DNA from: a virus
Strand: one strand, 5' to 3'
Virus record (IMG/VR): IMGVR_UViG_3300017917_002441
Span: 85,074 to 149,073 of that record
Length of the DNA stretch: 64,000 nt
Shown here: piece after piece, positions 1 to 64,000 of the stretch
Numbering within the stretch: position 1 is the first letter of the stretch
Layout of the letters: every line of letters begins with the position of its first letter
Translations under genes and position numbers: made by a program
Notes under the pieces: generated by a model
What the model saw: the letters and a program-made list of their open reading frames with translations, nothing else
Told to the model about the DNA's origin: nothing
The model's database searches: none

Positions 1-1836
1 GCTGAATATGCCAAAATTGTTCGAGATCTATACCAGAAGGGAGCAGGCCTTGTGGTACTTAATGTACTCATGCCAGAGCCAGACCGCACAGGTGGCGACA
101 GTGCGTTGGGTCAAACTCTAAAGGAATTCCCAGTAGTGCTGGGCAGTGCGCCTGCAAACAACACCAAAAACACTCCACGAGTACCTGGCTCAGCAGTGCT
201 GAATCCCGAGTACCTAGATCAAATCATACAATATCCGGGGTTAATAGCCAACGTTCCGCAATTGGAACGCAATGCCGCTGGTGTTGGCGTCACAGGCACA
301 CTGCCCGAAGTCGACGGTGTTAATCGTCGCATGCCTTTGATTGTTGCAGTAGATGGCAAACTATATCCAGCTCTAAGCTTAGAAACTTTGCGTGTGGCAG
401 CCAACGATTCAACCTTTCAAGTCAAGCTGTTTGAAGGCGGTGTTGAAAAAATGCGCATTCCACAGTTTGGTGTCATTGCAACGGATAGCCTAGGGCGTGT
501 GTGGATTGACTGGAGTCAACAAAGTCAAAGCTACAGTCTAACCAATATACCAAACAATTTAAACGGAGCTATTGTAATAGTAGGCCCTACGGCCGCTGGA
601 ATAGGTAACCCGTTGCCAACTGCTCGTGGTGCTGTGTGGCCGCACGAAGTGCAAGCCGCAGTGATAGGCACCATGGTCAACGGCGTTGTTATACAACGTC
701 CTGACTACGCAGACGGTGTAGAAATCATAGCCCTGGCAGTGGCTAGTATATTACTGCTGTTTTTAACAAGGTGGACTTATGCGGGATTGGCTAGTGTTAT
801 TGTGTTGGTTTGTGGCTCCGTGGCTGGTAGTTGGTGGGCTTTTACTAATCATTTATGGTTATATGACGCTACTGCCTTTGCAGTTGGCACAGTCCTGGTC
901 GCTTTGCATGCCTACGGAGTCAAATTTGTTTCAGAGTTCTTACAGAAACAACAAATAAAGAAACAGTTTGGCACATATCTCTCGCCCGCCATGGTTGAGA
1001 AGTTGCAGAAGAATCCTGAGCTATTAACTTTGGGTGGCGAGTCAAGAGAGTTAAGTATCATGTTCACTGATGTGCGCGGGTTTACTTCGATATCTGAACA
1101 CTATGGTCGAGACGTACAAGGTCTTACTAAAATTATGAACCGGTACATGACTGCAATGACTGCCAAGATCATAGAAAACAACGGAACGTTAGACAAATAC
1201 ATTGGCGATGCACAAATGGCATTTTGGAACGCACCGCTAGACGATGCAGATCACGCAAAAAACGCAGTTCGAACAGCATTAGAAATGATGAGGAGCCTTG
1301 ATGACTTTAATGCAGAAATTACTCAAGAAGGTGTGCCAGCCTTTGGTATGGGTCTTGGAATCAACACCGACACTGTTGTGGTGGGTAATATGGGATCTAG
1401 TCAGCGTTTTGACTATACTTGCCTTGGTGATGGCGTCAATTTGGCTAGCCGATTGGAGGGCCAGAGTAAGCCGTACGGTGTCCGAATTGTACTTGGTCCA
1501 AGGACTGCAGAATTGGTGCAGGAAGAATACTACGTACTAGAACTAGACTGTATTGCTGTTAAAGGCAAAACACAAGGTGTACACATCTATACAGTGCTAG
1601 GGCACAACAATGATGTTGTTGCCGAATCCAATGATAGACAGATGCACGAAGCAATGTTGGCATTGTATCGTCAGAAAAAGTTTGATACAGCTATAAAATT
1701 CTGTCAGGACTTGCGCGGAAGATTCAACGGTGAAATGGATTACTACTACACTGCTTGGATTGAACGTTGTGAAGAAATGAAAAACACCCCTTTGCCCACA
1801 GACTGGGACGGGGTGTATCGTGCTACCAGCAAATAA
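1..1836 (+). CDS. CHASE2-domain membrane adenylate cyclase (class III), 5'-truncated by the window edge
   Basis: Frame open from base 1. CHASE2-like sensor region (EVDGVNRRMPL, GAVWPHEVQA), three TM helices, then cyclase motifs FTDVRGFT, DKYIGDAQMAFW and DYTCLGDGVNLASRLE. Lys/Asp at specificity positions fit an adenylyl cyclase. Confidence 0.92.
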   Translation, partial: AEYAKIVRDLYQKGAGLVVLNVLMPEPDRTGGDSALGQTLKEFPVVLGSAPANNTKNTPRVPGSAVLNPEYLDQIIQYPGLIANVPQLERNAAGVGVTGTLPEVDGVNRRMPLIVAVDGKLYPALSLETLRVAANDSTFQVKLFEGGVEKMRIPQFGVIATDSLGRVWIDWSQQSQSYSLTNIPNNLNGAIVIVGPTAAGIGNPLPTARGAVWPHEVQAAVIGTMVNGVVIQRPDYADGVEIIALAVASILLLFLTRWTYAGLASVIVLVCGSVAGSWWAFTNHLWLYDATAFAVGTVLVALHAYGVKFVSEFLQKQQIKKQFGTYLSPAMVEKLQKNPELLTLGGESRELSIMFTDVRGFTSISEHYGRDVQGLTKIMNRYMTAMTAKIIENNGTLDKYIGDAQMAFWNAPLDDADHAKNAVRTALEMMRSLDDFNAEITQEGVPAFGMGLGINTDTVVVGNMGSSQRFDYTCLGDGVNLASRLEGQSKPYGVRIVLGPRTAELVQEEYYVLELDCIAVKGKTQGVHIYTVLGHNNDVVAESNDRQMHEAMLALYRQKKFDTAIKFCQDLRGRFNGEMDYYYTAWIERCEEMKNTPLPTDWDGVYRATSK

Positions 1837-1838
1837 AT

Positions 1839-2132
1839 TTACTGAGCCTTGTCAACAGATTTGTTGATTTTCTTGTCAGCTTCCATGCGTTCGCGTTCAA
1901 TTTTATCGCCACGCAAATGCAAAGTCACAGTGACCTTTTGATTGAGTCTGATCAAATCGTTATCCAACATACGAATACGATCGATCAAGGCAATTAATGT
2001 GGTGTTGGCTTCGCTCAACACTGGCTTGATTTCTGTTGTTGCCCACTTCCATACATAAAATATCAAGTAGCCCATGCCCCCGGCAGCTACTATAGGAAAT
2101 CCATATTTGTTAACTAATTCTACAATGTCCAT
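1839..2132 (-). CDS. Small single-TM coiled-coil membrane protein (YvrJ/holin-like GFPI motif)
   Basis: N-terminal YGFPIVAAGGMGYLIFYVW helix followed by a heptad-like segment. Paralogue of 2621-2899. Confidence 0.6.
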   Translation of the reverse strand: MDIVELVNKYGFPIVAAGGMGYLIFYVWKWATTEIKPVLSEANTTLIALIDRIRMLDNDLIRLNQKVTVTLHLRGDKIERERMEADKKINKSVDKAQ

Positions 2133-2135
2133 ACT

Positions 2136-2285
2136 TTACCCCAATAAAATTCCAACAACAACACCGATTGCAAACGCAACACTGGCAACATAAAACAAAT
2201 CTCGGTCATGCCATAGAGGTTGATTTTTTAAATATATTTTGGTATGTTCAGGTAGACTGTTGTACCATTGGCTCCATTTGTCCAT
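2136..2285 (-). CDS. Small membrane protein (49 aa, not in ORF track)
   Basis: Read manually: MDKWSQWYNSLPEHTKIYLKNQPLWHDRDLFYVASVAFAIGVVVGILLG*. C-terminal TM helix; fills the gap in the operon. Confidence 0.55.
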   Translation of the reverse strand: MDKWSQWYNSLPEHTKIYLKNQPLWHDRDLFYVASVAFAIGVVVGILLG

Positions 2286-2430
2286 GTTGTAATCCTTGTT
2301 GTACTAATGCATTTAATTGGTCGGCGCATCGTCTAATATCTTGCGACAGTTCTCCGTTACCAATGTCCTTTTCAACATCTCTTGCTACGTCATGCAGTTT
2401 AATTACGTCATCTACTAGTCTAAGAATCAT
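2248..2430 (-). CDS. Hypothetical protein
   Basis: ORF 2248-2475; likely start at MILRLVDD, just after the upstream small gene. Confidence 0.5.
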   Translation of the reverse strand: MILRLVDDVIKLHDVARDVEKDIGNGELSQDIRRCADQLNALVQQGLQHGQMEPMVQQST

Positions 2431-2440
2431 GTGATGCCTC

Positions 2441-2620
2441 TCAATCAATTTTGTTAACAAACTTTTCAAACGCATCTAGCCGACGCAGCCAACGCTGGCC
2501 GTCAATCTCAACCAGCTGAAAAACGTCACCGGGATTCCAAGTTAGTTTTGCAACATTGATCTCTTCGTCAAGTTTGATACCGTTGGGATACAAGTCCCAG
2601 TCATAATCAACGTACTTCAT
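2441..2620 (-). CDS. Small AbrB/MazE-like protein (59 aa, not in ORF track)
   Basis: MKYVDYDWDLYPNGIKLDEEINVAKLTWNPGDVFQLVEIDGQRWLRRLDAFEKFVNKID*. LxWxxGD swapped-hairpin-like motif; abuts the upstream stop. Confidence 0.5.
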   Translation of the reverse strand: MKYVDYDWDLYPNGIKLDEEINVAKLTWNPGDVFQLVEIDGQRWLRRLDAFEKFVNKID

Positions 2621-2899
2621 TTAGTCCCTTCTAGCATCACTTTGTTCTGCTCGAGCAATACGATCTAAGTCAGGTTCTAGCCCTAGAGCATGCGATACTT
2701 TGGTGTCAATACGTACAACGTCGTGATTCATGGCAGCCACACGTTTGTCTAATGCGCCAATAATACCGGCCATGCCTTTAACGCTGGAGGTAACTCCAGC
2801 AAGAATAAATTTCAGTGTTAGAAATACAAAATAGCCGGCTGCAATAGCGGCTGCGATTGGAAAACCTAGTTCTGCAACTAGCTTGAAAAACTCACCCAT
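2621..2899 (-). CDS. Small single-TM membrane protein (YvrJ/holin-like GFPI motif)
   Basis: LGFPIAAAIAAGYFVFLTL helix, AAGGAG RBS, TAAATA upstream (2936-2941). Confidence 0.6.
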   Translation of the reverse strand: MGEFFKLVAELGFPIAAAIAAGYFVFLTLKFILAGVTSSVKGMAGIIGALDKRVAAMNHDVVRIDTKVSHALGLEPDLDRIARAEQSDARRD

Positions 2900-2944
2900 G
2901 TTGGCTCCTTGAAGGATATAATTTTATTATGCAATTATTTATTA

Positions 2945-4036
2945 TTACCGCTGTATAATAGTGATCACTGTGGTTCCGCCGCGATTAATCTGCTGTGTTA
3001 ATGGTGTACCGTCTTGCACAATGTTTAGCATAACATCAGCTTCAAGATCCACAGTTACTTGTGCAGTGTGTGTGGTTTGTTTGCGTAGCACTAGTTTGGT
3101 GTCGTCTTCGTTTTTTCCGTAAGTTAGCCCACTGGCAGCTGAGTACCCTGGCAACATTGTTTGTTCAGCTAATATAGCTTCTTGACTAGCAGACAACGTT
3201 TGGTTGGCCACGTCCAGCATGTTTGTTAAAAAATTAACGTCCAAGTAGTTGATATCTAGTTCAACAAATTTTCGAAGTTGGTCTTGGTCCAGTTCGTCAT
3301 ATTTTAAAAAATCTTGATTTAAAAAATTTACATCTAATACAGTGCGTTGATCTGTGTTGTTGTCTTTTTCCGTGCTTTGCTTAATCTCAGGTGGCGGGCT
3401 AACAATCAATAAGTTGTTGATGTTAGCAGGGTCTACAGTTACTACCACAGGAGCGGTTGGCGGAGTTGACAAGCTGGCAACCAAAGTAGCTTGAAAAGGT
3501 TGGTCTAGTAATACAACCCCGGCATCATTGCTGACCATAATAGCCCCAGTGACACAGGCTCGTGAATCACAGCTGGGCAATAGCATAACCAGGCTACGGC
3601 CCAGTTCGTCTACAGTCATTGAAAAATCTGTACCACGCACTGCCACTGTAGCAGTGGGGGTCTGTACGTTGACATTTTGCGGTGAGTTTTTTGCTATCTG
3701 CCCTGATGCGTATCTAGCAGTGCCTTGTACCATTTTCATGGCCAATTTGCCAGATCCTTTTTTTGGATCATACACAAAGTCGTCTATCACCAACTTTGAT
3801 TGTTCGGTAATTTTAACAGTGGTATTGTCGTCAAATGTGAGTTGAGCTTTTGCTCGAGCAGTTACCACAGTGTCGTTCATCTCCACGGCGGAATTTACAT
3901 TACTCGATACAGACTTTTTGTTGCGTATGATTTCAGTAGGGCCAGTTTGTTCTGTTACCCGGCCCACTGCCGCCCAATTAGTCTGACTGAATAATGCTAA
4001 TATTATTGAGATTGCCAGTGCTGTTGACCGTGACAC
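2945..4036 (-). CDS. Secreted FecR-domain protein
   Basis: Signal peptide and FecR motifs (DTVVT, LTFDDNTTVKITEQSKLVID, VQTPTATVAVRGTDF). Confidence 0.85.
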   Translation of the reverse strand: MSRSTALAISIILALFSQTNWAAVGRVTEQTGPTEIIRNKKSVSSNVNSAVEMNDTVVTARAKAQLTFDDNTTVKITEQSKLVIDDFVYDPKKGSGKLAMKMVQGTARYASGQIAKNSPQNVNVQTPTATVAVRGTDFSMTVDELGRSLVMLLPSCDSRACVTGAIMVSNDAGVVLLDQPFQATLVASLSTPPTAPVVVTVDPANINNLLIVSPPPEIKQSTEKDNNTDQRTVLDVNFLNQDFLKYDELDQDQLRKFVELDINYLDVNFLTNMLDVANQTLSASQEAILAEQTMLPGYSAASGLTYGKNEDDTKLVLRKQTTHTAQVTVDLEADVMLNIVQDGTPLTQQINRGGTTVITIIQR

Positions 4037-4601
4037 TCTTGTTTAACATTCCACTTTGTGTTACTGCTACAGTGTTGGTATTGCCAGTCACTGTGATATC
4101 TGCTGAAGTTGTGCCAGTAGCAGTGCTGGTATGAGTCACAGTGTTAGTGTCCCCCGCAACAGTGATGTTACTGGTGTGATTTGCGCCAGCACCTAGAGTC
4201 TGTGTTATGGTGTTGTTGTCACCGTTCACAGTTTGTGTGATAGTACTACCGCCGCAGGTTGATGACACTGTGCTACCACATGTGATTTCCTGAGTGTTGG
4301 TACTGCCAATGGTTGCAACAGCCACAGTTGTAGCCGCACCGTTTACCACCATGTTCAACACATTGTTGCTACCAATTTGATCTATAGTAACAGTGTTTGC
4401 ACCTGACCCAATGTATGCTGGATTCAAACTTGATCCAACTCGATTATCACTACCGTCTTGGGTAATGGTAATAGTACTGCCGCTGCCAATTTGTTCAACA
4501 TAAACTTCGTTGGCATGCCCCGGCATTATCATCGCAGACAATGCTAGAATTGCAAGTATTTTTTTCGACAACTTGCCAGCGCCTGTTCTTCCTTTTTTCA
4601 T
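3978..4601 (-). CDS. Curlin-like (CsgA/CsgB-type) repeat protein
   Basis: Signal peptide, then Q/N/G/T-rich beta-arc repeats (VEQIGSGSTITITQDGSDN, IDQIGSNN, VNGDNN, VTGNTNTVAVTQSG). Lies directly downstream of csgG. Confidence 0.7.
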   Translation of the reverse strand: MKKGRTGAGKLSKKILAILALSAMIMPGHANEVYVEQIGSGSTITITQDGSDNRVGSSLNPAYIGSGANTVTIDQIGSNNVLNMVVNGAATTVAVATIGSTNTQEITCGSTVSSTCGGSTITQTVNGDNNTITQTLGAGANHTSNITVAGDTNTVTHTSTATGTTSADITVTGNTNTVAVTQSGMLNKSVTVNSTGNLNNISIIQSD

Positions 4602-4603
4602 TT

Positions 4604-5383
4604 TTATTGTTTTCCTCGGAATCTCCAGAGCCCTCTTTTCTCACCCTCAACAATCATTTCGTAAACACCTTGTTCAATGGCTACACGAACTGCATAGTTT
4701 GTGGGTTCATTCAATGCGGCACCGCTTTCTAACTCAACACTGTTGGTGCTTTGATCAACAAAGCGCAACACGCCGACATTGTGTGCAGTGCTATAGATAG
4801 TCTTGGAAACAGCGTTGGTCAGTAAAACTTCGCCCGAGTTAACGCTGATTAATCTTAAACTGATTACAACTTCATCAACTCGATACTGTTGGCTCCCACC
4901 GATTCCCAAAAATCTAGCACCATTACCACCGGATCGTATATTGCTATCGTATCCAATAATGCCTCCTTCTATCATGATACCAGCCACTGTGAGTGGCTTC
5001 AAGGGCTTGGCATCTTTGCCCTCGTAAACTTCACGCTGGTTGCGTATAAGTTGACGTTCTTTGACCAAGTTGTCTAATCCCACACGTTCAACAACTCGAA
5101 ACCAATTTTTACTATCTTGTAAACTCTTTATTAGATACACTTCGGCGCCCTGAGTAACTGCTTTACTAAACAGTGCCAGTTTATCATTGGGTTTCATTTG
5201 TCCGGTTTTGTCTGCAAACCCATACACAGCTATGGTCATGGGAGGACCGTCTAGTGCAGGCAAATTGTTCAGCAAGTTCTCACGTGGTTGCAAGGCCACC
5301 GGTTCTTCTCGAGCCAATTCCATGTGTATATTGGCACAGCCACTCAGCGTTAACAAAACAATAATAGCGATTAGGTACTTCAT
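4604..5383 (-). CDS. csgG: Curli production assembly/transport lipoprotein CsgG
   Basis: Lipobox LSGC; IAVYGFADKTGQ, SKAVTQGA, WFRVVERVGLDNLVKERQLIR, EGGIIGYDSN and GARFLGIG motifs. Confidence 0.93.
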   Translation of the reverse strand: MKYLIAIIVLLTLSGCANIHMELAREEPVALQPRENLLNNLPALDGPPMTIAVYGFADKTGQMKPNDKLALFSKAVTQGAEVYLIKSLQDSKNWFRVVERVGLDNLVKERQLIRNQREVYEGKDAKPLKPLTVAGIMIEGGIIGYDSNIRSGGNGARFLGIGGSQQYRVDEVVISLRLISVNSGEVLLTNAVSKTIYSTAHNVGVLRFVDQSTNSVELESGAALNEPTNYAVRVAIEQGVYEMIVEGEKRGLWRFRGKQ

Positions 5384-5829
5384 TAGAATGCAAAGCTCGC
5401 TATTGGAACAGTAATGTCAGTTCTATTACCGTTGGACTCTATTATGGTTAGAGTAACATCTGCGCCAGTCTTGACCCAACTTATATTTGTTCCTTGAAAG
5501 TCTAAGTTGCCAGATGTGGCACCGCCATCGGCAAACATTGCGTCTGCCAGTTGTTTGGATAATTGTGCGTAGATACGTGATTCAACGTTGACTAAGAACT
5601 TGGCCAAGTTAGTATTCTTGGCATCACGTTCGGCCTTGTCGGCCAAGGCCTTGGCTTCGTCTCGGAGTTTTTGTTTGCGTTGGTTTTCCAACTGCTCGAT
5701 TGTCAGGACGTGGCTACTATACCCTTGTCCTGAGAAGGCTGGCGAGTTGAACTGATGCACCAGTTCGGTGGCGTGGCTCCGGCCGATAATTACTACTGCC
5801 AGGGCGCCTGCGATTATAATTTTATTCAT
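5383..5829 (-). CDS. csgF: Curli production assembly/transport component CsgF
   Basis: Signal peptide, then mature N-terminus TELVHQFNSPAFSG; ESRIYAQLS motif and C-terminal TDITVP. Adjacent to csgG. Confidence 0.85.
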   Translation of the reverse strand: MNKIIIAGALAVVIIGRSHATELVHQFNSPAFSGQGYSSHVLTIEQLENQRKQKLRDEAKALADKAERDAKNTNLAKFLVNVESRIYAQLSKQLADAMFADGGATSGNLDFQGTNISWVKTGADVTLTIIESNGNRTDITVPIASFAF

Positions 5830-5833
5830 GACA

Positions 5834-5862
5834 ATCCCCGTGCTTAGTATTTACACGGGGAT
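5834..5862 (-). promoter_or_regulatory. Late promoter (TAAATA) in the loop of a 9-bp hairpin that sequesters the csgF RBS
   Basis: Minus strand reads ATCCCCGTG-TAAATACTAAG-CACGGGGAT-TGTC-ATG. Confidence 0.65.
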
Positions 5863-5910
5863 GGTCAATTTAAATGTAGCTAGATTTTCTTGTTCTAGAA
5901 CAAAAAGTTT

Positions 5911-6165
5911 TTACTTTTTTGGTTTTGTGGTCTTGTTAGCTCCAGAGCTAACAGTCTTTTTTGGTTGTGGCTTTCGTGTTGGCTTGTTGCCTGTGGCCAC
6001 AGGATCAACTGGCTTCTTGGCTGGTTGCTTGCGACTGTTCACAACAGGCTTTACAGGATTGACCACTGGCGTTTCTGCCACCGGCGGCACTGGTGCTTCG
6101 ATCTTGTAAGGCGCCGCTGGTTCGGCCTGTTTGATACCAAAAAGGTTTGTGATGAATTTTAACAT
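5911..6165 (-). CDS. Pro/Lys-rich hypothetical protein
   Basis: AAGGAG RBS, TAAATA upstream, low-complexity basic tail. Confidence 0.65.
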   Translation of the reverse strand: MLKFITNLFGIKQAEPAAPYKIEAPVPPVAETPVVNPVKPVVNSRKQPAKKPVDPVATGNKPTRKPQPKKTVSSGANKTTKPKK

Positions 6166-6222
6166 GAGTTATCTCCTTAGGAAATTATTTAACCATAATT
6201 TTGGTTTTGGCAGAATTTGTTT

Positions 6223-6252
6223 ATGTGCGGCCGCAACATTTTTAGCTAAATA
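6223..6252 (+). promoter_or_regulatory. TGC-N4-GCA palindrome (PhaR-box-like) followed by a TAAATA promoter motif
   Basis: ATGTGCGGCCGCAACAT-N7-TAAATA, the same spacing as at 8299-8328. Confidence 0.45.
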
Positions 6253-6310
6253 TATCAGTAGAAACCATGAGTCGCTACACACATTATAAATTACTCACAA
6301 GGAAATCATC

Positions 6311-6439
6311 ATGAAATTTATCAATAACATAACCTCAGCATTTGCATCTATGTTAGAAAGCTTACATACAGCTAGACAAGCAACAGCGTTGACCAGACTA
6401 GGCAAGTGGCAACAAGCCCAAGCACTGTACAAAAACTAA
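6311..6439 (+). CDS. Small hypothetical protein (42 aa, not in ORF track)
   Basis: AAGGA RBS; MKFINNITSAFASMLESLHTARQATALTRLGKWQQAQALYKN*. Confidence 0.55.
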   Translation: MKFINNITSAFASMLESLHTARQATALTRLGKWQQAQALYKN

Positions 6440-6442
6440 AAA

Positions 6443-6988
6443 ATGATAGCAACGACATTTCTCCACCAAGATGACTACCACTTGTACGGCTCGTGGTTAA
6501 AACAGCAAGATATAGAAACATTGCAACTATATTTTGGAGTCACAGTTACCACAGGATACATTGATCGGTTAATGGAACGTATTACTCGAGATCCTGAAAA
6601 ACACCGATTTTTAGTGGCATTTAATCACGATAGATGGCTTGGAGTGGTACATATAGCTGATACACCTGATTTAGGGGCAGAGTTTGGATTCATTGTAAGC
6701 AAGAGCTTTCGTGGCCAAGGGATTGGGGATCGTCTAATGGACGAAGCTACTACTTGGTGCAGAAATCGCAGATATCAACGATTGTATTTGCACTGTTTGA
6801 GTTGGAATGAACCCATTAAAAAATTGTGTCGCAAGCACGGTTTAGAAATACATCGTAACAATGGAGATTCAGAAGTTGAAGTTGATTTACCGCCCCCTAG
6901 TTTTTTTAGTATTGGCAAAGAAATTTCTTCAGTTCAACGCAACTTGTTTACTATGATGTTAGATCGCACATTGAACCCAACGCAATAA
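6443..6988 (+). CDS. GNAT family N-acetyltransferase
   Basis: AEFGFIVSKSFRGQGIGDRLM acetyl-CoA motif; NEPIKKLCRKHG. Confidence 0.88.
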   Translation: MIATTFLHQDDYHLYGSWLKQQDIETLQLYFGVTVTTGYIDRLMERITRDPEKHRFLVAFNHDRWLGVVHIADTPDLGAEFGFIVSKSFRGQGIGDRLMDEATTWCRNRRYQRLYLHCLSWNEPIKKLCRKHGLEIHRNNGDSEVEVDLPPPSFFSIGKEISSVQRNLFTMMLDRTLNPTQ

Positions 6989-6989
6989 A

Positions 6990-7574
6990 ATGATAGTTTA
7001 CATACACGGCGCCAGTGCTACTGCTGAAAGCTTTACGCATATCAGGCAATATGTCAGGGATACGTTTGAAGAACCTGACATCATGCTTGAATACAAAAGC
7101 GACGACGGCTTTGCCCATAATCTTGCTGAAATGAAAGGCAAGCTTGATGGCGAAGAAAGATTGTTTTTTATCAGTCACAGTCTAGGTGGTATCTATGCTT
7201 TGTATTTGGCCAATCATTATCAAGAAACAACACACGGGGGAGTTAGTTTAAGTACTCCATACGGTGGAAGCAAGGAAGCAGATTTTGCTCGTTATTTCCT
7301 GCCGTTCAATAGACTCATGAAAGACATTGGTTCAACGAGTCATCCAATGCGAGTAGCACGTGAATTACCTGCACCTCCAAATTGGACACAAATTATTTCA
7401 ACTGTGGGACAAAGTCCTTGGATACGTGATGACAATGACGGTGTGGTTACACTGGACAGCATGCGATTCCGCAAAGACTTTGAGCAGATAGAAGTTCCTT
7501 TAAATCATTATGAAGTTGTTATTAGTGATCGAGTGGTTGAGATAATCTTAGATAGGATTAAAAGATCATTATGA
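6990..7574 (+). CDS. Alpha/beta hydrolase (lipase/esterase-like)
   Basis: YIHG, nucleophile elbow SHSLGG, STPYGGS, NDGVV and the catalytic His in NHYEV. Confidence 0.88.
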   Translation: MIVYIHGASATAESFTHIRQYVRDTFEEPDIMLEYKSDDGFAHNLAEMKGKLDGEERLFFISHSLGGIYALYLANHYQETTHGGVSLSTPYGGSKEADFARYFLPFNRLMKDIGSTSHPMRVARELPAPPNWTQIISTVGQSPWIRDDNDGVVTLDSMRFRKDFEQIEVPLNHYEVVISDRVVEIILDRIKRSL

Positions 7575-8281
7575 TAGAACTAATATACACCTTGGTTATG
7601 GTACAAATTACCATTGCCTGCGTTACACTGTATTTGCATCGCAGTCAGGCACATCGCGCTGTGCAGTTTCACCCGGCAGTAGCACACTTTATGCGAGCTT
7701 GGCTGTGGATGACCACAGGCATGGTTACTCGACAGTGGGTCGCTATACATCGTCAGCATCATCAAGCGTCAGATACGCCACTGGACCCGCACAGTCCACA
7801 AGTTTATGGCATTTGGCGTGTGCTATTTGGCGGAGCATTTTTGTATCATCAAGCCAGTAAAAATAAAGCCATGATTGATCGTTTGGGCATGGGCACGCCG
7901 GATGACTGGGTAGAGCGCAATGTTTACTCAACACACAGTAGACTGGGCATTGTGCTGATGTTGTTGATCAATGTGTTGTTGTTTGGCTGGTGGGGATTTG
8001 TAATTTGGGGCATACAAATGATCTGGATTCCGTTTTGGGCCGCTGGTGTAGTCAATGGACTGTGTCACTGGTGGGGGTATAGAAATAACGAAACTCAAGA
8101 CACCAGCAGAAATCTGTGGCCTTGGGCCGTATGGATCGGCGGCGAAGAATTGCACAATGGGCATCACGCCGATGGTGCCAATCCCAAATTTAGCCAAAAA
8201 TGGTGGGAATTTGATATTGGGTGGGCGTACATACAAATACTACGCAGTTTGGGATTGGCAAAATTGAGAACCCCGCAATAA
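7571..8281 (+). CDS. Membrane acyl-CoA (delta-9 type) fatty acid desaturase
   Basis: His boxes HRSQAH, HRQHH and HNGHH; GGEELHN; WWEFDIGW. Confidence 0.92.
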   Translation: MIELIYTLVMVQITIACVTLYLHRSQAHRAVQFHPAVAHFMRAWLWMTTGMVTRQWVAIHRQHHQASDTPLDPHSPQVYGIWRVLFGGAFLYHQASKNKAMIDRLGMGTPDDWVERNVYSTHSRLGIVLMLLINVLLFGWWGFVIWGIQMIWIPFWAAGVVNGLCHWWGYRNNETQDTSRNLWPWAVWIGGEELHNGHHADGANPKFSQKWWEFDIGWAYIQILRSLGLAKLRTPQ

Positions 8282-8298
8282 TCAAACTGGCTAGGAAA

Positions 8299-8328
8299 AT
8301 GTTGCAGAGCAACATATAATCATAAATA
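8299..8328 (+). promoter_or_regulatory. Palindromic operator ATGTTGC-AGA-GCAACAT (PhaR-box-like) plus TAAATA
   Basis: Perfect 7-bp arms containing TGC-N3-GCA, upstream of the phasin-like gene. Confidence 0.5.
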
Positions 8329-8399
8329 AGTTGGAGATGAGAAGTTGCTGGGTGGTCCGGGGCTTCAAATAACGCTCGCTTTATACAAGGAGAAACAAA

Positions 8400-8666
8400 A
8401 TGGAATTTACAAAATTTGATCTAAACAAGATGTTTGACATCACTACAGCTATTGACAGCCTAGAAAAAGGTGCCGCTAGCGTGGTTGGCTACTTGCCCGA
8501 ACAAGTTCGTGGCACAGTGGAAACAGTGAACAAAGCCAACTTTGATTTGGCACGTAACAGCGCCAAGGCAGTGACCAAGTACATTGAAGTTGTGCAAAAG
8601 GTTACCAAAGAATCCACTGAAGGATTCACCAAAGCTGTAGAAAAAACAGTTAAGGCCGCTGCCTAA
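8400..8666 (+). CDS. Phasin-like amphipathic helical protein
   Basis: 88 aa, Ala/Lys/Thr-rich and predicted helical, strong AAGGAG RBS, PhaR-like box upstream. Family assignment is inference. Confidence 0.45.
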   Translation: MEFTKFDLNKMFDITTAIDSLEKGAASVVGYLPEQVRGTVETVNKANFDLARNSAKAVTKYIEVVQKVTKESTEGFTKAVEKTVKAAA

Positions 8667-8690
8667 TCTGTTGTTTTTTTACAACACTCA

Positions 8691-8720
8691 AAGCCTCCCC
8701 TAGCGGGAGGTTTTCTTTTG
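8691..8720 (+). terminator. Rho-independent terminator
   Basis: AAGCCTCCC-CTAGC-GGGAGGTTT followed by TCTTTT. Confidence 0.75.
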
Positions 8721-8721
8721 G

Positions 8722-8751
8722 TTGACTAATTATTGACTTTTCTGCTATACT
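8722..8751 (+). promoter_or_regulatory. Sigma70-type promoter
   Basis: TTGACT-N18-TATACT with extended -10 TG. Confidence 0.55.
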
Positions 8752-8782
8752 AGCTATACGATTGTAACCTAGAGGAAAGTCA

Positions 8783-9475
8783 ATGAAACACACTGTTATG
8801 AGTATTGCTGTAGTAGCCGCCCTAGGCTTGTCAGCATGTAGTTCAACTAAAACTGCTGATGTCGGCGCCGGCGCCTTGGTGTCACCTGGGGCACAACAAG
8901 CCATCAGCGAGCAACGTCTTGAAAACAGTTTCAAGAGACAAGGTATCAAAGTCGTTTACTCAATGTCGGGCAAGCTTGAGGCAATTGAAACCACAGGCTA
9001 TGCGCCAGTCTGGGGCAGTAGCCAAAATGCCGCACGTGAAGCATTTCGTGTTGCAGAGCTAGAAGCCAAGAAGTCGCTTAATGACTTTATTAATCAAGAA
9101 ACTATTCGTACTTCAACTTCTGTACGCATGATTTCCAAGAACTTGGAAAAAGCCACAGACAACAAAACCAACAACTTTGCCACAAATCGCGGACGCGATT
9201 CAGTAGCAGCCATGACCGAGGATGGTGACTTGACTGGCGAAACTCAAGCTGGCGATGTCAACCGCGAAGAGAATACCGCACTACGCAAGGATGCGCTGGC
9301 CATTGCTAGTCGTGTAAACACCACAATTGTTACACAAAACCGTGGTATCCTTGGTGGCTTGTACCTTGTGGAGGGCAACGTCATCAATGATGGCAAAACT
9401 GTGCGTGTGGTATATCGTTGGGACGAAAAGCACACCGAAGTTCGCAAAATGGTTCGCAACGCAATGGCGCAATAA
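8783..9475 (+). CDS. Lipoprotein (LPP20-like)
   Basis: Lipobox LSAC; AFRVAELEAKKSL helix and a C-terminal beta segment resemble LPP20-like proteins. Confidence 0.6.
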   Translation: MKHTVMSIAVVAALGLSACSSTKTADVGAGALVSPGAQQAISEQRLENSFKRQGIKVVYSMSGKLEAIETTGYAPVWGSSQNAAREAFRVAELEAKKSLNDFINQETIRTSTSVRMISKNLEKATDNKTNNFATNRGRDSVAAMTEDGDLTGETQAGDVNREENTALRKDALAIASRVNTTIVTQNRGILGGLYLVEGNVINDGKTVRVVYRWDEKHTEVRKMVRNAMAQ

Positions 9476-9477
9476 TC

Positions 9478-10554
9478 ATGCGTTGGCTAGCAACTGTTCT
9501 GGCTGTGGTGTTGCTGTCACAGCCAGTTCAAGCACAAACTGTTGGGGCGGCATTGCTGATACCCAGCCCTGTTAGTGTTGCACTCACACTTGGCCACTGG
9601 GTCATGACACGTGACAACCGCAAGGTGTTTTACGTAGAGGTACAAAGCCAGGCCGAAACTTTCACCGCGGCTCGCAGTGAAGGTTATAGGTTAGCAGTGG
9701 AACATGCTGTGGGCAGTTTGATCTTGAGCGAAACAGAAGTGCGTAACAGTCGCATGACACGTGAAGAAATCACTACCTATGCATCGGGTTACGTAGATCG
9801 GTTTGAAGTTGTTAGCGAGAAAAAAGTACCCGGCGGTGTGCAACTGCACATGAAGGTATGGGTTGCGCACTCAGCGTTGGCAAACCGCTTGCTAAACCAA
9901 AGTGCCACAGCTGGCCGAGTAGAGGGCGAACGTATAAATGCGCAGATTGAAACATTTCGCACTGAACGCCAAGCTGGAGACCGTGTGTTGAATGCAGTGC
10001 TACGTGACTTTCCGCATAGAGCATTTGATTTCCGTATGGAACCTACTCAAGTCATAGTTGACAATCAACGCAGGCCGCATTTGAGAATTGTATTTTCTAT
10101 GAGTTGGAACACTGCATATCTCACAGCACTGGGCGAAGCAGTGACCAAGGTAAATCAACGTCAAAACTGTAACAGTTGGCTCAAGCACTGCCAAACCACA
10201 AACACCGTGCAAGTGGTAATGAACAACTACAGCTCAAACCCACAGGGTTGGTTTGACGACAATGTAGCCTGGAACATTTTTCATGAACACTTGATCCTAA
10301 GCAAGCCTCAAATACTAGTAACCATTCGTGATGCCGGTGGAACCAAACGATTTGAACAGTGCTGGAGCGCAGCCGAGCTGGATCACAGCAGTTATGCGCC
10401 CTGGCATTATGCCGAAGTTGGGCCCGGAGCGGTCACGGTACACGGACTCAAACAACGCAAATTTGATGGATTTTTGGATATATCCAATCAGCGTGTAGAA
10501 ACGTTTGATCGGGTAGAATTGCGAGCTGTAAGGGCAACTCAGTGTCCGGCTTAG
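9478..10554 (+). CDS. Secreted protein with an FlgT-N/LPP20-like N-terminal domain
   Basis: Signal peptide; ARSEGYRLAVEHAVGSLILSETEV and EITTYASGYVDRFEVV motifs. Confidence 0.5.
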   Translation: MRWLATVLAVVLLSQPVQAQTVGAALLIPSPVSVALTLGHWVMTRDNRKVFYVEVQSQAETFTAARSEGYRLAVEHAVGSLILSETEVRNSRMTREEITTYASGYVDRFEVVSEKKVPGGVQLHMKVWVAHSALANRLLNQSATAGRVEGERINAQIETFRTERQAGDRVLNAVLRDFPHRAFDFRMEPTQVIVDNQRRPHLRIVFSMSWNTAYLTALGEAVTKVNQRQNCNSWLKHCQTTNTVQVVMNNYSSNPQGWFDDNVAWNIFHEHLILSKPQILVTIRDAGGTKRFEQCWSAAELDHSSYAPWHYAEVGPGAVTVHGLKQRKFDGFLDISNQRVETFDRVELRAVRATQCPA

Positions 10555-10623
10555 GTTGGATAAGTACTAGCGATGTCCAAGATCTGTGTTACACTTAATA
10601 TACATAGATAAAGGTCTAATAGA

Positions 10624-11208
10624 ATGTCTGATAAAATGTCCCAAGATATTGATCTAGAAAAATCACCCGGTCAGCTGTTGCAAGACAATGGCATGTACGT
10701 TTTCATGGATGACGTTGACAACGACACCATTAGGCCCATTGTTGAGTGGATCTTGGTAGAAAACCATGTTACTAAACGCAAGAAAAAAGAATTGCTGTTG
10801 ATGATTTGCAGTTCTGGCGGGGAAATGGAGCCAGCATTTGCACTGATTGATGTTATGAAGAGCAGTTCTATTCCCATTAAAACAGTGGGCTTGGGACAAA
10901 TATCCAGCTGTGGACTGCTGATCTTTTTAGCAGGCGCACGTGGACGCAGGATCCTTACACCTAACACATCAATTTTAAGTCACCAATACAGCTGGGGCAG
11001 TGAAGGTAAACATCACGAACTATGGGCAATGACCAAGGAGTTTGGTCTGGCGCAAGAACGTATGTTGCGCCATTACAAAGAATGCACTGGCTTGAGTCAT
11101 GAAGAAATCAAAGACAAACTGTTGCCACCGCATGATGTGTGGCTCAGCTCAAAAGAAGCCCTGGACCTGGGCATTTGCGATTACGTCAGCGACTTAACCA
11201 AGAAATAA
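10624..11208 (+). CDS. ClpP-like serine protease (divergent copy)
   Basis: ICSSGGE, GQISSCG (Ser), LSHQ (His), HDVWLSSKEALDLGICD (Asp). Confidence 0.85.
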   Translation: MSDKMSQDIDLEKSPGQLLQDNGMYVFMDDVDNDTIRPIVEWILVENHVTKRKKKELLLMICSSGGEMEPAFALIDVMKSSSIPIKTVGLGQISSCGLLIFLAGARGRRILTPNTSILSHQYSWGSEGKHHELWAMTKEFGLAQERMLRHYKECTGLSHEEIKDKLLPPHDVWLSSKEALDLGICDYVSDLTKK

Positions 11209-12789
11209 TTAACGACGTCGTTCACGACCCAGTGTTGTAGCACTGTAGTCGGGCTCACGTGTCTTGGCGGCTTTTACGCCAGGGCCAGTCAATCTTGATC
11301 CTGATGTGACCTGATCTAACTTTTCTGTTTCGGCTTCGGCGTCTACTGGTGCCGCATCCACTGGCACATCTGTATCTTTGTTGCCGCCACCGTTGTAGCT
11401 GAAACTGATACGCCCAATAATGCCTGTTGCTGAATACACCTTTGTGGCATCTAGGCCCACAGTACCACGGAAGTCAGGCGGATACTTTGAAGTAAACCCT
11501 GTGACAGTGTAGTTACCACTTTTTTCATTGCCATTGAGGTGTAGCTGAATAATAGGACTTACATTCAAGAACTTCAAGCAGGCTTCGCCAAACTTGGGGT
11601 CTTGGTTAACGTTTACAGCAACACGGCGAGCCAGTGCTGCCAAGGCATGATATCCGCGATTGTATCTAGGATTGTCTGTTTTGGCTTTGATGTCGCCCAT
11701 GAGCTCTACTATGGCTGGATTGGTACTTTCAGCATTGGTCTTGATCATTTGCTTGATTTCTGTGCCAGTGGCCTCATCAATCAAACCTTGTTTGATACCG
11801 TACACTATGGGGAAGTCTACAGCACTGAGTTTACCGATTTCCTCAATGATTGCAACTTGTGGTTGGTAGGAATTCAGCAACGTTTCCATTTTCTTTTTAC
11901 GTGCTGTTTCAACACCGTCAGAAATGTTTTTAACAGATGCGCTGGCACCTTTTTCGCCCTTGCTTGAAATGCCAATTTCCACACCACTGGGGTGAAATAG
12001 GTAACTGTCCACAAGTCCGTTGTTTTTGTCAGCTGGGAAGTTGATTTGACTGCCTTCAAAACTGCCCCTGGGGCCTAGGATATCTTTACGTGCGGCTTCT
12101 GCCCCGGCACCCATGTTCATGCCTTGTATCAGTGCAATAGGACCAATGGTTTCGCCCAAGTCATCTCGCACAGCAGTGGCCATTTCGCCAACGTTGTCAA
12201 ATGTGGGCAGTTTGCCTGTTAGCAATACATCCATACCTGGGCGTATTTTGTCTATATGTGCCAGTTGATCTGGCGTAGTACCTGGGCGTGTGCCCATGGC
12301 AGCCACAGTGTCAGCTGGGGTAGCAAAAGTTGAGTTTGCTGGGAAGAGATCTGCTGGCTTGAGTTTGTAATATGCGCCTTTGAGACTCACTGCTTTGTTT
12401 AATTGCCAACCGCCGGGAAGGTCGTTGTTTTTCCAGAATCCAGCCATGTCTGGTTTGATTTCGTTGAAGAATCTACCAAAGTATGTTTTTTCCCCCGGCG
12501 CTGGCCCATCAAAGGTAAGTATGGCAAATGCTTTGGTAGCCGGGCCAGGCTTGTTGCTCCAAGTTATAGCTGGGTATTGTTTGAACAACTCTACCCCTAC
12601 AACAGCCATTTCATCGTAGTTGGCATACGCACCGGGCATGCTGGGATAATATTCGGCTTTGTCAAACACAATTTCCGCAGTGGGGTTGTCTTTTGTGCCT
12701 TGGAAAAAGCTGTCGCCTTTTTCTCGGTACAATAAGCCGCGTGATTTTTCCATTAACAGTGAATCTAACCGATCTAGTATGTCTCTCAT
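11209..12789 (-). CDS. Hypothetical protein, probable late/virion protein
   Basis: Long ORF, likely start MRDILDRLDSLLME; TAAGTA late-like motif upstream; D-x(9)-ISSK segment hints at a PD-(D/E)xK-like fold. Confidence 0.7.
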   Translation of the reverse strand: MRDILDRLDSLLMEKSRGLLYREKGDSFFQGTKDNPTAEIVFDKAEYYPSMPGAYANYDEMAVVGVELFKQYPAITWSNKPGPATKAFAILTFDGPAPGEKTYFGRFFNEIKPDMAGFWKNNDLPGGWQLNKAVSLKGAYYKLKPADLFPANSTFATPADTVAAMGTRPGTTPDQLAHIDKIRPGMDVLLTGKLPTFDNVGEMATAVRDDLGETIGPIALIQGMNMGAGAEAARKDILGPRGSFEGSQINFPADKNNGLVDSYLFHPSGVEIGISSKGEKGASASVKNISDGVETARKKKMETLLNSYQPQVAIIEEIGKLSAVDFPIVYGIKQGLIDEATGTEIKQMIKTNAESTNPAIVELMGDIKAKTDNPRYNRGYHALAALARRVAVNVNQDPKFGEACLKFLNVSPIIQLHLNGNEKSGNYTVTGFTSKYPPDFRGTVGLDATKVYSATGIIGRISFSYNGGGNKDTDVPVDAAPVDAEAETEKLDQVTSGSRLTGPGVKAAKTREPDYSATTLGRERRR

Positions 12790-12842
12790 TTGCATAGTTC
12801 CAAAGAATATGTTATACTTATCTAACACAACAAGGAGAAAAG

Positions 12843-13037
12843 ATGTTTACACCGCACTATTTCATTGACAACGTACAACAACTCAAACGCAATACTGTAG
12901 CCAGTTTAGTAAGTAATCCTGTGCTCAAGGATGAAATGCTTACTTTGATTGATGCACAAACACAATTTTACAAATCCACAGTCAATAGTTCGCTGGCAAT
13001 TCTTGCCGCAACAGTCAAGACCGTTGAACCCAAATAA
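12843..13037 (+). CDS. Small helical protein, possibly phasin-like
   Basis: AAGGAG RBS; amphipathic FIDNVQQLK...LIDAQTQFYK. Confidence 0.55.
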   Translation: MFTPHYFIDNVQQLKRNTVASLVSNPVLKDEMLTLIDAQTQFYKSTVNSSLAILAATVKTVEPK

Positions 13038-13049
13038 CAAGGAAACCCT

Positions 13050-13640
13050 GTGCCTAATCTAGTACCCATTGTTCTTGAACAAACCTCCAAAGGTGAACGC
13101 AGTTACGACATCTATAGCCGTTTGCTGAAAGACCGCATTATCATGCTGGACAACGAAGTCAGTGAGCACAGCGCCAGCTTGATTGTAGCTCAATTGTTGT
13201 TTCTTGAAAGCGAAGATCCCGACAAAGACATTAGCTTTTACATCAACTCTCCTGGCGGCGTAGTCACAGCAGGTATGGCAATTTACGATACCATGCAGTT
13301 TATCAAGCCCGATGTACAGACCATTGTCATGGGACAGGCCTGCTCCATGGGTTCGTTGTTGGCGCAAGCCGGAGCCCCGGGCAAACGCATGATACTGCCC
13401 AATGCCAGACACATGATTCATCAGCCCAGCGGTGGTGCTCGTGGACAAGCCACAGACATACAGATTCAAGCTCAAGAAATACTCAAAATGAAAAAGAACT
13501 TGACAGAAGTTTATGTCAAACATAACTCAGCTGACAAAACATTTGAACAGCTCAGTGCTGACATGGAACGCGATTTCTTTATGAGTGCAGAAGAAGCAGT
13601 GGCCTATGGGTTAGCAGACAAGATTATTGACAAACGCTGA
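13050..13640 (+). CDS. clpP: ATP-dependent Clp protease proteolytic subunit
   Basis: Near-canonical: [50 protein letters not shown]. Confidence 0.96.
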
Positions 13641-14779
13641 TGTTTTTCCATATAGACAAACAATCACAAGAGAATTACCCCTGTCACTGGCAGCTGGGTA
13701 ATTTTTCTATCAGTACTGACACCGGATGGCAGCTTGCTCAAGCCGGAGACCGTGTAGTTTTATACAAAGGTTATGTTGACAATGGCCCTATAGAATCTTT
13801 TCTAGAACAAATAGTACAGCAGGTCACTCCCCAGTTAACTGGTAATTTTTGTTTGCTCACGCTAGATCAAGGCAAAGTTTGCATCAAAACGGATCTATAT
13901 CGAAGTTTTCCCATTTACATTGGCAACCACAATGTCAATAACTTGATCCCGCAGGATCGCATTGCATGGTGTGATAGCCTGGTCACTGTAGACAATGATT
14001 TTTGTGTCACTGAAAACAAGTTTGATGTGATTGGTAATACAGAAATCAAAATCAGTGCCATTGATGACATTGATGCTCGGCTGACCAAAAAAGTGCAACA
14101 ATTTGGTCAACAAGTCAGCCAACCCATAAAGATTTTTTTAAGTGGTGGAGTGGACACGCTGTTGGTGTATAGTTACGTAAAAAAATTACAAATACCACAT
14201 GAACTGGTTTGGAATCAGCACTGTGATTTAGACTGGTTCACGTTGCAAAATCACAGCGAAATGCAAAAACACTGGGGCTATACTCAGATACACTATTGGA
14301 AAGATTCAACTGTGCTGGCATCGGGCGCACCTGGCGATGAATTTACGTTGCGTAGTCCAACCACAGCCAACTGGTATTTGTTGCACCATGGTACCAATAT
14401 TTTAGATTTGTTGTTGGACTATCCCTCCTGTTTGCATCGTGAATATTTTACCAGGTACACAGATGCACTTCGGCAACAAATACAAAGTTACAAACCCGCT
14501 GACAGTGATGCTGATTTAGTCTGGAAATTGTGTAACAATGTATCAAATGACTGGCAACATTGGCACATTGGTAAAACTTTGACCTGGACGCCTTTGCGTG
14601 ATTTGGAGTTGTTCAAAATGTTTTTGTCATTGCCTCGGGAACTAGCCACACAACAGATTATGGACAGTGCGGTCAGCAAAACCTTGATTGAGCGCAATAG
14701 TCCCGGTCTGACCGCTGTGCTCAGTGATCAAAAAAATCATGGAAACTTCATGAAAAACTTGACAAAAATACTACAATAA
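13640..14779 (+). CDS. Asparagine synthetase-like (PP-loop) protein
   Basis: FLSGGVDT PP-loop, SGAPGDE, degenerate glutaminase-like N-terminal region. Confidence 0.65.
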   Translation: MFFHIDKQSQENYPCHWQLGNFSISTDTGWQLAQAGDRVVLYKGYVDNGPIESFLEQIVQQVTPQLTGNFCLLTLDQGKVCIKTDLYRSFPIYIGNHNVNNLIPQDRIAWCDSLVTVDNDFCVTENKFDVIGNTEIKISAIDDIDARLTKKVQQFGQQVSQPIKIFLSGGVDTLLVYSYVKKLQIPHELVWNQHCDLDWFTLQNHSEMQKHWGYTQIHYWKDSTVLASGAPGDEFTLRSPTTANWYLLHHGTNILDLLLDYPSCLHREYFTRYTDALRQQIQSYKPADSDADLVWKLCNNVSNDWQHWHIGKTLTWTPLRDLELFKMFLSLPRELATQQIMDSAVSKTLIERNSPGLTAVLSDQKNHGNFMKNLTKILQ

Positions 14780-14839
14780 AATCAATGACTTAGCAACGTA
14801 TTTTTGTTGGTTGACCAAAAAACCCCATTTTGCTACAAT
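14780..14839 (+). promoter_or_regulatory. Early promoter cassette with upstream AATCAATGACTTAGC element
   Basis: 15-mer at 14780-14794, then TTGACC(14811)-N17-TACAAT. Confidence 0.7.
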
Positions 14840-14868
14840 AGAGTTACTGTGTTAAACAAGGAGCCAAA

Positions 14869-15210
14869 ATGGAATACACTGTAGAGCAAGTCAAAGCAAT
14901 CGTGGCCGAAGCCCGCGAAGAAGCAAAAAAGGCCGCTGATGAGTTTTTCCAAAAAAAATTGGGAGGCCAAGATCAGTATGCTTGTGGGTTTGCCTGGGTC
15001 AATATCTACGGCGTCAAAGGCAACACCAAGCTGGGCAAAACTCTCAAAGCCGCTGGTCTCAAACAAGACTATACCAAGGCGTTTAGCATCTGGAATCCCA
15101 GCGAACACAATTGCCAAAATATCGATACCAAAGAAGCTGGCGCCAATGCCGCGGCCAAGGTGTTTGAGAAATATGGTTTTCGTGCCTATGCTGGTTCACG
15201 TTTGGATTAA
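14869..15210 (+). CDS. Phage hypothetical protein
   Basis: AAGGAG RBS behind a promoter; CGFAWV and SRLD-terminal motif. Confidence 0.8.
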   Translation: MEYTVEQVKAIVAEAREEAKKAADEFFQKKLGGQDQYACGFAWVNIYGVKGNTKLGKTLKAAGLKQDYTKAFSIWNPSEHNCQNIDTKEAGANAAAKVFEKYGFRAYAGSRLD

Positions 15211-15219
15211 GGGGAGATC

Positions 15220-15384
15220 ATGACTGTAAATGACCTGCGCGAACAAATCTCAGTCCTAGATGACACTGAGCTTTGGAATCAACTTGAGCTTTACCAAGGC
15301 CTGCAAAGTCGTGGTGTACGCGATGAAATCATGCTCACACTGTTGGAAGACGAGACCTACAGCCGGACAGAATTAGACATTTAG
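15220..15384 (+). CDS. Small hypothetical protein (54 aa, not in ORF track)
   Basis: GGGGAG RBS; MTVNDLREQISVLDDTELWNQLEL...TELDI*. Confidence 0.65.
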   Translation: MTVNDLREQISVLDDTELWNQLELYQGLQSRGVRDEIMLTLLEDETYSRTELDI

Positions 15385-15391
15385 TCTCCGC

Positions 15392-15451
15392 CCTGGTCCA
15401 ATCTGGGCAGATGCTAGGCATCCTAAGTCCTAAATCCAGGATAAAGATTGG
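15392..15451 (+). ncRNA. Candidate pseudoknotted RNA element
   Basis: CCTGG/CCAGG crossing CCAATCT/AGATTGG, with nested GGGC/GTCC and GATGC/GCATC. Confidence 0.3.
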
Positions 15452-15457
15452 TAACGT

Positions 15458-15511
15458 GCTAAGTCATTGATTTCTAAAGGAAAATTTTTCTAATAGAATC
15501 AATGACTTAGC
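15458..15511. repeat. 15-bp perfect inverted repeat
   Basis: GCTAAGTCATTGATT-N24-AATCAATGACTTAGC. Confidence 0.85.
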
Positions 15512-15525
15512 TACGTATAAAACAG

Positions 15526-15566
15526 TTGACCAAAAATGCCCAATTTGCTATAATATAGGTATAGTG
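15526..15566 (+). promoter_or_regulatory. Early promoter cassette (repeat family)
   Basis: TTGACCAAAAATGCCCAATTTGCTATAATATAGGTATAGTG. Confidence 0.8.
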
Positions 15567-15584
15567 AACGAAAAGGAGCAAGCA

Positions 15585-15962
15585 ATGAGTGAGCAATTCA
15601 AGAGCTGGGAAGAACTGAGTCGCAAAGAGCAGTTGGCCGCTACTCACTATGATTTTTACAAAGACGTTCATGGCATCCGCCCACGTTGGATGAACTATGA
15701 CGACATGACCGAAGCCGAGCTCGAAGCCGAACTTGAGCAGTTGGGTCGTGAAAGCGAAATCCAAGCTCGCGAAGAGCAGTGCCAACAAGAAGCCGCGGCT
15801 CATGATTTTGAAACTCGTGTGCAGATGTTGTTGGGCGCAGGTGCCAAGACACGTGAGCAAGCTATTAAATGGATACACGAAGCCGAAGGTTCGGATGGTG
15901 ACGATGAGTACTTGTGCTTCTTGCTAGGTTTACGATATGGTTATTTTAGGAAGGCGGCCTAA
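15585..15962 (+). CDS. Phage hypothetical protein
   Basis: AAGGAG RBS; YDFYKDVHGIRPR motif. Confidence 0.8.
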   Translation: MSEQFKSWEELSRKEQLAATHYDFYKDVHGIRPRWMNYDDMTEAELEAELEQLGRESEIQAREEQCQQEAAAHDFETRVQMLLGAGAKTREQAIKWIHEAEGSDGDDEYLCFLLGLRYGYFRKAA

Positions 15963-16147
15963 TGGACAAGAAGAAATTGTATAGCATACGTTATACCTTG
16001 AGCCCAGATCAGATCATGACCTTTGTGGGCGGCTTACACGGCATGCAGGCCGATATGATCGAAGAGGTTGTGGCTCGTAAGGAAAAAGAGGGATTCCCCG
16101 AAGCCACCGCAGTTATTGAACACATCAAGTCACTGGATAAGAAATGA
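15962..16147 (+). CDS. Hypothetical protein
   Basis: Translationally coupled ORF. Confidence 0.65.
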   Translation: MDKKKLYSIRYTLSPDQIMTFVGGLHGMQADMIEEVVARKEKEGFPEATAVIEHIKSLDKK

Positions 16148-16500
16148 AAATTTTTCAAGAAGTTACTAGCTGGGCCGACGTTGCAGTGCCTCCCAACCAT
16201 GTGTATCTCATGGACGGTGACAAGGCCTATGCATACGTGCCCTGGGGCAAAGGTAAGCCGCAGTACTTCAAGAATTTCATTAGGCTTGATCGACGCGGCC
16301 GCAAGTTTGTAGAAGTTAAACAAGACACTTGGGGATTCAAGTTTGATGCAGAGCCACAAGGCCGTAGTTGGACAGTAAAAGGTAGCAAAGGCGACGAGTA
16401 TCATGTCACAGAAAACAGTGGAGATTTCCAGTGTACGTGTACCGGCTTTAGGTTCCGCGGAGCCTGTAAGCACATCGAAAGTATTCGTCAAGCGGTTTGA
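16144..16500 (+). CDS. SWIM zinc-finger protein
   Basis: VKGSKGDEYHV...CTCTGFRFRGACKHI. Confidence 0.8.
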   Translation: MKIFQEVTSWADVAVPPNHVYLMDGDKAYAYVPWGKGKPQYFKNFIRLDRRGRKFVEVKQDTWGFKFDAEPQGRSWTVKGSKGDEYHVTENSGDFQCTCTGFRFRGACKHIESIRQAV

Positions 16501-16510
16501 CAGCGTTTCA

Positions 16511-16657
16511 ATGGAACAGTGGGGCGAGATGCGTGATTGGTGCTACAACAATCTCTACCACGGTGGTTACTATGAGCCCAACTGGCATCATCAATACCCC
16601 AGTTTCTATTTCACAGACGAAAAGGAATATACTCTGTTCTTGTTGAGGTGGGCATGA
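16511..16657 (+). CDS. Small FxLRW-family hypothetical protein
   Basis: MRDWC...FYFTDEKEYTLFLLRWA. Start uncertain. Confidence 0.55.
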   Translation: MEQWGEMRDWCYNNLYHGGYYEPNWHHQYPSFYFTDEKEYTLFLLRWA

Positions 16658-16857
16658 TAAAGAAACAATATCACAGAATGACTCCAGGTTATTTCTACAA
16701 CTTTGTCAACAGTCAAAAAGATATGGATTCCTATATTGAAGATGGGTTGCGTCCATATAAGGCCACTTTGGGAAAGAGTAAGAATCGTAACTACAAGTTA
16801 AATGTAAAATGGCATGATCTAAAGATGTATGCAATATTTGTGTTGAGGTGGTCATGA
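16654..16857 (+). CDS. Small FxLRW-family hypothetical protein
   Basis: ATGA overlaps at both ends; ends AIFVLRWS. Confidence 0.55.
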   Translation: MIKKQYHRMTPGYFYNFVNSQKDMDSYIEDGLRPYKATLGKSKNRNYKLNVKWHDLKMYAIFVLRWS

Positions 16858-17144
16858 ACATTCAATATCGCTTTATAGGGTGGTGCAGGGACGAGCTTAA
16901 AAACGCCGACAAGGTCTGGGGTGCCATTGCCATCAGCAACAACAAATGCATTACCTTCTGGGGGCGTCGCGGCAAAGCTCTTCAAACCAAGGTGGTCAAT
17001 GATGACTGGGACCTTGACCGGCTGATCAACAAAAAACGCGACAAAGGATACCGCAGTGTTGACCAACAGCACTTGGAACGTGTGTATCCCGAATTCCAAA
17101 GTGACTTGGAACGTACCGCAGTTTGGGGGATGTTGCGGGCATAA
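16854..17144 (+). CDS. WGR-domain protein
   Basis: DKVW...TFWGRRGKALQTK...KKRDKGY. Confidence 0.7.
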   Translation: MNIQYRFIGWCRDELKNADKVWGAIAISNNKCITFWGRRGKALQTKVVNDDWDLDRLINKKRDKGYRSVDQQHLERVYPEFQSDLERTAVWGMLRA

Positions 17145-17148
17145 AAAA

Positions 17149-17172
17149 ATCTGGGGAGTTACCCCCAGATTT
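17149..17172. terminator. Probable bidirectional terminator between convergent genes
   Basis: A-tract, then ATCTGGGG-AGTTAC-CCCCAGAT-TT. Confidence 0.6.
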
Positions 17173-17345
17173 CTCGGTACTTCTGTAAAGCCAATTGTCT
17201 GGCCATGTACAATCTTAACTTGACATAATCTGAAAGTTCTTCCTCGTCCACCAAGTCAGGTCGCCGGTAACTGCGATGTACTGCATCAGCAAACTCAATT
17301 TCAACTTCACAATCTTCAAATTCGAGTATTATGGCCTGAGTTGGA

Positions 17346-17528
17346 TTACTTCTTAGCAGGCTCGGCTTTTTTAGCGTCGCTTTTGGCAGCTGGGGCCTGT
17401 GCTGTGGCTGGTGCTGGGGCACTAGCGGCAGGCTTGGCTTCCACCTTTTTTTCTTCTTTCTTGACAGGTGCTTGAGCAAAAGCAGACATTGCAAACACGG
17501 ATGCTACGATAGCGATAAATGATTTCAT
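17346..17528 (-). CDS. Small secreted Ala/Lys/Pro-rich protein
   Basis: AAGGA RBS; signal peptide MKSFIAIVASVFAMSAFA then a disordered KEEKK/PAA tail. Confidence 0.7.
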   Translation of the reverse strand: MKSFIAIVASVFAMSAFAQAPVKKEEKKVEAKPAASAPAPATAQAPAAKSDAKKAEPAKK

Positions 17529-17709
17529 TTCAATTTCCTTTTTAAAAGCACAGAACAAATACGCCCTGTGTAATAATATAACGCCTGGCCAGCCAAAAGA
17601 GTTGACACAATTTGGTAATTTTGCCAAATGTATTGCATGTGCTTCAACATTGTTATACAATAATGACATGCTGTGAGAACAGCTACTTTTATGAAAGGTA
17701 ATTTTTAAC

Positions 17710-17979
17710 ATGATGCGATTTAACGAAGATACAAAGACTTACAAGCTTTTTACAGCTCTCCACAGTGGCGAGACTGTTACTGCTAGTCAAGCTGCCAAGC
17801 GATTTGGCATTAAAAACATTTCGGCCGAAGTTAGCCGTATTCGCCAAGCTGGTTTTGCAGTTTATGCCAACAGCCGTACAGCCGGCAATGGTGTCAAGGT
17901 AACCGAGTACACAATCGGTAAGCCAAGCCGCAAGATCGTTGCCGCTGGCTACAGAGCTCTTGCAATGGGCTTGGTTTAA
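17710..17979 (+). CDS. Winged-HTH DNA-binding protein
   Basis: TASQAAKRFGIKNISAEVSRIRQAG helix-turn-helix pattern. Confidence 0.7.
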   Translation: MMRFNEDTKTYKLFTALHSGETVTASQAAKRFGIKNISAEVSRIRQAGFAVYANSRTAGNGVKVTEYTIGKPSRKIVAAGYRALAMGLV

Positions 17980-18019
17980 TAACTGTCGCTGTCCAAATCC
18001 CACTGGACACCGGTTACTC

Positions 18020-18047
18020 AAAGGCCGCATTGACGGCCTTTTTATTT
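18020..18047 (+). terminator. Rho-independent terminator
   Basis: AAGGCCG-CATTGA-CGGCCTT followed by TTTATTT. Confidence 0.75.
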
Positions 18048-18080
18048 GACCATTTATTCTAGAACCTGTATAATTGATAC

Positions 18081-18536
18081 ATGCTTAAAAAATTAATGCA
18101 ACGATTGGGACGGCATCGTGTTATCAAGGACCGTCAAGACAATGAACCTTACTTGGAAAGGTATTACCTTTTTCTCAAAGATCGCAAGCGGTTCCCGTTT
18201 AATGTATTCTTACACAAGTTCCTCAAAGGAGATCCAGACGATGTACATGATCACCCATGGCCCTATTGTACTCTCATTCTTGCGGGCGGCTATTATGAGT
18301 GGGTTCCGCAGTTTAACGCAGACGGTACTAAAAATTGCGAGGTTCGGTATTGGCGCGGGCCCGGACACTTTCGTCATTGCAGTGCCAACAGTTATCACCG
18401 TATTGAACTCAAACCCGGTGTAACAGCATGGACATTATTCATGCCCGGCCCACAGCGTCGAGATTGGGGTTTCTGGGTAAACGATGAATGGGTACAACAC
18501 GAGCAGTATTTTGACATGAGAAAGGCAGAGAAATGA
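18081..18536 (+). CDS. Cupin-like protein
   Basis: HDHPW and YHRIEL motifs; ATG 6 nt after TATAAT (apparently leaderless). Confidence 0.75.
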   Translation: MLKKLMQRLGRHRVIKDRQDNEPYLERYYLFLKDRKRFPFNVFLHKFLKGDPDDVHDHPWPYCTLILAGGYYEWVPQFNADGTKNCEVRYWRGPGHFRHCSANSYHRIELKPGVTAWTLFMPGPQRRDWGFWVNDEWVQHEQYFDMRKAEK

Positions 18537-18853
18537 AGTGGTTTGATCGTTGGTTTTATCGCAAAGCCAAGTGGGCTTGGGAAAATAGGGATGAAATAGA
18601 AGCTGATGTGCCAAGCTCTATTACCAGAGCCAGTAGAGGAAATCGTCTCGTCGCTGTGGAAGAAGATGTCAGCTGGGGCGATGGGTTGCGTATTCAAGTT
18701 CATCGTGTGCATGGTGGGCATGTTGTTACGTTTAGGCATTATGATCGCAAAACTGATCGAAACAATGATCAACACTACATTATCAATGCTGATTCAGACT
18801 TTAACCAAGAGCTTGGCAAGTTGATCACTATGGAATCTATGCGGCATAACTAA
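18533..18853 (+). CDS. Hypothetical protein
   Basis: Coupled ORF in the gene string. Confidence 0.7.
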   Translation: MKWFDRWFYRKAKWAWENRDEIEADVPSSITRASRGNRLVAVEEDVSWGDGLRIQVHRVHGGHVVTFRHYDRKTDRNNDQHYIINADSDFNQELGKLITMESMRHN

Positions 18854-18862
18854 GGAACTGAC

Positions 18863-19219
18863 ATGGATATTTTGGCTGGTATTGCAATTGGTATTGCACT
18901 GTGCGTGATTTGGTTTGTTTGGACAGCCAACCGTGTGATTGCAAAATTGGAACGTGAAGTGACAGCTGAGCTGGTGGAAAAAGCCAGCGACAAAATGGTG
19001 GGTCTTGTGGTTGAACGTGTCAGCAATACCATTTATTGCTACAGTGAGAAAGACAACGAGTTTGTGTGTCAAGGCACTACGCTGGAAGAACTTCGTACTG
19101 CATTCAAACAGAGATTTCCTGATCGTACAGGATACATTGCCGGTGGTGACCCCGACACTGTAGAAAATTTAAAGAAACAATTGGAGTTGGTAAAAAATGA
19201 AAATAGCACTGGCATCTGA
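18863..19219 (+). CDS. Membrane-anchored hypothetical protein
   Basis: N-terminal TM helix; EFVCQGTTLEEL. Confidence 0.7.
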   Translation: MDILAGIAIGIALCVIWFVWTANRVIAKLEREVTAELVEKASDKMVGLVVERVSNTIYCYSEKDNEFVCQGTTLEELRTAFKQRFPDRTGYIAGGDPDTVENLKKQLELVKNENSTGI

Positions 19220-20021
19220 CATACATCTTGAGTTTGGCGACTTAATGCTCAAAAATGAGCAAGACGCTGACCTCTTGATCCTGGCCGGCGACATCTGTGT
19301 GGCCAAAGATGCGCTGAAAGAAGGCGACATGGGCGACCGTGTGCGCAACTTCTTTCAGCGAGTGAGTTTTCAGTTTCCGCAAACACTGTACGTCATGGGC
19401 AATCACGAGCACTACTCGGGAGACTTTGCCAAGAGCCAAAATATCTTGCAAACCATGTTGGATCAGTTGTGTATCACCAATATCAAAATCATGGAAAAAA
19501 GCATCCATGAAATTGGCAATGTCACATTCATTGGTGGCACAATGTGGACTGATTTCAACAACGGTGACAGCATTACACTGTTCCATGCGGCTCAGGCCAT
19601 GAACGACTATCGCGGTGTGCGTAACAGCAACTCGGGTCATGCCTCAGGTGTATGGAAGTTTTTGCCCAAGCACAGTTACGAAGATCATGTCAGAATGAAA
19701 CAATACATTCGTATGATTCTTGGCAACTTGCGTGATCAAGGTCGCACAGATCAGCGTGTGGTAGTAATATCACATCATGCACCAACACATCTCAGCATTG
19801 ACGAGTACTACAAAAACGATGCTGTGATGAACGGTAACTTTGCCAGCCGGCTTGATGACTTGATCCTAGATCATCCTGAAATTGCTGTGTGGGTACATGG
19901 TCACATGCACAACCCCAGTGACTACCAAGTTGGTGATACACGTGTGTTATGCAACCCACGTGGTTATATTGGGTACGAAAGTCGTGCCAATACTTTTGAA
20001 CTGTTACATTTTGAGGTGTAA
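19197..20021 (+). CDS. Calcineurin-like metallophosphoesterase
   Basis: SDIH, AGD, GNHE, HHAP, HGHMH and NPRGY motifs. Confidence 0.93.
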   Translation: MKIALASDIHLEFGDLMLKNEQDADLLILAGDICVAKDALKEGDMGDRVRNFFQRVSFQFPQTLYVMGNHEHYSGDFAKSQNILQTMLDQLCITNIKIMEKSIHEIGNVTFIGGTMWTDFNNGDSITLFHAAQAMNDYRGVRNSNSGHASGVWKFLPKHSYEDHVRMKQYIRMILGNLRDQGRTDQRVVVISHHAPTHLSIDEYYKNDAVMNGNFASRLDDLILDHPEIAVWVHGHMHNPSDYQVGDTRVLCNPRGYIGYESRANTFELLHFEV

Positions 20022-20024
20022 AAA

Positions 20025-20471
20025 ATGAAAATCGGTCTTAGCTACAGTCGATGCATCCGCGACATTGTTGATGGCACAGTGGACATTGGTGATGTTCTAG
20101 TCATAATTTCACGCACAGATTTTGATCCACACGATGACAAACAGTGGCAGGGCATCTGGCTAGGATACGGTGGCGGCACCAGCAATACTGGCCTGCATGG
20201 TTTGTTTGGTGGTAGTCTGCCCGAGTGGGGCTCTTATGGCGATGAGGACGAAGACCGTTTTCGCTCAGTGAGCATTGAGTTGTGGGAAAGTGGCAAGTTT
20301 CACCAACCCAGAAAGTTTGGTGCTCGCCCACATCGACTGCCCTATTACTGGTTGGAAACTATGTTGCCCAACAGTGAGTTGGACGCCAATCCCGCAGTAA
20401 AGGCAGCCTGGGATCAGTTCCAAGTCATTGCTGGACTGACTGGACATCACGGTGTGGAACACACGGCATGA
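20025..20471 (+). CDS. Hypothetical protein
   Basis: ORF in operon. Confidence 0.7.
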   Translation: MKIGLSYSRCIRDIVDGTVDIGDVLVIISRTDFDPHDDKQWQGIWLGYGGGTSNTGLHGLFGGSLPEWGSYGDEDEDRFRSVSIELWESGKFHQPRKFGARPHRLPYYWLETMLPNSELDANPAVKAAWDQFQVIAGLTGHHGVEHTA

Positions 20472-20647
20472 AATGGTTGCGATACTCGGGCATCAGTGTT
20501 ATAATAACACTAAATCCACTGTGGTGGAAGGTGTTGCCCTGGTTCCGTAAAGAAACCAATGAGTGGGCTGGCCCAAAAGAGCATACTTGGGCCTTGACGT
20601 TTTTGTTTTTGACCATACGTGTATGGATTGACGATGGGAGTTGGTAA
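20468..20647 (+). CDS. Small Trp-rich protein (59 aa, not in ORF track)
   Basis: Overlaps both neighbours; MKWLRYSGIS...IRVWIDDGSW*. Confidence 0.6.
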   Translation: MKWLRYSGISVIITLNPLWWKVLPWFRKETNEWAGPKEHTWALTFLFLTIRVWIDDGSW

Positions 20648-20832
20648 TGAATGACAAGTTAAGAGAGTTAGCGTTGCAAGTGGGCGGCAGTCACTACCCC
20701 GAAGTCAGCCAACAGTTTTTAGAAACCACTGTGCGCCTGGTAATCAAGCAGTGTGCTGAAGCTTATCATCAAACACGACTGGCTGAAACACCTATTGAAC
20801 AACACTTTTTGAAGAAATTTGATTTAGAATGA
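20647..20832 (+). CDS. Hypothetical protein
   Basis: Coupled ORF. Confidence 0.65.
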   Translation: MNDKLRELALQVGGSHYPEVSQQFLETTVRLVIKQCAEAYHQTRLAETPIEQHFLKKFDLE

Positions 20833-21566
20833 AAGTATATCTCAGCAAACCTCGAGATCATTGGATCTCACCATACACCATGTTGGACCGTGCGTTCTTC
20901 TGGACTGAGTGGTCAAAGTGTAGTCGTTGGACCCTGGAGCAAACTCTCGAAGACAATGCTCGAGTCACTCGCGGTGAAAAAAGCCAGTACGTGGAACATC
21001 CTGAGTGGGTAGAAAAAGCCTCAGATTATCTAGTACCCATTAGCCGAGCTATTGCATGGGTCCTGGATCGTGTGCATCCGCCCATCAGATATGTCAAAAT
21101 TGATCGCTGGGATACCTGGAGCATGGATCATACCTTGGCTGACATTGTGTTGCCCATGTTGAAACAGCTCCGAGCTACCAAACATGGTGCTCCGTTTGTG
21201 GACGATGAAGATGTGCCCGAGCATCTGCGTAGCACAGCCGCGCCTGCTAAAGAGAATGAATGGGATACCGACGACAATCACTTCAAGCGTTGGGACTGGG
21301 CCATGGATGAAATGATCTTTGCATTTGAGTGCAAGGTTGACGATAGTTGGCAAGATGCATTCCGCTCAGGTGAGCATGACATCAAGTGGATTCCCGTGGA
21401 TGCCGATGGCAACGAAGTACCCAAAGGCGAACACAAGTATTACCAAATGGGGCACGGCCCCAATGACACTTACCAATGCGATTATGATGGCATGAAGAAA
21501 GTGGAAGAACGGATTCAAAACGGGTTTAGATTGTTTGGCAAATATTATCAAGGACTGTGGGACTGA
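20829..21566 (+). CDS. Phage hypothetical protein
   Basis: DTWSMDHTLA...GFRLFGKYYQGLWD; long coupled ORF. Confidence 0.8.
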   Translation: MKVYLSKPRDHWISPYTMLDRAFFWTEWSKCSRWTLEQTLEDNARVTRGEKSQYVEHPEWVEKASDYLVPISRAIAWVLDRVHPPIRYVKIDRWDTWSMDHTLADIVLPMLKQLRATKHGAPFVDDEDVPEHLRSTAAPAKENEWDTDDNHFKRWDWAMDEMIFAFECKVDDSWQDAFRSGEHDIKWIPVDADGNEVPKGEHKYYQMGHGPNDTYQCDYDGMKKVEERIQNGFRLFGKYYQGLWD

Positions 21567-21568
21567 CT

Positions 21569-22276
21569 ATGAATGCTGTGGTTGATTTGAAAGAAACATT
21601 TGACGCCTGGTTAAAAGATTTTCCCACTAATGGGTCGCCCATTATTGATTTAAAGTCCCCTGAAGTCAAATTTAGCGACGATCCATTGGCATTGAGCTGT
21701 GCCAGCTATCGCATTTTCAAAAACACCAGTGTGCCGTTTACCGATATTGACAGCGTAACTGCCACAGCCGAGGACCGCGAAACTGCCGCATTGATCCGAA
21801 GTTACTATGGGCAAAAGCTGGTGTGGCAAGCTCTGCAAGGACGTAGTCTAAGTGAGTTTAGAACCAAAATGGGTCAGTTCCTTAACGGTGAACACCAACT
21901 GACGTCAGACGAGCTGGGCATGCTGTACAGGATTCCTTACTTCTATGATGAGGACTGTGCGCTGGATAAAGTGATTGCAAATACTAAACCAGCCCAAGTC
22001 GTTGAACCTCACCTGGTGCATCGGCGCCGACTCAACTACATCACTTGCATTAATCAATATCGTCGTGCAAACACTTCACGTCACTACTGGTTTGCTGATG
22101 AGAATCAATATGCCTATGTAATCAAAGTGTTGGCCAACAATTCGTTGGTACCACTGTTAGAAAGTGTTATTGCTCGCGGGACGTTGGATGTTAATGCTAG
22201 GTTGTATCCTAGGTCACATCGTGGTGCCGACAGCGACAAAACATACTATGATCTAGTAAAGTTTGAATTGGCATGA
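21569..22276 (+). CDS. Hypothetical protein
   Basis: Long ORF in operon. Confidence 0.7.
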   Translation: MNAVVDLKETFDAWLKDFPTNGSPIIDLKSPEVKFSDDPLALSCASYRIFKNTSVPFTDIDSVTATAEDRETAALIRSYYGQKLVWQALQGRSLSEFRTKMGQFLNGEHQLTSDELGMLYRIPYFYDEDCALDKVIANTKPAQVVEPHLVHRRRLNYITCINQYRRANTSRHYWFADENQYAYVIKVLANNSLVPLLESVIARGTLDVNARLYPRSHRGADSDKTYYDLVKFELA

Positions 22277-22512
22277 TGCCTTTTCCCAGCGCCTTTTCTG
22301 AATACATGCCCGAGCATGTTCACTTGTCAAGATCCACAGTAGACCACTGTTGGTCACTTTGGCCTCGTCGATGCAGTGTGTCTAATAGACTGCTATGGTT
22401 TACTAAAGCCTACCGTGCTCGCCGCATAATTACTGGACCTGGGGAGCCTGTGATAGTAGATCGCTGGTACGGGCCACTAGAATTTTTAATTTTACAACTG
22501 AAGGAAATTTAA
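22273..22512 (+). CDS. Hypothetical protein
   Basis: Coupled ORF upstream of metK. Confidence 0.55.
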   Translation: MMPFPSAFSEYMPEHVHLSRSTVDHCWSLWPRRCSVSNRLLWFTKAYRARRIITGPGEPVIVDRWYGPLEFLILQLKEI

Positions 22513-23612
22513 TGAGTTATTTGTTTACAAGCGAGAGCGTGAGTGAAGGACATCCAGACAAAGTAGCAGACGCCATTAGCGATGCTATCCTTGACTTGGT
22601 CATGTCCAAGCAAGACCCCACATTGCGTTGCGCATGTGAAACACTGGTCACAACAAACATGGTCACTGTGGCAGGCGAATACAAAGGTATTTTGCACAAA
22701 GAAGAAGTAGACTCTACCATTCGCAAAACTATCAAAAACATTGGTTACGAGCAGCCTGGCTTTGACTGGCGTACAGTAAAAATCTACAACGAGTTGCACG
22801 GACAATCAGCAGACATTGCACTGGGCACTGACAACTTTGGCGCTGGAGACCAAGGCTTGATGTTTGGTTATGCTTGCAATGAAACCGACAGTTACATGCC
22901 CAGCGCAATTTACTGGAGTCATCGCATTGTGGAAGGCTTGGCACAAGCACGTAAAAATGGTGTTGTGACTTGGCTTGGCCCCGACGCAAAAAGTCAAGTA
23001 ACTTTTGAATACGATGAAACAAACAAACCTATTCGTATTTCCAAGGTAGTTTGTAGTACACAACATGCCGAGTCAGTTGACATTGAAACTGTGCGCAGTG
23101 TTGTCAAAACTTTGATCACAAACATACTTCCAGTGCAATATGTTGATACAAATACTGATTTTTATATTAATCCTACTGGGCGCTTTGTTATTGGCGGCCC
23201 TGATGGCGACACTGGACTTACCGGTCGCAAAATTATCGTTGATACATATGGTGGTTATAGCCCTCACGGTGGCGGAGCTTTCTCTGGTAAAGACCCTACT
23301 AAAGTTGACCGTTCAGCCGCTTACATGATGCGCTACATTGCCAAGAACATTGTGGCCAGTGGACGTGCGGACTGGGCCACATGCCAAATCAGTTATGCTA
23401 TTGGTATGGCGCAACCCATGAGTTTCTACGTGGAATGCGAAGACCGAGCCCTGGCAAGAGATCTAACAATGCTGATTCCACGTGTGGTGGATTTGACACC
23501 AAAGGGCATTATTGATCGTTTTGATTTGTTTAGGCCTATTTACAGTTCTACAACAAATTATGGACACTTTGGTAAAGCAGATCTTCCTTGGGAACGGGTT
23601 GACTTGTTTTAA
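22512..23612 (+). CDS. metK: S-adenosylmethionine synthetase
   Basis: FTSESVSEGHPDK, GAGDQG, GGPDGDTGLTGRKIIVDTYGG, GGGAFSGKDPTKVDRS. Confidence 0.98.
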   Translation: MSYLFTSESVSEGHPDKVADAISDAILDLVMSKQDPTLRCACETLVTTNMVTVAGEYKGILHKEEVDSTIRKTIKNIGYEQPGFDWRTVKIYNELHGQSADIALGTDNFGAGDQGLMFGYACNETDSYMPSAIYWSHRIVEGLAQARKNGVVTWLGPDAKSQVTFEYDETNKPIRISKVVCSTQHAESVDIETVRSVVKTLITNILPVQYVDTNTDFYINPTGRFVIGGPDGDTGLTGRKIIVDTYGGYSPHGGGAFSGKDPTKVDRSAAYMMRYIAKNIVASGRADWATCQISYAIGMAQPMSFYVECEDRALARDLTMLIPRVVDLTPKGIIDRFDLFRPIYSSTTNYGHFGKADLPWERVDLF

Positions 23613-23618
23613 ATAAGT

Positions 23619-23867
23619 ATGAGTCAAGGACATCAAGTTTTCAAATTCATAGAGGAGCAAATGTCCTTGGTCAGCAGAAGCCTTGACGTGAAAATTACTA
23701 GAGACGAGTACAATCTTTGGCAGAAAGATTATACGTGGGAAGCACTCCACGGTATTCGTTACGGCCAAAGCTTCTGTAATCATTTCAACATCAACGACAA
23801 CAAGCTTTACTATACACGGGATTCAGTTTGGGCTGATGACTACATACAAGAAACCTACATTAGGTGA
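23619..23867 (+). CDS. Hypothetical protein
   Basis: RYGQSFCN motif. Confidence 0.65.
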   Translation: MSQGHQVFKFIEEQMSLVSRSLDVKITRDEYNLWQKDYTWEALHGIRYGQSFCNHFNINDNKLYYTRDSVWADDYIQETYIR

Positions 23868-23880
23868 ACATCTCAAAGGC

Positions 23881-24108
23881 ATGAAACTCCCGTTTGAAAT
23901 ACGAGAGCAATCTAGTTTTCTCTATGCCAAGGAGATAGTCAAACCTTTTGGTGTGGTTGATCAGGTCATTGAGTGGTGCAAGCACGAAATGATTGCTGAG
24001 TGGCGCTGGCAACTGGTTGAAGTCAGTTCAGATGTGCGTCCGGGGCGTTACGTATTCTATTTTGACAGCGAGCGAGACGCTGTGGCCTTTACGCTACGCT
24101 GGATCTAG
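23881..24108 (+). CDS. Small FxLRW-family hypothetical protein
   Basis: IEWC...FYFDSERDAVAFTLRWI. Confidence 0.65.
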   Translation: MKLPFEIREQSSFLYAKEIVKPFGVVDQVIEWCKHEMIAEWRWQLVEVSSDVRPGRYVFYFDSERDAVAFTLRWI

Positions 24109-24113
24109 CCTGG

Positions 24114-24142
24114 TTGACCATTTATTCCTGTTTTGCTATAAT
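24114..24142 (+). promoter_or_regulatory. Early promoter
   Basis: TTGACC-N17-TATAAT with extended TG. Confidence 0.75.
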
Positions 24143-24167
24143 ATGTGTATAGTACAAGGAGTATATC

Positions 24168-24392
24168 ATGAATGCACACGATCGTGGTAATCTAGAGTTT
24201 TTGCTGTCAGCAGACAAAGCCACAATGGATCAGTGGTACCAAACTGCCACAGCCGATGACCTTGCCTACGCTCAAGAACTGCTACAGATGGCTCGCAGTG
24301 AACTAGAACTACGTGCTCTGGAAGTAATTGATGCAGAAGCTGACGAAGATGTGTCTGACGCTCAGGCAGTGCTGGCTCGTTTTGCACTATGA
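24168..24392 (+). CDS. Hypothetical protein
   Basis: AAGGAG RBS behind a promoter. Confidence 0.75.
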   Translation: MNAHDRGNLEFLLSADKATMDQWYQTATADDLAYAQELLQMARSELELRALEVIDAEADEDVSDAQAVLARFAL

Positions 24393-24724
24393 ATCACCAG
24401 TTTTTGATCATGTGGGACTGTCAAGGTCTTGAATGTGTTGTGGACATCACCGAAGATGAACAGCGCCGTATGTGGCAAAAACTCAAGGGTGAGCTACCGA
24501 ATGAAACGGCTGTGCCCAATATCAATCATCTTGTATTACGAGCCAGGTACAATAGCCAGCGCCACTACGAGATCTATTTCATAGAAGCACAAGAAGGCAT
24601 CACACAAGACGATATTCGTGAAATGTTTGAAAGTGCTCCACAACATGCAGCCGACACTATCCGGCGAATAGGACAATGTCTTTACAGTGATAGGGTTGAC
24701 AGTAACCGGGTAAAAATTGTATAA
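24389..24724 (+). CDS. Hypothetical protein
   Basis: Coupled ORF; RARYNSQRHYEIY. Confidence 0.7.
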   Translation: MNHQFLIMWDCQGLECVVDITEDEQRRMWQKLKGELPNETAVPNINHLVLRARYNSQRHYEIYFIEAQEGITQDDIREMFESAPQHAADTIRRIGQCLYSDRVDSNRVKIV

Positions 24725-24731
24725 TTATATC

Positions 24732-25466
24732 ATGGACCTATATAGAATATTAGACAGAATTGAAGAGTGGTGGAGATACCCACAACCTAGTCAGCGTCAA
24801 CGCCAGTTACTGGGCTTGCATACTGATGTCATTGACACAGAGTTTACAGCCACAAGACTGGCAAGTGAGGAATCAGCGCAATATGCGCTGACTTACATGC
24901 GAGCAGTGCCCAACTTTGACACTGATTATGACTTGCATCGGTGGGTGGCCACAACACAGACTGATCCCACGCTGGAGTCAGGCTTGGTGCTGGAGTTCGG
25001 TGTTGCCACTGGACGTACATTGAATCAATTTGCTCGTTGGTTCCCCGGCGACACTGTGTATGGATTTGATGGATTTCAAGGACTGCCCGAAGACTGGACC
25101 AGCCGCATGCGCCGTGGGTTCTTTGCTAGAAAGAACTTGCCCCGTGTGAGAAGCAACTGCGAACTTGTGGTGGGATGGTTTGATCGAACACTGCCAAACT
25201 TTGTTAGAAAAATTGGGCATAGACCAATCAAGTTACTGCACGTGGATTGCGACTTGTATTCCAGCACTGTGACCATTTTGGAAAACTTGCGTCACAACAT
25301 TGTGCCCGGCACTGTGATTGTGTTTGACGAGTACATGAACTACCCAGGCTGGCAACTAGATGAATATCGCGCCTGGCAAGAGTTCGTTACACAATACAAA
25401 ATTGACTATGAATACATTGGCCGTGTGAGCCGGCACCAAAAAGTAGCTGTAAGAGTACTAAAGTAA
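24732..25466 (+). CDS. Class I SAM-dependent methyltransferase (TylF/Methyltransf_24-like)
   Basis: LEFGVATG, YGFDGFQGLPEDW, LHVDCDLYSS, IVFDEY. Confidence 0.88.
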   Translation: MDLYRILDRIEEWWRYPQPSQRQRQLLGLHTDVIDTEFTATRLASEESAQYALTYMRAVPNFDTDYDLHRWVATTQTDPTLESGLVLEFGVATGRTLNQFARWFPGDTVYGFDGFQGLPEDWTSRMRRGFFARKNLPRVRSNCELVVGWFDRTLPNFVRKIGHRPIKLLHVDCDLYSSTVTILENLRHNIVPGTVIVFDEYMNYPGWQLDEYRAWQEFVTQYKIDYEYIGRVSRHQKVAVRVLK

Positions 25467-25517
25467 TACTCAAGTACTACTTTTGCGTTTGGCCAAAATT
25501 CGCTCTTTTGCTATAAT
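25463..25517 (+). promoter_or_regulatory. Palindrome GTAATACT-CA-AGTACTAC plus early promoter
   Basis: Near-perfect palindrome at 25463-25480; TTGGCC-N17-TATAAT. Confidence 0.65.
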
Positions 25518-25537
25518 AGAAACATAGCAAGGAGCAA

Positions 25538-25735
25538 GTGATGATTGAAAACGGTACCAACGTTTACATTGTACAGATCAACATGGCAGAGCCCAATCAA
25601 AATCCTGATTGGGACAATGTTGGCGTATATCAAGACCGTCAGCAGGCAGTGACCCAAATTGACTGGATGAAAGCCGAGTACGGCGACACCATCGAGTTCC
25701 GCATTGACACTGTGCAATTCTACATTGCAGCCTAA
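25538..25735 (+). CDS. Hypothetical protein
   Basis: AAGGAG RBS. Confidence 0.65.
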   Translation: MMIENGTNVYIVQINMAEPNQNPDWDNVGVYQDRQQAVTQIDWMKAEYGDTIEFRIDTVQFYIAA

Positions 25736-25739
25736 GGAC

Positions 25740-25925
25740 ATGCAAATGAAATCCTACAAGGTCACGATTCTGTTTACCAATTTGGATAACAGTTTGTACA
25801 CAGATTTTCAGGCCAGAGTAAAGTATGACATTGAGTCAGACGACTACAGCCACGCATTCTTGATGGCCCAACGACTGGCCAAGTCCCTAGACGCTGACCA
25901 ATTTGACATTGAGGAAGTACAGTGA
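25740..25925 (+). CDS. Hypothetical protein
   Basis: AAGGA RBS. Confidence 0.6.
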   Translation: MQMKSYKVTILFTNLDNSLYTDFQARVKYDIESDDYSHAFLMAQRLAKSLDADQFDIEEVQ

Positions 25926-26040
25926 GCCAGGAGTTTATCCGTAGCCAAGTTGAATACTACAGGCGACATCTAAACTGTGGTCATCCGCGTGACTGGAACC
26001 AAATCCTTGGCCTGTATCAATATTACAAAGGATTGCTGAA

Positions 26041-26346
26041 ATGAACATCCACACCGTAGCACAAAATCTCCGCAACACAATCGCCGGCAAGGAACACTTA
26101 CTGAATCAATACAACCGAGCACTCGAAGGTGATAAGATGTTGTATGAACAGAAGATTGCAGTAAATGCCGCAAGTGAGTTTGTTAAAATCAACATTGACG
26201 AACTACGACGCATCTTGCAGGATGTAGAACAGTGTTGCGAAAAAGCCACAGCAGATTCATGGGCACTGAGTCCCGACCGTAGCGGTGGGCAATTCACTCA
26301 AGACGAAATCAACAATGCAGATCGTTCGGGCTGGATTGCACCCTGA
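26041..26346 (+). CDS. Hypothetical protein
   Basis: RBS; PDRSGGQFTQDEI motif. Confidence 0.65.
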   Translation: MNIHTVAQNLRNTIAGKEHLLNQYNRALEGDKMLYEQKIAVNAASEFVKINIDELRRILQDVEQCCEKATADSWALSPDRSGGQFTQDEINNADRSGWIAP

Positions 26347-26352
26347 CAAAGG

Positions 26353-26457
26353 TTGACAAATAAACAGAATTTTGCTATAATTATTTTACGGTGAAAGATT
26401 ATCACCGGCTAACCTAGAAGTAACGACTTGACATGGGGTCAACCAGTTACAAGGTTA
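26353..26457 (+). promoter_or_regulatory. Promoter and structured 5' leader
   Basis: TTGACA-N17-TATAAT; hairpin CGGTGA/TCACCG; nested TAACCT/AGGTTA, GTAAC/GTTAC and TTGAC/GTCAA. Confidence 0.55.
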
Positions 26458-26477
26458 CGAACGAAAGGAATCGCTTT

Positions 26478-27674
26478 ATGGCAACCGCCAACGCAACTTA
26501 TGCGGCACAACGTAACGCCCGCTTCTCTAACACTAGCTCTAACCTTGTAGACCTGGTTCAACGATACAATGACACCGTGGCTGCTTTGCCTGTACAGGCT
26601 CGTCGCAACCACCAAGCCGCACTGGCCAAAGCACTGAAACAGTTTCGCGCCAACCACCCTGGGCTCACTGTGCTCAGCGATCGTGGTCGCTTCCGTATGT
26701 GCAAGAGTCTCATGGGCCGACTCAAGGACATTGAGATTGATACCACAATGCAACGTGAGCCCAATTTGAAGTGGATCATCACGATCATCGCCAACTTCCG
26801 TGCATATCAAGCACAACCCATTCAGGTGTACGAACTGCCCGACGGCAACTACGGTGCCTGGGACGGTCAACACACCAGCCTTGCACTGTACCTTATTGGT
26901 ACACAGGCCCTGGGCATGGCGTTTGAAGACATTGAAGTTCCCATCAACATTTACGACATCAAGAGCCGCGGCGAGATCCGTAGCAACTTCATCAACAACA
27001 ACACCACAGTGGGCAAAAACGCTGGCAAAAAACCTCTAGACATCATTGACATTTTCATGCAGATGATTTACGGTGTAGAAGTTGACGGCGTCTCAGAACA
27101 AGAGTGGGTAGATGCGCACGCCAAGTGGCGACACATTGCCAACGCTGGTATGTTCTTGACTGCTGACAAGTTTAACGATACAGATCAAGTGGGTGCAATT
27201 AGTCGTCTCAATGAAGTAGCAGACGAAGGCACTAGTGTAGAAACTGTGCGTCAGTTCTCTGTGTATGGAAAATACATTGTTGCCAGCCAGCAACGTGCTA
27301 TCAACACAAAGGAAATTCCCATCATCATTGAGCTGTTGAACCTTTGTGCCCAACAAGATATTCAGTGGAGCGATGCTGATATCGAGGACCTTGCGCAACA
27401 CTGTATTGACTTGTTTGACGCCAACTTTGACGCCAAGGGTCCATACTGGGATCAAGTGCATCAAGCCAACCTCAATGCTTATAACAAAGCCAACAAGGGC
27501 ATTCCCAAGCACCTGTGGCCTGAAGCACCGCGTAACAGCAAGAACGTGCCACAAGGTATTGCATTTTTCTGGCATCAACTCATGACATCTTGGGTTCCCA
27601 CCAAAGCCAAAAGTTTCCGTTTCCCCAAACAACCATTCAGTGCCTACACGCCTGACACCAAGGACTTGTTTTAA
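26478..27674 (+). CDS. ParB/Srx-superfamily (DGQH-motif) protein
   Basis: IDTTMQR...W and GAWDGQHT motifs; AAAGGA RBS. Confidence 0.65.
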   Translation: MATANATYAAQRNARFSNTSSNLVDLVQRYNDTVAALPVQARRNHQAALAKALKQFRANHPGLTVLSDRGRFRMCKSLMGRLKDIEIDTTMQREPNLKWIITIIANFRAYQAQPIQVYELPDGNYGAWDGQHTSLALYLIGTQALGMAFEDIEVPINIYDIKSRGEIRSNFINNNTTVGKNAGKKPLDIIDIFMQMIYGVEVDGVSEQEWVDAHAKWRHIANAGMFLTADKFNDTDQVGAISRLNEVADEGTSVETVRQFSVYGKYIVASQQRAINTKEIPIIIELLNLCAQQDIQWSDADIEDLAQHCIDLFDANFDAKGPYWDQVHQANLNAYNKANKGIPKHLWPEAPRNSKNVPQGIAFFWHQLMTSWVPTKAKSFRFPKQPFSAYTPDTKDLF

Positions 27675-27774
27675 TGAACAGCGATAAAATATTTTATGGC
27701 ACCATCCTGGCCTTGATGACATTGTTGTTTGGGCATCCAGGGTGGGCATTTTGTATCTTTTTAATTGCAGTGCT

Positions 27775-28044
27775 ATGACATTGACTTACTACAAAATTCG
27801 TAACAAACACAATCCCGAATTATTCCGTAAGGCCGACGGTACTTGGAATCAATCAGGCAAAGTGTATGACACCTTGGGCAAGCTTCGTGCAATTATCACC
27901 CAGCATATGAACAGCACCAGTGATTACTATCGTGCTAAGATTCAAGACTGGGAATTTGTTGAATACGAAGTTCGAGAAAAAGAAGTCCGGCAACTGATTG
28001 ACATTGTGGACAAGAAGAAAATTTTTGAACTGTTGAAAAAATGA
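27775..28044 (+). CDS. Hypothetical protein
   Basis: ORF in gene string. Confidence 0.65.
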   Translation: MTLTYYKIRNKHNPELFRKADGTWNQSGKVYDTLGKLRAIITQHMNSTSDYYRAKIQDWEFVEYEVREKEVRQLIDIVDKKKIFELLKK

Positions 28045-28247
28045 TCTATATACTGTTGATTTGGACTGTGGTTGGCTACGGCGGAACTAAGTCTGGTCTC
28101 CACACCAAACACGATTGGCGACCCTTGGGTGAGTTTCATATGGAAGAGGGTCGTATGGGCAAAAAGACTGCACAAGAAATGTGTGAAGATGCGGCCCGAG
28201 AGCTTGCACTTAAAAAAGATCGTTATCGCTGTGTGAGGTCAAAATGA
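28041..28247 (+). CDS. Hypothetical protein
   Basis: Coupled ORF. Confidence 0.6.
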   Translation: MIYILLIWTVVGYGGTKSGLHTKHDWRPLGEFHMEEGRMGKKTAQEMCEDAARELALKKDRYRCVRSK

Positions 28248-28392
28248 ATTATATTGCGGGTGCCTTGGCCATCGTTGTACTGTTTATTCCGTTGATGGTT
28301 GTTCTTTACACGTTTCATAAACGTAACAAAGAGATTGATCGTAGATACGAAGAAGCAATGAAACAAATTAAAAAGCGGTATGGAGTTGAATA

Positions 28393-28755
28393 ATGAACGA
28401 AACATTGATCCTTGTCACACTGTTGTTCGCCAAGCACTTTGTCATAGATTTTCCGCTACAAACAAAGTTTCAATGGAGCAATAAAGGCACTTACTTGCAC
28501 CCAGGCGGACTGTTGCATGCCGCACTGCATGGCATTGGAACTTGGCTATGCTTTTATTGGTACGCACCTTATGCGACGCTGTACCTGGCTTGGATCGACG
28601 CAGTGATTCACTATCACGTTGACTGGGCAAAAATGAACCTCAATGCCCGACTTGGCTATGGACCAACAACGCATGAACAGTTTTGGTGGTTGCTGGGTTT
28701 GGATCAGTTTTTGCATGCACTAACTTACATTGGCCTTGTGGCCTTGGTGGTTTAA
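28393..28755 (+). CDS. DUF3307-like membrane protein
   Basis: KHFVIDFPLQ, HAALHG, HYHVDWAK, GLDQFLH. Confidence 0.8.
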   Translation: MNETLILVTLLFAKHFVIDFPLQTKFQWSNKGTYLHPGGLLHAALHGIGTWLCFYWYAPYATLYLAWIDAVIHYHVDWAKMNLNARLGYGPTTHEQFWWLLGLDQFLHALTYIGLVALVV

Positions 28756-28992
28756 ATGGCATATTATGTTGATGGCGTAAGGTACGAAAAACTGCATTTG
28801 CCTTGTGGCGGCACTGCTCGCTTTGACGAAGCCAGCGGCATCAGTTACAGATGCGAAGATTGTATGGCAGTGGTGGGCAGTATTGGTCAACCAGAGCACT
28901 GCAAAAATGTAGCACAAAAGTATGAAATTCTTGCCCGACTTGGCAGTAAAATCAAATGGGATTATAATAATGGCTGTGAGGTGATAGAATGA
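28756..28992 (+). CDS. Small Cys-containing hypothetical protein
   Basis: LPCGG...YRCEDCMAVVGSIGQPEHC. Confidence 0.7.
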   Translation: MAYYVDGVRYEKLHLPCGGTARFDEASGISYRCEDCMAVVGSIGQPEHCKNVAQKYEILARLGSKIKWDYNNGCEVIE

Positions 28993-29543
28993 AAACATTA
29001 ATGGAACGTGTGAGCGGGTTTGCTCAAATCAAGCCCACCCCGGTGAAACGTGGTGGTGCCAGTTACGACTCTACTTATCGATTCTGTCAGCGAGGGCTCA
29101 AGCTGTGCATTTGGATGTACCGCCGCCTAAAGGTAGAAGATCAAACGGCACGATTGATCCGCGACGTCATGGACTTCTTGTTGCGTAGATACCATGGCTA
29201 TGCCATCAAAGAAAACATCGGCGCACACTACTACGAAAAAGGCTTGCCCCGCGGCGCCAAGACCGAGTTTGAGCACGTGATCCCTGCGGCTGTGGCTCGT
29301 GACTTGTTGCTGTATAATCGTATCACCATTGACGAAGCCTTGAATATTCCCACATGCCGCTTGAGTGCCAAGCTTCACAAAAAGCTCAACAGCACCAAAC
29401 TGGGATCTACTACTCCGGACATTTATTGGTTTTGGCAACGTTATCAAAGCTTGGGAATTCAAGTTGAAACACACGACGGTGTTGACGTTGACACTGTGAC
29501 TTGGAATCTTGACAAGCATTATCAACATTTTGGTATTGTTTGA
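28989..29543 (+). CDS. Hypothetical protein with a possible HNH-like (EHVIP) motif
   Basis: FEHVIP...CRLSAKLHKKLN. Confidence 0.6.
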   Translation: MKTLMERVSGFAQIKPTPVKRGGASYDSTYRFCQRGLKLCIWMYRRLKVEDQTARLIRDVMDFLLRRYHGYAIKENIGAHYYEKGLPRGAKTEFEHVIPAAVARDLLLYNRITIDEALNIPTCRLSAKLHKKLNSTKLGSTTPDIYWFWQRYQSLGIQVETHDGVDVDTVTWNLDKHYQHFGIV

Positions 29544-29555
29544 AAGGACTAACAC

Positions 29556-29801
29556 ATGGGCATCATTAACTTATACAGTAGGCCGCTGATTAGGTTTGAT
29601 GTAAAAAATAAACAACACCGGCAATATTATTCTCAGTATCTCATGGACCGGTGCTGGAAACAGTGCCCGGTTCAATTCTACATTGAGCCTGGGTATGGCG
29701 ATCTTGTGAGCATGATCGAAAGCAAGCTTGCCTGGTATTATTTGAGCCGAGAAACCAAAAAACCTCTGCCCACACGTGAAGATTCTTGGCTAGGTCGTTG
29801 A
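29556..29801 (+). CDS. Hypothetical protein
   Basis: AAGGA RBS; FDVKNKQHR...WKQCPVQF. Confidence 0.7.
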   Translation: MGIINLYSRPLIRFDVKNKQHRQYYSQYLMDRCWKQCPVQFYIEPGYGDLVSMIESKLAWYYLSRETKKPLPTREDSWLGR

Positions 29802-29807
29802 AAATAC

Positions 29808-29874
29808 TGTTGTTTTTCTGCAACAAAATTCGGTTGGCCAAAATATCCCAATTTGCTATAATATAGGTATAGTG
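29808..29874 (+). promoter_or_regulatory. TGTTG-N8-CAACA palindrome plus early promoter cassette
   Basis: Palindrome 29808-29825; TTGGCCAAAATATCCCAATTTGCTATAATATAGGTATAGTG. Confidence 0.75.
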
Positions 29875-29892
29875 AATGATAAGGAGCCTGAG

Positions 29893-30120
29893 ATGACTGA
29901 ATTTGAAAAGAACTGCTATGGAATGACCGAGCAAGCAATTCGTGAAGAGTACATGGAAAGTATTACCGCAAGGTTTTCCGGACTTGAAATGGTTGTGATG
30001 GGTATTTTGTCTGATGCCCAGGAGTGCTCGGCAATGGGTTCCAAAGAAGAAGTTCGCAAGCAACTGAACATTGCCAAGTTCATTCTGTCCGAAATAATGG
30101 AAGCCAAGCAAGCGGCTTGA
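29893..30120 (+). CDS. Hypothetical protein
   Basis: AAGGAG RBS. Confidence 0.75.
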   Translation: MTEFEKNCYGMTEQAIREEYMESITARFSGLEMVVMGILSDAQECSAMGSKEEVRKQLNIAKFILSEIMEAKQAA

Positions 30121-30145
30121 CCAAAATTTCCCAATTTGCTATAAT
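30117..30145 (+). promoter_or_regulatory. Early promoter cassette
   Basis: TTGACCAAAATTTCCCAATTTGCTATAAT. Confidence 0.8.
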
Positions 30146-30177
30146 ATTGACATAGCGTAACTAAACAGGAGTTAGAA

Positions 30178-30639
30178 ATGGGTACACGTAGTCGGATTGC
30201 TGTGATGCATGGTGAAGTTTGCAAGAGCGTTTACTGTCACTGGGACGGTTACCTTGAGCACAATGGCTTCCTCCTGATGAATCACTATGACAGCACCAAG
30301 GCCAACTTCCTTGTAGCACTGGGCGACATCAGTTCCCTAGGAGAAGAAATTGGTGAAGAGCACCCGTTTGATCAGTACGGTTTGACCCCGGAAGAAAAGG
30401 CCCGTTACAAAAACTGGACTACATTTTACGGTCGTGATCGTGGTGAAGAAAACGTGGGCTACCGTGTGGACCACAGTTTTGAAGACTTCTTGCGCCGTGT
30501 TGACAACTGTGGCGGCGAGTGGTACTATGTCATGAAGGACGGTGAGTGGTACTGTGGCAACACTTACGAGGGCCACAAGCTGTACAATCGCTTGACTCCC
30601 TTGGCTACTGCAATTTACGAACTCAGCGAGCAAGAATAA
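30178..30639 (+). CDS. Phage hypothetical protein
   Basis: MGTRSRI...SVYCHWDGY motif; AGGAG RBS. Confidence 0.8.
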   Translation: MGTRSRIAVMHGEVCKSVYCHWDGYLEHNGFLLMNHYDSTKANFLVALGDISSLGEEIGEEHPFDQYGLTPEEKARYKNWTTFYGRDRGEENVGYRVDHSFEDFLRRVDNCGGEWYYVMKDGEWYCGNTYEGHKLYNRLTPLATAIYELSEQE

Positions 30640-30863
30640 TGCGTGACTTGAACTGGTATCTCAAGTGGTTGGCACTAGCGGCAACTCTCAGTGGCGCACT
30701 GTGTACCAGTTTGAGGATTGACCCTTTGAATGTGTACCTACTGAATTTGGGTGCATTGCTGTACCTGATTTGGAGTGTGCGCATTCGAGAGCTGAATTTG
30801 GTAGCCGTCAACGCTGGTTTATTGACCATTTACGTTGTAGGGTTATTTTTTGGTAGATCTTGA
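30639..30863 (+). CDS. Small membrane protein
   Basis: Three hydrophobic segments. Confidence 0.6.
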   Translation: MRDLNWYLKWLALAATLSGALCTSLRIDPLNVYLLNLGALLYLIWSVRIRELNLVAVNAGLLTIYVVGLFFGRS

Positions 30864-30900
30864 CCAAAATTTCCCAATTTGCTATAATATAGGTATAGTG
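30860..30900 (+). promoter_or_regulatory. Early promoter cassette
   Basis: TTGACCAAAATTTCCCAATTTGCTATAATATAGGTATAGTG. Confidence 0.8.
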
Positions 30901-30918
30901 AGTAACAAGGAGTTTGAA

Positions 30919-31149
30919 ATGACCAGTCCAGATTATGCAATGTACACCAGCTTTGGCAACGATGCAGTTCACGCAATTGTGCGCCGTGCGCAGATTCTCA
31001 AAATGTCTTGGTCGCAAGTGTACGCAGAACTGGCAGACCTGGCCGAACGCTTTCCTGAAGATTTTGGCGAGGCAACTGACACCGCAGTGCGAGAAGTGGT
31101 GTACAGTAAGCTGGGATTTGATCGCACCAACCAGTCGTTTTATGTGTAA
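30919..31149 (+). CDS. Hypothetical protein
   Basis: AAGGAG RBS; EATDTAVRE motif. Confidence 0.75.
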   Translation: MTSPDYAMYTSFGNDAVHAIVRRAQILKMSWSQVYAELADLAERFPEDFGEATDTAVREVVYSKLGFDRTNQSFYV

Positions 31150-31214
31150 TACTCAAGTATTACCATTAAAAAGGTTGACCAAAATTGCCCAATTTGCTAT
31201 AATATAGGTATAGT
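31146..31214 (+). promoter_or_regulatory. Perfect palindrome GTAATACT-CA-AGTATTAC plus early promoter cassette
   Basis: Palindrome 31146-31163; TTGACC(31175)-N17-TATAAT. Confidence 0.8.
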
Positions 31215-31233
31215 AAGAAACAAGGAGTTGAAC

Positions 31234-32010
31234 ATGGCTGGTTTTGTTGATGTTAGTAACATGAGTGCATTGGAGATCAAGCGTCTGGGCCAAATGGACG
31301 ACGATGTAGAGGACCAGCCCCGTCAACGCCGTTATGGCAAGTATCCGTCGACTCCCATTGTGGAGTACTCTGTAGACAATGTGTGGGCCGCGGCAGTGGC
31401 TGCTCAGCGAGTGAACGGCGCCTACTACAAAGAAAATGTTTACAACTGGGACGACGCCACCCAACAACAGATTTTGGTCAAGCGCCGTAATCGCGACGTC
31501 ATGATGAGTTACTTGCAAGACCCCAGCCAGCTCACTGCTGAAGACATCCAGCAAGGTCAGAATGTGCGCAACTTTATTCAAAGCGACATTACCTTCCGTG
31601 GGCTCAAAGGCAAGCTCACTGACTTTGACTCTTCGGCTAGCCGTGTAGCGGCTGTGACTGGGGTGTTCAACACCGCCAAGCACAAGCTTGAACTGGCCAC
31701 TGTGGCATGTTTGCCAGCCAGTGCCGAGCGCAGTCGTGCTCGCCAAGAATCCAGCAATCGCATCAGCATGGCCCAGGGTGGCTACATTGGCAAGCCCGAT
31801 GATCGTGTGGTAGCCAATATTGAAGTGCTGGAATCATCTTACAGTCAAAAGTGGAATCTGTACTGGATCAAGGGCATTACTGACCAAGACCAACCAGTGT
31901 TCTTTAGCTTCAAACGAGGCATTGACTCTGGTACACGCATGTCAATACAGGGCAACGTCAAGGCCCATCGTGACAACTTGACTCAACTCAACCGTGTCAA
32001 AATTGTTTAA
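31234..32010 (+). CDS. Hypothetical protein with a C-terminal OB-fold-like domain
   Basis: YIGKPDDR...IQGNVKAH...TQLNRVKI. Confidence 0.7.
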   Translation: MAGFVDVSNMSALEIKRLGQMDDDVEDQPRQRRYGKYPSTPIVEYSVDNVWAAAVAAQRVNGAYYKENVYNWDDATQQQILVKRRNRDVMMSYLQDPSQLTAEDIQQGQNVRNFIQSDITFRGLKGKLTDFDSSASRVAAVTGVFNTAKHKLELATVACLPASAERSRARQESSNRISMAQGGYIGKPDDRVVANIEVLESSYSQKWNLYWIKGITDQDQPVFFSFKRGIDSGTRMSIQGNVKAHRDNLTQLNRVKIV

Positions 32011-32019
32011 GGAGACAAC

Positions 32020-32148
32020 ATGAAATCATTTATCGCAGGCACTATTTTTGGACTGGTGATTGCAACTGTGGGTTTCTCGGGCGTGGCCCGTATGCTGGAC
32101 AACGGCGTGGCCAAGGTGCAAGAGGTCAGCAAGGAAGCGGCAAAATGA
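32020..32148 (+). CDS. Small membrane protein (42 aa, not in ORF track)
   Basis: AAGGAG RBS; MKSFIAGTIFGLVIATVGFSGVARMLDNGVAKVQEVSKEAAK*. Confidence 0.65.
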   Translation: MKSFIAGTIFGLVIATVGFSGVARMLDNGVAKVQEVSKEAAK

Positions 32149-32267
32149 AATACGTAATTCTATCGATTTCCGTAGCAATGCTCACAGCATGCGGTACTGT
32201 AGGCGGTGCTGTGTCTGGCGCTGGTCAGGATCTGACCCGAGCTGGTGAGTGGATTAGAAATCGGTAA
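32145..32267 (+). CDS. Entericidin EcnA/B-like lipoprotein (40 aa, not in ORF track)
   Basis: MKYVILSISVAMLTAC-GTVGGAVSGAGQDLTRAGEWIRNR*; lipobox plus GAGQD motif. Confidence 0.65.
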   Translation: MKYVILSISVAMLTACGTVGGAVSGAGQDLTRAGEWIRNR

Positions 32268-32386
32268 ACCAGAATTCAAAAAGTGGTTGACATCAATTCC
32301 GATTTCAGCTATAATTTGAATATGTTGAAAATTGTTCAACATTGTTTTTAAACTTTGATAGGCAACTTTAGAAAGGCAACTTCAAA

Positions 32387-32749
32387 ATGGCAACAGAAAA
32401 AATGTTCACTGTGGCAGGTACTGCAACTCACAAGGGTGTTACCAAGGTTCGTTTTGCTAACGATCTCGTGGCACGTATCAAGATCCTCAACAAGGCTGGC
32501 GCAACTAACGTCAATTTGATTGAACTCCCCCATGCAATGACCAAGCTTGATGCACTCAAGTATTTGGCAGAGCAAGGCATTACCGAAGGCGATGCTGGTT
32601 ATGCTGTGTCCAACAAGCTGGCCGAAAAGTCCAAGGTAGCCAAGAAAGGCGAAGTCAAGGTGGCTGGCAAAGGTCTCAAAGCCAAGACCAAGACCACTGC
32701 TGTCAAGGCTGAAGTGCCTAGCGACGCGGTGGAAAGCACCAACGCTTAA
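32387..32749 (+). CDS. Lys/Ala-rich hypothetical protein
   Basis: Own promoter (TTGACA at 32287); KVRFAND motif; basic tail. Confidence 0.8.
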   Translation: MATEKMFTVAGTATHKGVTKVRFANDLVARIKILNKAGATNVNLIELPHAMTKLDALKYLAEQGITEGDAGYAVSNKLAEKSKVAKKGEVKVAGKGLKAKTKTTAVKAEVPSDAVESTNA

Positions 32750-32777
32750 TATGGCCAGTAGCTGGGGCTACGGCCCC

Positions 32778-32932
32778 TGCTATAGATAAGTGCTAATAAA
32801 GGTATCGTTACAGGACGCTGTAACTATTCGGGCCTAACTGGCGAGGAACAGGTCCTGATACAACTGGTTAGTCGCTGTGGAACGGAAGCACCGGACTCCT
32901 AAATAGACCACTCTTAGCACTTATCTATAGCA
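32778..32932. ncRNA. Candidate structured RNA enclosed by a perfect 19-bp inverted repeat
   Basis: TGCTATAGATAAGTGCTAA / TTAGCACTTATCTATAGCA; inner hairpins GTTACAG/CTGTAAC, CTAACTGG/CTGGTTAG and AGGA/TCCT. Confidence 0.5.
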
Positions 32933-33014
32933 TCAATCAGTGACGAAAAATAGTATTTCGTATAGGGCTGGTATAAGTATTTTTATATCATTGCCCGCAA
33001 AGGAAAAATCCCAA

Positions 33015-34097
33015 ATGAAAATATCCCGCATTCCTAATTTAGGTAGCTTCGGTGTCTACATCGATGACTTTGACATGGACCGTGCCTCCCCCGAGGAGTG
33101 GTTAGAAGTTGGTAAAATTTTTGTCAAAGAACTAGTGGTAGTTTTACGAAACATCAACATCAGCAAAGAACAATACTACGATCAAATTCCAAAGTTTGGC
33201 CCAATATACAACATTGCAGGTTCTTATTTTTACAAGAAATATGGACACAATAATTTTAATAGAAACCCAGCAACTTGGGAACCCTTGGACGACCTTGACA
33301 AGAAGTTCATGGAGACTCGTTACATTCGCCAAGAAGATATTGGCAATAACAAATACCTTTCTAGAATTTATGGCGGCCGCGATGAGAATGGCCAGAGCCT
33401 AGGCTATTTTGATTCTGGTGACTTGTTTTGGCACAGCAACGAGGCTTCATCCCTGACTTTTGCTCCGTGTGTGTCATTATTGGGCTGGGAATCCATGGGT
33501 GGCAGCTCAACTGGATTCACCCAAACAGTTGATGTTTATGAAAACTTGCCCGAAAGCCTGCGCAAAGAACTTGATGAAATGGTGTTGGTACATGACTATG
33601 TTCCAGGTGTAGTCAACCCTGGCGAAATCACAGACCCAGTTATGGCCAAGCACACACTGATGAACTTTGGTCCTTTCCCGGGCATGGAAACACCTTTGGT
33701 GTGTACTGCCCCCAACGGGCGCAAAGGACTGCATTATGCAATTCACTCACGCAATGGCATTCGTGGTATGTCAAAAGAAGAGTCTGACAAACTGTTTGCA
33801 CGACTTGACAAACTGATCTTTGCCGAAAACAATGTGTACGATCACTGGTATGACGAGCAACGTCGAGATTTGTTGTTGTTTGATAACAGTGTTACACTGC
33901 ATCGTAGAATTGGTCACCAAGAAGGCCGCCTGGCATATCGTGTTCAGTTTACGCCCAGCGAAGTAGTTGAAAAGCCTTGGCTGCCTTGGGCACACATGCC
34001 AGCATGTGATCAACAATACCGTATCGAAATGAAAACATTGGTTGACTTGACTGGTGGCGACTTGCAGGCTCGATACAAAGTACCCGAGTTAGTTTAA
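33015..34097 (+). CDS. TauD/TfdA-like Fe(II)/2-oxoglutarate dioxygenase
   Basis: FWHSNE, GGSSTGF, YENLPESLRKEL, LLLFDNSVTLHRR. Confidence 0.8.
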   Translation: MKISRIPNLGSFGVYIDDFDMDRASPEEWLEVGKIFVKELVVVLRNINISKEQYYDQIPKFGPIYNIAGSYFYKKYGHNNFNRNPATWEPLDDLDKKFMETRYIRQEDIGNNKYLSRIYGGRDENGQSLGYFDSGDLFWHSNEASSLTFAPCVSLLGWESMGGSSTGFTQTVDVYENLPESLRKELDEMVLVHDYVPGVVNPGEITDPVMAKHTLMNFGPFPGMETPLVCTAPNGRKGLHYAIHSRNGIRGMSKEESDKLFARLDKLIFAENNVYDHWYDEQRRDLLLFDNSVTLHRRIGHQEGRLAYRVQFTPSEVVEKPWLPWAHMPACDQQYRIEMKTLVDLTGGDLQARYKVPELV

Positions 34098-34100
34098 CCA

Positions 34101-34160
34101 AATTGGCATAATTAATGTTATGCCAATTATCTATATAAGTCGGCCACAAACTTGGCCGAC
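34101..34160. repeat. Two adjacent inverted repeats
   Basis: AATTGGCATAA-N6-TTATGCCAATT and GTCGGCCA-N6-TGGCCGAC. Confidence 0.7.
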
Positions 34161-34171
34161 ACAAAACCCCA

Positions 34172-34414
34172 ATGTCTGTTTTAAATTTTAAATCAGCAGA
34201 TCCACTTTATATTGTGATCATGCGAGAAGGTCAGGCCGAAGCACTATTTCGTTCCTGGATCAAAACCAATCGAATAGAGCATGCTATTGTCAACGGCAAT
34301 CGTATGATGTTGCATCATCAAAATGCATTTGACAGACTGTTGGTTAGTTGGAGTCATAGCTGGGACAATATCACTATCTGGGACACGTGGCATAGGCGTC
34401 ACATTTACATTTGA
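34172..34414 (+). CDS. Hypothetical protein
   Basis: ORF on the coding strand. Confidence 0.6.
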   Translation: MSVLNFKSADPLYIVIMREGQAEALFRSWIKTNRIEHAIVNGNRMMLHHQNAFDRLLVSWSHSWDNITIWDTWHRRHIYI

Positions 34415-34495
34415 TCAAGAGTGCCAAAATCCTTGGAATTTATTGACACCTCCTTGTGCGGCTCGTATAATTAATGCTGTTACAAGGAGAACTAC

Positions 34496-34684
34496 ATGTC
34501 ACAACAACACGACACTATTAAACAAGCATTCGAAACTTATCTAGCCGAGAACGAAAAGTTTACAGCCAAGGGCGTCAAGGCATCTGCCGCACGTGCCCGC
34601 AAAGCTTTGCAAGAACTTAGCAAAGCCATCAAAGAACGTCGCAAAGAAATCACAGCAGAAAAAGAAGCTCTGGCCGCCAAGTAA
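34496..34684 (+). CDS. Histone H1-like (Hc1-type) nucleoid protein
   Basis: KGVKASAARARKALQELSKAIKERRKEI; sigma70 promoter at 34443; AAGGAG RBS. Confidence 0.75.
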   Translation: MSQQHDTIKQAFETYLAENEKFTAKGVKASAARARKALQELSKAIKERRKEITAEKEALAAK

Positions 34685-34851
34685 TGAGTCAGTGTTTCAC
34701 CAGAAGTGTGATCCAAGATCCTGACAACCCCGAAGACCTGTTGCTGGACCTTGGCACAGAACTCTGTGAACTAGCCGGGTGGAAGCCCGGCGATGTCATT
34801 GAGTGGATAGATAACAAGGACGGAACATGGACTCTACGGAAACAAAGTTAA
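34684..34851 (+). CDS. AbrB/SpoVT-like small DNA-binding protein (55 aa, not in ORF track)
   Basis: DLLLDLGTELCELAGWKPGDVIEWIDNKDGTWTLRK. Confidence 0.65.
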   Translation: MSQCFTRSVIQDPDNPEDLLLDLGTELCELAGWKPGDVIEWIDNKDGTWTLRKQS

Positions 34852-35333
34852 ATGAAATCCAGATCAATCTGGATTCTATGATAACTGATTACAGTAGTGA
34901 TTACAGTACTATCAGGATGTCTGATTACAATATAAACATTTCAGACACCATTACACTGAGCAACACCGGTGCTATCAGCGGAGCAATGGGCTCCACATAC
35001 CAATACCCCAATGTTACAATTGCCAACGGTGCTTATACCACCAGCGCATTTGGAAACGTGTGGGGAGGAAATCCACTAACAGTTGGCGGATCAGGACAAG
35101 TTGATCTCATAGGTGAAAATGCTGATATCAAAATCAACGGCAAAAGTTTGTGCAAAGCAATTGAAGCCATTGAACAACGACTCAACATACTCACCCCCAA
35201 CACCAAACTAGAAGCCGAGTGGGATGAACTACGCAAGCTAGGTGAACGCTATCGTGAGCTAGAAAAGCAGTGCTTGGAAAAAGCCGAGATGTGGAAAAAG
35301 CTCAAATCAATGCCCCCACCCGAAATAGTATGA
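34827..35333 (+). CDS. Hypothetical protein
   Basis: ADIKINGKSL...IEQRLNIL; coiled-coil C-terminus. Confidence 0.7.
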   Translation: MDSTETKLNEIQINLDSMITDYSSDYSTIRMSDYNINISDTITLSNTGAISGAMGSTYQYPNVTIANGAYTTSAFGNVWGGNPLTVGGSGQVDLIGENADIKINGKSLCKAIEAIEQRLNILTPNTKLEAEWDELRKLGERYRELEKQCLEKAEMWKKLKSMPPPEIV

Positions 35334-36127
35334 CACCAAAACAAAGAATCAAGCACATAGTTTCGTGGATACGGAATTATGCCAAACAAAACAAAATCCA
35401 AACCTTGGTTGTTGGAGTAAGTGGTGGTATTGATTCTGCTGTGGTGTCTGCGCTGTGTGCCAAAACTGGTATGAGAACTGTGGCACTGAGCATGCCTATT
35501 CGTCAAAGCGAACACACGCACAATCTAAGTCAACAACATTGTATGTGGTTGGTCAATCGCTACGAAAACGCAGAATTCCATAACATTGATCTTACGTCTA
35601 CATTCGAGCAATTTGAATCTGTTACAGTGCAGTTTGGTAATCAGCTGGCCTATGCAAACACTCGCAGTAGATTGCGAATGACAACACTGTATCAAGTAGC
35701 ACAGGCCATGGACGGTATTGTAGTGGGCACCGGCAACCGAGTAGAAGACTTTGGAGTAGGATTCTTTACCAAGTACGGCGATGGCGGCGTGGACATCAGC
35801 CCCATTGCTGACTGTTTGAAGACTGAAGTGTGGGACATGGGCCGCGAGCTAGGTGTGTTATCAAGCATTATTGATGCCGCACCCACTGATGGATTATGGG
35901 ACGATCAGCGCACTGACGAAGATCAAATTGGCATGACATATCCTGATCTAGAGCGTATGATGGCACTAGACTTCTTGAAACGTGCGCACATTGTAGATTC
36001 CAGTATGCCCGGGAGTGCCAAACTCAACGCAGATGACCGTAAAAAACTAAAACGCTACCAAGAACTACGTGCAAGAAACATGCACAAAATGATCCCAATA
36101 CCTATTTGTAAAATACCCAAGGAATAA
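35330..36127 (+). CDS. nadE: NH3-dependent NAD+ synthetase
   Basis: [35 protein letters not shown]...QRTDEDQIG. Confidence 0.95.
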
Positions 36128-36129
36128 AG

Positions 36130-36456
36130 ATGACTTATGTTGTAACCGAAAGCTGTGTCAAATGCAAGTACACCGACTGTGTAGATGTTTGCCCAGTTGA
36201 CTGTTTCAAAGCTGGACCAAACTTTCTTGTAATTGATCCCGACGAGTGCATTGATTGTGCTGTATGCGTAACCGAATGTCCGGTGAATGCTATCTACGCT
36301 GATCGAGATTTGCCCGAAAGCCAACGAGAATTTTTGGATATCAATGCTCGTCTAGCTAAAAACTGGCCTACAATTAGCAAAAAGATTGAGCCACTGCCTG
36401 ATGCAGAAGAGTGGGCTGGTGTAACTGAAAAACGACATTTAATCGATCAAGGTTGA
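36130..36456 (+). CDS. fdxA: FdxA-type ferredoxin
   Basis: [26 protein letters not shown]...[21 protein letters not shown]. Confidence 0.93.
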
Positions 36457-36574
36457 CAACTAACTCAAAAACTCATATAATAGTGTTTTATTAGTTAAAA
36501 CCCTATATTATGGAAAAAATTGAGTGTTTTGGCAGTTTTTTAACTGATGTAGACAGTCAGAAACTAAGTAAAAC

Positions 36575-36910
36575 TGAACGCGGAAAACAGATACCGGCGC
36601 TTTTTAAGCCATTGAAAGGGTCCGCGAACACTTGCAGTCCGTTGCAAGATAATAATAATAAAAATACGGACACACGTTGCAGTCTTGGAATTTCGTCCAA
36701 AATACCAAGGCTGTTCGAAAGAGGGCTTCGGAAATCCTCTTCGTTGACAAATGGTATTGATTCCGCCAAACACTGTAGCGATATGGACGCTGGTGGAATC
36801 CAAGAGAGTATGCCAAAGAAGGCCCGAGGTCTCGCACATAACTCTGATGTAAATATCACGTCAACGTCGTTCATCTTGAACAACTCCGGTGAACAGCTCA
36901 CTATTAGCTG
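36575..36910 (+). ncRNA. Candidate large structured ncRNA / 5' leader
   Basis: At least seven helices, two potential pseudoknots and a closing TGAAC/GTTCA stem; TAAGTA motif at 36565. Confidence 0.55.
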
Positions 36911-36923
36911 AAAGGAGAAAACG

Positions 36924-37490
36924 TTGAAACTAACTTCAATTAATCGTTTAGGCAGTACAGCCTTAAAGGTTCTAGGTTTCGTAGCTGTGATTTTTGTAGT
37001 GGCTTCTGCCACCAATGCCAAGCTTGATTCCCTGAAAGGAACCAATGAAGTAGCCCGCCAAGGATTTGTCAGTGTGGCGGATCGTACCAAGCAACTTGAG
37101 TGCTTGACACGTAACATTTATTGGGAAGCTGGCACAGAACCTTTTGAAGGCAAAGTAGCAGTGGCCCAAGTCACCTTGAACCGTGTGGAATCCGGTCGCT
37201 TTGCTCGTGACATTTGCGGTGTGGTATATCAAAAGAATGTGATCTATGACAAAGTAGTATGTCAGTTCTCATGGTTCTGTGATGGGTCCAGCAAGGTCCG
37301 ACCCATTTATCCAGCACACTGGAAAGAAGCCGAAGAAGTAGCCAAAAAGGTTCTACTAGAAGGCTTTAGACTACCCAGTCTCAAAGATGCTCTTTATTTC
37401 CATGCTGATTATGTAAACCCGCAATGGAAGAAAGAAAAAGTAGCAAAGTTTGGTCGACATATCTTTTACGCAGAACGGAATAACATATGA
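36924..37490 (+). CDS. Cell wall hydrolase (SleB/Hydrolase_2 family)
   Basis: CLTRNIYWEAGTE, AVAQVTLNRV, CQFSW, ALYFHADYVNPQW, GRHIFY; N-terminal TM; AAGGAG RBS. Confidence 0.92.
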   Translation: MKLTSINRLGSTALKVLGFVAVIFVVASATNAKLDSLKGTNEVARQGFVSVADRTKQLECLTRNIYWEAGTEPFEGKVAVAQVTLNRVESGRFARDICGVVYQKNVIYDKVVCQFSWFCDGSSKVRPIYPAHWKEAEEVAKKVLLEGFRLPSLKDALYFHADYVNPQWKKEKVAKFGRHIFYAERNNI

Positions 37491-37804
37491 TCATGCAACG
37501 ACTGGAAGAATTTAGAAAAAACTTCAACGTCTGGACCAACCAGCACTTCAGCAAAATTTCAGCTGATACCTTGGGCTGGTTGGCAGTGATATTGATTCAT
37601 TGCTCAACTATTCCCACCTTGTTGGCATTGCTGACAGGACTCAGCGACACTGTACCCAATTTGGACATTGTGATGTTTATGTGGGCTGGCTTGGTGTTGT
37701 TGTTTGCACGTGCTGTGGTGCTCAAAGATACTTTGAATATCATCACAGTGGGTGTGGGCTTTATTGCCCAAGCAGTGATCATGGCAATGATCTTGTTCAA
37801 ATAA
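37487..37804 (+). CDS. Three-TM membrane protein
   Basis: Hydrophobic helices; coupled to the hydrolase gene. Confidence 0.7.
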   Translation: MIMQRLEEFRKNFNVWTNQHFSKISADTLGWLAVILIHCSTIPTLLALLTGLSDTVPNLDIVMFMWAGLVLLFARAVVLKDTLNIITVGVGFIAQAVIMAMILFK

Positions 37805-37807
37805 TGC

Positions 37808-37836
37808 TTGACCAAAAATCCCCATTTTGCTATAAT
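37808..37836 (+). promoter_or_regulatory. Early promoter cassette
   Basis: TTGACCAAAAATCCCCATTTTGCTATAAT. Confidence 0.75.
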
Positions 37837-37865
37837 ATTGTTATTGTGAGTAATGGGGATTTTTT

Positions 37866-38270
37866 ATGACCATGCATCTTGAAGGCCCTTGGCTGAGTAC
37901 TACTGGCAAGCTAAAAAGCAAACGCAGAAAATATGCATCAGCAGATGCCGCCCGCAAGGCTCGAGAACTGCAAGCTGAGTGGGAACGCCGGCAACAAGAG
38001 TGGGACAAGCTGGCTCCAAAGTTCAGCAACAACAAAATGGCCAAAGCCCGGCCCAAATCCAATTTCCCTACATATCAACCTCCTCCCGGACGTGAAACTG
38101 TTCGTATTCCCAGCCTCAACAACGGTGTTGATACCGGGGTTGCTACACGTGCTCCTGACAAAGTGTACACTGGTACCAAGATCAAAGGCATTGGTACCAT
38201 GCACAAATCCAATGCAGTGCCAATCTTTTCAGATGAGCAAGCTGTGGAAATAAGTAAGATGCGACGTTAA
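37866..38270 (+). CDS. Phage hypothetical protein
   Basis: C-terminal [21 protein letters not shown] motif. Confidence 0.8.
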
Positions 38271-38290
38271 CAAAAGGAAAGCAAACTCAA

Positions 38291-38509
38291 TTGGCCAAAG
38301 AAGAAGGTTTTAAAATGGAAGGGCAAGTGGTAGAGGTACTACCCAACGCCATGTTCCGTGTCAAATTAGATGTAAATGCAACACCGGTGACCGGTATCAT
38401 TTCAGGAAAAATGCGACAGCACAATATCAAAATTCTCTTGGGAGACCGAGTAGAAATTGAATTCAGCCCATATGATCTAACTCGTGGGCGCATTACCCGT
38501 AGAAAATAA
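38291..38509 (+). CDS. infA: Translation initiation factor IF-1
   Basis: MAKEE...[12 protein letters not shown]...[18 protein letters not shown]...[10 protein letters not shown]. Confidence 0.96.
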
Positions 38510-38517
38510 ATATCAGT

Positions 38518-39060
38518 ATGCGTGAACATATTGATCTCATTGAAGCTAGCACTCGCCCAGCCAAACTAGAAACCACTCCGCTTCCTTACGGGGAACGAGA
38601 TCTAGAACCTGTGATGAGCCGTGCTACAATCAACTACCATTACGAACATTTAGCCAAAGGCTATGCAAAGCGTTACAACGCAGGAGAGGGCAATGCCAAT
38701 TTTAATCGTGCTGGCAGTTATTTGCACAATAAATTTTTCCCTCAACTTCGTGCTCCTAAACCCAGCAACCGCCCCAAGGGTGCTGTACTTGCGTTGATCG
38801 AAGAGCACTTTAAGACTTGGGAAGATTTCAAAGAATCTTTCAAAGAAGAAGCAATGAAGATACAAGGGTCGGGTTGGATTTATTTGAGCACATCGGGTGA
38901 CATCAAAACCATTGCCAACCATGCTGTGCGCACTGATATCTGCATGCTGGTGGATTGGTGGGAACATGCTTGGGCTCTGGACTACCAAAGCGACAAAGAA
39001 GCATATCTAAACAATATCTGGAAAATTATTGACTGGGACGTTTGCAACGAACGACTATGA
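38518..39060 (+). CDS. Fe/Mn superoxide dismutase
   Basis: [30 protein letters not shown]. Confidence 0.9.
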
Positions 39061-39380
39061 TTACAATTACTGATTCTGCTGTTGAAAAAATTCGAGACAT
39101 TCTTGCTGAAGAAAACAACCCCAATCTGCGATTGCGTGTGTTTGTGCAAGGTGGCGGCTGTTCGGGATTTCAGTACGGCTTTACACTAGATGAAGACCAC
39201 AACGATGACGACTTTAATATCGAAGCTGGTGGTGTTGAAGTTTTAGTGGATGCAATGAGCAGTCAATACCTTCAAGGTGCCACAGTAGACTACAAAGAAG
39301 ATGTGTACGGTGCCAACTTTACCATCAACAATCCGCAAGCTGTTTCCACTTGCGGATGCGGTTCAAGTTTTTCTATTTAA
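39057..39380 (+). CDS. erpA: Fe-S cluster insertion protein (ErpA/IscA, HesB family)
   Basis: [17 protein letters not shown] and CGCGSSF. Confidence 0.9.
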
Positions 39381-41260
39381 ACGTCAATAAAGAACGGGGT
39401 AACCCAGTTCTCGCTGCCAAATAATCCACCACCGCCCATGTTTACTTGTGTCACAGCTATACCGGCTGCGGCACACTTGGCCAAGAACAAGTTGTAAGAC
39501 GAACGCACAGTGTCTGTGGTCATGCTACCTGAATTGTCCACTGCTAGTATTACTTTACTACCGGCAGATGCATTGTCAAGACCGCAGATAACAAACCAGT
39601 CAGAAACTGCACTGCTACCGTTGTCGCGATTTACAGCAATAGGGCCTCGAGATCCCCGATAATTATAATAGTTGTCAGGAACTTTCAAACTGCCTTGACT
39701 AGGGCCACCGGGTTGTAACAAGTTAAATGCACGTAGCGGATAAGTGGCTGTGAATTGATCCCAGTTAGATTGTATAGTACCAGCGTTGACGCTACACTCG
39801 TCAATGACAGCAACACAGGATACAAACGGAGTGCCTACAGAACTGCTTCGACTGACGTATCCAAACTGACCTGACGCAACAACAAAGTTTGGTGCGTAAG
39901 TGCCTGATACTGGTTCCCAAATTCCGTTTACATTTACAAAGTCACCTTTGACTGGATACCAATCACCGTTGTCTTTGACCCAGGTTTGTTTGACTGGTTG
40001 CCAACCGTCGTTGACCTTGACAAAGGTGCCATTGATATCAAAATCTAGTACAGCGTAGCCTGGGTTACCAGCTTGGCCAGTTGTGCCACCGTAGCCCACA
40101 CCCCCGCCAGGGTAATACCCTTGTCCAGTTCCGCCAGGTGCTCGGCCACTGGGGTTAGCACTGACATCACCACGATTTCCGCCATAGAAACCAGGATATC
40201 CCCAAGTGTCATACGGTGCTTGATTGCCACCTTGTCCTGCACCCCAACCGCCACCTCCGGCTCCACCGCCACCGCCATCGCCCTCACGATCAACGCCGTC
40301 GCCACCAATGCTGATGCCAATTGCGGCTTGCCCGGCGGAACCAGGTGCATTGCCCGGTTGACCTCCACCGCCATTGATACCGGCACCTGCGCCACCACCG
40401 CCACCACCGGCTACAGCAACAACGACTCCGTTCTTTCTTAGCACTGTGGCTCCACCACCGCCGCCACCGCCACCAGACGACCCAATCCAACCTGCGCGGC
40501 CGCCAGATCCACCGCAGAAAGAATTACCACCGTTGATAGACAATGCAAAACTGCCCGGACCACCAGTGTTTACGCCATACAATCTAACAGTGTGATTGCC
40601 TGCTGTTACGTATACACGAGCAATATAAGTGGTTCCGTACCCTGAAATATTCAGTATATTTGCCCCGTCAAGATAGATGTAACCGTAGTTGTCAACAGAT
40701 CCTTCAAATGTGTACACACCGGTGCTAGGGAAGTTTACTGTGTAAGATCGATCAAATATTGCACTGCCACCACCGGCTTCATTCCAAACTCCATAGTTGT
40801 TTAGGAATGTGCAGTAAGCACTGTTTTGTACTCTAGGCAATCCAAGGTCGACTGTGTTAAAGAGGCCGCCACCTAGTAACAAACTAGGTCCGGCTGCGCC
40901 ACCACTGGCACCGCCATAATATCCCCACCAACCCCACCAGCCGTAGCCGTAGTAGTCATACCATGCCCACGAGCGCCACCACCACCAACGCCAGTAATAC
41001 CACCCGCCGTTGTTGCCGGCACCACCAGGACCGCCCACACTGACTTCTAGTACATCTCCGGGATTCACAGTGAGCGTGACTCGAGTAAAGCCACCGCCAC
41101 CACCTTCGCCACCTGGATTTCCAGCATCATTGCCACCACCGCCACCGCCGGCTCCCCACAAGTATGCAGTTACCGTTCCGTTGTAGGCCTGAGTTGAAGG
41201 CCAAGTCAAAGTTTGACGATAGCCTGTGTATCCTAATGCTCTAATAATTGATTGTGCCAT
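39377..41260 (-). CDS. Gly-rich virion (tail-associated) protein with PA14-like and VWA-like regions
   Basis: [10 protein letters not shown] and polyglycine tracts; [11 protein letters not shown]; C-terminal VDNSGSM (DxSxS). Confidence 0.7.
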
Positions 41261-41269
41261 GCTGTGCCG

Positions 41270-43300
41270 TTAAATCTGGTACCAAATATCGCCGTTGTTG
41301 CCACCACTGGGGTTGGCTGTGGAAACGTATCTTATCCCAAAACCATTGCTGTTTGTTGCAATACTCAATATGCGGTTAGTACTTAGATCGCCGCCGCCAG
41401 TGAGTCCAGCGCCAGCAATGATTTGTAGTGTAGTAGATGGGACACCTAAATTGGTTCTGGCTTGTGCCGCAGTAGAAGCACCGGTACCACCATCTGCTAT
41501 GGCAAGATCTGTGATGCCTGTAATAGAGCCACCAATGATAGCAACTGCGCCTGCGTTTTGTGTTGCCATTGTGCCTACATCAGTTACAGCACCGCTTCTA
41601 AGACCAAGATTGGTACGTGCTCCGCTTGCGTCGTTTGCCCCGGTACCACCGTTGTTCAGGCCCAGTGGTGCAGACAATACGTTGATATAGCCGCCATTGA
41701 TGCTGACATCATTGGCATTTTGTGTGGCCATGCTACCTAGTCCAAGATTGGTTCTTGCTTGAACTGCTGTATTAGCACCAGTACCGCCAGACGCAACTGG
41801 TATTGGGTTGATACCGCTGATGTTACCGCCAGTGATGTTGACGTTGGCACTACCTTGAGTGGCCATTGTGCCAAGTCCTAGGTTAATTCTGGCAGTTACT
41901 ACGTCGGTTGCACTGGTACCGCCAGATGTAATAGACAGTGGACTTAACAATGATTGTACAGTGACACCTTGAATAGTACCGCCAGTAATGCTAACAGCGT
42001 CACTGCTTTGAGTAGCAATAGATCCTAGGCCTAGATTATCTCTAGCAGTGGCAGCATTATTGGCATTGGTACCACCGTCTGCAATTGCCAACGGAGCGAT
42101 GCCTGCAATAGTACCGCCTGTGATATTGACAGCATTGCGGTTTTGTGTAGCTATACTGCCCAATCCCAGATTGCTTCTTGCACCGGCAGCATCAGACGCA
42201 CCAGTACCACCATCGGCTATAGCAAGATCAACAATGCCTGTGATCTCTCCGCCTGAAATATTAATAGCGTTGGCGTCTTGAGTTGAAACACTGCCTAGTC
42301 CTAAGTTTGTTCTTGCATCTCCGGGAGTGGCCGCACCTGTGCCGCCAAACGCCACAGCAATTGGTGCAACACCGCTGATAGAGCCACCAGTGATAGTCAC
42401 ACTATTGGCATTTTGTTGACTCATTGTACCCAATGTACCAGTGATGTTTTTTACAAATGCTGTGGTAGCCAACTGATCAGTGTTGGAGTTATTGGGTGCA
42501 GTGGGCGCAGTTGGGATGCCAGTAAATGCTGGTGAATCTTTTTCACCTTGTACAAATGCTGTTGTGGCAATTTGTGTGGAATTTGTGTTGTAAGCCGCAG
42601 TTGGTGCAGTGGGTGTTCCGCTAAACGCTGGGCTAACTTTGTTGTTTTGTACAAATGCTGTGGTGGCAACAATATTGCTGTTGTCTGTAACAGGCACAGT
42701 GGGTGCTGTGGGAGAGCCTGAAAATTCAGGACCTGACGTTACAAAAGCCGTTGTAGCAATTTGCGTGGTATTTGTGCCAGCATTGGCTGTGGGCGCAGTG
42801 GGCACACCGCTTAATTGCACACTGTTTGTGACAAAAGCTGTTGTGGCAATCTGTGTGGTAGCTGTGCCTGGAGCCGCTGTGGGCGCACGTGGCGTGCCCA
42901 AAAACTGTGGGCTAGATGTAACAAATTCTGTTGTGGCAATCTGTGTAGTTGATGTACCGGTAGCTGCCGTGGGTGCTTCGGGTACACCGCTGAAAACCGG
43001 AGAAACCTTGGCTTCTTCGATGTTTTGTTGAGTGGCCACAGGTGCCCAAGTATTGGCGCTGTTGTACACACTCAGTGTGTCTGACGCAGAATTGTACCAT
43101 AATTGCCCTGTGATAGGGTTATTGGGTGCTGTGGAATTTGTAAAATTTTCCAGTAATTTTACGTAGTTTTCGTTTTCGCTTTCACCATAGCCAGCAACAG
43201 CTCGGCCTACAAGCGCCAAGCTGGTAGCACTGGTGTTTATTGTGCCGTCTGCAACAACGGCTAAAACCTGACCGCGACTGTTATTGATAATATATGACAT
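41270..43300 (-). CDS. Tail fibre protein with two repeat arrays
   Basis: N-terminal LVGR...YGESENEN...LLENF...GQLWY; six PTAPT...ATTAFV repeats; seven GGTGA...ARTNLG repeats. Confidence 0.8.
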   Translation of the reverse strand: MSYIINNSRGQVLAVVADGTINTSATSLALVGRAVAGYGESENENYVKLLENFTNSTAPNNPITGQLWYNSASDTLSVYNSANTWAPVATQQNIEEAKVSPVFSGVPEAPTAATGTSTTQIATTEFVTSSPQFLGTPRAPTAAPGTATTQIATTAFVTNSVQLSGVPTAPTANAGTNTTQIATTAFVTSGPEFSGSPTAPTVPVTDNSNIVATTAFVQNNKVSPAFSGTPTAPTAAYNTNSTQIATTAFVQGEKDSPAFTGIPTAPTAPNNSNTDQLATTAFVKNITGTLGTMSQQNANSVTITGGSISGVAPIAVAFGGTGAATPGDARTNLGLGSVSTQDANAINISGGEITGIVDLAIADGGTGASDAAGARSNLGLGSIATQNRNAVNITGGTIAGIAPLAIADGGTNANNAATARDNLGLGSIATQSSDAVSITGGTIQGVTVQSLLSPLSITSGGTSATDVVTARINLGLGTMATQGSANVNITGGNISGINPIPVASGGTGANTAVQARTNLGLGSMATQNANDVSINGGYINVLSAPLGLNNGGTGANDASGARTNLGLRSGAVTDVGTMATQNAGAVAIIGGSITGITDLAIADGGTGASTAAQARTNLGVPSTTLQIIAGAGLTGGGDLSTNRILSIATNSNGFGIRYVSTANPSGGNNGDIWYQI

Positions 43301-43371
43301 TGAATAGCTCCGAACTCGTGTATTTAGCGGTCTAGTATCTTTTGGTAAATAGCATACAAGGACAGGATTTT

Positions 43372-46245
43372 ATGGCACAACAGTTTATTGACATTGGAAA
43401 CACAGCCAATGACGGCTCAGGTGATCCGTTAAGAACCGCATTTACCATCACTAACGAAAACTTTAGTGAACTCTACAATATTGGTGGTATTTCGGGTATT
43501 GCTAACGGCACTTCAAACATTCAAATTATTCAGGATTCTACAGTCAGTATTTCCAGCGCCAACGTGGCCAACGTGCTGGTTGTGTCTGGAACTGGTGCCA
43601 CAGTACAAGGGACATTGCTTGCAAATTCTGCTATTTCTGCCACTGGTAATATCACAGCTTCTGGATTCTTTTTAGGTAACGGTAGTTTGCTAACTGGTGT
43701 GGTTAGCCAAGCCAATGCCGCATTGCTGATTGGCAACACACTCAGTGCCAACGTCACAAATTCTACACTGACCACTGTGGGTGTGCTATCTTCGCTCAGC
43801 GTGGGCGGAAACATTGTTGGCGGTAACATACAGACTCCGGGCACAATCAGTAGCTCAGGTAATATTGTATCGCAGAACTTAAACACTGGCGGCGTAATGA
43901 GCGCCACAGGTAATATTTTTGGAGCCAGCGCAGAATTTACTGGGGCTGTTTCAGCAGTGGGCAACATTGATACTCTGGGCAACATTGCTGGTGGTTATTT
44001 TATTGGTAACGGTAGTTTGCTGACAGGTATCCAAGCCACAACTGGTGCGGCGTTGTTGACTGGTACTACTTTGAGCTCCAACGTTGTCAACAGTTTCTTG
44101 CAAACTGTGGGTACTTTGGACAGTCTTGTTGTAGCCAATAGCCTGGGTGGCACAGGTAACGTCACTGCCAACAACATTTCAGTGGGCATCAGCATCAGTG
44201 CTGGTGGTAACATCACTGGTGGTAATTTGGTTAGCTTGGGCGCAGTAACTGGTGCTAGCTTTAGCACAGCAGGTGATATCACTGGCGGTAACATTACCGG
44301 CAGCCTGACCGACGGTAACATTGCTGCCAACAACATCAATGCCAATACCTTGGTGACTTCTGCCAGTGTTTCTGCATCAGGTAACATCACTAGCGGTAAC
44401 ATCAACACTGGCATTGTCAGTGCCACAGGCAACATCACAGGAACCAATATAATATTAACTGGGTCAGCCAATGCTACCCTGGGCTTCAGTACTTTGGCCA
44501 CTGTCAGTGCCACAGGTAACATCACTGGTGGCAACGTCAATGCCAACAGCGATTTAGTGGCCACTGCCAATGTACGTGGTGTTAACTTGCTGGCATCGGC
44601 CAATATCACGGCCACAGGTAACGTATTTGCCACTACATTCTTTGGCAATGTAACAGGTAACATTTCAGGCAACTTGAATGTCAACGGTAGCAACACTCAA
44701 GTGCTGTTTAACGATGGTGGCAATGCCAACGCCACAGCAGGATTTACTTTTAACAAAGTCAGCAATGCAGTAACAGTGATTGGTACGCTGACTGGTGGCA
44801 ACATTGTATCTCCAGGTAACCTAAGCATCACCGGAGACGCAGTGGTCAACGGCAACCTAACTGTAAACGGCTCTTACGAATACACCAATGTAACCACACT
44901 GGCTGTAGAGGATCCTGTGATCTCCATAGGTCGTGGTGCCAACAACACTCCCTTGGGATCCAGCGACGGCAAAGACCGTGGTGAACAACTCTATTACTTC
45001 GACACCCAAGAACGCAGTGCGTTTATTGGCTATCAAGCATCTAGCAACAAACTCATTGCCGCAATTGAAGCCAGTGTCAACAGTGACATTGTCACTGTAA
45101 CACAATACGGTAACCTAGTAATTGGTAACTTAGAAGCCACTGTGGTTTCTGCATCTGGCAACGTCATAGGTGGCAACCTAAGAACTGCAGGATTTGTCAG
45201 CGCCACTGGCACCATTACTGGAGCCAACATCACAGGCGCTAACTTATTGACCAGCGGCTTAATATCGGCCACAGGCAACGTCACTGGTGGCAACGTTATT
45301 ACTACTGGACTGGTATCGGCAGCTGGCAACATCACCGGTGCTCTAGCACAGTTTCAAACTCTCAACGTCAACACTGTTGCCAACATTTCTGGCAACGTTA
45401 TTGGCGGTAACTTGACCACAGGTGGTATGGTTATGAGTAGTGGCATCATCAGTGCCACAGGAGCCATACAAAGTTCCAGTAACGTAGCTGGTGCCAACGT
45501 CACAGCATCACAGAATGTGTCAGCAACCGGCAACGTCTTAGCTGGCAGTTTCTTTATTGGCGATGGTAGTTTGATCACCAACGTAGTTGCGGCCAACATT
45601 GGAACAATTGGCAGCATCAGTGTAACCGGCAACGTACAAAGCGGTAACACTCGTGCGTCAGGTGTGATCAGTGCAGTGGGCAACATCATTGGCGGAAACG
45701 TACAAACTGGCACAGTGTCAGCCACCACGGTCAGTGCTTCGGGCACTGTAACTGGCGCATCATTGTCATCATTAGGCACTGTGATAGGTACTGGCAACGT
45801 CAGCGGGCAGAACTTGACCACAGGTGGACAGGTATTTGCAACTGGTGCCATAACAGGCGGAAGTTTCTCTACAACAGGTGCCATCAGCGCAGCCGGCACT
45901 GTAACTGGCAGCCAGTTCAACGGTTCAGGTGCAGGGTTAAGTAACTTACCAGGCGGAAACGTATCAGGTACAGTGGGATCAGCCAGCTTTGCATCATCAG
46001 CTAGCACAGCAACCACAGTGACGGGAGCCAGCCAGCCTAACATCACTAGCTTGGGTACATTGACCAGCTTATCCATCTCGGGCGGCCTAGATGTCAATGG
46101 TATTCCAAACTTTAACCAAGGACTGTACATGGTAATTCCTACTAGAAACGGTGACCCGTCTACCAGTACTACTGGTTCATTCTACTTGAATACAAACCTG
46201 GGTAGATTGCGAGCTTATTATTTTAACAGCTGGAACAACGTTTAA
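43372..46245 (+). CDS. Long tail fibre-like protein with SATGNITGGN repeats
   Basis: IDIGNTANDGSGDPLRTAF T4 baseplate/fibre-type N-terminus; many GNI(T/V)GGN repeats. Confidence 0.8.
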   Translation: MAQQFIDIGNTANDGSGDPLRTAFTITNENFSELYNIGGISGIANGTSNIQIIQDSTVSISSANVANVLVVSGTGATVQGTLLANSAISATGNITASGFFLGNGSLLTGVVSQANAALLIGNTLSANVTNSTLTTVGVLSSLSVGGNIVGGNIQTPGTISSSGNIVSQNLNTGGVMSATGNIFGASAEFTGAVSAVGNIDTLGNIAGGYFIGNGSLLTGIQATTGAALLTGTTLSSNVVNSFLQTVGTLDSLVVANSLGGTGNVTANNISVGISISAGGNITGGNLVSLGAVTGASFSTAGDITGGNITGSLTDGNIAANNINANTLVTSASVSASGNITSGNINTGIVSATGNITGTNIILTGSANATLGFSTLATVSATGNITGGNVNANSDLVATANVRGVNLLASANITATGNVFATTFFGNVTGNISGNLNVNGSNTQVLFNDGGNANATAGFTFNKVSNAVTVIGTLTGGNIVSPGNLSITGDAVVNGNLTVNGSYEYTNVTTLAVEDPVISIGRGANNTPLGSSDGKDRGEQLYYFDTQERSAFIGYQASSNKLIAAIEASVNSDIVTVTQYGNLVIGNLEATVVSASGNVIGGNLRTAGFVSATGTITGANITGANLLTSGLISATGNVTGGNVITTGLVSAAGNITGALAQFQTLNVNTVANISGNVIGGNLTTGGMVMSSGIISATGAIQSSSNVAGANVTASQNVSATGNVLAGSFFIGDGSLITNVVAANIGTIGSISVTGNVQSGNTRASGVISAVGNIIGGNVQTGTVSATTVSASGTVTGASLSSLGTVIGTGNVSGQNLTTGGQVFATGAITGGSFSTTGAISAAGTVTGSQFNGSGAGLSNLPGGNVSGTVGSASFASSASTATTVTGASQPNITSLGTLTSLSISGGLDVNGIPNFNQGLYMVIPTRNGDPSTSTTGSFYLNTNLGRLRAYYFNSWNNV

Positions 46246-46254
46246 ACAGGTATT

Positions 46255-49200
46255 ATGGCACAACCAACTTGGATCACACCCGCAGGCAGTTTAGGTGTAA
46301 TACCCGAAGAGGTATTTTACCAGCAAACACTATTGGCCGATGTTCCGGCCATTGGTGCTCCCACAATCACCAGTGGCACTACCGCTGGTACTAATTTAAT
46401 AACCTGCGCCAGCACTGCTGGCGTAGTAGTAGGCTATAGAGTTATATTTTCTGGCACACCGTTTGGTGGATTGCAAGCCAATACACCTTATTTTGTTCTC
46501 ACAGTCAATAGCTCAACTACGTTTACAGTTACAGCTGACCCAGAAACTACCACACCAGTGTCGCTGACAACTGATACTGGCTATCTTGTAACAAACTTTT
46601 ATCAACCAATATACTATCGTCTCATTGCTGGTACACTGCCAGCAGGCGTGCAAGTCAATGCTCGTGGTAGCATAACTGGTGTTCCTCAAGCATTAACTAC
46701 TATCCAAGGCGTGCCTACAGCAGTGGCCACAGACGTTATTAGTAAGTTTGTAATGAGAGCATATACACAAAAACCCGACGGCAGCGTAGACAGAATTGCT
46801 GATAGAACATTTACACTGACTATTACTGGCAACGACGTCCCGCAATTTGTGACGCCGGCTGGGCAAGTAGCAACATACTACGACGGAGATTACGCCAATG
46901 TACAAATTCAAGTTGAAGGTGTGGATCCCAACGAAACCAACATTGTCAGACTAGTTGCTGGTCAACTTCCGCCTGGTACAAGTCTAAGCACCACAGGATT
47001 GATATCAGGGTATATTCAACCAGCACGAAATGTCAACGAACCGCCTGGGTATGATTTAACGCCCAGTGGCAACACGCCGTATGACTTTATTATTTCGGCC
47101 ATTAGCAAAAACTATCAATTTACTTTGGAAGTTACCGATGGCAAAAGCAGTAGCTTGCGAGTGTTTACTATCTATGTTTACAACCGCGATGATCTAACTG
47201 CTGACAACACCACTATCACTGCCGACAACTCACAGGTCACCGCAGACGAAACTACAGAACGTGCGCCTTTCTTGCTGAACTTTGAACCCAGCAGTTTGGG
47301 CATTGTTCGTAGTGACAACTATTTTGCCTATAGATTTGTGGGACAGGATTATGATTCAACCGAAGTTGAATATGCTATCACAGTTAACCAAGGTGTGGGC
47401 TTGCCACCGGGTCTATCACTAGATCGTTACACTGGTTGGTACTATGGTTACATTCCTGACCAAGGTATTACAGAAATTGACTATAGCTTTTATATTCAAG
47501 TACGTGCCAGAACACTGGTGTGCAGTGCTACTGATTCAGCAACTGACCTTATAACGTGTGATACTTCAACCCGTGCTGATTTTTATGTTGGCACCGAAGT
47601 TGTATTTGAAGGTGAAACTTTTGGCGGCATTGTAGCTGGTCAAGTTTATTACGTGTCCACAATTCCTGATGACACACACTTCAGTATCACAGCCACTATA
47701 GATGGCCCAGTGTTGGCATTGACCGATGCCACTGGTGAAATGTTGGCCATACCTGAAGATTTACCACAAAGCATACTGTATCCGTTTACGTTAACTATTA
47801 CTGGTGCTGTGGATCAGGAAGTCACTTGGCTCACAGACAGCTTCCTAGGGTACCTGGAAAACGGTCAAATCAGTTTGTTCAAAGTAGAAGCAGTCAACCG
47901 TGGTGGCCGACGACTGTTTTACAGACTAGGCAGTGGCGACTTTAATCAGTTGCCACAAGGATTAAAACTGTTGGAGTCGGGAGAAATTGCAGGTCGTGCC
48001 AGTTTCAACACATTCAGTCTTGATCTAGGCACAACAACAATTGATGCAAGTCAGAGTACCGTGACTGGCATACAAGAAACAACATTTGACTTGACATTTG
48101 TATTCACTGTCAATACCTTTGCCACAGATCCTTTACAGTTAATCTACGAAGTGGCCAATGTTACTGTGATCAGCGGCGGCTTGAACTATCAAACTGGTAA
48201 CCTTGCTCCGGTAATTGGATTTAGTAGCCCCAAAGGCGCACTGGCCGAAACAGCCGAAGCTCTTGCTGTGGTATCTGGTACCAGCATTGTAGAAATCAAC
48301 GTTACAAATCCTGGTGCCGAATACACCAGCCAGGCCAGTGTTTTTGTTGCACAAGGCTACGGCGGGTCAGGTGCGCAGTTACAAGCCAACATGAGATTGA
48401 CTGGACAAAAAGAAATTGTTTCTGTATTCAAGCAGTTTACTATTAAGTTAATACGTAGATACAACAAGCCTTATCAAAACTTGTTTGTGTTGGCCATGCC
48501 TCCACAAAACGATCGTGTGTTGTTGACTGAACTGTTAAACAATACTGAAATATTTCCACCAGAGTTTATCTATAGACCGGATGATCCAAACTTTGGATTG
48601 GCCACACGTGTGAAGTACCAGCATGCATTTGGCATTGCTCCTGACACTTACGAAACATACATTTCCAGTCTGTATGAAAACCACTACTGGAAAAATTTAA
48701 TTTTAGGCAGTATTAACACAGCACAGGCTATTGACCCCGAAACTGGAGCAGTGGTGTACGAAGTTGTGTACAGTCAAATCATTGATGATTTGGTAAACGC
48801 ACAAGGTCAAAGTGTAAGCAAAGCTGTGGCCCTGCCATATGCTATAGAATTAGACAACGGCACTGAAGTTCGTGTGGTGTACCCCAACAGCCTTGTGAAC
48901 ATGCGAGATCAAGTGATTGATGTTGTGGGACAAATATCAACCAAACTGCCACTGTGGATGACTTCTAAACAAGCTGACGGTCGAGTGTTGGGATTTACTC
49001 CAGCTTGGGTAATTTGTTATACCAACCCTGGCAAGAGTGCGCAAGTTGCATATTATCTCAATCAGTTTGGTCCCGCATTAAACCAAATTGATTTCAAAGT
49101 AGATCGGTACGAACTTGATGCTACTTTGAGTCGCAACTGGGATCCATACACACAAAATTGGACACCAGAAGCCAGCCAAACAACATTTGACCGTATCAAC

Positions 49201-50628
49201 GCCACAGGTTATACTGACATAGGCATTGTCAATGCTTGTACTGAATTAGCATTCAGTGATGTCAATGGTAGAACTGTGGAGTATATCAATGCCCTGGGAG
49301 GGTTAGACGGTGTTACATGGGTAGCATCTGGCAGTATCAGTCCTCCTCCTGGCACCCGTGTAACTGTACGCAACGGTAGCAAAATTATTTTTGTTCGTCA
49401 AGAAAACTACAGCAATATTGATGTTGAACAGGGCTGGAGTAATTTCTTACAACCATATGATGACACGGTGTTTGATTCGGGCACTGTCCCAGCATTTTCA
49501 GGATCGTTTGATTATGCAACACCGGTTCTGGGCGGATTTGCCAGCACATGTTCAGCTACAGATGCCGCAACTGACAGTATTGTTTGTGATACCACAATCA
49601 ACATGACTGTGGGCGACAAAGTTTACTTCACTGGATCTACGTTTGGTGGCATTGACGCCGAAACTGGACTGGGCCTAACTCAAGTATATTATGTTACCAG
49701 CATTGGCGGCTCAAAGTGTACTGCCACAGTTTCCAGCACTGACCGTATTACATGTGCCAGCACTGCTGACTTGTCTGTGGGCGACGAAGTATGGTTCACT
49801 GCGGTAAGAATACTTTCTCAAGCCACTAGAACTGAGTTGTTAGGCAATCAAATAACCTGCAACGATGTCACTGGCTTGGTTGTTGGGCAACCTATTGTGT
49901 TCAGCGGTACTACATTTGGTAACATTGTTTCTGGATTTACATATTATGTTGCCAGCGTCAGTGCTACTACAAAGAAAATTACTATAAGCAACAGCTATCT
50001 TGGGCCAACTTTTAACTTGATTGATGCCACAGGCAACATGGAATATCTTGCAGGCGGCACATTTGGTAACGTAGAAGACCGTTTGCCCAATGGCGAAGCT
50101 CGTGCCTATTTTGTTGTTGAAGTGTTTAGTGCCACACAATTTCAGATCAGTGATATTCCTGGCGGTGTTCCAGTGCAGTTAACCAACAGCAACGGGGCAA
50201 TGACTGTAAACTACGGCAAGTTTCAAGTTAGTGAAACACAGGGCGGAACACCAGTTGTGCTGACAACTGCTTCAGGCACAATGACTGTAAATTACGCAAA
50301 CGATCGCATGGCAATATGGGATCTCACTATTGACGCCAGCGGAGTGTTCCACTTGTCAATTGCTCAAGAAACTGTGTCCAACGACTATGTTACTTCAAGT
50401 CAAGGCGCCAAGTACTCTAGTGGAACGTATCTTTATAGACCAGTTGCACCTGGGCCAGAACTCACAAGAGTTAGCTGGTTGCCGCTAATTACTGCCACAA
50501 CTGTTGTGAGCACAGAAACAACATTTGACAAGAACAGCGTACAGTGGGTTGAGCCAGTTGATATGTACGACCCAAGCGATACCAATGATAAATATCTCGT
50601 ATTTCCCAACGCCCAAATTGTTGAGTAA
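46255..50628 (+). CDS. Large virion protein (baseplate wedge-like) with Ig-like modules
   Basis: PTWITPAGSLG; LPPGTSLSTTGLISG Ig-like repeats; repeated VxFxGxxFGGI...YYV modules. Confidence 0.75.
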   Translation: MAQPTWITPAGSLGVIPEEVFYQQTLLADVPAIGAPTITSGTTAGTNLITCASTAGVVVGYRVIFSGTPFGGLQANTPYFVLTVNSSTTFTVTADPETTTPVSLTTDTGYLVTNFYQPIYYRLIAGTLPAGVQVNARGSITGVPQALTTIQGVPTAVATDVISKFVMRAYTQKPDGSVDRIADRTFTLTITGNDVPQFVTPAGQVATYYDGDYANVQIQVEGVDPNETNIVRLVAGQLPPGTSLSTTGLISGYIQPARNVNEPPGYDLTPSGNTPYDFIISAISKNYQFTLEVTDGKSSSLRVFTIYVYNRDDLTADNTTITADNSQVTADETTERAPFLLNFEPSSLGIVRSDNYFAYRFVGQDYDSTEVEYAITVNQGVGLPPGLSLDRYTGWYYGYIPDQGITEIDYSFYIQVRARTLVCSATDSATDLITCDTSTRADFYVGTEVVFEGETFGGIVAGQVYYVSTIPDDTHFSITATIDGPVLALTDATGEMLAIPEDLPQSILYPFTLTITGAVDQEVTWLTDSFLGYLENGQISLFKVEAVNRGGRRLFYRLGSGDFNQLPQGLKLLESGEIAGRASFNTFSLDLGTTTIDASQSTVTGIQETTFDLTFVFTVNTFATDPLQLIYEVANVTVISGGLNYQTGNLAPVIGFSSPKGALAETAEALAVVSGTSIVEINVTNPGAEYTSQASVFVAQGYGGSGAQLQANMRLTGQKEIVSVFKQFTIKLIRRYNKPYQNLFVLAMPPQNDRVLLTELLNNTEIFPPEFIYRPDDPNFGLATRVKYQHAFGIAPDTYETYISSLYENHYWKNLILGSINTAQAIDPETGAVVYEVVYSQIIDDLVNAQGQSVSKAVALPYAIELDNGTEVRVVYPNSLVNMRDQVIDVVGQISTKLPLWMTSKQADGRVLGFTPAWVICYTNPGKSAQVAYYLNQFGPALNQIDFKVDRYELDATLSRNWDPYTQNWTPEASQTTFDRINATGYTDIGIVNACTELAFSDVNGRTVEYINALGGLDGVTWVASGSISPPPGTRVTVRNGSKIIFVRQENYSNIDVEQGWSNFLQPYDDTVFDSGTVPAFSGSFDYATPVLGGFASTCSATDAATDSIVCDTTINMTVGDKVYFTGSTFGGIDAETGLGLTQVYYVTSIGGSKCTATVSSTDRITCASTADLSVGDEVWFTAVRILSQATRTELLGNQITCNDVTGLVVGQPIVFSGTTFGNIVSGFTYYVASVSATTKKITISNSYLGPTFNLIDATGNMEYLAGGTFGNVEDRLPNGEARAYFVVEVFSATQFQISDIPGGVPVQLTNSNGAMTVNYGKFQVSETQGGTPVVLTTASGTMTVNYANDRMAIWDLTIDASGVFHLSIAQETVSNDYVTSSQGAKYSSGTYLYRPVAPGPELTRVSWLPLITATTVVSTETTFDKNSVQWVEPVDMYDPSDTNDKYLVFPNAQIVE

Positions 50629-50640
50629 CTAGGAACCAGA

Positions 50641-51537
50641 ATGACCAGTGCAATTAACCCAAACAACATTGATACAGAATATCCCGTAGCCGGGCAGGAC
50701 AACAACACCCAGGGATTCCGTACCAATTTTACCAACATCAAGAATAACTTCTTGGCTGCTGAAACTGAAATCAACGACTTGCAAGGCAAAGTCTTGCTGA
50801 AGGCTTCGCTCACAGGCGGAACACTCAACAACGATCTTGGCGGATCATTGATTTACAACGGGCAAATTCAAGATTTTGCACTGTCAAGAGTTGCCCTAGG
50901 CACAGTAACCGGGGTTGCAACCATTAACTATGCATCTGCACATTATCACACCTTGACCACAGGTGGCGCAGTAACATTGACATTTACCAACTTTCCACCA
51001 GCCGGAACAGCGGCTATCGTCAAAGTTCAAGTCACAGTGGCATCAACTGCACATACTCTGGAGTTTCCGGCAGCCGTTACAGTAAACAATGTTGGCATTC
51101 AAGGCTTGACTGTGAGTGGAGTAACTGGTGCTAGTACTATTACTTTTGCAGCCACTGGCGTGTATGAATTTACATTTGAAACTTACACCAACGGCAGTAC
51201 TATTTCTGTCAGCGAGTCCAACAAAGAAATTGCACCATTCAACAACAGCAGTGAAGACCTTGCTCCCACAACCGCGGCAAGCTTGGCAAAAACTGTGAGT
51301 TATTTTACAACTGCTGGTGCAGAAACAGCAACACTGGCAGCCGGAGTTGCTGGACAAATTAAAACATTTGCCATGTACGGCGACAGCGGTGACATGGTAA
51401 TCACTGTTACCAACGCTGGTTGGAAGAGTTCAGGCACAGGCACAATTACATTTGATACTATTGGCGATGCTTGTACCTTGCAATATATCAATGACAAATG
51501 GTTCTGCATTGGCAACAATGGTTGCACGTTTGCATAA
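50641..51537 (+). CDS. Virion structural protein
   Basis: MTSAINPNNIDTEYPVAGQDNNTQGFRTNF; N-terminus paralogous to the next gene. Confidence 0.75.
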   Translation: MTSAINPNNIDTEYPVAGQDNNTQGFRTNFTNIKNNFLAAETEINDLQGKVLLKASLTGGTLNNDLGGSLIYNGQIQDFALSRVALGTVTGVATINYASAHYHTLTTGGAVTLTFTNFPPAGTAAIVKVQVTVASTAHTLEFPAAVTVNNVGIQGLTVSGVTGASTITFAATGVYEFTFETYTNGSTISVSESNKEIAPFNNSSEDLAPTTAASLAKTVSYFTTAGAETATLAAGVAGQIKTFAMYGDSGDMVITVTNAGWKSSGTGTITFDTIGDACTLQYINDKWFCIGNNGCTFA

Positions 51538-51554
51538 AGTAGAGAGAACAGTAC

Positions 51555-53051
51555 ATGACAAGTCAGATTAATCCAAACAACATAGATGGCGCATACCCAG
51601 TTGCAGGCCAAGACAACAACAGTCAAGGTTTCCGAGACAACTTCACCAACATCAAGCAAAACTTTCAGTATGCAGAAAACGAACTCAATGACTTGCAAAA
51701 CAAAGCTATTTTAAAAGCAGCCTTGATTGGTGGCGTTCTTGATAACAACATGAACGACAACCTGATATTTGCAGCCAAGATACAAGACTTTTCGGCAACA
51801 GCAGTCAGCGTGGGTACTACCACAGGTACAGTGCTGTTGAACTATGCATTAGGGCACTATCAATTAATCACAACAACTGGTAGCGTGTCCTTGAATTTTG
51901 CCAACTTCCCCACAACTGGAAGTTATGGTTACATGAAAATTCAAATCAATATCACTAACGTGGCGCACACACTGACACTGCCAGTGTCTGTGAGTCTGGG
52001 TCTTAGTGGTATTCAAGGTATTAGCCCTGGCAATCCTGGCGTCACTAACACAATCACATTTGGTCAGACTGGTAGATATGAATTTGGATTTGGCACCAGC
52101 GATGGTGGAGCAACTATTACACTGTTTGACTTAAACCGTGCGTTGACAAACTTCACCAGTGCTGACATCAACACTGACGATATCACTGCCACTGGTACTA
52201 TTGTAGCAACTGGCAACATCACTGGTGGTAACATTAACAGTCCTGGTCTAGCCAGCATCACTGGCAACGTTGTCAGCGGCAATATTGTAACTGCTGGCCA
52301 AGTCACAGCCGTTGGTAACATTCGTGGTGCTAACGTTACTACAGCTGGCTTAATGAGTGCCACTGGTAACGTGGTGTCTAATTCCAGTGTGTTGGGCTTT
52401 GTTAGACCCAGTGCTGGTACTTCACTAACACCGCCTATGACGTTCACTGCTGGCGGATTAAATTCTACTGTTGCCCCGGGTATTGTTGAATACGACGGTG
52501 TTGTATTTTACACTGCACCTGTGGCCAGCCAACGTGGTGTTTTGCCCAGCGTACCGTTTGTTTGTTTAACCAGTGATTATGTGGCATTGAATTCGTCAGC
52601 GGCTCAAAAGGTATTCAACTCGCCCACAAACGGTGCTATTACATTGCCGGCAGCCACAACTTATCAGTTTGAGGCATTGTACTACATTACTAGAAGTGCT
52701 GGAACCACAAGTCACACCACTGCCGTGAGTTTTGGTGGCACAGCTACATTTACCAGTATTTCGTATGTTGCCGAAGCATGTACAACTACAACCAATGCCC
52801 TGGGTGCAGTTAACCGAATCATTGGTACCAGCGTAGGTGCCACAGTGGTAACAGGCGCAGTAAACACAACCACAGAGTTTATTACAATTAAACTCACAGG
52901 TACATTGAGAACTAACACCGGTGGTTCAGTTATTCCGCAGTTCCAATTCTCGGCAGCCCCAGGTGGCGCACCCACTGTGTTGCGCAACAGCTATTTCATG
53001 CTGACTCCGTTGGGCACTAGCTCGGTATCTTCAGTTGGAAACTGGTCATAA
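51555..53051 (+). CDS. Virion structural/fibre protein
   Basis: MTSQINPNNIDGAYPVAGQDNNSQGFRDNF; central GNITGGN repeats. Confidence 0.75.
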   Translation: MTSQINPNNIDGAYPVAGQDNNSQGFRDNFTNIKQNFQYAENELNDLQNKAILKAALIGGVLDNNMNDNLIFAAKIQDFSATAVSVGTTTGTVLLNYALGHYQLITTTGSVSLNFANFPTTGSYGYMKIQINITNVAHTLTLPVSVSLGLSGIQGISPGNPGVTNTITFGQTGRYEFGFGTSDGGATITLFDLNRALTNFTSADINTDDITATGTIVATGNITGGNINSPGLASITGNVVSGNIVTAGQVTAVGNIRGANVTTAGLMSATGNVVSNSSVLGFVRPSAGTSLTPPMTFTAGGLNSTVAPGIVEYDGVVFYTAPVASQRGVLPSVPFVCLTSDYVALNSSAAQKVFNSPTNGAITLPAATTYQFEALYYITRSAGTTSHTTAVSFGGTATFTSISYVAEACTTTTNALGAVNRIIGTSVGATVVTGAVNTTTEFITIKLTGTLRTNTGGSVIPQFQFSAAPGGAPTVLRNSYFMLTPLGTSSVSSVGNWS

Positions 53052-53095
53052 CCAAAAGATTTGACTTTTAGCTGTGGTCAGCATATAATTGCTAA

Positions 53096-53335
53096 ATGGA
53101 ACATCCTTTAATTGGCAACCTCGATGACTTAACAGTGGATCAGTTGTCCGAAAAAGTCGGAGAGCTTCACAAAAAAATGAGCATTGCCCAAACGACCGGC
53201 AACGGAAATTTGGTGCATCAAATTCGCATGGCCCTGGAAGCCTACAACAACAAGTACCTTGAAAAACTTAACGATAGCTATCAAAAGCAAAACCCAGGTA
53301 ATATTGACTTTGATGGCAAGATCAAAATCGAATGA
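53096..53335 (+). CDS. Hypothetical protein
   Basis: ATG 6 nt after the -10 of TTGACT-N17-TATAAT (apparently leaderless). Confidence 0.75.
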   Translation: MEHPLIGNLDDLTVDQLSEKVGELHKKMSIAQTTGNGNLVHQIRMALEAYNNKYLEKLNDSYQKQNPGNIDFDGKIKIE

Positions 53336-53940
53336 ACGTAAGAATCCAATATGATGTAGAATTCCTTGGTAGCACGTACTCCGAGGATGGGCTTTCCTTA
53401 AACAAATACACGGCCAGTATGTCGCTAGTAACTGGCACCACTGACAAAGTGCAACTCAATGTGGCCATGGAGCGATTAAAATGTTTTGTGTATGCCATAC
53501 TCAAAGATGCTGTGTTTATCAATCAAGCACGACGCGAGCATGCTACACTGTTGCGCATGATGGGTGTAAACATCACTACTTTGCCAGAAGAACCAGTTGA
53601 CCAAATCATTGGCATGATGTTATACTGTAAGCTCAATGCAATCATGGAAGGTCGATTGATTGTTACTGGTGTGGACATCACTAGCGAACAAAGCGATGGA
53701 GTTTGGTACATGCATGACGAAGATGAAAGCATTGGGCCTTTCTCTCAATCAGGTTGGTGGGATCACCCAGGCACACTGAACCACAATGTGGAGTTTGAGG
53801 ACGAAAACGAAAAGATTGTCAAAGTGCCAGTGGAATCTTGGTCAGATTATGAATTGAATTGGCCTGACGCCAACGGTGCGCCAGGTAACATTGTAGTGTA
53901 TGCAAATTTTGGAAAAAATGAAGACGACTCAGTTCGGTGA
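53332..53940 (+). CDS. Hypothetical protein
   Basis: Coupled ORF; LPEEPVDQII motif. Confidence 0.75.
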   Translation: MNVRIQYDVEFLGSTYSEDGLSLNKYTASMSLVTGTTDKVQLNVAMERLKCFVYAILKDAVFINQARREHATLLRMMGVNITTLPEEPVDQIIGMMLYCKLNAIMEGRLIVTGVDITSEQSDGVWYMHDEDESIGPFSQSGWWDHPGTLNHNVEFEDENEKIVKVPVESWSDYELNWPDANGAPGNIVVYANFGKNEDDSVR

Positions 53941-54439
53941 AATTGTGCTTGATGAACAAGACTTGTTTGACTTTGCTATGCAAGGCCACAGTGTTGATCA
54001 GTTGACCAACGTCACCGTAGATGAAAATTTCAATATTGAACAGTTGGCACATGTGTTGGAAAATCCCCAAAGCTTGGTGACTTGGACATTTCCCAACAAC
54101 AGCAACATCGGCGTACCTGAATTTGATCTAAAACAACAGAGTCAGTGGTTCATGCCCCAGGAATATAAAGACCTAGACATTGCTGAATATGTGCTGGGTT
54201 TGTGCGAAACACAAGAGCAACTGCAACGCTGTGGGGATGAGTTGCTGATGTTTCAAGAACGTAACTTGTTTGATTTGTTGCGCTACTTGAAATATCTAGT
54301 GGATACCATGAACGAACATCGCATGATTTGGGGTGTAGGCCGTGGTAGCAGTGTGGCCAGTTATGTACTGTACAAATTAGGTGTGCATAGAATTGATAGT
54401 ATGTTCTATGATTTAGACCCCCAGGAATTCCTGCGTTAA
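53918..54439 (+). CDS. DNA polymerase III alpha (DnaE)-like fragment
   Basis: RCGDEL...YLVD...WGVGRGSSVASYVLYKLGVHRID...FLR; ends before the catalytic DID motif. Confidence 0.8.
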   Translation: MKTTQFGEIVLDEQDLFDFAMQGHSVDQLTNVTVDENFNIEQLAHVLENPQSLVTWTFPNNSNIGVPEFDLKQQSQWFMPQEYKDLDIAEYVLGLCETQEQLQRCGDELLMFQERNLFDLLRYLKYLVDTMNEHRMIWGVGRGSSVASYVLYKLGVHRIDSMFYDLDPQEFLR

Positions 54440-54460
54440 ATACTGTTTTAGGAGAACGCC

Positions 54461-54670
54461 ATGACACAAAAAGTTTACAAAACAGCCCAAGGCAAAACTT
54501 TGGACATGGGCAAACTCATGCTACAAAACGAAAAGATTCGTGCTGTAGGCAACATGAAAGTCAACGCCCGCGGTGACGAAGTAGATGACATGAACAATGT
54601 TATTCGTAGCAAGCCAGAGCAAGTCAACAAACAATACAACAAACAAGTAACTAACCCACGTAGAAAATGA
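54461..54670 (+). CDS. Hypothetical protein
   Basis: TAAATA and AGGAG upstream; AVGNMKVNARGD. Confidence 0.75.
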   Translation: MTQKVYKTAQGKTLDMGKLMLQNEKIRAVGNMKVNARGDEVDDMNNVIRSKPEQVNKQYNKQVTNPRRK

Positions 54671-55068
54671 GTAAACACGCATTTGAACCACACAAGATTG
54701 CCCGGGCACAACTCAAGGCCCTGCGTGATCACGTCATTGTCACAGACATGAACTTTGAAACTCGTCTCAGCACCGGCGGCATTATTATCCCTGGCGACAA
54801 CGGTACTACCAAAGGTATCCGTCCACGCTGGGGACATGTATATGCTGTGGGCCCTGAACAAAAGGACATCAGCGTGGGACAGTGGATTTTGGTAGCACAC
54901 GGTCGTTGGACACGCGGCCTAGACATTGAAGATGAAAACGGCAAACGTACCATACGCAGAGTTGACCCCAAAGACATCATGCTTGTGAGTGACGAGCGCA
55001 TGGACGACGAAACATTTTCGGATGCCATTCATATTGACAAGAAGCCGGATCATATGTTACACTCGTAA
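54667..55068 (+). CDS. GroES-like co-chaperonin
   Basis: LKALRDHVIV...STGGIIIP...GHVYAVGP. Confidence 0.8.
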   Translation: MSKHAFEPHKIARAQLKALRDHVIVTDMNFETRLSTGGIIIPGDNGTTKGIRPRWGHVYAVGPEQKDISVGQWILVAHGRWTRGLDIEDENGKRTIRRVDPKDIMLVSDERMDDETFSDAIHIDKKPDHMLHS

Positions 55069-55069
55069 C

Positions 55070-55309
55070 ATGGGCTTCAAAAAACCACTAGACAGAAACA
55101 ACACTCTTCAAGAACTTCGGCGTGCATACGTTGAAGTTCTTTCACCTTATAACGACGGATACAATGCTTGGACAATCAAACAAGATCTTTACCGTATAAA
55201 GTTTGAGTTAGATTTGATGCTAGAACAATGCCCAAAATTTGCCGACGAAGAGGAGTTTTTAAAACAACATGAACAACAGCGAATCTGGGCCAAGCTCAAA
55301 CAAATGTAA
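55070..55309 (+). CDS. Hypothetical protein
   Basis: ATG 6 nt after the -10 of TTGACA-N18-TACACT; SPYNDG motif. Confidence 0.65.
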   Translation: MGFKKPLDRNNTLQELRRAYVEVLSPYNDGYNAWTIKQDLYRIKFELDLMLEQCPKFADEEEFLKQHEQQRIWAKLKQM

Positions 55310-55452
55310 TGCCTGCGGCGAAGACATTCGCCCTGACTGTGATTGGCGGCAAGGACGTTGCCCTCATGCACCAGCCATGATTGACTCAATACTGCTTGAC
55401 AGTTACCGATCAAGGTTTTATAATTTAATCAATACAATAAGAGGATTTTTCA

Positions 55453-55635
55453 ATGAGCGGAAAAGGTAGTAGACCCCGGCCATTTAGTGTAACACAACAA
55501 GAATTTGATCAAAAGTTTGACAGCATTTTTGGCAAGAAGCCGGCCAAGGAATCTTATGTTCCACCACCACTGCCCGAAGACGTTGTCAAAAAAGAATCAA
55601 GCAAAGACAAACTAAAGAAACTATTTGGAGAATAA
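55453..55635 (+). CDS. Small hypothetical protein
   Basis: GAGGA RBS; GKGSRPRP...FDSIFGK. Confidence 0.65.
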   Translation: MSGKGSRPRPFSVTQQEFDQKFDSIFGKKPAKESYVPPPLPEDVVKKESSKDKLKKLFGE

Positions 55636-55636
55636 T

Positions 55637-55843
55637 ATGCAAGTAAGAGCAGAACAAATCAAAGAAGGCGGTGTGCCGTGTGGTTGCGGCCGCAGTCCCA
55701 CAGGGTTTTGCTGTGGTTGGCATGCGCTGACTGAGGAAGCATACCAGGCCAAAGCAGCCGAATATGACTTGGCCAAGTATCGTGAACAAGCTGAAGAAAT
55801 GTGGTTCAACGATGGATCATGCACCGGCGGAAAAGCAGAATAA
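55637..55843 (+). CDS. CDGSH-like iron-sulfur-binding small protein
   Basis: CGCGRSPTGFCCGWH resembles the CxCx2Sx3PxCDGxH signature. Confidence 0.6.
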   Translation: MQVRAEQIKEGGVPCGCGRSPTGFCCGWHALTEEAYQAKAAEYDLAKYREQAEEMWFNDGSCTGGKAE

Positions 55844-55845
55844 TC

Positions 55846-56091
55846 ATGCAGCCGATACAGCCCCCACAAACGATCAAAATCTATCAGTTGGTGCGGCAAA
55901 GCGGCATGAATTTTAGTTCTATGGCAACTGCGACCACTGGCATAAATCTTGGACTTGGCTTCTTTATTACTTTACAAGAAGCTGAACATTATCGTACACT
56001 AGAAGTATTGAAACTCACCAGTGGCAGTCAAGATCGTTTTCACATATTTGAACTTGAAGTTCCAAATCCAGCATACAAAGGCAACGAATGA
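55846..56091 (+). CDS. Hypothetical protein
   Basis: ORF in operon. Confidence 0.6.
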   Translation: MQPIQPPQTIKIYQLVRQSGMNFSSMATATTGINLGLGFFITLQEAEHYRTLEVLKLTSGSQDRFHIFELEVPNPAYKGNE

Positions 56092-56405
56092 AAGAATTGC
56101 GCCGGACCACCATTCGTCACATGCCATTACCTCACCCAAAAAACAAGTTCAAGTATTGTTTTGAAATGCGCGATTATGGGGGCAATGAGCGGGCAGAGTT
56201 AGAAGCGTGGTGTTTAGCTGATCCAGAAAATCGCCGTTGGGGCAACATGGGGTACGTAGAATGTAAACTGGATAGTGATGCCATTGCGTTTATCACAACC
56301 TGGGGCATCAATTGTCCCAGGGCAATTATAAAAACACCTAAAGTTTTAGACAACGAAACGGTGTCCAAGCTTGGGTATAGCAGAGTAGGATTGGGTAATG
56401 TATGA
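56088..56405 (+). CDS. Hypothetical protein
   Basis: Coupled ORF; EAWC...DAIAFITTW resembles the FxLRW family. Confidence 0.6.
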   Translation: MKELRRTTIRHMPLPHPKNKFKYCFEMRDYGGNERAELEAWCLADPENRRWGNMGYVECKLDSDAIAFITTWGINCPRAIIKTPKVLDNETVSKLGYSRVGLGNV

Positions 56406-56593
56406 GTAAGATACCTATATTAGAAAAATTTGCCGCACAAAGTCTAGTTGAACATGATGGTGAGCTAATCTTTAGTAAAGAAAAGTTCGCCGAGTTGGTT
56501 ATCAAAGAAACACTACAAGTTGCTCGTGCTGGTATAGAATATGGCGATGGTATGGAAGATGCTGTTTACAAATATTTTGGAGTTGAAGAATGA
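56402..56593 (+). CDS. Hypothetical protein
   Basis: EKFAELVIKE...YFGVEE. Confidence 0.65.
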   Translation: MSKIPILEKFAAQSLVEHDGELIFSKEKFAELVIKETLQVARAGIEYGDGMEDAVYKYFGVEE

Positions 56594-57513
56594 AAGAATT
56601 ATGGGTAGAAAAATACCGTCCCAAAAACATGGACGGTTACGTATTTGTTGATGATAATCAACGTCAACAAGTGGCAGCCTGGGTCAAAGAGGGAACTATT
56701 CCTCATTTGCTACTCAGCGGTTCGCCGGGCACTGGCAAGACTACACTGGCCAAGATGCTGATCAATGAGCTGGGTGTAGATGAGTATGACGTAATGTTTG
56801 CAAACGGCTCCAAAGAAGGTCGTAAGATTGAGTGGGTAGACAAACTGATCTCGTTTTGTCAAACAATGCCGTTTGGCAAGTTCAAGGTTGTGTTGATTGA
56901 CGAAGCTGACTACTTGAACCCTAACTCAGTACAGCCCGCAATGCGTAACTTGATGGAAGACTACAGTCAAACAGTGCGCTTTATTTTGACTTGTAACTAT
57001 CCCAACAAGATTATTCCTCCGCTACACAGTCGTTGTCAAGGCTTTCATATCGTCAAAACAGATCACACAGAGTTCACAGCACGTGTGGCCACTGTGTTAG
57101 TAACAGAAGGTGTAGAATTTGAACTTGATACGCTGGACAGCTATGTCAAGGCCACATATCCTGACTTGCGTAAATGTTTGAATCTAGTTCAGCTCAACAG
57201 CCAAACAGGTCGGCTAGTTGAACCCGGCGCTTCAGACCGCAGTACTCGTGACTGGAGACTGGATTGTGTGGAATTGTTCAAACACGGCAAAGTTCGAGAG
57301 GCACGTACATTGTTGTGCCAAAGCTCTACGCCAGAAGAAGCAGAAGAGATTTTCCGCTGGATGTATGACAACATCGAACTGTTTGGCAAATCGCCTGAAC
57401 AGCAAGATCAAGCCATTGTGATTATTCGTAACGGACTTGTGAACAACACCATGGTAGCAGATACTGAAATTAACTTGAGTGCAACACTTATTGAACTGGG
57501 AAATATAGAATGA
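56590..57513 (+). CDS. Sliding clamp loader ATPase subunit (RFC small/T4 gp44-like)
   Basis: LWVEKYRP, GSPGTGKT, IDEAD, FILTCNY, SRC. Confidence 0.93.
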   Translation: MKELWVEKYRPKNMDGYVFVDDNQRQQVAAWVKEGTIPHLLLSGSPGTGKTTLAKMLINELGVDEYDVMFANGSKEGRKIEWVDKLISFCQTMPFGKFKVVLIDEADYLNPNSVQPAMRNLMEDYSQTVRFILTCNYPNKIIPPLHSRCQGFHIVKTDHTEFTARVATVLVTEGVEFELDTLDSYVKATYPDLRKCLNLVQLNSQTGRLVEPGASDRSTRDWRLDCVELFKHGKVREARTLLCQSSTPEEAEEIFRWMYDNIELFGKSPEQQDQAIVIIRNGLVNNTMVADTEINLSATLIELGNIE

Positions 57514-57815
57514 GATATTTGATGTTAACGTATTACCGTAAACCCAACGGTCAAATTGACGAAGCCATGGAAGTTTCAAAACGAGTACGCACCCGTGACC
57601 TCCAGTGTGCCAATGTGATTCTGGACTTCAAGCTACAGCGTGTGGACAAGTGTAGCATGGACGGTGCGTCTGTGCCCAAAAATTGGGACAGAATTGTCAG
57701 CTACTACTACCAGCATTATCCCAATGTCATAGAGCGACTGTTTACCGAAAACGGACACCCCATCAATATCATTGCAGATGCACCCGAGCAACCTCCGGTT
57801 GACCAAACAAAATAA
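57510..57815 (+). CDS. Hypothetical protein
   Basis: Coupled to the clamp loader gene. Confidence 0.7.
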   Translation: MRYLMLTYYRKPNGQIDEAMEVSKRVRTRDLQCANVILDFKLQRVDKCSMDGASVPKNWDRIVSYYYQHYPNVIERLFTENGHPINIIADAPEQPPVDQTK

Positions 57816-57833
57816 CTGTGTTACAATACTAAT

Positions 57834-58424
57834 ATGAAAAATAAAATCATTTTAGTAGATGCAGATGGTGTGCTGTTGGATTGGGAATACGCTTTTGACG
57901 TGTACCTACAAACGCACGGGTTCAACAAAGTTGAGGGCGGCCAATTCAAGTACGACATTGGCAAACGCTACGGCATTGAGCGTGATCAAGGCAAGAAGCT
58001 GATTAAGATTTTCAACGAATCAGCACACATTGGCTTCTTGCCTCCCTTGCGCGATGCTATGTTTTATGTCAAGCGACTGCACGAAGAACATGGCTATGTG
58101 TTTCACTGTGTCACAAGCCTTAGCAAAGACGAAAACGCACAAGAACTACGCAGAATGAATTTGCGTAAGTTATTTGGCGCCACTGCATTTGAAAAGTTTG
58201 TGTTCTTGGACACTGGTGCTGATAAGGACCAAGCACTGGAGCCTTACAGGAACTCCAACTACTGGTGGGTTGAAGACAAAATTGTCAATGCCGAAGTTGG
58301 GCATGAACTTGGACTTAAAAGTTTGCTAATGGAGCATGGTCACAACATGGACTATGAAAACCCAGCTATACCACGTGTGCGCAACTGGAAAGAAATATAC
58401 GATCTAATTGTCAATGGCCAATAA
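57834..58424 (+). CDS. HAD-superfamily 5'(3')-deoxyribonucleotidase-like protein
   Basis: ILVDADGVLLDW, WVEDK, RVRNWKEI; apparently leaderless. Confidence 0.85.
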   Translation: MKNKIILVDADGVLLDWEYAFDVYLQTHGFNKVEGGQFKYDIGKRYGIERDQGKKLIKIFNESAHIGFLPPLRDAMFYVKRLHEEHGYVFHCVTSLSKDENAQELRRMNLRKLFGATAFEKFVFLDTGADKDQALEPYRNSNYWWVEDKIVNAEVGHELGLKSLLMEHGHNMDYENPAIPRVRNWKEIYDLIVNGQ

Positions 58425-59478
58425 GTTTTGTGGCTTTTTAAGCAATGGCCTGAGAGTACAAACTGACTGGGATCGACTCAAGGCCATGCCCTGTTGCGCT
58501 TATCCTGGCGCACCGGTGTACTTTGATGATCCCGAGTTTGACACAAAGTTTGTAAAAATACACAACCAAGTCAGTTGCACTGGTTGTAACTATCACCACG
58601 AACCCAAGAACAGTCTACGTGGGCAGGCCAGCCGTTTAGTGCCACCAGATGCCCAAAGCGGTGCTATAACGTACCTGGAACTCAGTATTGATCTAGAGTG
58701 TAATGCGGCATGTTTGAGCTGTAACGACAGTTTTAGTTCAACTTGGGCGGCGCAAAACAAAAAATTCAAAATCAAAAGCGAGCACGACTATCCTGATCCA
58801 CAAGATCCCAGGGAAACTGTTGATCAACTGTTTGCACGTTATAACTTTGGTAGTTTGAACCAATTGTTGTTTTTTGGTGGCGAGCCCATGAAGGCTCCCA
58901 CAACAGAATTGTTTTTAACTAGACTGGGGCAAGAATACAATATTGCCAACATTGAATTGACATTTGTTACCAACGCCAGTCTGCCACCCCCGCCAGCTGT
59001 CAGCGCACTGTTTAAGCAGTTTCGCAAAGTCAACCTGAACCTTAGTCTAGACGGCATAGGTGAACAGTTTGAATATTTGAGATTTCCGTTGAACTGGCAA
59101 CGTGTAGTTGACAATATATCGTATCTACGCACATTAGATGTGGATCAGTTTCTAGTAACAGCAACTATCAATCCATTTAATGCGTACTACTGTGATAGGT
59201 TGATTAGCTGGGCTAATAGTTATTTTTCAGGGGATAGATTACACAGTGTGGCGTTTAGCAAATGTACCGGATTAATGGACTTGTACATGACGCCACAGAA
59301 ATTAATCAATGTGTTGCGAGAAAAGTATGCTGACCATCCTCAGTTGGCAAGGATATTTAATTCAACCACAGCTCAAAACAACACCAAAATGATGGAATAC
59401 ATTGCTACCATGGACCGATATAGAAAACAGTCCTGGCAGCAAGTATTTCCCGAAGTGTGTGAGTACTTCGTTAGTTAG
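58414..59478 (+). CDS. Radical SAM protein
   Basis: CNAACLSC, FFGGEP, TNAS, SLDG...YLRFP; extra N-terminal PCC/CxxC. Confidence 0.88.
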   Translation: MANKFCGFLSNGLRVQTDWDRLKAMPCCAYPGAPVYFDDPEFDTKFVKIHNQVSCTGCNYHHEPKNSLRGQASRLVPPDAQSGAITYLELSIDLECNAACLSCNDSFSSTWAAQNKKFKIKSEHDYPDPQDPRETVDQLFARYNFGSLNQLLFFGGEPMKAPTTELFLTRLGQEYNIANIELTFVTNASLPPPPAVSALFKQFRKVNLNLSLDGIGEQFEYLRFPLNWQRVVDNISYLRTLDVDQFLVTATINPFNAYYCDRLISWANSYFSGDRLHSVAFSKCTGLMDLYMTPQKLINVLREKYADHPQLARIFNSTTAQNNTKMMEYIATMDRYRKQSWQQVFPEVCEYFVS

Positions 59479-60205
59479 AGTACAGCTTTAACACATCTCC
59501 TATGATTTTATGACGTTGCACATCTCGAGATTCGAGTGCGCAAACTGCAATGCCCCCCACTGGGTGAGTAGTTAGGCGTTCGCACAAATCCATGAGTCCG
59601 TTTTCTCCGCGACTGCGATCTGCTTGCTCGACGTCACCGGTAATAACAATCTTGCTATTCTGCCCTATACGGGTCATCAACATTTTCACTTGAGCTGGAG
59701 TAGCATTTTGCATTTCGTCTGCGATGATCCACGAATTTTTAAAAGTCCGACCGCGCATGTAAGCCAGTGGCGCAATTTCGATAACTTGGTCTTCAATCAT
59801 GGCCACAATATCTTGTGGTCTATAGTGTTCACGCAGTACGTCTAGCAATGGTCTAGTCCATGGCTCCATTTTGGCAACTAGATTGCCAGGCAAGAAGCCG
59901 TGTTGCTCTCCTTCAACCCCCACTGCTGGTCGGGTCATAATAATTCTCTCGCATGCTCCTTCTTTCAGTGCTTTGATAGCCGCTAGCATAGCCAAGTACG
60001 TTTTACCCGTACCAGCAGGACCCGCTGTGACAATAATGTCTGTATGATCATTTTGTAGAGCCAGAACAAGGCGTTCCTGGTTTCGTGTTCGAGGGACCAG
60101 TACCACAGGCCGCGATTTATACGGTTTCTGTGCCTGTTCAAAAGGGATTGTGTTCTCTACGTTGGTCATACGTTTTTGTGCTTTTTGTGCGCGATTTCTA
60201 CTCAA
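59471..60205 (-). CDS. phoH: PhoH family ATPase
   Basis: GPAGTGKT, GFLPG, LAYMRGRTF, DEMQN, TRIG, GDVEQAD; TTG start after AAGGAG. Confidence 0.95.
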   Translation of the reverse strand: MSRNRAQKAQKRMTNVENTIPFEQAQKPYKSRPVVLVPRTRNQERLVLALQNDHTDIIVTAGPAGTGKTYLAMLAAIKALKEGACERIIMTRPAVGVEGEQHGFLPGNLVAKMEPWTRPLLDVLREHYRPQDIVAMIEDQVIEIAPLAYMRGRTFKNSWIIADEMQNATPAQVKMLMTRIGQNSKIVITGDVEQADRSRGENGLMDLCERLTTHPVGGIAVCALESRDVQRHKIIGDVLKLYSN

Positions 60206-60367
60206 GTGCAATTCTCCTTGTTGAGTTCGTCCAAGTCGGACTTGGTATTTACGGATACGCACAAAGACTTCTATAGGTATTGAATCACTGGTGTATTCGT
60301 TATAAATATCAACCAGGCGGAGATTTCTAGGAAATCAACAAGTCATTGATTGCGTATAAATAACAGC

Positions 60368-60934
60368 ATGGACAAAGAGATTTTTAAGAACCACGAAGAT
60401 TACTGGCAAGTTGCCGACAACATTCGCGACATTTACATGAGCGATGGCAGTCTCAGCACGTTGCTGGACTTTGAGCGTGTGCTTGACGAAGTTGATATCT
60501 ATGCGTTTAAAAACTGGGAGATTGGTGAGCTAGTTGCTGGCCCAGATATTAGCAAGTACCGAGTGGGTTGCACATTTATGTGGCCTTTAAAACTCATGCC
60601 CGACCCACGTGGTGGACGCAGACTACTTCCGTTTGACTGCGAAGTGCGTTACAAAAAACAAAAAATTAAAATCCCTATCAAGATCACTGATCCCAGTGAT
60701 TATATTCCGGGCACACACAAGGCTAGACTAATTGAAAAAGAAGTATGGCTTGTGGAAATTGTCATGCCCAAGGCCTTGATGAGTGAAATACGCACTGGTT
60801 CAATTGAGATGGAAGATCAAGAAATTGACCTGGGAGATCTAGACGATGCATACGAGCAAGATCTAGACAAAGAAGAATATCAAAACGACGAGCAAGCTCA
60901 AGATGCACAACAGAATCTACAACAGGCACAATAA
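60368..60934 (+). CDS. Hypothetical late protein
   Basis: TATAAATA 5 nt before ATG; LLDFERVLD...YAFKNW...MPDP. Confidence 0.75.
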   Translation: MDKEIFKNHEDYWQVADNIRDIYMSDGSLSTLLDFERVLDEVDIYAFKNWEIGELVAGPDISKYRVGCTFMWPLKLMPDPRGGRRLLPFDCEVRYKKQKIKIPIKITDPSDYIPGTHKARLIEKEVWLVEIVMPKALMSEIRTGSIEMEDQEIDLGDLDDAYEQDLDKEEYQNDEQAQDAQQNLQQAQ

Positions 60935-61475
60935 TCCACAAGCTTTGCTAGAAGGCTTGCAATACAAAGATCTTGACGGGATCATGAAGAGCACCGTTCA
61001 CGTAGATGAATTTTCATCTAAAATGGGCGATGACGAAGATATTATTGTTTTGAGTTTTTTTGTTCGTGACAAAGCGGCTGCTCGTGACCTAATGGCTTGG
61101 TTTGAAAAAGGCTATGATTTTGTGCTAGACGCAGATGTCAGCCCTGGCGAAATCAAACCCAATCGTTATCTTGTGTACGTAGAAATCCGTCGTCGCAGTG
61201 CTGCCGCACGTAATGTGTACGAGTTGTTGGACGATCTCAGTACGCTTACAGAATTTGATCCTGATGAGTGGACTGTGGATTACGAAGGCAAGGAATTCCC
61301 ATTCAGCGAAGAAGCATTTGCCAAGGCCATTCCCTTGACGCCTGACGCATACCGCAGATCACACGAAGCCGAACTCAACGACATTCGTGACGCAGCCGGT
61401 ATCCCTCCCAAGAAAATTTACAAAGACAAAAAGTCCCCTGACATTGAGAATTTAAAAGCAGCCGCCGGTATCTAA
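60903..61475 (+). CDS. Hypothetical late protein
   Basis: DEFSSKMG...FEKGYDFVLDADVSPGE. Confidence 0.75.
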   Translation: MHNRIYNRHNNPQALLEGLQYKDLDGIMKSTVHVDEFSSKMGDDEDIIVLSFFVRDKAAARDLMAWFEKGYDFVLDADVSPGEIKPNRYLVYVEIRRRSAAARNVYELLDDLSTLTEFDPDEWTVDYEGKEFPFSEEAFAKAIPLTPDAYRRSHEAELNDIRDAAGIPPKKIYKDKKSPDIENLKAAAGI

Positions 61476-61486
61476 CTACATACTGG

Positions 61487-62119
61487 ATGATTTTAAAAAG
61501 CTTTGGTTGCAGTTTTATCTGGGGCAGTGACTTTCCCAATTCCAGTTGGAGACCCAGTCTTGATACCTGGCCAGCACTGTTGGCCAAAGAGCTTGGATTG
61601 GTGTATCGATGTCATGCATGGCCCGGATCAGGAAACTTGTACATTGCCAAAAAAATACTAGAGCACACTGAACCCAACGATGTAGTGGTAGTGCAGTGGA
61701 CTTTTATTGATCGTTTTGACTATCAGAATCACAGCGGCGAGTGGAAAACTATTAGGCCCATGGGCACTGATACTCTAACTCAAACTCACTATCAAAAAAT
61801 ACACAGCCAATATCGTGACAAACTAACTAGTTTAATTGGTATAAAATCCTGTATAGATCATTTGAAGCAGTTGAATTGTAAATTTGTCATGACATACATG
61901 GATAGTTTGTTATTTGAAACTAAGTGGCACAGTGACCCTGCTATCACAGCCTTGCAAAACTATGTTCGACCCCACTTGTTGTCATTTGACGACAAGAACA
62001 TGTTGGAGTACAGTGTTGCAAACGGGCACCCGGTCAGCAACAACAATCACCCTTTACACAGTGGGCATGCCGCACTGTTTGAATATGCCAAGAAGAATTT
62101 TTTAAAGGAACTGCAATGA
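61487..62119 (+). CDS. SGNH-hydrolase-like protein
   Basis: FGCSFIWG, GSGN, NHPLHSGH. Confidence 0.6.
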   Translation: MILKSFGCSFIWGSDFPNSSWRPSLDTWPALLAKELGLVYRCHAWPGSGNLYIAKKILEHTEPNDVVVVQWTFIDRFDYQNHSGEWKTIRPMGTDTLTQTHYQKIHSQYRDKLTSLIGIKSCIDHLKQLNCKFVMTYMDSLLFETKWHSDPAITALQNYVRPHLLSFDDKNMLEYSVANGHPVSNNNHPLHSGHAALFEYAKKNFLKELQ

Positions 62120-62955
62120 AACAACCCAAACGTATCTTAATCATGGGCTTACCTGGTGCAGGCAAAACCTATTTTGCCGCGGCGCTCAAGAAGTATCTTG
62201 AAACACACAGTGATTTTTTTCATCCCAACACAGAAACATTGAGCCAAAGCAGAGCCACAGTGGGTTGGCTCAATGCTGACGAAGTTCGCAGGCACTATAA
62301 CGACTGGGATTTCAGCAGAGATGGGCGTATTCGCCAAAGTCTTCGCATGCGAGATTTAGCTGATGACAGCAACACTGATTATTGTATTGTAGACTTTGTT
62401 GCCCCACTGCCAGAAATGCGCAACAACTACAAAGCTGACTGGACCATATGGATTGATACCATTGAGGCTGGTCGTTTTGAAGATACCAACAAGATGTTTG
62501 TTCCGCCTGACGTGTATGATTTCCGCATCACCGAGAAAGAGGCAGAAAAGTGGGCTGAGTTTGTGGGCACACACATATTGGAAAACCGTCGACGTCCCAC
62601 ATTCAACTGGCAGCGAGAAACTGTGCAGATGTTGGGACGTTGGCAACCCTGGCATGCTGGGCATCGTGCGTTGTTTGAACGTGCCATTGCCAAGACCGGA
62701 CAGGTTGTGATACAGATACGCGATTGTCAGGGCTGGCAAGGAAGTAATCCATTTGCTATAGAACAAGTCAAAAATTACATACGCCGTGATTTAGATCCCT
62801 TATATCAAGGACAATACGAGATACAGGTAGTGCCCAACATTGTAAACATCACTTATGGTCGTGATGTAGGATATAAAATTGAGCAAGAAACTTTTGACGA
62901 TGCTACACATTCAATAAGTGCTACTAAAATTCGTCGGGAGATGGGGCTTGAGTGA
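62116..62955 (+). CDS. Adenylylsulfate-kinase-like P-loop domain fused to a HIGH-type nucleotidyltransferase
   Basis: GLPGAGKT, NADEVR, DFVAP; second domain GRWQPWHAGH...ISATKIR. Confidence 0.8.
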   Translation: MKQPKRILIMGLPGAGKTYFAAALKKYLETHSDFFHPNTETLSQSRATVGWLNADEVRRHYNDWDFSRDGRIRQSLRMRDLADDSNTDYCIVDFVAPLPEMRNNYKADWTIWIDTIEAGRFEDTNKMFVPPDVYDFRITEKEAEKWAEFVGTHILENRRRPTFNWQRETVQMLGRWQPWHAGHRALFERAIAKTGQVVIQIRDCQGWQGSNPFAIEQVKNYIRRDLDPLYQGQYEIQVVPNIVNITYGRDVGYKIEQETFDDATHSISATKIRREMGLE

Positions 62956-63151
62956 CCTAGCTCGCAGAAGCTTGGTCAAGACCATAAGTTGGCGCCTTAC
63001 TGGTTCAGGTGCCACTTTTGCTATATCATGGATAATAGCGGGAGATTTTGCTATTGCTGGCACAATAGCTGTTATCCAGCTAATTTCAAACACCATACTG
63101 TATTTTGTCCACGAGCGGCTGTGGAACCGTATTAGCTGGGGTCGCAGGTAA
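62948..63151 (+). CDS. DUF2061-like membrane protein
   Basis: RSLVKTISWR...YFVHERLWNRISWG. Confidence 0.8.
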   Translation: MSDLARRSLVKTISWRLTGSGATFAISWIIAGDFAIAGTIAVIQLISNTILYFVHERLWNRISWGRR

Positions 63152-63159
63152 ATACCTGC

Positions 63160-63630
63160 ATGTGGATAGTACACTTTTTACCCGACAGCTTATTACTTTG
63201 GTTCTGTAACATTCTGCTACTGTTTGGCATTGCTGCCACAGTGGCTGGATGGTTTGCACACAGAATCCCCTTTGTTTATCAATACCAACTCATACTCAAA
63301 ATAGCTGGTGCTATTTTGTTGGCCTTGGGCGTGTATTTTCGCGGTGGTGTTGCTGTTGAGCAAGACTGGCGTGATAGAGTCACTGAGCTTGAAAGCAAGT
63401 TGAAAGTAGTTGAAGCTGAAAGCGCCAAGACCAACATAGAAATCAAAGAAAAAGTCATTACCAAGGATCGTATTGTTCGTGAAAAAGGCGAAACAATTAT
63501 CCAGCGTGTGGAAGTGGTAAAAGTTGATCCCAAGTGCGAAGCATTGCCCAAGGAATACTTGGACATACACAACGAAGCCGCACGTATGAATTTGATTGTG
63601 GAAGAGCAATTAAAGGACAAGAAGAAATGA
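63160..63630 (+). CDS. Inner-membrane spanin (Rz-like)
   Basis: N-terminal TMs, coiled coil, C-terminal C...HNEAA; TAAATA upstream. Confidence 0.65.
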   Translation: MWIVHFLPDSLLLWFCNILLLFGIAATVAGWFAHRIPFVYQYQLILKIAGAILLALGVYFRGGVAVEQDWRDRVTELESKLKVVEAESAKTNIEIKEKVITKDRIVREKGETIIQRVEVVKVDPKCEALPKEYLDIHNEAARMNLIVEEQLKDKKK

Positions 63631-63893
63631 AATATCTAATCATGTCCTTAGCATTGTTTTTGTCAGCATGTTCCACAACTGTGCCAGTGAAACAAAAGTT
63701 TCCTGACGCACCTGACATACTCATGGAAAAATGTCAGCAACTAAAAACTGTGGCCGATGACAAGGGTACGTTAAAAGAGTTCTTAAAAGTAGTAATTGAA
63801 AACTATTCACTGCATTATCAGTGCGCTGGCAAAGTACAAGGCTGGCAAGACTGGTATATTGAACAAAAGCGCATTTATGAAAGTGTTAAATGA
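63627..63893 (+). CDS. Outer-membrane spanin lipoprotein (Rz1-like)
   Basis: Lipobox LSAC, Pro-rich segment, NYSLHYQC...WQDW. Confidence 0.7.
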   Translation: MKYLIMSLALFLSACSTTVPVKQKFPDAPDILMEKCQQLKTVADDKGTLKEFLKVVIENYSLHYQCAGKVQGWQDWYIEQKRIYESVK

Positions 63894-64000
63894 GATTTCG
63901 TGAGTTTGTATCAGAGATAGAGCGCCTAAGCAAAAGCGGGTTTGAAGGCGGCAAAGAATACCTAGACAGCTACGGTAGAGAAAAGTCTGTTCAGCCATTG
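63890..64000 (+). CDS. Probable late/virion protein, 3'-truncated by the window edge
   Basis: ATGA overlap; MRFREFVSEIER... open to the window end. Confidence 0.5.
   Translation, partial: MRFREFVSEIERLSKSGFEGGKEYLDSYGREKSVQPL

Follow-up and report, generated by a model that had tools for sequence, protein, structure and literature searches.

A 64,000-nucleotide stretch of viral DNA (IMGVR_UViG_3300017917_002441:85074-149073; here called the window) begins with genes for CsgF, CsgG, a curlin-type subunit, a FecR-domain protein, a CHASE2 adenylate cyclase, and two small membrane proteins. We found that this locus is a rearranged copy of an already published phage module, and that what is new here is the lineage that carries it and the order of its genes. 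In SAR11 phages, the module was described as an 'HK'-CsgF-CsgG-CsgA/B-FecR-(CsgA/B)-adenylate cyclase block (Wittmers et al. 2022, PMC9599517), and two further papers treat the viral T8SS (curli) region (Zaragoza-Solas et al. 2020, PMC7029224; Buchholz et al. 2022, PMC9004378). The same gene set, all of it co-directional, is found in HTVC008M (gp011-019) and Melnitz (gp97-104). The original prediction for this stretch had implied that the presence of a fiber subunit and a signaling arm was novel; this implication fails, since both are equally present in HTVC008M (gp014-019) and Melnitz (gp99-104) and the full block had been described (PMC9599517). Its proposals of a surface amyloid or pore coupled to cAMP, aggregation, exclusion, and lysis timing match published speculation.

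Carrier genome and gene content

The genome is viral, as originally assigned: it is a 149-kb IMG/VR contig (44% complete), and tail-fiber and virion genes lie inside the window. Its capsid protein is 68 to 71% identical to those of Vibrio phage 2.275.O, PA5oct, and Phosso, which places the carrier in a lineage of ~340-kb jumbo myoviruses with a PA5oct/2.275.O-type capsid. On the minus strand, csgF, csgG, the curlin-repeat gene, and the FecR-domain gene form a tight operon followed by five small genes (Table 1); it converges on the cyclase gene, and 2 nt separate the facing stop codons. The seven core genes are all conserved and without disruption; every gene named in the original prediction was found where it had been placed, with significant family matches in profile searches. 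The small membrane proteins expected between fecR and the cyclase are there, at 2621-2899(-) and 1839-2132(-); the interval actually holds five small open reading frames (ORFs), however, and these two (tmB and tmA) are mutual paralogues. It is doubtful that the Pro/Lys-rich ORF on the other side of the operon belongs to the module.

Table 1. Features of the curli/FecR/cyclase locus, in window coordinates
Feature	Position	Strand	Match or basis
CHASE2 / 4-TM / class III adenylate cyclase	1..1836	+	Pfam CHASE2 7e-40, Guanylate_cyc 5e-19
tmA, 97 aa, one N-terminal TM helix, coiled-coil tail	1839..2132	-	phrog_18771 2.7e-33
49-aa ORF, C-terminal TM helix	2136..2285	-	tblastn homologues, 36-60% identity, several related loci
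75-aa ORF (~60 aa from internal ATG)	2248..2475	-	homologues, 56-69% identity, in L021, L031
59-aa ORF	2441..2620	-	homologues, 35-51% identity, in ~10 related loci
tmB, 92-aa TM/coiled-coil protein, conserved DARRD motif at end	2621..2899	-	phrog_18771 7.5e-35
Promoter-like TAAATA box	2936..2941	-	~36 nt upstream of tmB
Exported FecR-domain protein, 363 aa, signal peptide	2945..4036	-	Pfam FecR PF04773 9e-13, residues 55-144
Secreted curlin-type subunit, models as β-solenoid, 207 aa, signal peptide and ~7 repeats	3978..4601	-	Curlin_rpt PF07012 5.9e-7
CsgG outer-membrane lipoprotein channel, 259 aa, LSGC lipobox	4604..5383	-	PF03783 4.5e-52
CsgF, 148 aa, signal peptide	5383..5829	-	PF10614 1.4e-15, profile positions 6-132 of 132
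9-bp hairpin, TAAATA box in loop, csgF Shine-Dalgarno in 3' arm	5834..5862	-	sequence reading
Pro/Lys-rich ORF, 84 aa	5911..6165	-	own TAAATA box 6186-6191; homologue in L020 only

The phage CsgG aligns with E. coli CsgG (3x2r) across residues 3-258 (2e-50). The constriction loop reads KPYPASNFS in E. coli and KPNDKLALFS in the phage, and only the Phe is retained: relative to the E. coli constriction residues Y51, N55, and F56, the phage protein has N in place of Y51 and L in place of N55 and keeps F56. CsgF has invariant N-terminal residues (F27, P30, F32, G34, and G36); a phage CsgF profile run against the PDB missed the E. coli protein. Searches for CsgE and CsgC, in which the E. coli control matched, found neither in the contig nor in any of three complete relatives, so that their absence, first reported for the window, extends to these larger sequences.

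The curlin-like protein matches the NCBIfam CsgB/CsgA families weakly and has invariant G-x-x-N and Q-x-G positions every 22-28 residues. It had been predicted to be a β-solenoid, and AF2 models it as one, with two strands per repeat (pLDDT 84.9); the model matches the SufBD β-helix (5awg; Z 16.0) and the CsgA fibril (Z 14.4, 23% identity), and in this sense the protein models as a CsgA-like β-solenoid. It has no Gly-rich N-terminal targeting segment of the kind found in E. coli CsgA. The 149-kb contig has one curlin-repeat gene and no second (nucleator) one. A second curlin-repeat gene is present in some related loci. Because CsgE, CsgC, and a nucleator curlin are all absent from the window, fiber assembly is not assured.

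The first 59 nt of fecR lie within the curlin gene, and the same overlap is found in three related loci (L009, L021, and L028). The protein also contains a conserved pair of Cys residues, a stretch of repeat-like LDxNxL sequence, and a domain at its C terminus; it has no Pfam domain other than FecR, and its structure is modeled poorly (pLDDT 57). Among full-length hits in the genome collection, the C-terminal half was found only on contigs with the whole phage module. We also considered a FecIRA-type anti-sigma regulator and rejected it, as a cleavable-looking signal peptide directly precedes the FecR domain and the protein has no cytoplasmic anti-sigma domain.

The complete cyclase ORF encodes 683 aa (G000:C1:84858-86906), its first 215 nt lying ahead of the window. 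A CHASE2 domain is followed by transmembrane (TM) helices, as read from the sequence, and then by the cyclase domain, whose best solved relative is that of Synechocystis Cya2. D429, D475, K471, R541, and R556 are conserved in 51 homologues, and the window protein also has T545 and N552, giving two metal-binding Asp, an adenine-specifying Lys with Thr/Asp, and a transition-state Asn with Arg. In Cya2, a guanylate cyclase, the position aligned with this Lys is a Glu; in the adenylate-converted fusion of Cya2, it is a Lys. By its residues, the active site is a complete adenylate-type one, with cAMP as the predicted product. No cNMP-binding protein is encoded in the three complete relatives.

The paralogues tmA and tmB are 30% identical, and only P14, L50, and R53 are invariant in the alignment of their family. 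All 30 of the nearest ESM Atlas clusters to tmB are viral. The match of tmA to YvrJ is weak; the nearest named ESM Atlas cluster is YvrJ (0.89), and 5 of 18 family members match YvrJ (PF12841), the best at E 0.004, which falls under the curated threshold. Homologues of tmA and tmB precede csgF in HTVC008M and Melnitz and here lie after fecR; judged by this position, the 'HK' genes of PMC9599517 would be tmA and tmB. A histidine kinase label is unsupported for these membrane/coiled-coil proteins of 92 to 97 aa, which contain no kinase domain: neither Pfam, with E values up to 1 allowed, nor a profile search of the PDB gave a kinase match.

The motif TAAATA occurs 29 times upstream of genes, against 2.3 copies expected. 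The boxes before csgF, tmB, and the cyclase (11 nt before its ATG) are promoter-like and of putative late type, and the csgF hairpin may sequester the Shine-Dalgarno sequence. This leader design recurs in related loci, with differing stem sequences.

Linkage and phylogeny across related loci

To assess linkage, we used the 35 viral loci in which csgG is flanked on both sides by 7 kb or more of sequence. Genes for csgF, curlin, and fecR were each present in all 35, and the cyclase was present in 34, in line with the cyclase-csg linkage on which the original prediction hung. The linkage persists across three different gene orders: tmA/tmB lie upstream of csgF in 28 loci, convergent downstream of the cyclase in 23, and between fecR and the cyclase in 2 loci plus the window. 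An inverted cyclase is rare (2 of 61 related loci). Related phages also have an accessory slot that contains PA14, discoidin, autotransporter, or extra curlin-repeat proteins.

Phage CsgG and cyclase sequences were shown to group with other phage copies and not with bacterial ones in our trees, for which the bacterial samples, as in the other comparisons, were small and from one class only. The five bacterial curli-type CsgGs clustered as a single clan, separated from every phage CsgG (100/100), and all 20 phage cyclases formed one clade (support 1.0) among bacterial CHASE2 cyclases. A FecR-domain gene was directly adjacent in 9 of 20 sampled bacterial CHASE2 cyclase loci, bearing out the co-occurrence that had been cited for bacteria; none of the 20 contained CsgG, CsgF, curlin, or tmA/tmB. 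Conversely, no FecR, cyclase, or tmA/tmB gene lay less than 10 kb from any of the five bacterial csgG genes that were closest in our sample. Fusion to adhesin repeats is frequent among the bacterial FecR partners, the giant ones of which carry cadherin-like, Big_9, RTX, He_PIG, and laminin-G domains.

Proposed function and its alternatives

We favor, with moderate confidence, a reading in which the published viral curli/FecR/cyclase module relays the state of the fiber or envelope through FecR and CHASE2 to cAMP. Late in infection, the phage would place the CsgG/CsgF channel in the host outer membrane, and the curlin-type subunit (along with adhesin-like cargo in relatives) would be exported through it to form a surface fiber. 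In the periplasm, the exported FecR-domain protein would pair with the CHASE2 domain, a role suggested by the FecR/CHASE2-cyclase gene pairs of bacteria, and the envelope or fiber state would be converted to a cAMP signal in the cytoplasm. It is gene neighborhood that points to a FecR-CHASE2 contact; because bacterial FecR genes pair with CHASE2 cyclases, our analysis replaces the view of FecR as an iron regulator with that of a putative partner for the CHASE2 sensor. The module would equip an infected cell with both a secretion system and an enzyme for a second messenger; these are reportedly lacking in the SAR11 and OM43 bacteria that the cultured examples infect. In a bolder version, which we regard as unlikely, all seven genes build one envelope-spanning sensor of contact or fiber state, and cAMP sets a late decision, such as lysis timing. 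Neighboring cells, particles, and superinfecting phages would be its inputs, and cAMP would perhaps act via tmA/tmB or a host receptor. If this holds, the CHASE2 domain, still poorly understood, would gain a first physiological input, and bacterial FecR-adhesin/CHASE2 pairs would follow the same logic.

The module might instead serve two independent functions, a curli adhesive coat (for sibling capture, aggregation, or as a barrier to superinfecting phages) and a cyclase that raises cAMP and reprograms host metabolism, with no coupling through FecR. The window cyclase, on the opposite strand behind its own TAAATA box, fits this idea, as do podovirus versions in which the cyclase is sometimes missing (PMC9599517) and published ideas on aggregation and exclusion (PMC7029224, PMC9599517). 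We consider it a minor possibility, however, as three rearrangements have left the cyclase beside the csg genes in nearly all full-flank loci, it keeps its whole periplasmic CHASE2 sensor domain, FecR is fixed between curlin and cyclase with its start inside the curlin gene, and the bacterial partners of FecR are CHASE2 cyclases, not curli genes. A lysis-timing device that sets the moment of envelope breach, with CsgG/CsgF as a gated outer-membrane pore or secretin-like valve instead of a fiber exporter and tmA/tmB as holin/antiholin-like inner-membrane proteins (PMC9004378), would leave FecR and the cyclase without a role and appears quite unlikely. It draws on the late-type promoter boxes and translational hairpin, the lack of an encoded CsgE gate, a synteny argument (PMC9004378), and the small, single-TM tmA/tmB, whose N termini faintly match a holin PHROG (E 0.0018); against it are the narrow, outer-membrane CsgG pore, the adhesin-type cargo genes in the accessory slot of relatives, and the presence in all 35 full-flank loci of a curlin-repeat subunit, with its invariant amyloid-type positions. 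Very improbable, in our view, is an import channel in which ungated CsgG admits cofactors or siderophores and FecR senses iron as in FecIRA (PMC9599517). The missing CsgE would suit such a channel, and the FecR name and an iron-limitation argument speak for it (PMC9599517), whereas the arrangement of signal peptide and FecR domain without an anti-sigma domain does not; nor does the conserved block include a TonB-dependent transducer or ECF sigma factor, and the bacterial counterparts, fused to adhesin repeats, adjoin CHASE2 cyclases rather than iron-uptake genes.

Comparison with known systems

Relative to the E. coli csgBAC/csgDEFG system, CsgG aligns end to end and the CsgF match is full-length in the window phage. 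As in bacterial curli, the subunit has repeats of ~23 residues and a modeled two-strand-per-repeat solenoid resembling the CsgA fibril. Unlike bacterial curli, the window has neither CsgE nor CsgC, contains a single subunit gene rather than a CsgA/CsgB pair, and adds FecR, the cyclase, and tmA/tmB. CHASE2 cyclases include Synechocystis Cya2 and S. meliloti CyaD1, CyaD2, and CyaK (named in part after PMC5498481). The phage cyclase is homologous to its bacterial CHASE2 counterparts over the full length, C-terminal tail included; the bacterial FecR partners are ~500 aa or giant, compared to 363 aa in the phage.

The published module is very abundant, judging from ~6,800 clusters of the FecR component (at 90% identity) in metagenomes and from its presence at all 65 GOV2 ocean stations (PMC9599517). 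Jumbo myoviruses are a third, unrelated phage lineage to carry it, showing that the whole block passes from one phage family to another in one piece and that selection keeps the cyclase, FecR, and tmA/tmB with the curli genes even where their order is broken. Our results refine a known system, with FecR recast and the 'HK' label unsupported, rather than describe a new one. The window shares with the HTVC008M/Melnitz module the same seven gene families, the csgF-csgG-curlin-fecR order, and the lack of CsgE. It differs in that the cyclase is inverted, tmA/tmB have moved between fecR and the cyclase, and no second curlin or adhesin gene occupies that interval; protein identity to the cultured examples is just 37-50%, and its carrier is a ~340-kb jumbo myovirus rather than a ~140-kb pelagimyophage or a podovirus.

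Organization and expression signals of the locus

The window forms the final 64 kb of a 149-kb IMG/VR virus record that is estimated to be 44% complete, and virion protein and tail-fibre genes are located further along it. At its left end, csgF, csgG, a curlin-repeat gene, and a FecR-domain gene make up a densely packed four-gene run on the minus strand; five small ORFs, tmA and tmB among them, lie downstream of the FecR-domain gene after a gap of 45 nt. The layout in the original prediction, with a csg operon, FecR, small membrane proteins (here tmA and tmB), and a convergent CHASE2 cyclase, proved correct, as the Pfam matches are significant and the convergent stop codons of the cyclase and tmA lie 2 nt apart (window 1834-1841). 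Because this spacing would not accommodate a terminator, transcripts from the cyclase side and the tmA side should overlap in antisense.

Features of the curli-type locus (positions in the window)
Feature	Position	Strand	Remarks
csgF	5383-5829	minus	significant Pfam match over the entire profile; 1-nt overlap with csgG
csgG	4604-5383	minus	significant Pfam match
Curlin-repeat gene	3978-4601	minus	significant Pfam match; begins 2 nt past the csgG end
FecR-domain gene	2945-4036	minus	significant Pfam match; 59-nt overlap between its start and the curlin gene
tmB	2621-2899	minus	paralogue of tmA, same PHROG family
tmA	1839-2132	minus	paralogue of tmB, same PHROG family
CHASE2 class III cyclase	ORF start 215 nt before window	plus	683 aa; converges on the minus-strand genes
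TAAATA boxes	2936-2941, 5848-5853, 6186-6191	minus	
TAAATA box	~220 nt before window start	plus	

Of 60 TAAATA hexamers in the contig, 29 are positioned 8 to 60 nt upstream of a gene start on the same strand, versus 2.3 expected. Judged by this placement, TAAATA behaves as a putative promoter motif. Enrichment is confined to this core: TATAAATA, the complete late consensus of T4, is present in 2 copies versus 1.7 expected, and a sigma-70 scan gave chance-level results. Copies of the motif precede csgF, tmB, the cyclase gene, and an 84-aa ORF. The last of these (window 5911-6165, minus strand), just upstream of csgF, encodes a Pro/Lys-rich low-complexity product, has a good Shine-Dalgarno sequence and its own box, and has a homologue in only one related locus (L020). 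The copy ahead of csgF lies within a hairpin loop; the stem is 9 bp long, and its 3' arm contains the Shine-Dalgarno sequence, a design kept in related loci with different stem sequences. Analogy to T4 late genes suggests that csgF may be translated from late transcripts alone. The curlin/FecR gene overlap (window 3978-4036) is also found at the same junction in the jumbo-lineage loci L009, L021, and L028, and it suggests that translation of the two genes is coupled.

Predicted properties of the encoded proteins

The phage CsgG carries a lipobox, and its alignment to Escherichia coli CsgG runs from one end to the other (2e-50); the two proteins differ at two of the three constriction-loop residues. 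The phage CsgF profile did not retrieve E. coli CsgF from the PDB. Neither CsgE nor CsgC was found in the 149-kb contig or in three complete relatives, which extends the absence originally noted in the window. The curlin-like protein has a signal peptide and approximately seven repeats, with invariant G-x-x-N and Q-x-G positions every 22 to 28 residues and a conserved pair of cysteines. As originally anticipated, it models as a solenoid (pLDDT 84.9), with paired seven-residue strands, two per repeat. Structural superposition matched the model to β-helices (Z = 16.0; root mean square deviation, 2.6 Å across 169 residues) and to the CsgA fibril of E. coli (Z = 14.4; 23% identity); these clear Z-scores came from structural realignment only, and Foldseek returned nothing at E ≤ 0.001.

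In the FecR protein, a signal peptide is followed immediately by the FecR domain, and no anti-sigma domain was detected. The source gene call places the start 23 codons later, which would remove the conserved signal peptide. The AlphaFold model of this protein (pLDDT 57) was too poor for a structure search. The tmA and tmB products (92 to 97 aa) each have a single N-terminal transmembrane helix and a coiled-coil tail, and they weakly resemble the YvrJ family. From their position before csgF, we infer that the "HK" genes of PMC9599517 correspond to tmA and tmB; neither product contains a kinase domain or a conserved histidine, and the "histidine kinase" label is unsupported for these two.

The closest solved relative of the phage cyclase is Synechocystis Cya2. 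Both metal-binding aspartates, the adenine-type lysine, Thr545, Asn552, and Arg556 are present, and the phage enzyme has a lysine where Cya2 has a glutamate. Fifty-one homologues retain the D, K, D, and R residues, and their second specificity position is occupied by T or D. As read from its sequence, the active site is complete. The bacterial CHASE2 cyclases that were sampled share the conserved noncatalytic C-terminal tail (profile match up to position 674), and a copy of this tail (37% identity over 60 residues) is included in a free-standing 128-aa ORF located ~5.8 to 6.0 kb before the window start (L002:3840-4226:+, in the upstream part of the same phage; G000:C1:79102-79281 in the parent contig). 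The cyclase scored 796 bits against phrog_35576. This is well above what its 37 to 41% identity to the cyclases of the cultured pelagiphages HTVC008M and Melnitz would predict; some deposited phage is probably more closely related, though a search of the phage collection showed none.

Linkage, carriers, and ancestry of the module

A CsgG scan of IMG/VR yielded 79 loci at 59 to 85% identity, several of them on contigs of 300 to 344 kb. Among the 35 loci in which csgG is flanked by 7 kb or more on each side, csgF, the curlin gene, and fecR were each present in all 35 and the cyclase gene in 34, upholding the proposed linkage between the cyclase and the csg genes. tmA/tmB accompanied them in 25; in the remaining ten, large inserts put the cyclase at the edge of the fetched DNA. 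The module is intact, well conserved, and linked. The tmA/tmB genes are placed upstream of csgF, convergently downstream of the cyclase, or, as in the window, between fecR and an inverted cyclase; this last arrangement is rare, and the cyclase is inverted in only 2 of 61 related loci. In many relatives, fecR and the cyclase are separated by an additional gene encoding a PA14-plus-curlin, discoidin, or autotransporter protein. Related loci encode a CsgG with a fused C-terminal SH3 domain (L009:7995-9242), a 682-aa protein with an autotransporter β-domain (L009:11122-13170), a 1,098-aa protein with a discoidin domain (L005:11038-14334), and a 669-aa product of no assigned family, inserted between csgF and csgG (L015:5992-8001). 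The window has neither the CsgG-SH3 fusion nor an extra PA14, discoidin, or autotransporter gene.

The carrier belongs to a jumbo myovirus lineage, four relatives of which span 317 to 344 kb (three at least 99% complete) and encode a Gp23-type capsid protein. This capsid shares 68 to 71% identity with its counterparts in Vibrio phage 2.275.O, PA5oct, and Phosso, whose deposited genomes gave no CsgG or cyclase match; a megablast comparison of the window with deposited phages also gave no match. The gene set of cellular type is unusually rich, which is typical of jumbo phages. It includes DnaK (full Hsp70; L002:288-2168), the UV endonuclease UvdE (L002:8433-9461), two ClpP proteases (window 10624-11208 and 13050-13640), the SAM synthetase MetK (window 22512-23612), a TauD-type dioxygenase (window 32940-34097), and a GNAT protein, a hydrolase, and a desaturase (window 6443-8281); lipid-related enzymes are part of the set.

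In trees, jumbo copies group with pelagiphage copies. The curli-type CsgGs of bacteria are set apart as a clan of their own (100/100), and the phage cyclases, 20 of 20, fall into one clade (support 1.0) among the CHASE2 cyclases of bacteria, with bacterial samples that were small and from a single class. These phylogenies fit one acquisition, after which the block passed between phage families. None of the five closest sampled bacterial csgG loci has FecR, cyclase, or tmA/tmB genes within 10 kb. A FecR-domain gene lies near the CHASE2 cyclase in 9 of 20 sampled bacterial loci, mostly directly adjacent, and curli genes lie beside it in none of the 20. Since each pair occurs without the other in these bacterial loci, the phage block looks like a curli secretion pair joined to a FecR/CHASE2 sensor pair. 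The bacterial pair is associated with surface adhesins, its FecR partners being either ~500 aa long or giant, the latter carrying cadherin-like, Big_9, RTX, He_PIG, and laminin-G domains.

Searches for FecR homologues and among representative sequences became saturated with members of the phage family. The FecR profile found only four full-length hits in genome contigs, all on short contigs of species-representative metagenome-assembled genomes labelled Flavobacteriaceae, Pelagibacter, Legionellales, and Pirellulales (L084 to L087, respectively). All four bear the phage module, three as the whole block, with L087 cut off upstream of fecR. These contigs, from four unrelated phyla, are probably viral sequences misbinned into bacterial genomes, and we rejected them as a bacterial source.

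Possible function and relation to published phages

We favor a model in which the phage would install CsgG and CsgF late in infection and export a curlin-type subunit to the surface, while the exported FecR protein would serve the CHASE2 cyclase as its periplasmic partner, leading to cAMP output. This reading is weakened by the poor FecR model and by a search of the phage genomes that found no cyclic nucleotide-binding domain. If the coat and the cyclase functioned independently of each other, no signaling link would be needed, a situation we consider unlikely. That the channel is instead a pore for timing lysis seems quite improbable, and an import channel coupled to iron sensing, very improbable indeed. 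The universal curlin subunit, the retained CHASE2 domain, and the pairing of FecR with CHASE2 in bacteria speak for the sensor reading.

The module belongs to an already published system, and the novelty originally claimed for it was wrong even though the annotation stood. HTVC008M gp011-019 and Melnitz gp97-104 comprise the same seven families, co-directional and annotated in their records. The two earliest papers on phage curli genes (PMC9004378 and PMC7029224) confine themselves to csgFG and "curli-associated" genes. The whole block, "HK"-CsgF-CsgG-CsgA/B-FecR-(CsgA/B)-adenylate cyclase, was described from podoviruses and myoviruses of SAR11 by Wittmers et al. (2022; PMC9599517), who reported that it lacks CsgE, that bacterial curli operons lack FecR, adenylate cyclase, and "HK," that the viral copies are monophyletic, and that the block is found at 65 of 65 GOV2 stations and is expressed in metatranscriptomes. 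A full-text literature search turned up no further paper that brings these terms together, and none reporting the block from jumbo phages. To this published system, our analysis adds the jumbo carrier, the trees, the bacterial FecR/CHASE2 pairing, the reassessment of the "HK" label, and the expression signals.

Follow-up and report, generated by a model that had tools for sequence, protein, structure and literature searches.

Between a ferredoxin gene and the gene for a SleB-like cell-wall hydrolase, a conserved structured RNA is encoded on the + strand of the virus DNA analysed here (the window, a stretch of 64,000 nucleotides), within positions 36457-36923. The sequence and the coordinates of this gap are as described in an earlier sequence-only reading, which had proposed a large, structured and pseudoknotted RNA before the hydrolase gene. 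The RNA is preceded by a sigma-70-type promoter that matches the consensus at 12 of 12 positions and whose -35 box overlaps the ferredoxin stop codon. The hydrolase encoded after it belongs to Pfam Hydrolase_2 (E = 1.3e-25) and to a PHROG endolysin family (E = 3.9e-20). The gene that follows, syntenic in most relatives, encodes a 105-aa protein which has no Pfam or PHROG family and may be holin-like. The features of the locus are the following:

36453..36481, + strand: sigma-70-type promoter (TTGACA 36453-58, 17-nt spacer, TATAAT 36476-81)
36483..36563, + strand: 5' leader segment, containing the conserved UAUAUUAUGG(N)AAAAA motif (ATG: 36510) and the variable Ha hairpin
36510..36911, + strand: open reading frame of 133 codons lying over the RNA
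36544-47/36557-60, + strand: hairpin Ha
36564..36570, + strand: CTAAGTA
36579..36671, + strand: domain 1, made of Hc enclosing Hd, plus pseudoknot PK1
36579-84/36621-26, + strand: helix Hc
36596-98/36608-10, + strand: helix Hd, inside Hc
36631-36/36643-48, + strand: PK1 stem B
36637-42 (loop) with 36666-71, + strand: PK1 stem A
36679..36714, + strand: hairpin I1 (36679-88/36705-14), in long forms only
36694-99, + strand: I1 loop CGUCCA, which kisses the Hh loop
36719..36866, + strand: core of domain 2 (Hf, Hg, Hh, Hi1, Hi2 and a pyrimidine-rich linker)
36719-25/36735-41, + strand: Hf, with loop CUUCGGAAA
36742-48/36860-66, + strand: Hg, a long-range helix
36759-68/36791-36800, + strand: Hh, with loop UGGACG at 36784-89
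36805-09/36841-45, + strand: Hi1, within Hg
36820-23/36829-32, + strand: Hi2
36869..36881, + strand: Hj (GUUCA/UGAAC)
36884..36917, + strand: proposed translation gate (anti-SD CUCC 36884-87, PK2, SD GGAG 36914-17)
36888-91/36899-36902, + strand: PK2 stem X (GGUG/CACU)
36894-98/36906-10, + strand: PK2 stem Y
36924..37490, + strand: SleB-like cell-wall hydrolase gene, starting with TTG and encoding a hydrophobic N-terminal segment
37487..37804, + strand: gene for the 105-aa protein, with three hydrophobic segments (by eye) and an ATG overlapping the SleB stop by 4 nt

Homologues of this RNA, more than 100 in total, have been found in viral contigs and in freshwater-lake metagenome contigs. A SleB-based search yielded 13 close relatives and a core-motif search 40 viral contigs, while the metagenome contigs carrying the RNA number at least 120. 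A covariance model of the family (R1) matched in 100 of the 100 sources searched and scores the element of the window at 139 bits (E = 1e-41). The members are about 350-430 nt long and multiply pseudoknotted, with three pseudoknot-type contacts. The carriers are a clade of uncultured freshwater jumbo phages with genomes of 320-340 kb, in each of which the RNA is single-copy. More distant SleB loci (L015-L081) hold no element detectable by nhmmer or by model R1, which indicates that the family is confined to one clade. Among bacterial genomes, five pattern matches were obtained, of which only L126 is real; it lies on a 2.4-kb contig of a Dehalococcoidia MAG and is probably a misbinned phage piece, and the other four (L122-L125) were dismissed as chance hits.

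The RNA has no counterpart among known RNA families. None of the 4227 models of Rfam 15, which include GOLLD, ROOL, HEARO, OLE, ydaO, cobalamin, lysine, T-box and tmRNA as well as RNase P, 6S and self-cleaving ribozymes, matched anywhere in the window at its gathering score. With a relaxed cut-off, the segment 36300-37100 gave only chance-level matches (E 1.8-8.8), and in four relatives (L098, L089, L086 and L022) nothing was found over the element at E <= 1. A hit to a known Rfam family, which was to have refuted the proposal, is thus lacking. The gap sequence had no blastn match in 50,697 phage records, and cultured phages contain no close homologue of the SleB-like protein, all being below 60% identity; consequently, there is no annotated example of the element. 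A description of such an RNA was not found in the literature searched.

Evidence for the structure comes from comparison of the relatives. In 32 hand-modelled sequences, standard pairs occupy 88.7% of the 2107 pair cells defined by 83 pairs, compared with 30-41% in slid controls. In the same alignment, 44 of the 83 pairs have changed on both sides (13-20 in the controls), and the covariation amounts to 0.220 against a maximum of 0.074. The 3' domain, examined on 90 distinct sequences, is 93% paired, with a covariation of 0.29-0.30 against at most 0.063. Taking both alignments together, 88.7-93.3% of the cells are paired versus 27-51% after sliding, and covariation is 0.22-0.30. This compensatory change beyond the controls identifies the leader as a conserved structured RNA; covariation among homologues, the lack of which was to have counted against the proposal, is strong in both sequence sets.

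The functional strand can also be assigned. On the + strand, the region 36457-36930 folds with a z-score of -4.85 relative to shuffled sequences, none of 100 shuffles being as good, versus -2.05 for the - strand. In addition, two pairs are invariably G-U in 32 of 32 sequences, and other G-U exchanges occur elsewhere. Such never-varying G-U pairs fix the strand of the RNA as +; the earlier reading had taken G-U pairs on that strand to point to RNA-level selection. These data bear on the idea that the gap is a DNA-level element, such as a replication origin, a packaging site or a protein-binding array, with hairpins formed in DNA. Inverted repeats and conserved promoter-like boxes would suit such an element; however, the invariant and the other G-U pairs exist on the + strand only, the folding z-score differs between strands, and pseudoknots and kissing loops are unexpected in duplex DNA. 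The idea is therefore considered scarcely credible.

The open reading frame over the RNA raises the question of an ordinary small protein gene, with the RNA structure being incidental. In fact, gene callers list its product in relatives, although only as eight close "hypothetical proteins" without a family, and in 53 of 82 members (~65%) the frame runs for 90 codons or more without a stop. Nevertheless, its pN/pS is 0.93, as in the other two frames (0.92 and 0.86), while that of SleB is 0.19 in the same phage pairs. The codon-position entropy is flat (0.39/0.51/0.40, compared with 0.35/0.24/1.00 for SleB), without third-position excess or codon periodicity, and the "synonymous" sites of the frame change 3.6 times more slowly than those of SleB. 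The element as a whole changes at 0.15-0.16 per site at all codon positions, compared with 0.575 at the synonymous sites of SleB, which is evidence for constraint at the nucleotide level. No Pfam or PHROG family includes the product, a tblastn-style search of viral contigs detected no relatives of it, around 35% of members, from several subgroups, have a broken or shifted frame, and compensatory pair changes occur throughout. Frame-preserving indels were discarded as coding evidence, since the argument is circular; of 16 distinct length classes, only 8 preserve the phase. Protein-level conservation of this frame, which was to have told against a structured RNA, is thus absent. The frame is probably not a protein gene, and the protein-gene explanation as a whole is regarded as very improbable.

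A frame with an irrelevant product could still be translated. It has been considered that ribosomes starting at an AUG only a few nt from the 5' end read a frame of 107-138 codons and, by stopping in or just past PK2, open the anti-SD clamp, so that the hydrolase is made by translational coupling and the RNA structure sets the pace or the frequency of this coupling. The openness of the frame in 53 of 82 members and a pN/pS close to 1 are what such a translated leader would show. Moreover, the stop codons of the frame lie inside PK2 or, for L247-L249, 7 nt beyond the start of SleB, and in L104 the frame is open even though the core is read in another frame. Against this, the frame is broken in around 35% of members from several subgroups, and its AUG, which has no preceding SD, is ACG or ACA in 6 of 32 sequences (L086, L093 and L094 have an in-frame AUG 9 nt on). 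New stops are only mildly rarer in this frame (15 columns, versus 22 and 28 in the other two phases), and most of the openness can accordingly be ancestral, held by nucleotide conservation. Finally, if CTAAGTA were a promoter, late transcripts would lack the AUG. A translated leader is consequently judged rather improbable.

The eleven pairings proposed in the sequence-only reading have been compared with those of the relatives, and ten of them have been upheld. In domain 1, the GCGGA/TCCGC helix corresponds to Hc, which is CGCGGA/UCCGCG in the window and GGUGGA/UCCAC or GAGUAGA/UCUACUC in relatives; it is 97.9% paired, and 7 of its 7 pairs change on both sides. The CTTGCA/TGCAAG helix, now PK1 stem B, is 90.7% paired and is likewise supported by comparison with relatives. 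Its loop GTCCGT pairs with ACGGAC to form stem A, for which four different complementary sequence pairs are found in subgroups (ACGG/CCGU, CCGG/CCGG, AUUGG/CCAAU and CUGGA/UCCAG), together with a wobble-compatible change in L247. Domain 1 is missing from L084, L090 and L105. Its CGGAG was considered as an anti-anti-SD and rejected, as no consistent covariation was seen by eye.

Between both domains, hairpin I1 (GCAGTCTTGG/CCAAGGCTGT) is present in long forms only, where relatives support it by compensatory changes (L247-L249). The majority of members are short forms with a smaller Hh region and no GGAC. All 19 distinct long forms combine an I1 that has a GUCC loop with an Hh whose loop has GGAC, and the pair flanking this kissing contact is C-G, U-A or U-G. 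The long-range CGTCCA/TGGACG pairing suggested previously is upheld, with C-G in the window and U-A in its nearest relatives.

The helices of domain 2 have been assessed on the 90 distinct sequences. Relatives support Hf (AGAGG/CCTCT, 99.8% paired), Hg (CGTTGAC/GTCAACG, 92.3%) and Hh (GATTCCGCCA/TGGTGGAATC, 82.3%, with up to six pair types per position). Hi1 (AGAGT/ACTCT) is supported as well, but by eye only and in long forms only, and Hi2 is 100% paired and never varies. The pairing that failed is the closing helix TGAAC(36575)/GTTCA(36869). The GTTCA at 36869 pairs instead with the TGAAC at 36877-36881 in the local hairpin Hj, which is 96.8-99.2% paired with C-G, U-A and U-G exchanges. A long-range ACGGA/UCCG helix, drawn by RNAalifold to close domain 2, was also discarded, because long forms do not maintain its flanking pair and because UCCG is still there in members that have no ACGG. 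The CGGA motifs in the Hf loop, PK1 and the domain 1 junction could alternatively pair with UCCG, so the tertiary fold model is provisional.

The 3' end of the RNA contains two elements absent from the earlier reading. The CAGCT/AGCTG hairpin noticed near the SD is CAACC/GGUUG in the nearest relatives, and five of the five pairs of this stem Y covary. Stem X turns this last hairpin into an H-type pseudoknot (PK2); it is 97-100% paired, with C-G in 53 and G-C in 19 sequences at one pair, even though stem X was absent from the model. PK2 ends a few nucleotides from the SD in aligned members. The second element is the anti-SD pairing CUCC:GGAG, also drawn in the minimum free energy fold of the window by RNAfold, which is paired in 96.4% of cases versus 46-62% in slid controls. 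This helix is short (3-4 bp) and its changes are C-to-U, wobble-compatible and one-sided only; since an SD cannot covary, its support consists of conservation and wobble-compatible changes. The Hj loop (AUCCU) was also tried as an anti-SD and rejected, given that cognate duplexes (-3.4 kcal/mol) are barely better than non-cognate ones (-2.8 kcal/mol) and the window's nearest relatives have UGCU or UACU as their loop sequence.

The 5' part is less well defined. Hairpin Ha is 57.5% paired on a MAFFT alignment, although five of its five pairs change on both sides, and this hairpin, together with the 5' leader segment, is the weakest part of the model. The sigma-70-type promoter can be aligned in most relatives, and of the 99 sequences whose 5' flank is long enough, a set that includes four chance genome hits, 59 have the pattern TTGAC-N17-19-TANNNT upstream. 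Two roles are conceivable for the CTAAGTA further downstream, as a single-stranded RNA motif or as a promoter specific to the phage. The late-like TAAGTA motif of the earlier reading has proved invariant in 32 of 32 aligned members, while its promoter role is only suggestive. TAAGTA is rarer than expected in the window (14 sites versus 25), and for 5 of these 14 an SD and a start codon follow at a distance of 15-90 nt (background 8.6%, P = 0.005). However, other AT-rich hexamers show the same placement, and TAAGTA as a general promoter was not retained, the AT-rich composition of intergenic regions confounding the test.

The genomic position of the RNA is fixed. In the 94 testable cases, a SleB-like gene is found directly 3' of it, including phages in which this gene is duplicated or shows only ~35% identity, and none of the 94 elements was found away from it. 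No terminator is predicted on the + strand between the RNA and the hydrolase gene. At the same place, a sister clade (L020-L023) carries a covarying leader of another kind, ~310 nt long, which likewise pairs CUCC with its own GGAG around a hairpin. Of the two earlier alternatives, a large non-coding RNA and a cis-regulator acting on the hydrolase and its membrane partner, the second is favoured by the evidence, though not decisively. A cis action is proposed because the RNA precedes the SleB-like gene in all these cases, is single-copy, places PK2 at the SD, lacks a terminator and keeps the CUCC:GGAG pairing, and because the sister clade has another leader there.

According to these data, the explanation given somewhat better than even chances is that the RNA represents a new family of large cis-acting leaders on the mRNA of a phage lysis cassette, gating its translation; the leader probably controls when the lysis genes are translated. 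The cassette would comprise the gene for the SleB-type endolysin and the overlapping membrane-protein gene, transcribed from the consensus sigma-70 promoter and possibly also from an internal phage promoter at CTAAGTA. The leader of ~435 nt folds into two domains: domain 1 (Hc, Hd and PK1), dispensable in some phages, and domain 2 (Hf, Hg, Hh, Hi and Hj), which is universal and has a terminal PK2, with CUCC:GGAG as its proposed clamp at the hydrolase SD. In long forms, including that of the window, the extra hairpin I1 kisses the enlarged Hh loop. The folded body would keep the SD clamped and the weak TTG start idle until a candidate signal (a protein or metabolite, or else an altered fold or transcript) frees the SD, and this release would time the production of the endolysin and of the coupled membrane protein. 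Sequestration of the SD as the output, and likewise the existence and nature of a trigger, are presumed from this arrangement. Two conserved folds that exclude each other, as would be typical of a switch, were not identified in the family, nor was a ligand or a protein partner found. Other points against a cis-acting leader are that the RNA is far larger than most riboswitches, that a strong promoter of its own suits a stand-alone RNA, and that the frequently open frame is left unexplained.

Two further proposals concern the nature of the RNA. One, advanced tentatively, is that it is a large sensor, riboswitch-like or an RNA-protein switch, reading a signal of the infected cell, such as its metabolic state or a nucleotide second messenger, to time lysis. 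The other, viewed as unlikely, is a stand-alone structured RNA that either acts in trans or forms a scaffold or assembly made of RNA only; it would have no more than a promoter and a constant neighbourhood in common with the hydrolase gene, the hydrolase mRNA being read-through. Its large size, multiple domains, pseudoknots and exchangeable tertiary contacts, like those of large "ornate" RNAs, fit this proposal, as do its own consensus promoter and the invariant loops CUUCGGAAA, CUAAGUA and GAAACAAA, which suggest partner binding. Nevertheless, no terminator or 3' end signal precedes the SD, the last pseudoknot abuts the SD in aligned members, the RNA is single-copy and only ever beside a SleB-like gene, and the sister clade has a different leader in that place.

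Several known systems resemble parts of the leader. The secondary structure of the mRNA reportedly controls translation of the T4 lysozyme gene e (and of soc and 49), in work said to have been published by McPheeters et al. in 1986. As in that gene, where the ribosome-binding site of a lysis enzyme is hidden in RNA structure on transcripts from upstream promoters, timing would be set at translation initiation, with SD hiding as the presumed output of the leader RNA. However, gene e uses a single small hairpin, opened by late transcripts that start inside it, whereas the leader RNA has about 350-430 nt, two domains and three pseudoknot-type contacts, and no conserved promoter was found between its anti-SD and SD.

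The preQ1-II, SAM-II and fluoride riboswitches sequester the SD by pseudoknots of 50-100 nt that bind the ligand themselves. They share with the leader an H-type pseudoknot directly at the SD, which in them serves as translational expression platform and may do so in the leader, but the leader has no Rfam match to them and its pseudoknot only terminates a fold of far greater size. The ydaO/yuaA riboswitch, which responds to c-di-AMP, is a pseudoknotted leader often located before cell-wall hydrolase genes; the RNA described here differs from it in size and conserved sequences, gives no match to it in Rfam at E <= 10, and shows no pseudo-two-fold symmetry. Peripheral kissing loops, which only some members have, the others having exchanged or lost them, are found in lysine and cobalamin riboswitches, RNase P and group I introns, and the contact between I1 and Hh resembles them in architecture only, with no sequence or model match. 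The large ornate RNAs GOLLD, ROOL, HEARO and OLE, the first two often found in phages or prophages (see also the cryo-EM preprint 10.1101/2024.12.08.627333), are similar in their several hundred nucleotides, many helices, pseudoknots and strong covariation, and in their occurrence in lake metagenomes and phages. In contrast to the leader RNA, which is always at the start of the hydrolase gene and lacks an Rfam match, they are not known to be fixed to the SD of one particular gene.

The timing of lysis by phages is usually explained by holin proteins. To our knowledge, control of endolysins at the RNA level is known only in the form of small hairpins, those of T4 gene e and of the lambda S sdi element. 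In both clades this position is occupied by a large conserved RNA, which suggests that a layer of lysis control has gone unrecognised. For RNA structure work the family is well suited: covariation is deep, some members are natural minimal forms without domain 1, and a kissing loop is exchanged between long and short variants; its modular tertiary contacts would make the leader a good target for structure determination. Even though these phages are uncultured, the consensus sigma-70 promoter should make reporter tests feasible in E. coli. If the sensor reading were true, the timing of lysis in jumbo phages would be partly decided at the RNA level.

The 64-kb window forms the end of an IMG/VR viral contig of 149 kb (estimated completeness 44%), and the element occupies a 467-nt gap between a ferredoxin gene and a SleB-like hydrolase gene, in the following context:

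35270-36127, + strand: NAD synthase gene
36130-36456, + strand: 7Fe-type ferredoxin gene
36453-36481, + strand: perfect sigma-70 promoter (TTGACA, 17 nt, TATAAT)
36924-37490, + strand: SleB-like Hydrolase_2 gene with a TTG start (PHROG 'endolysin')
37487-37804, + strand: 105-codon gene, whose product shows three hydrophobic segments by eye

Between the 36453-36481 promoter and the hydrolase gene, terminator prediction finds nothing on the + strand. The ATG of the 105-codon gene shares 4 nt with the hydrolase stop codon (ATGA, 37487-37490), and from their sequences the two genes look like an endolysin-holin pair. The N-terminus of the SleB-like protein (36924-37040) is Gly/Ala/Val-rich and weakly hydrophobic, resembling by eye a signal-anchor-release domain. 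A new promoter and more + strand genes follow the 105-codon gene. This second sigma-70 promoter, near-consensus (TTGACC, 17 nt, TG-TATAAT; 11/12), lies at 37808-37836 directly after the two-gene cassette, which is thus flanked on both sides by strong promoters.

Compared with dinucleotide shuffles, the gap folds with z = -4.85 on the + strand and z = -2.05 on the - strand, and the structured RNA that a sequence-only reading had placed there is real. The structure model, which was hand-built from an alignment and tested by pair counting, comprises these parts:

36483-36563, + strand: 5' segment with the conserved motif UAUAUUAUGG and a variable hairpin
36564-70, + strand: CUAAGUA, in which TAAGTA is invariant
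36579-84/36621-26, + strand: helix Hc of domain 1, enclosing helix Hd
36631-36/36643-48, + strand: hairpin of pseudoknot PK1 (domain 1), whose loop at 36637-42 pairs with 36666-71
36679-88/36705-14, + strand: hairpin I1
36719-25/36735-41, + strand: helix Hf of domain 2, with loop CUUCGGAAA, continuing straight into Hg
36742-48/36860-66, + strand: long-range helix Hg, enclosing Hh, Hi1, Hi2, and a pyrimidine-rich linker
36759-68/36791-36800, + strand: helix Hh, within Hg
36820-23/36829-32, + strand: helix Hi2, within Hg
36869-73/36877-81, + strand: hairpin Hj, after Hg
36884-87, + strand: CUCC, start of the 3' end
36888-91/36899-36902 and 36894-98/36906-10, + strand: stems X and Y of pseudoknot PK2
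After PK2, + strand: AAA, then GGAG (36914-17), the Shine-Dalgarno (SD) sequence, then TTG (36924)

In an alignment of 32 distinct sequences made with MAFFT and not fitted to the structure, standard pairs fill 88.7% of the cells (83 pairs in 15 helices) versus 30-41% in slid controls, 44 pairs show both-sided changes versus 13-20, and the covariation score is 0.220 versus at most 0.074. In the shuffle control of this alignment 79.3% of cells were paired, and none of 500 shuffles reached the observed value. Two G-U pairs never vary among the 32 sequences, which fixes the RNA strand as +. A second alignment, which covers the 3' domain in 90 distinct sequences, gives 93% paired cells (27-51% slid) and a covariation of 0.29-0.30 (at most 0.063 slid), values biased towards the model because the sequences were aligned to it. 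Stem X of PK2 was absent from the model used for that alignment; it is 97% paired, one of its pairs being C-G in 53 sequences and G-C in 19. The window's nearest relatives are three contigs found through the product of an ORF that overlaps the element; in these, helices Hc, I1, Hh, and stem Y have changed in a compensatory way and the kissing pair has changed on both sides. The least secure helices are Ha (the variable hairpin of the 5' segment), I1, and Hi1, since the alignments of variable regions are imperfect. Ten of the eleven pairings proposed from the sequence by itself stand in the comparison with relatives; the exception is the supposed closing helix TGAAC(36575)/GTTCA(36869), whose GTTCA belongs instead to the local covarying hairpin Hj.

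A kissing contact joins CGUCC in the loop of I1 to GGACG in the loop of Hh. In every one of the 19 distinct long forms (members with the extra I1 hairpin and an enlarged Hh loop), GUCC in an I1 hairpin occurs together with GGAC in an Hh loop; at the position flanking the kiss, most of them have a U-A pair, the window has C-G, a divergent subgroup has U-G, and one form has a mismatch. In the shorter forms, which are the majority, the Hh region is shorter and ends in GNGAAACAAA, and the alignments show no I1 hairpin. Stem A of PK1 reads ACGG/CCGU, CCGG/CCGG, AUUGG/CCAAU or CUGGA/UCCAG depending on the subgroup, and in the window's own subgroup its order is permuted (loop GUCCGU and downstream ACGGAC). 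The tertiary fold of the model is provisional, since CGGA and UCCG motifs each have several candidate partners. Three natural minimal forms (loci L084, L090, and L105) lack domain 1 (Hc, Hd, PK1) and retain the 5' motif, CUAAGUA, and the entire domain 2, indicating that domain 2 is the core.

The sequence-only reading had seen no likeness to RNase P, tmRNA, 6S or a recognisable riboswitch in this gap, in agreement with Rfam 15, which yields no match at the gathering score across the whole window, chance-level matches only in the region of the element (E 1.8-8.8), and no match in four relatives. No description of the element was found in the literature. T4 lysozyme (gene e) is subject to translational control by mRNA structure, a similar regulatory logic on a very different scale. 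The end piece resembles SD-sequestering pseudoknot riboswitches, the size and modular contacts recall the large ornate RNAs GOLLD and ROOL, and the gene association is like that of the ydaO riboswitch. None of the Rfam models of these RNAs matches the element, which is placed under none of them.

The search with the hydrolase protein gave 80 viral loci, the 13 closest of which (68-81% identity) have a gap of ~370-390 nt that accompanies the hydrolase gene irrespective of the upstream gene. A 31-nt core motif retrieved 40 viral contigs, and a 22-nt version yielded at least 120 contigs from metagenomes, part of them sampled in named freshwater lakes, for example Trout Bog. Sequences retrieved in this way share the core motif identically by construction; the 13 loci that the protein search had found without use of the motif also have an invariant TCGGAAA. 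A covariance model of the 3' domain matched all 100 sources searched. Five phage records, one of them a complete genome of 337,119 bp with terminal repeats, each contain a single copy of the element, and no close relative of the hydrolase was found in cultured phages. A Dehalococcoidia MAG contig (L126, CAITCX010000170.1, 2370 bp) bears the full element (181 bits) and is probably a misbinned phage fragment.

Downstream DNA was long enough for assessment in 98 distinct motif-bearing sequences, and in 94 of them a SleB-like gene starts directly after the element; the other four are chance matches in bacterial genomes. At loci L088 and L099 a divergent SleB-like paralogue (~35% identity) stands between the RNA and the orthologous SleB, and at L111 and L113 this paralogue is the sole SleB after the RNA and the gene for the 105-aa membrane protein is missing.

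In a rival mechanism, ribosomes would read the overlapping ORF (36510-36911). In favour of coding, 53 of 82 members (~65%) have the core spanned by a frame of 90 codons or more (92-146 codons), and homologues are annotated as hypothetical proteins in eight close relatives. The stops of the frame sit within the last pseudoknot or slightly past the SleB start. The sequence-only reading had named protein-level conservation of this ORF as evidence against an RNA; in a set of 14 phage pairs the ORF frame has a pN/pS of 0.93 (0.92 and 0.86 in the other two frames) versus 0.19 for SleB in the same pairs. Codon-position entropies are 0.39/0.51/0.40 versus 0.35/0.24/1.00 for SleB, and at all three codon positions the rate of change of the element is 3.6 times lower than that of synonymous sites in SleB (0.16 versus 0.575). 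The frame is broken in about one third of the members, in several subgroups; locus L104 retains a long frame, yet reads the core in another phase, and the AUG is replaced by ACG or ACA in 6 of 32 members. The product matches no Pfam or PHROG family. The frame is often open because ancestral conserved stops occur in the other two phases and not in this one; new, rare stops fall in 15 columns in the ORF phase versus 22 and 28, slightly fewer. We conclude from these sequence comparisons that selection acts on the nucleotides rather than the amino acids. The ORF is a real puzzle, yet it does not refute the RNA reading.

For the RNA, a cis action is suggested by position: no copy was found that lacks a SleB-like gene immediately downstream, even where this gene is the 35%-identical paralogue. 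In the aligned members the last pseudoknot stops within a few nucleotides of the SD. The CUCC immediately 5' of PK2 is complementary to the SD GGAG, a pairing kept in 96.4% of cells versus 46-62% slid, with C to U as the sole change (wobble retained), and also drawn by the thermodynamic fold of the window. In the same place, before the orthologous SleB gene, a sister clade of these phages carries a different leader of ~310 nt ('type 2'), at these positions:

L020: 2665-2975, type 2 leader
L021: 2674-2975, type 2 leader
L022: 2668-2970, type 2 leader
L023: 2680-3010, type 2 leader

For these four sequences RNAalifold draws 63 pairs, 10 with compensatory changes, and the SD GGAG is again paired with a CUCC that lies upstream, enclosing a covarying hairpin; the 5' part (UAUAUAUUA..., CUAAGAUAGUAG) bears a faint likeness to type 1. 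Loci L015, L017, L018, and L024 have only short leaders upstream of SleB (~60-130 nt; L017:2500-2900). Based on the positional link, the conservation of CUCC:GGAG, and a second leader with the same pairing, a translational gate is proposed, whose output we infer to be SD sequestration. The folded body would hold the SD of this gene, whose TTG start is weak, in a clamp formed by the pseudoknot; opening of the clamp would then set when the endolysin and the membrane protein coupled to it are made.

TAAGTA, the invariant hexamer of CUAAGUA, is under-represented in the window (14 observed versus 25 expected), and an SD and start codon follow 15-90 nt downstream of 5 of the 14 sites (background 8.6%, P = 0.005). 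The same placement is seen at 10 of the 21 TAAATA and 14 of the 34 TATAAT sites, far above the same 8.6% background, which makes these hexamers candidates for late and early promoter boxes of the phage, so that AT-rich intergenic composition confounds the TAAGTA test. At locus L017, CTAAGTA stands 63 nt before the SleB SD, and another TAAGTA follows a sigma-70-like promoter and precedes a small gene, a placement that fits TAAGTA as a possible phage promoter element. If CTAAGTA is indeed a phage promoter, late transcripts would begin at Hc, the first well-supported helix, and would not include the AUG of the ORF.
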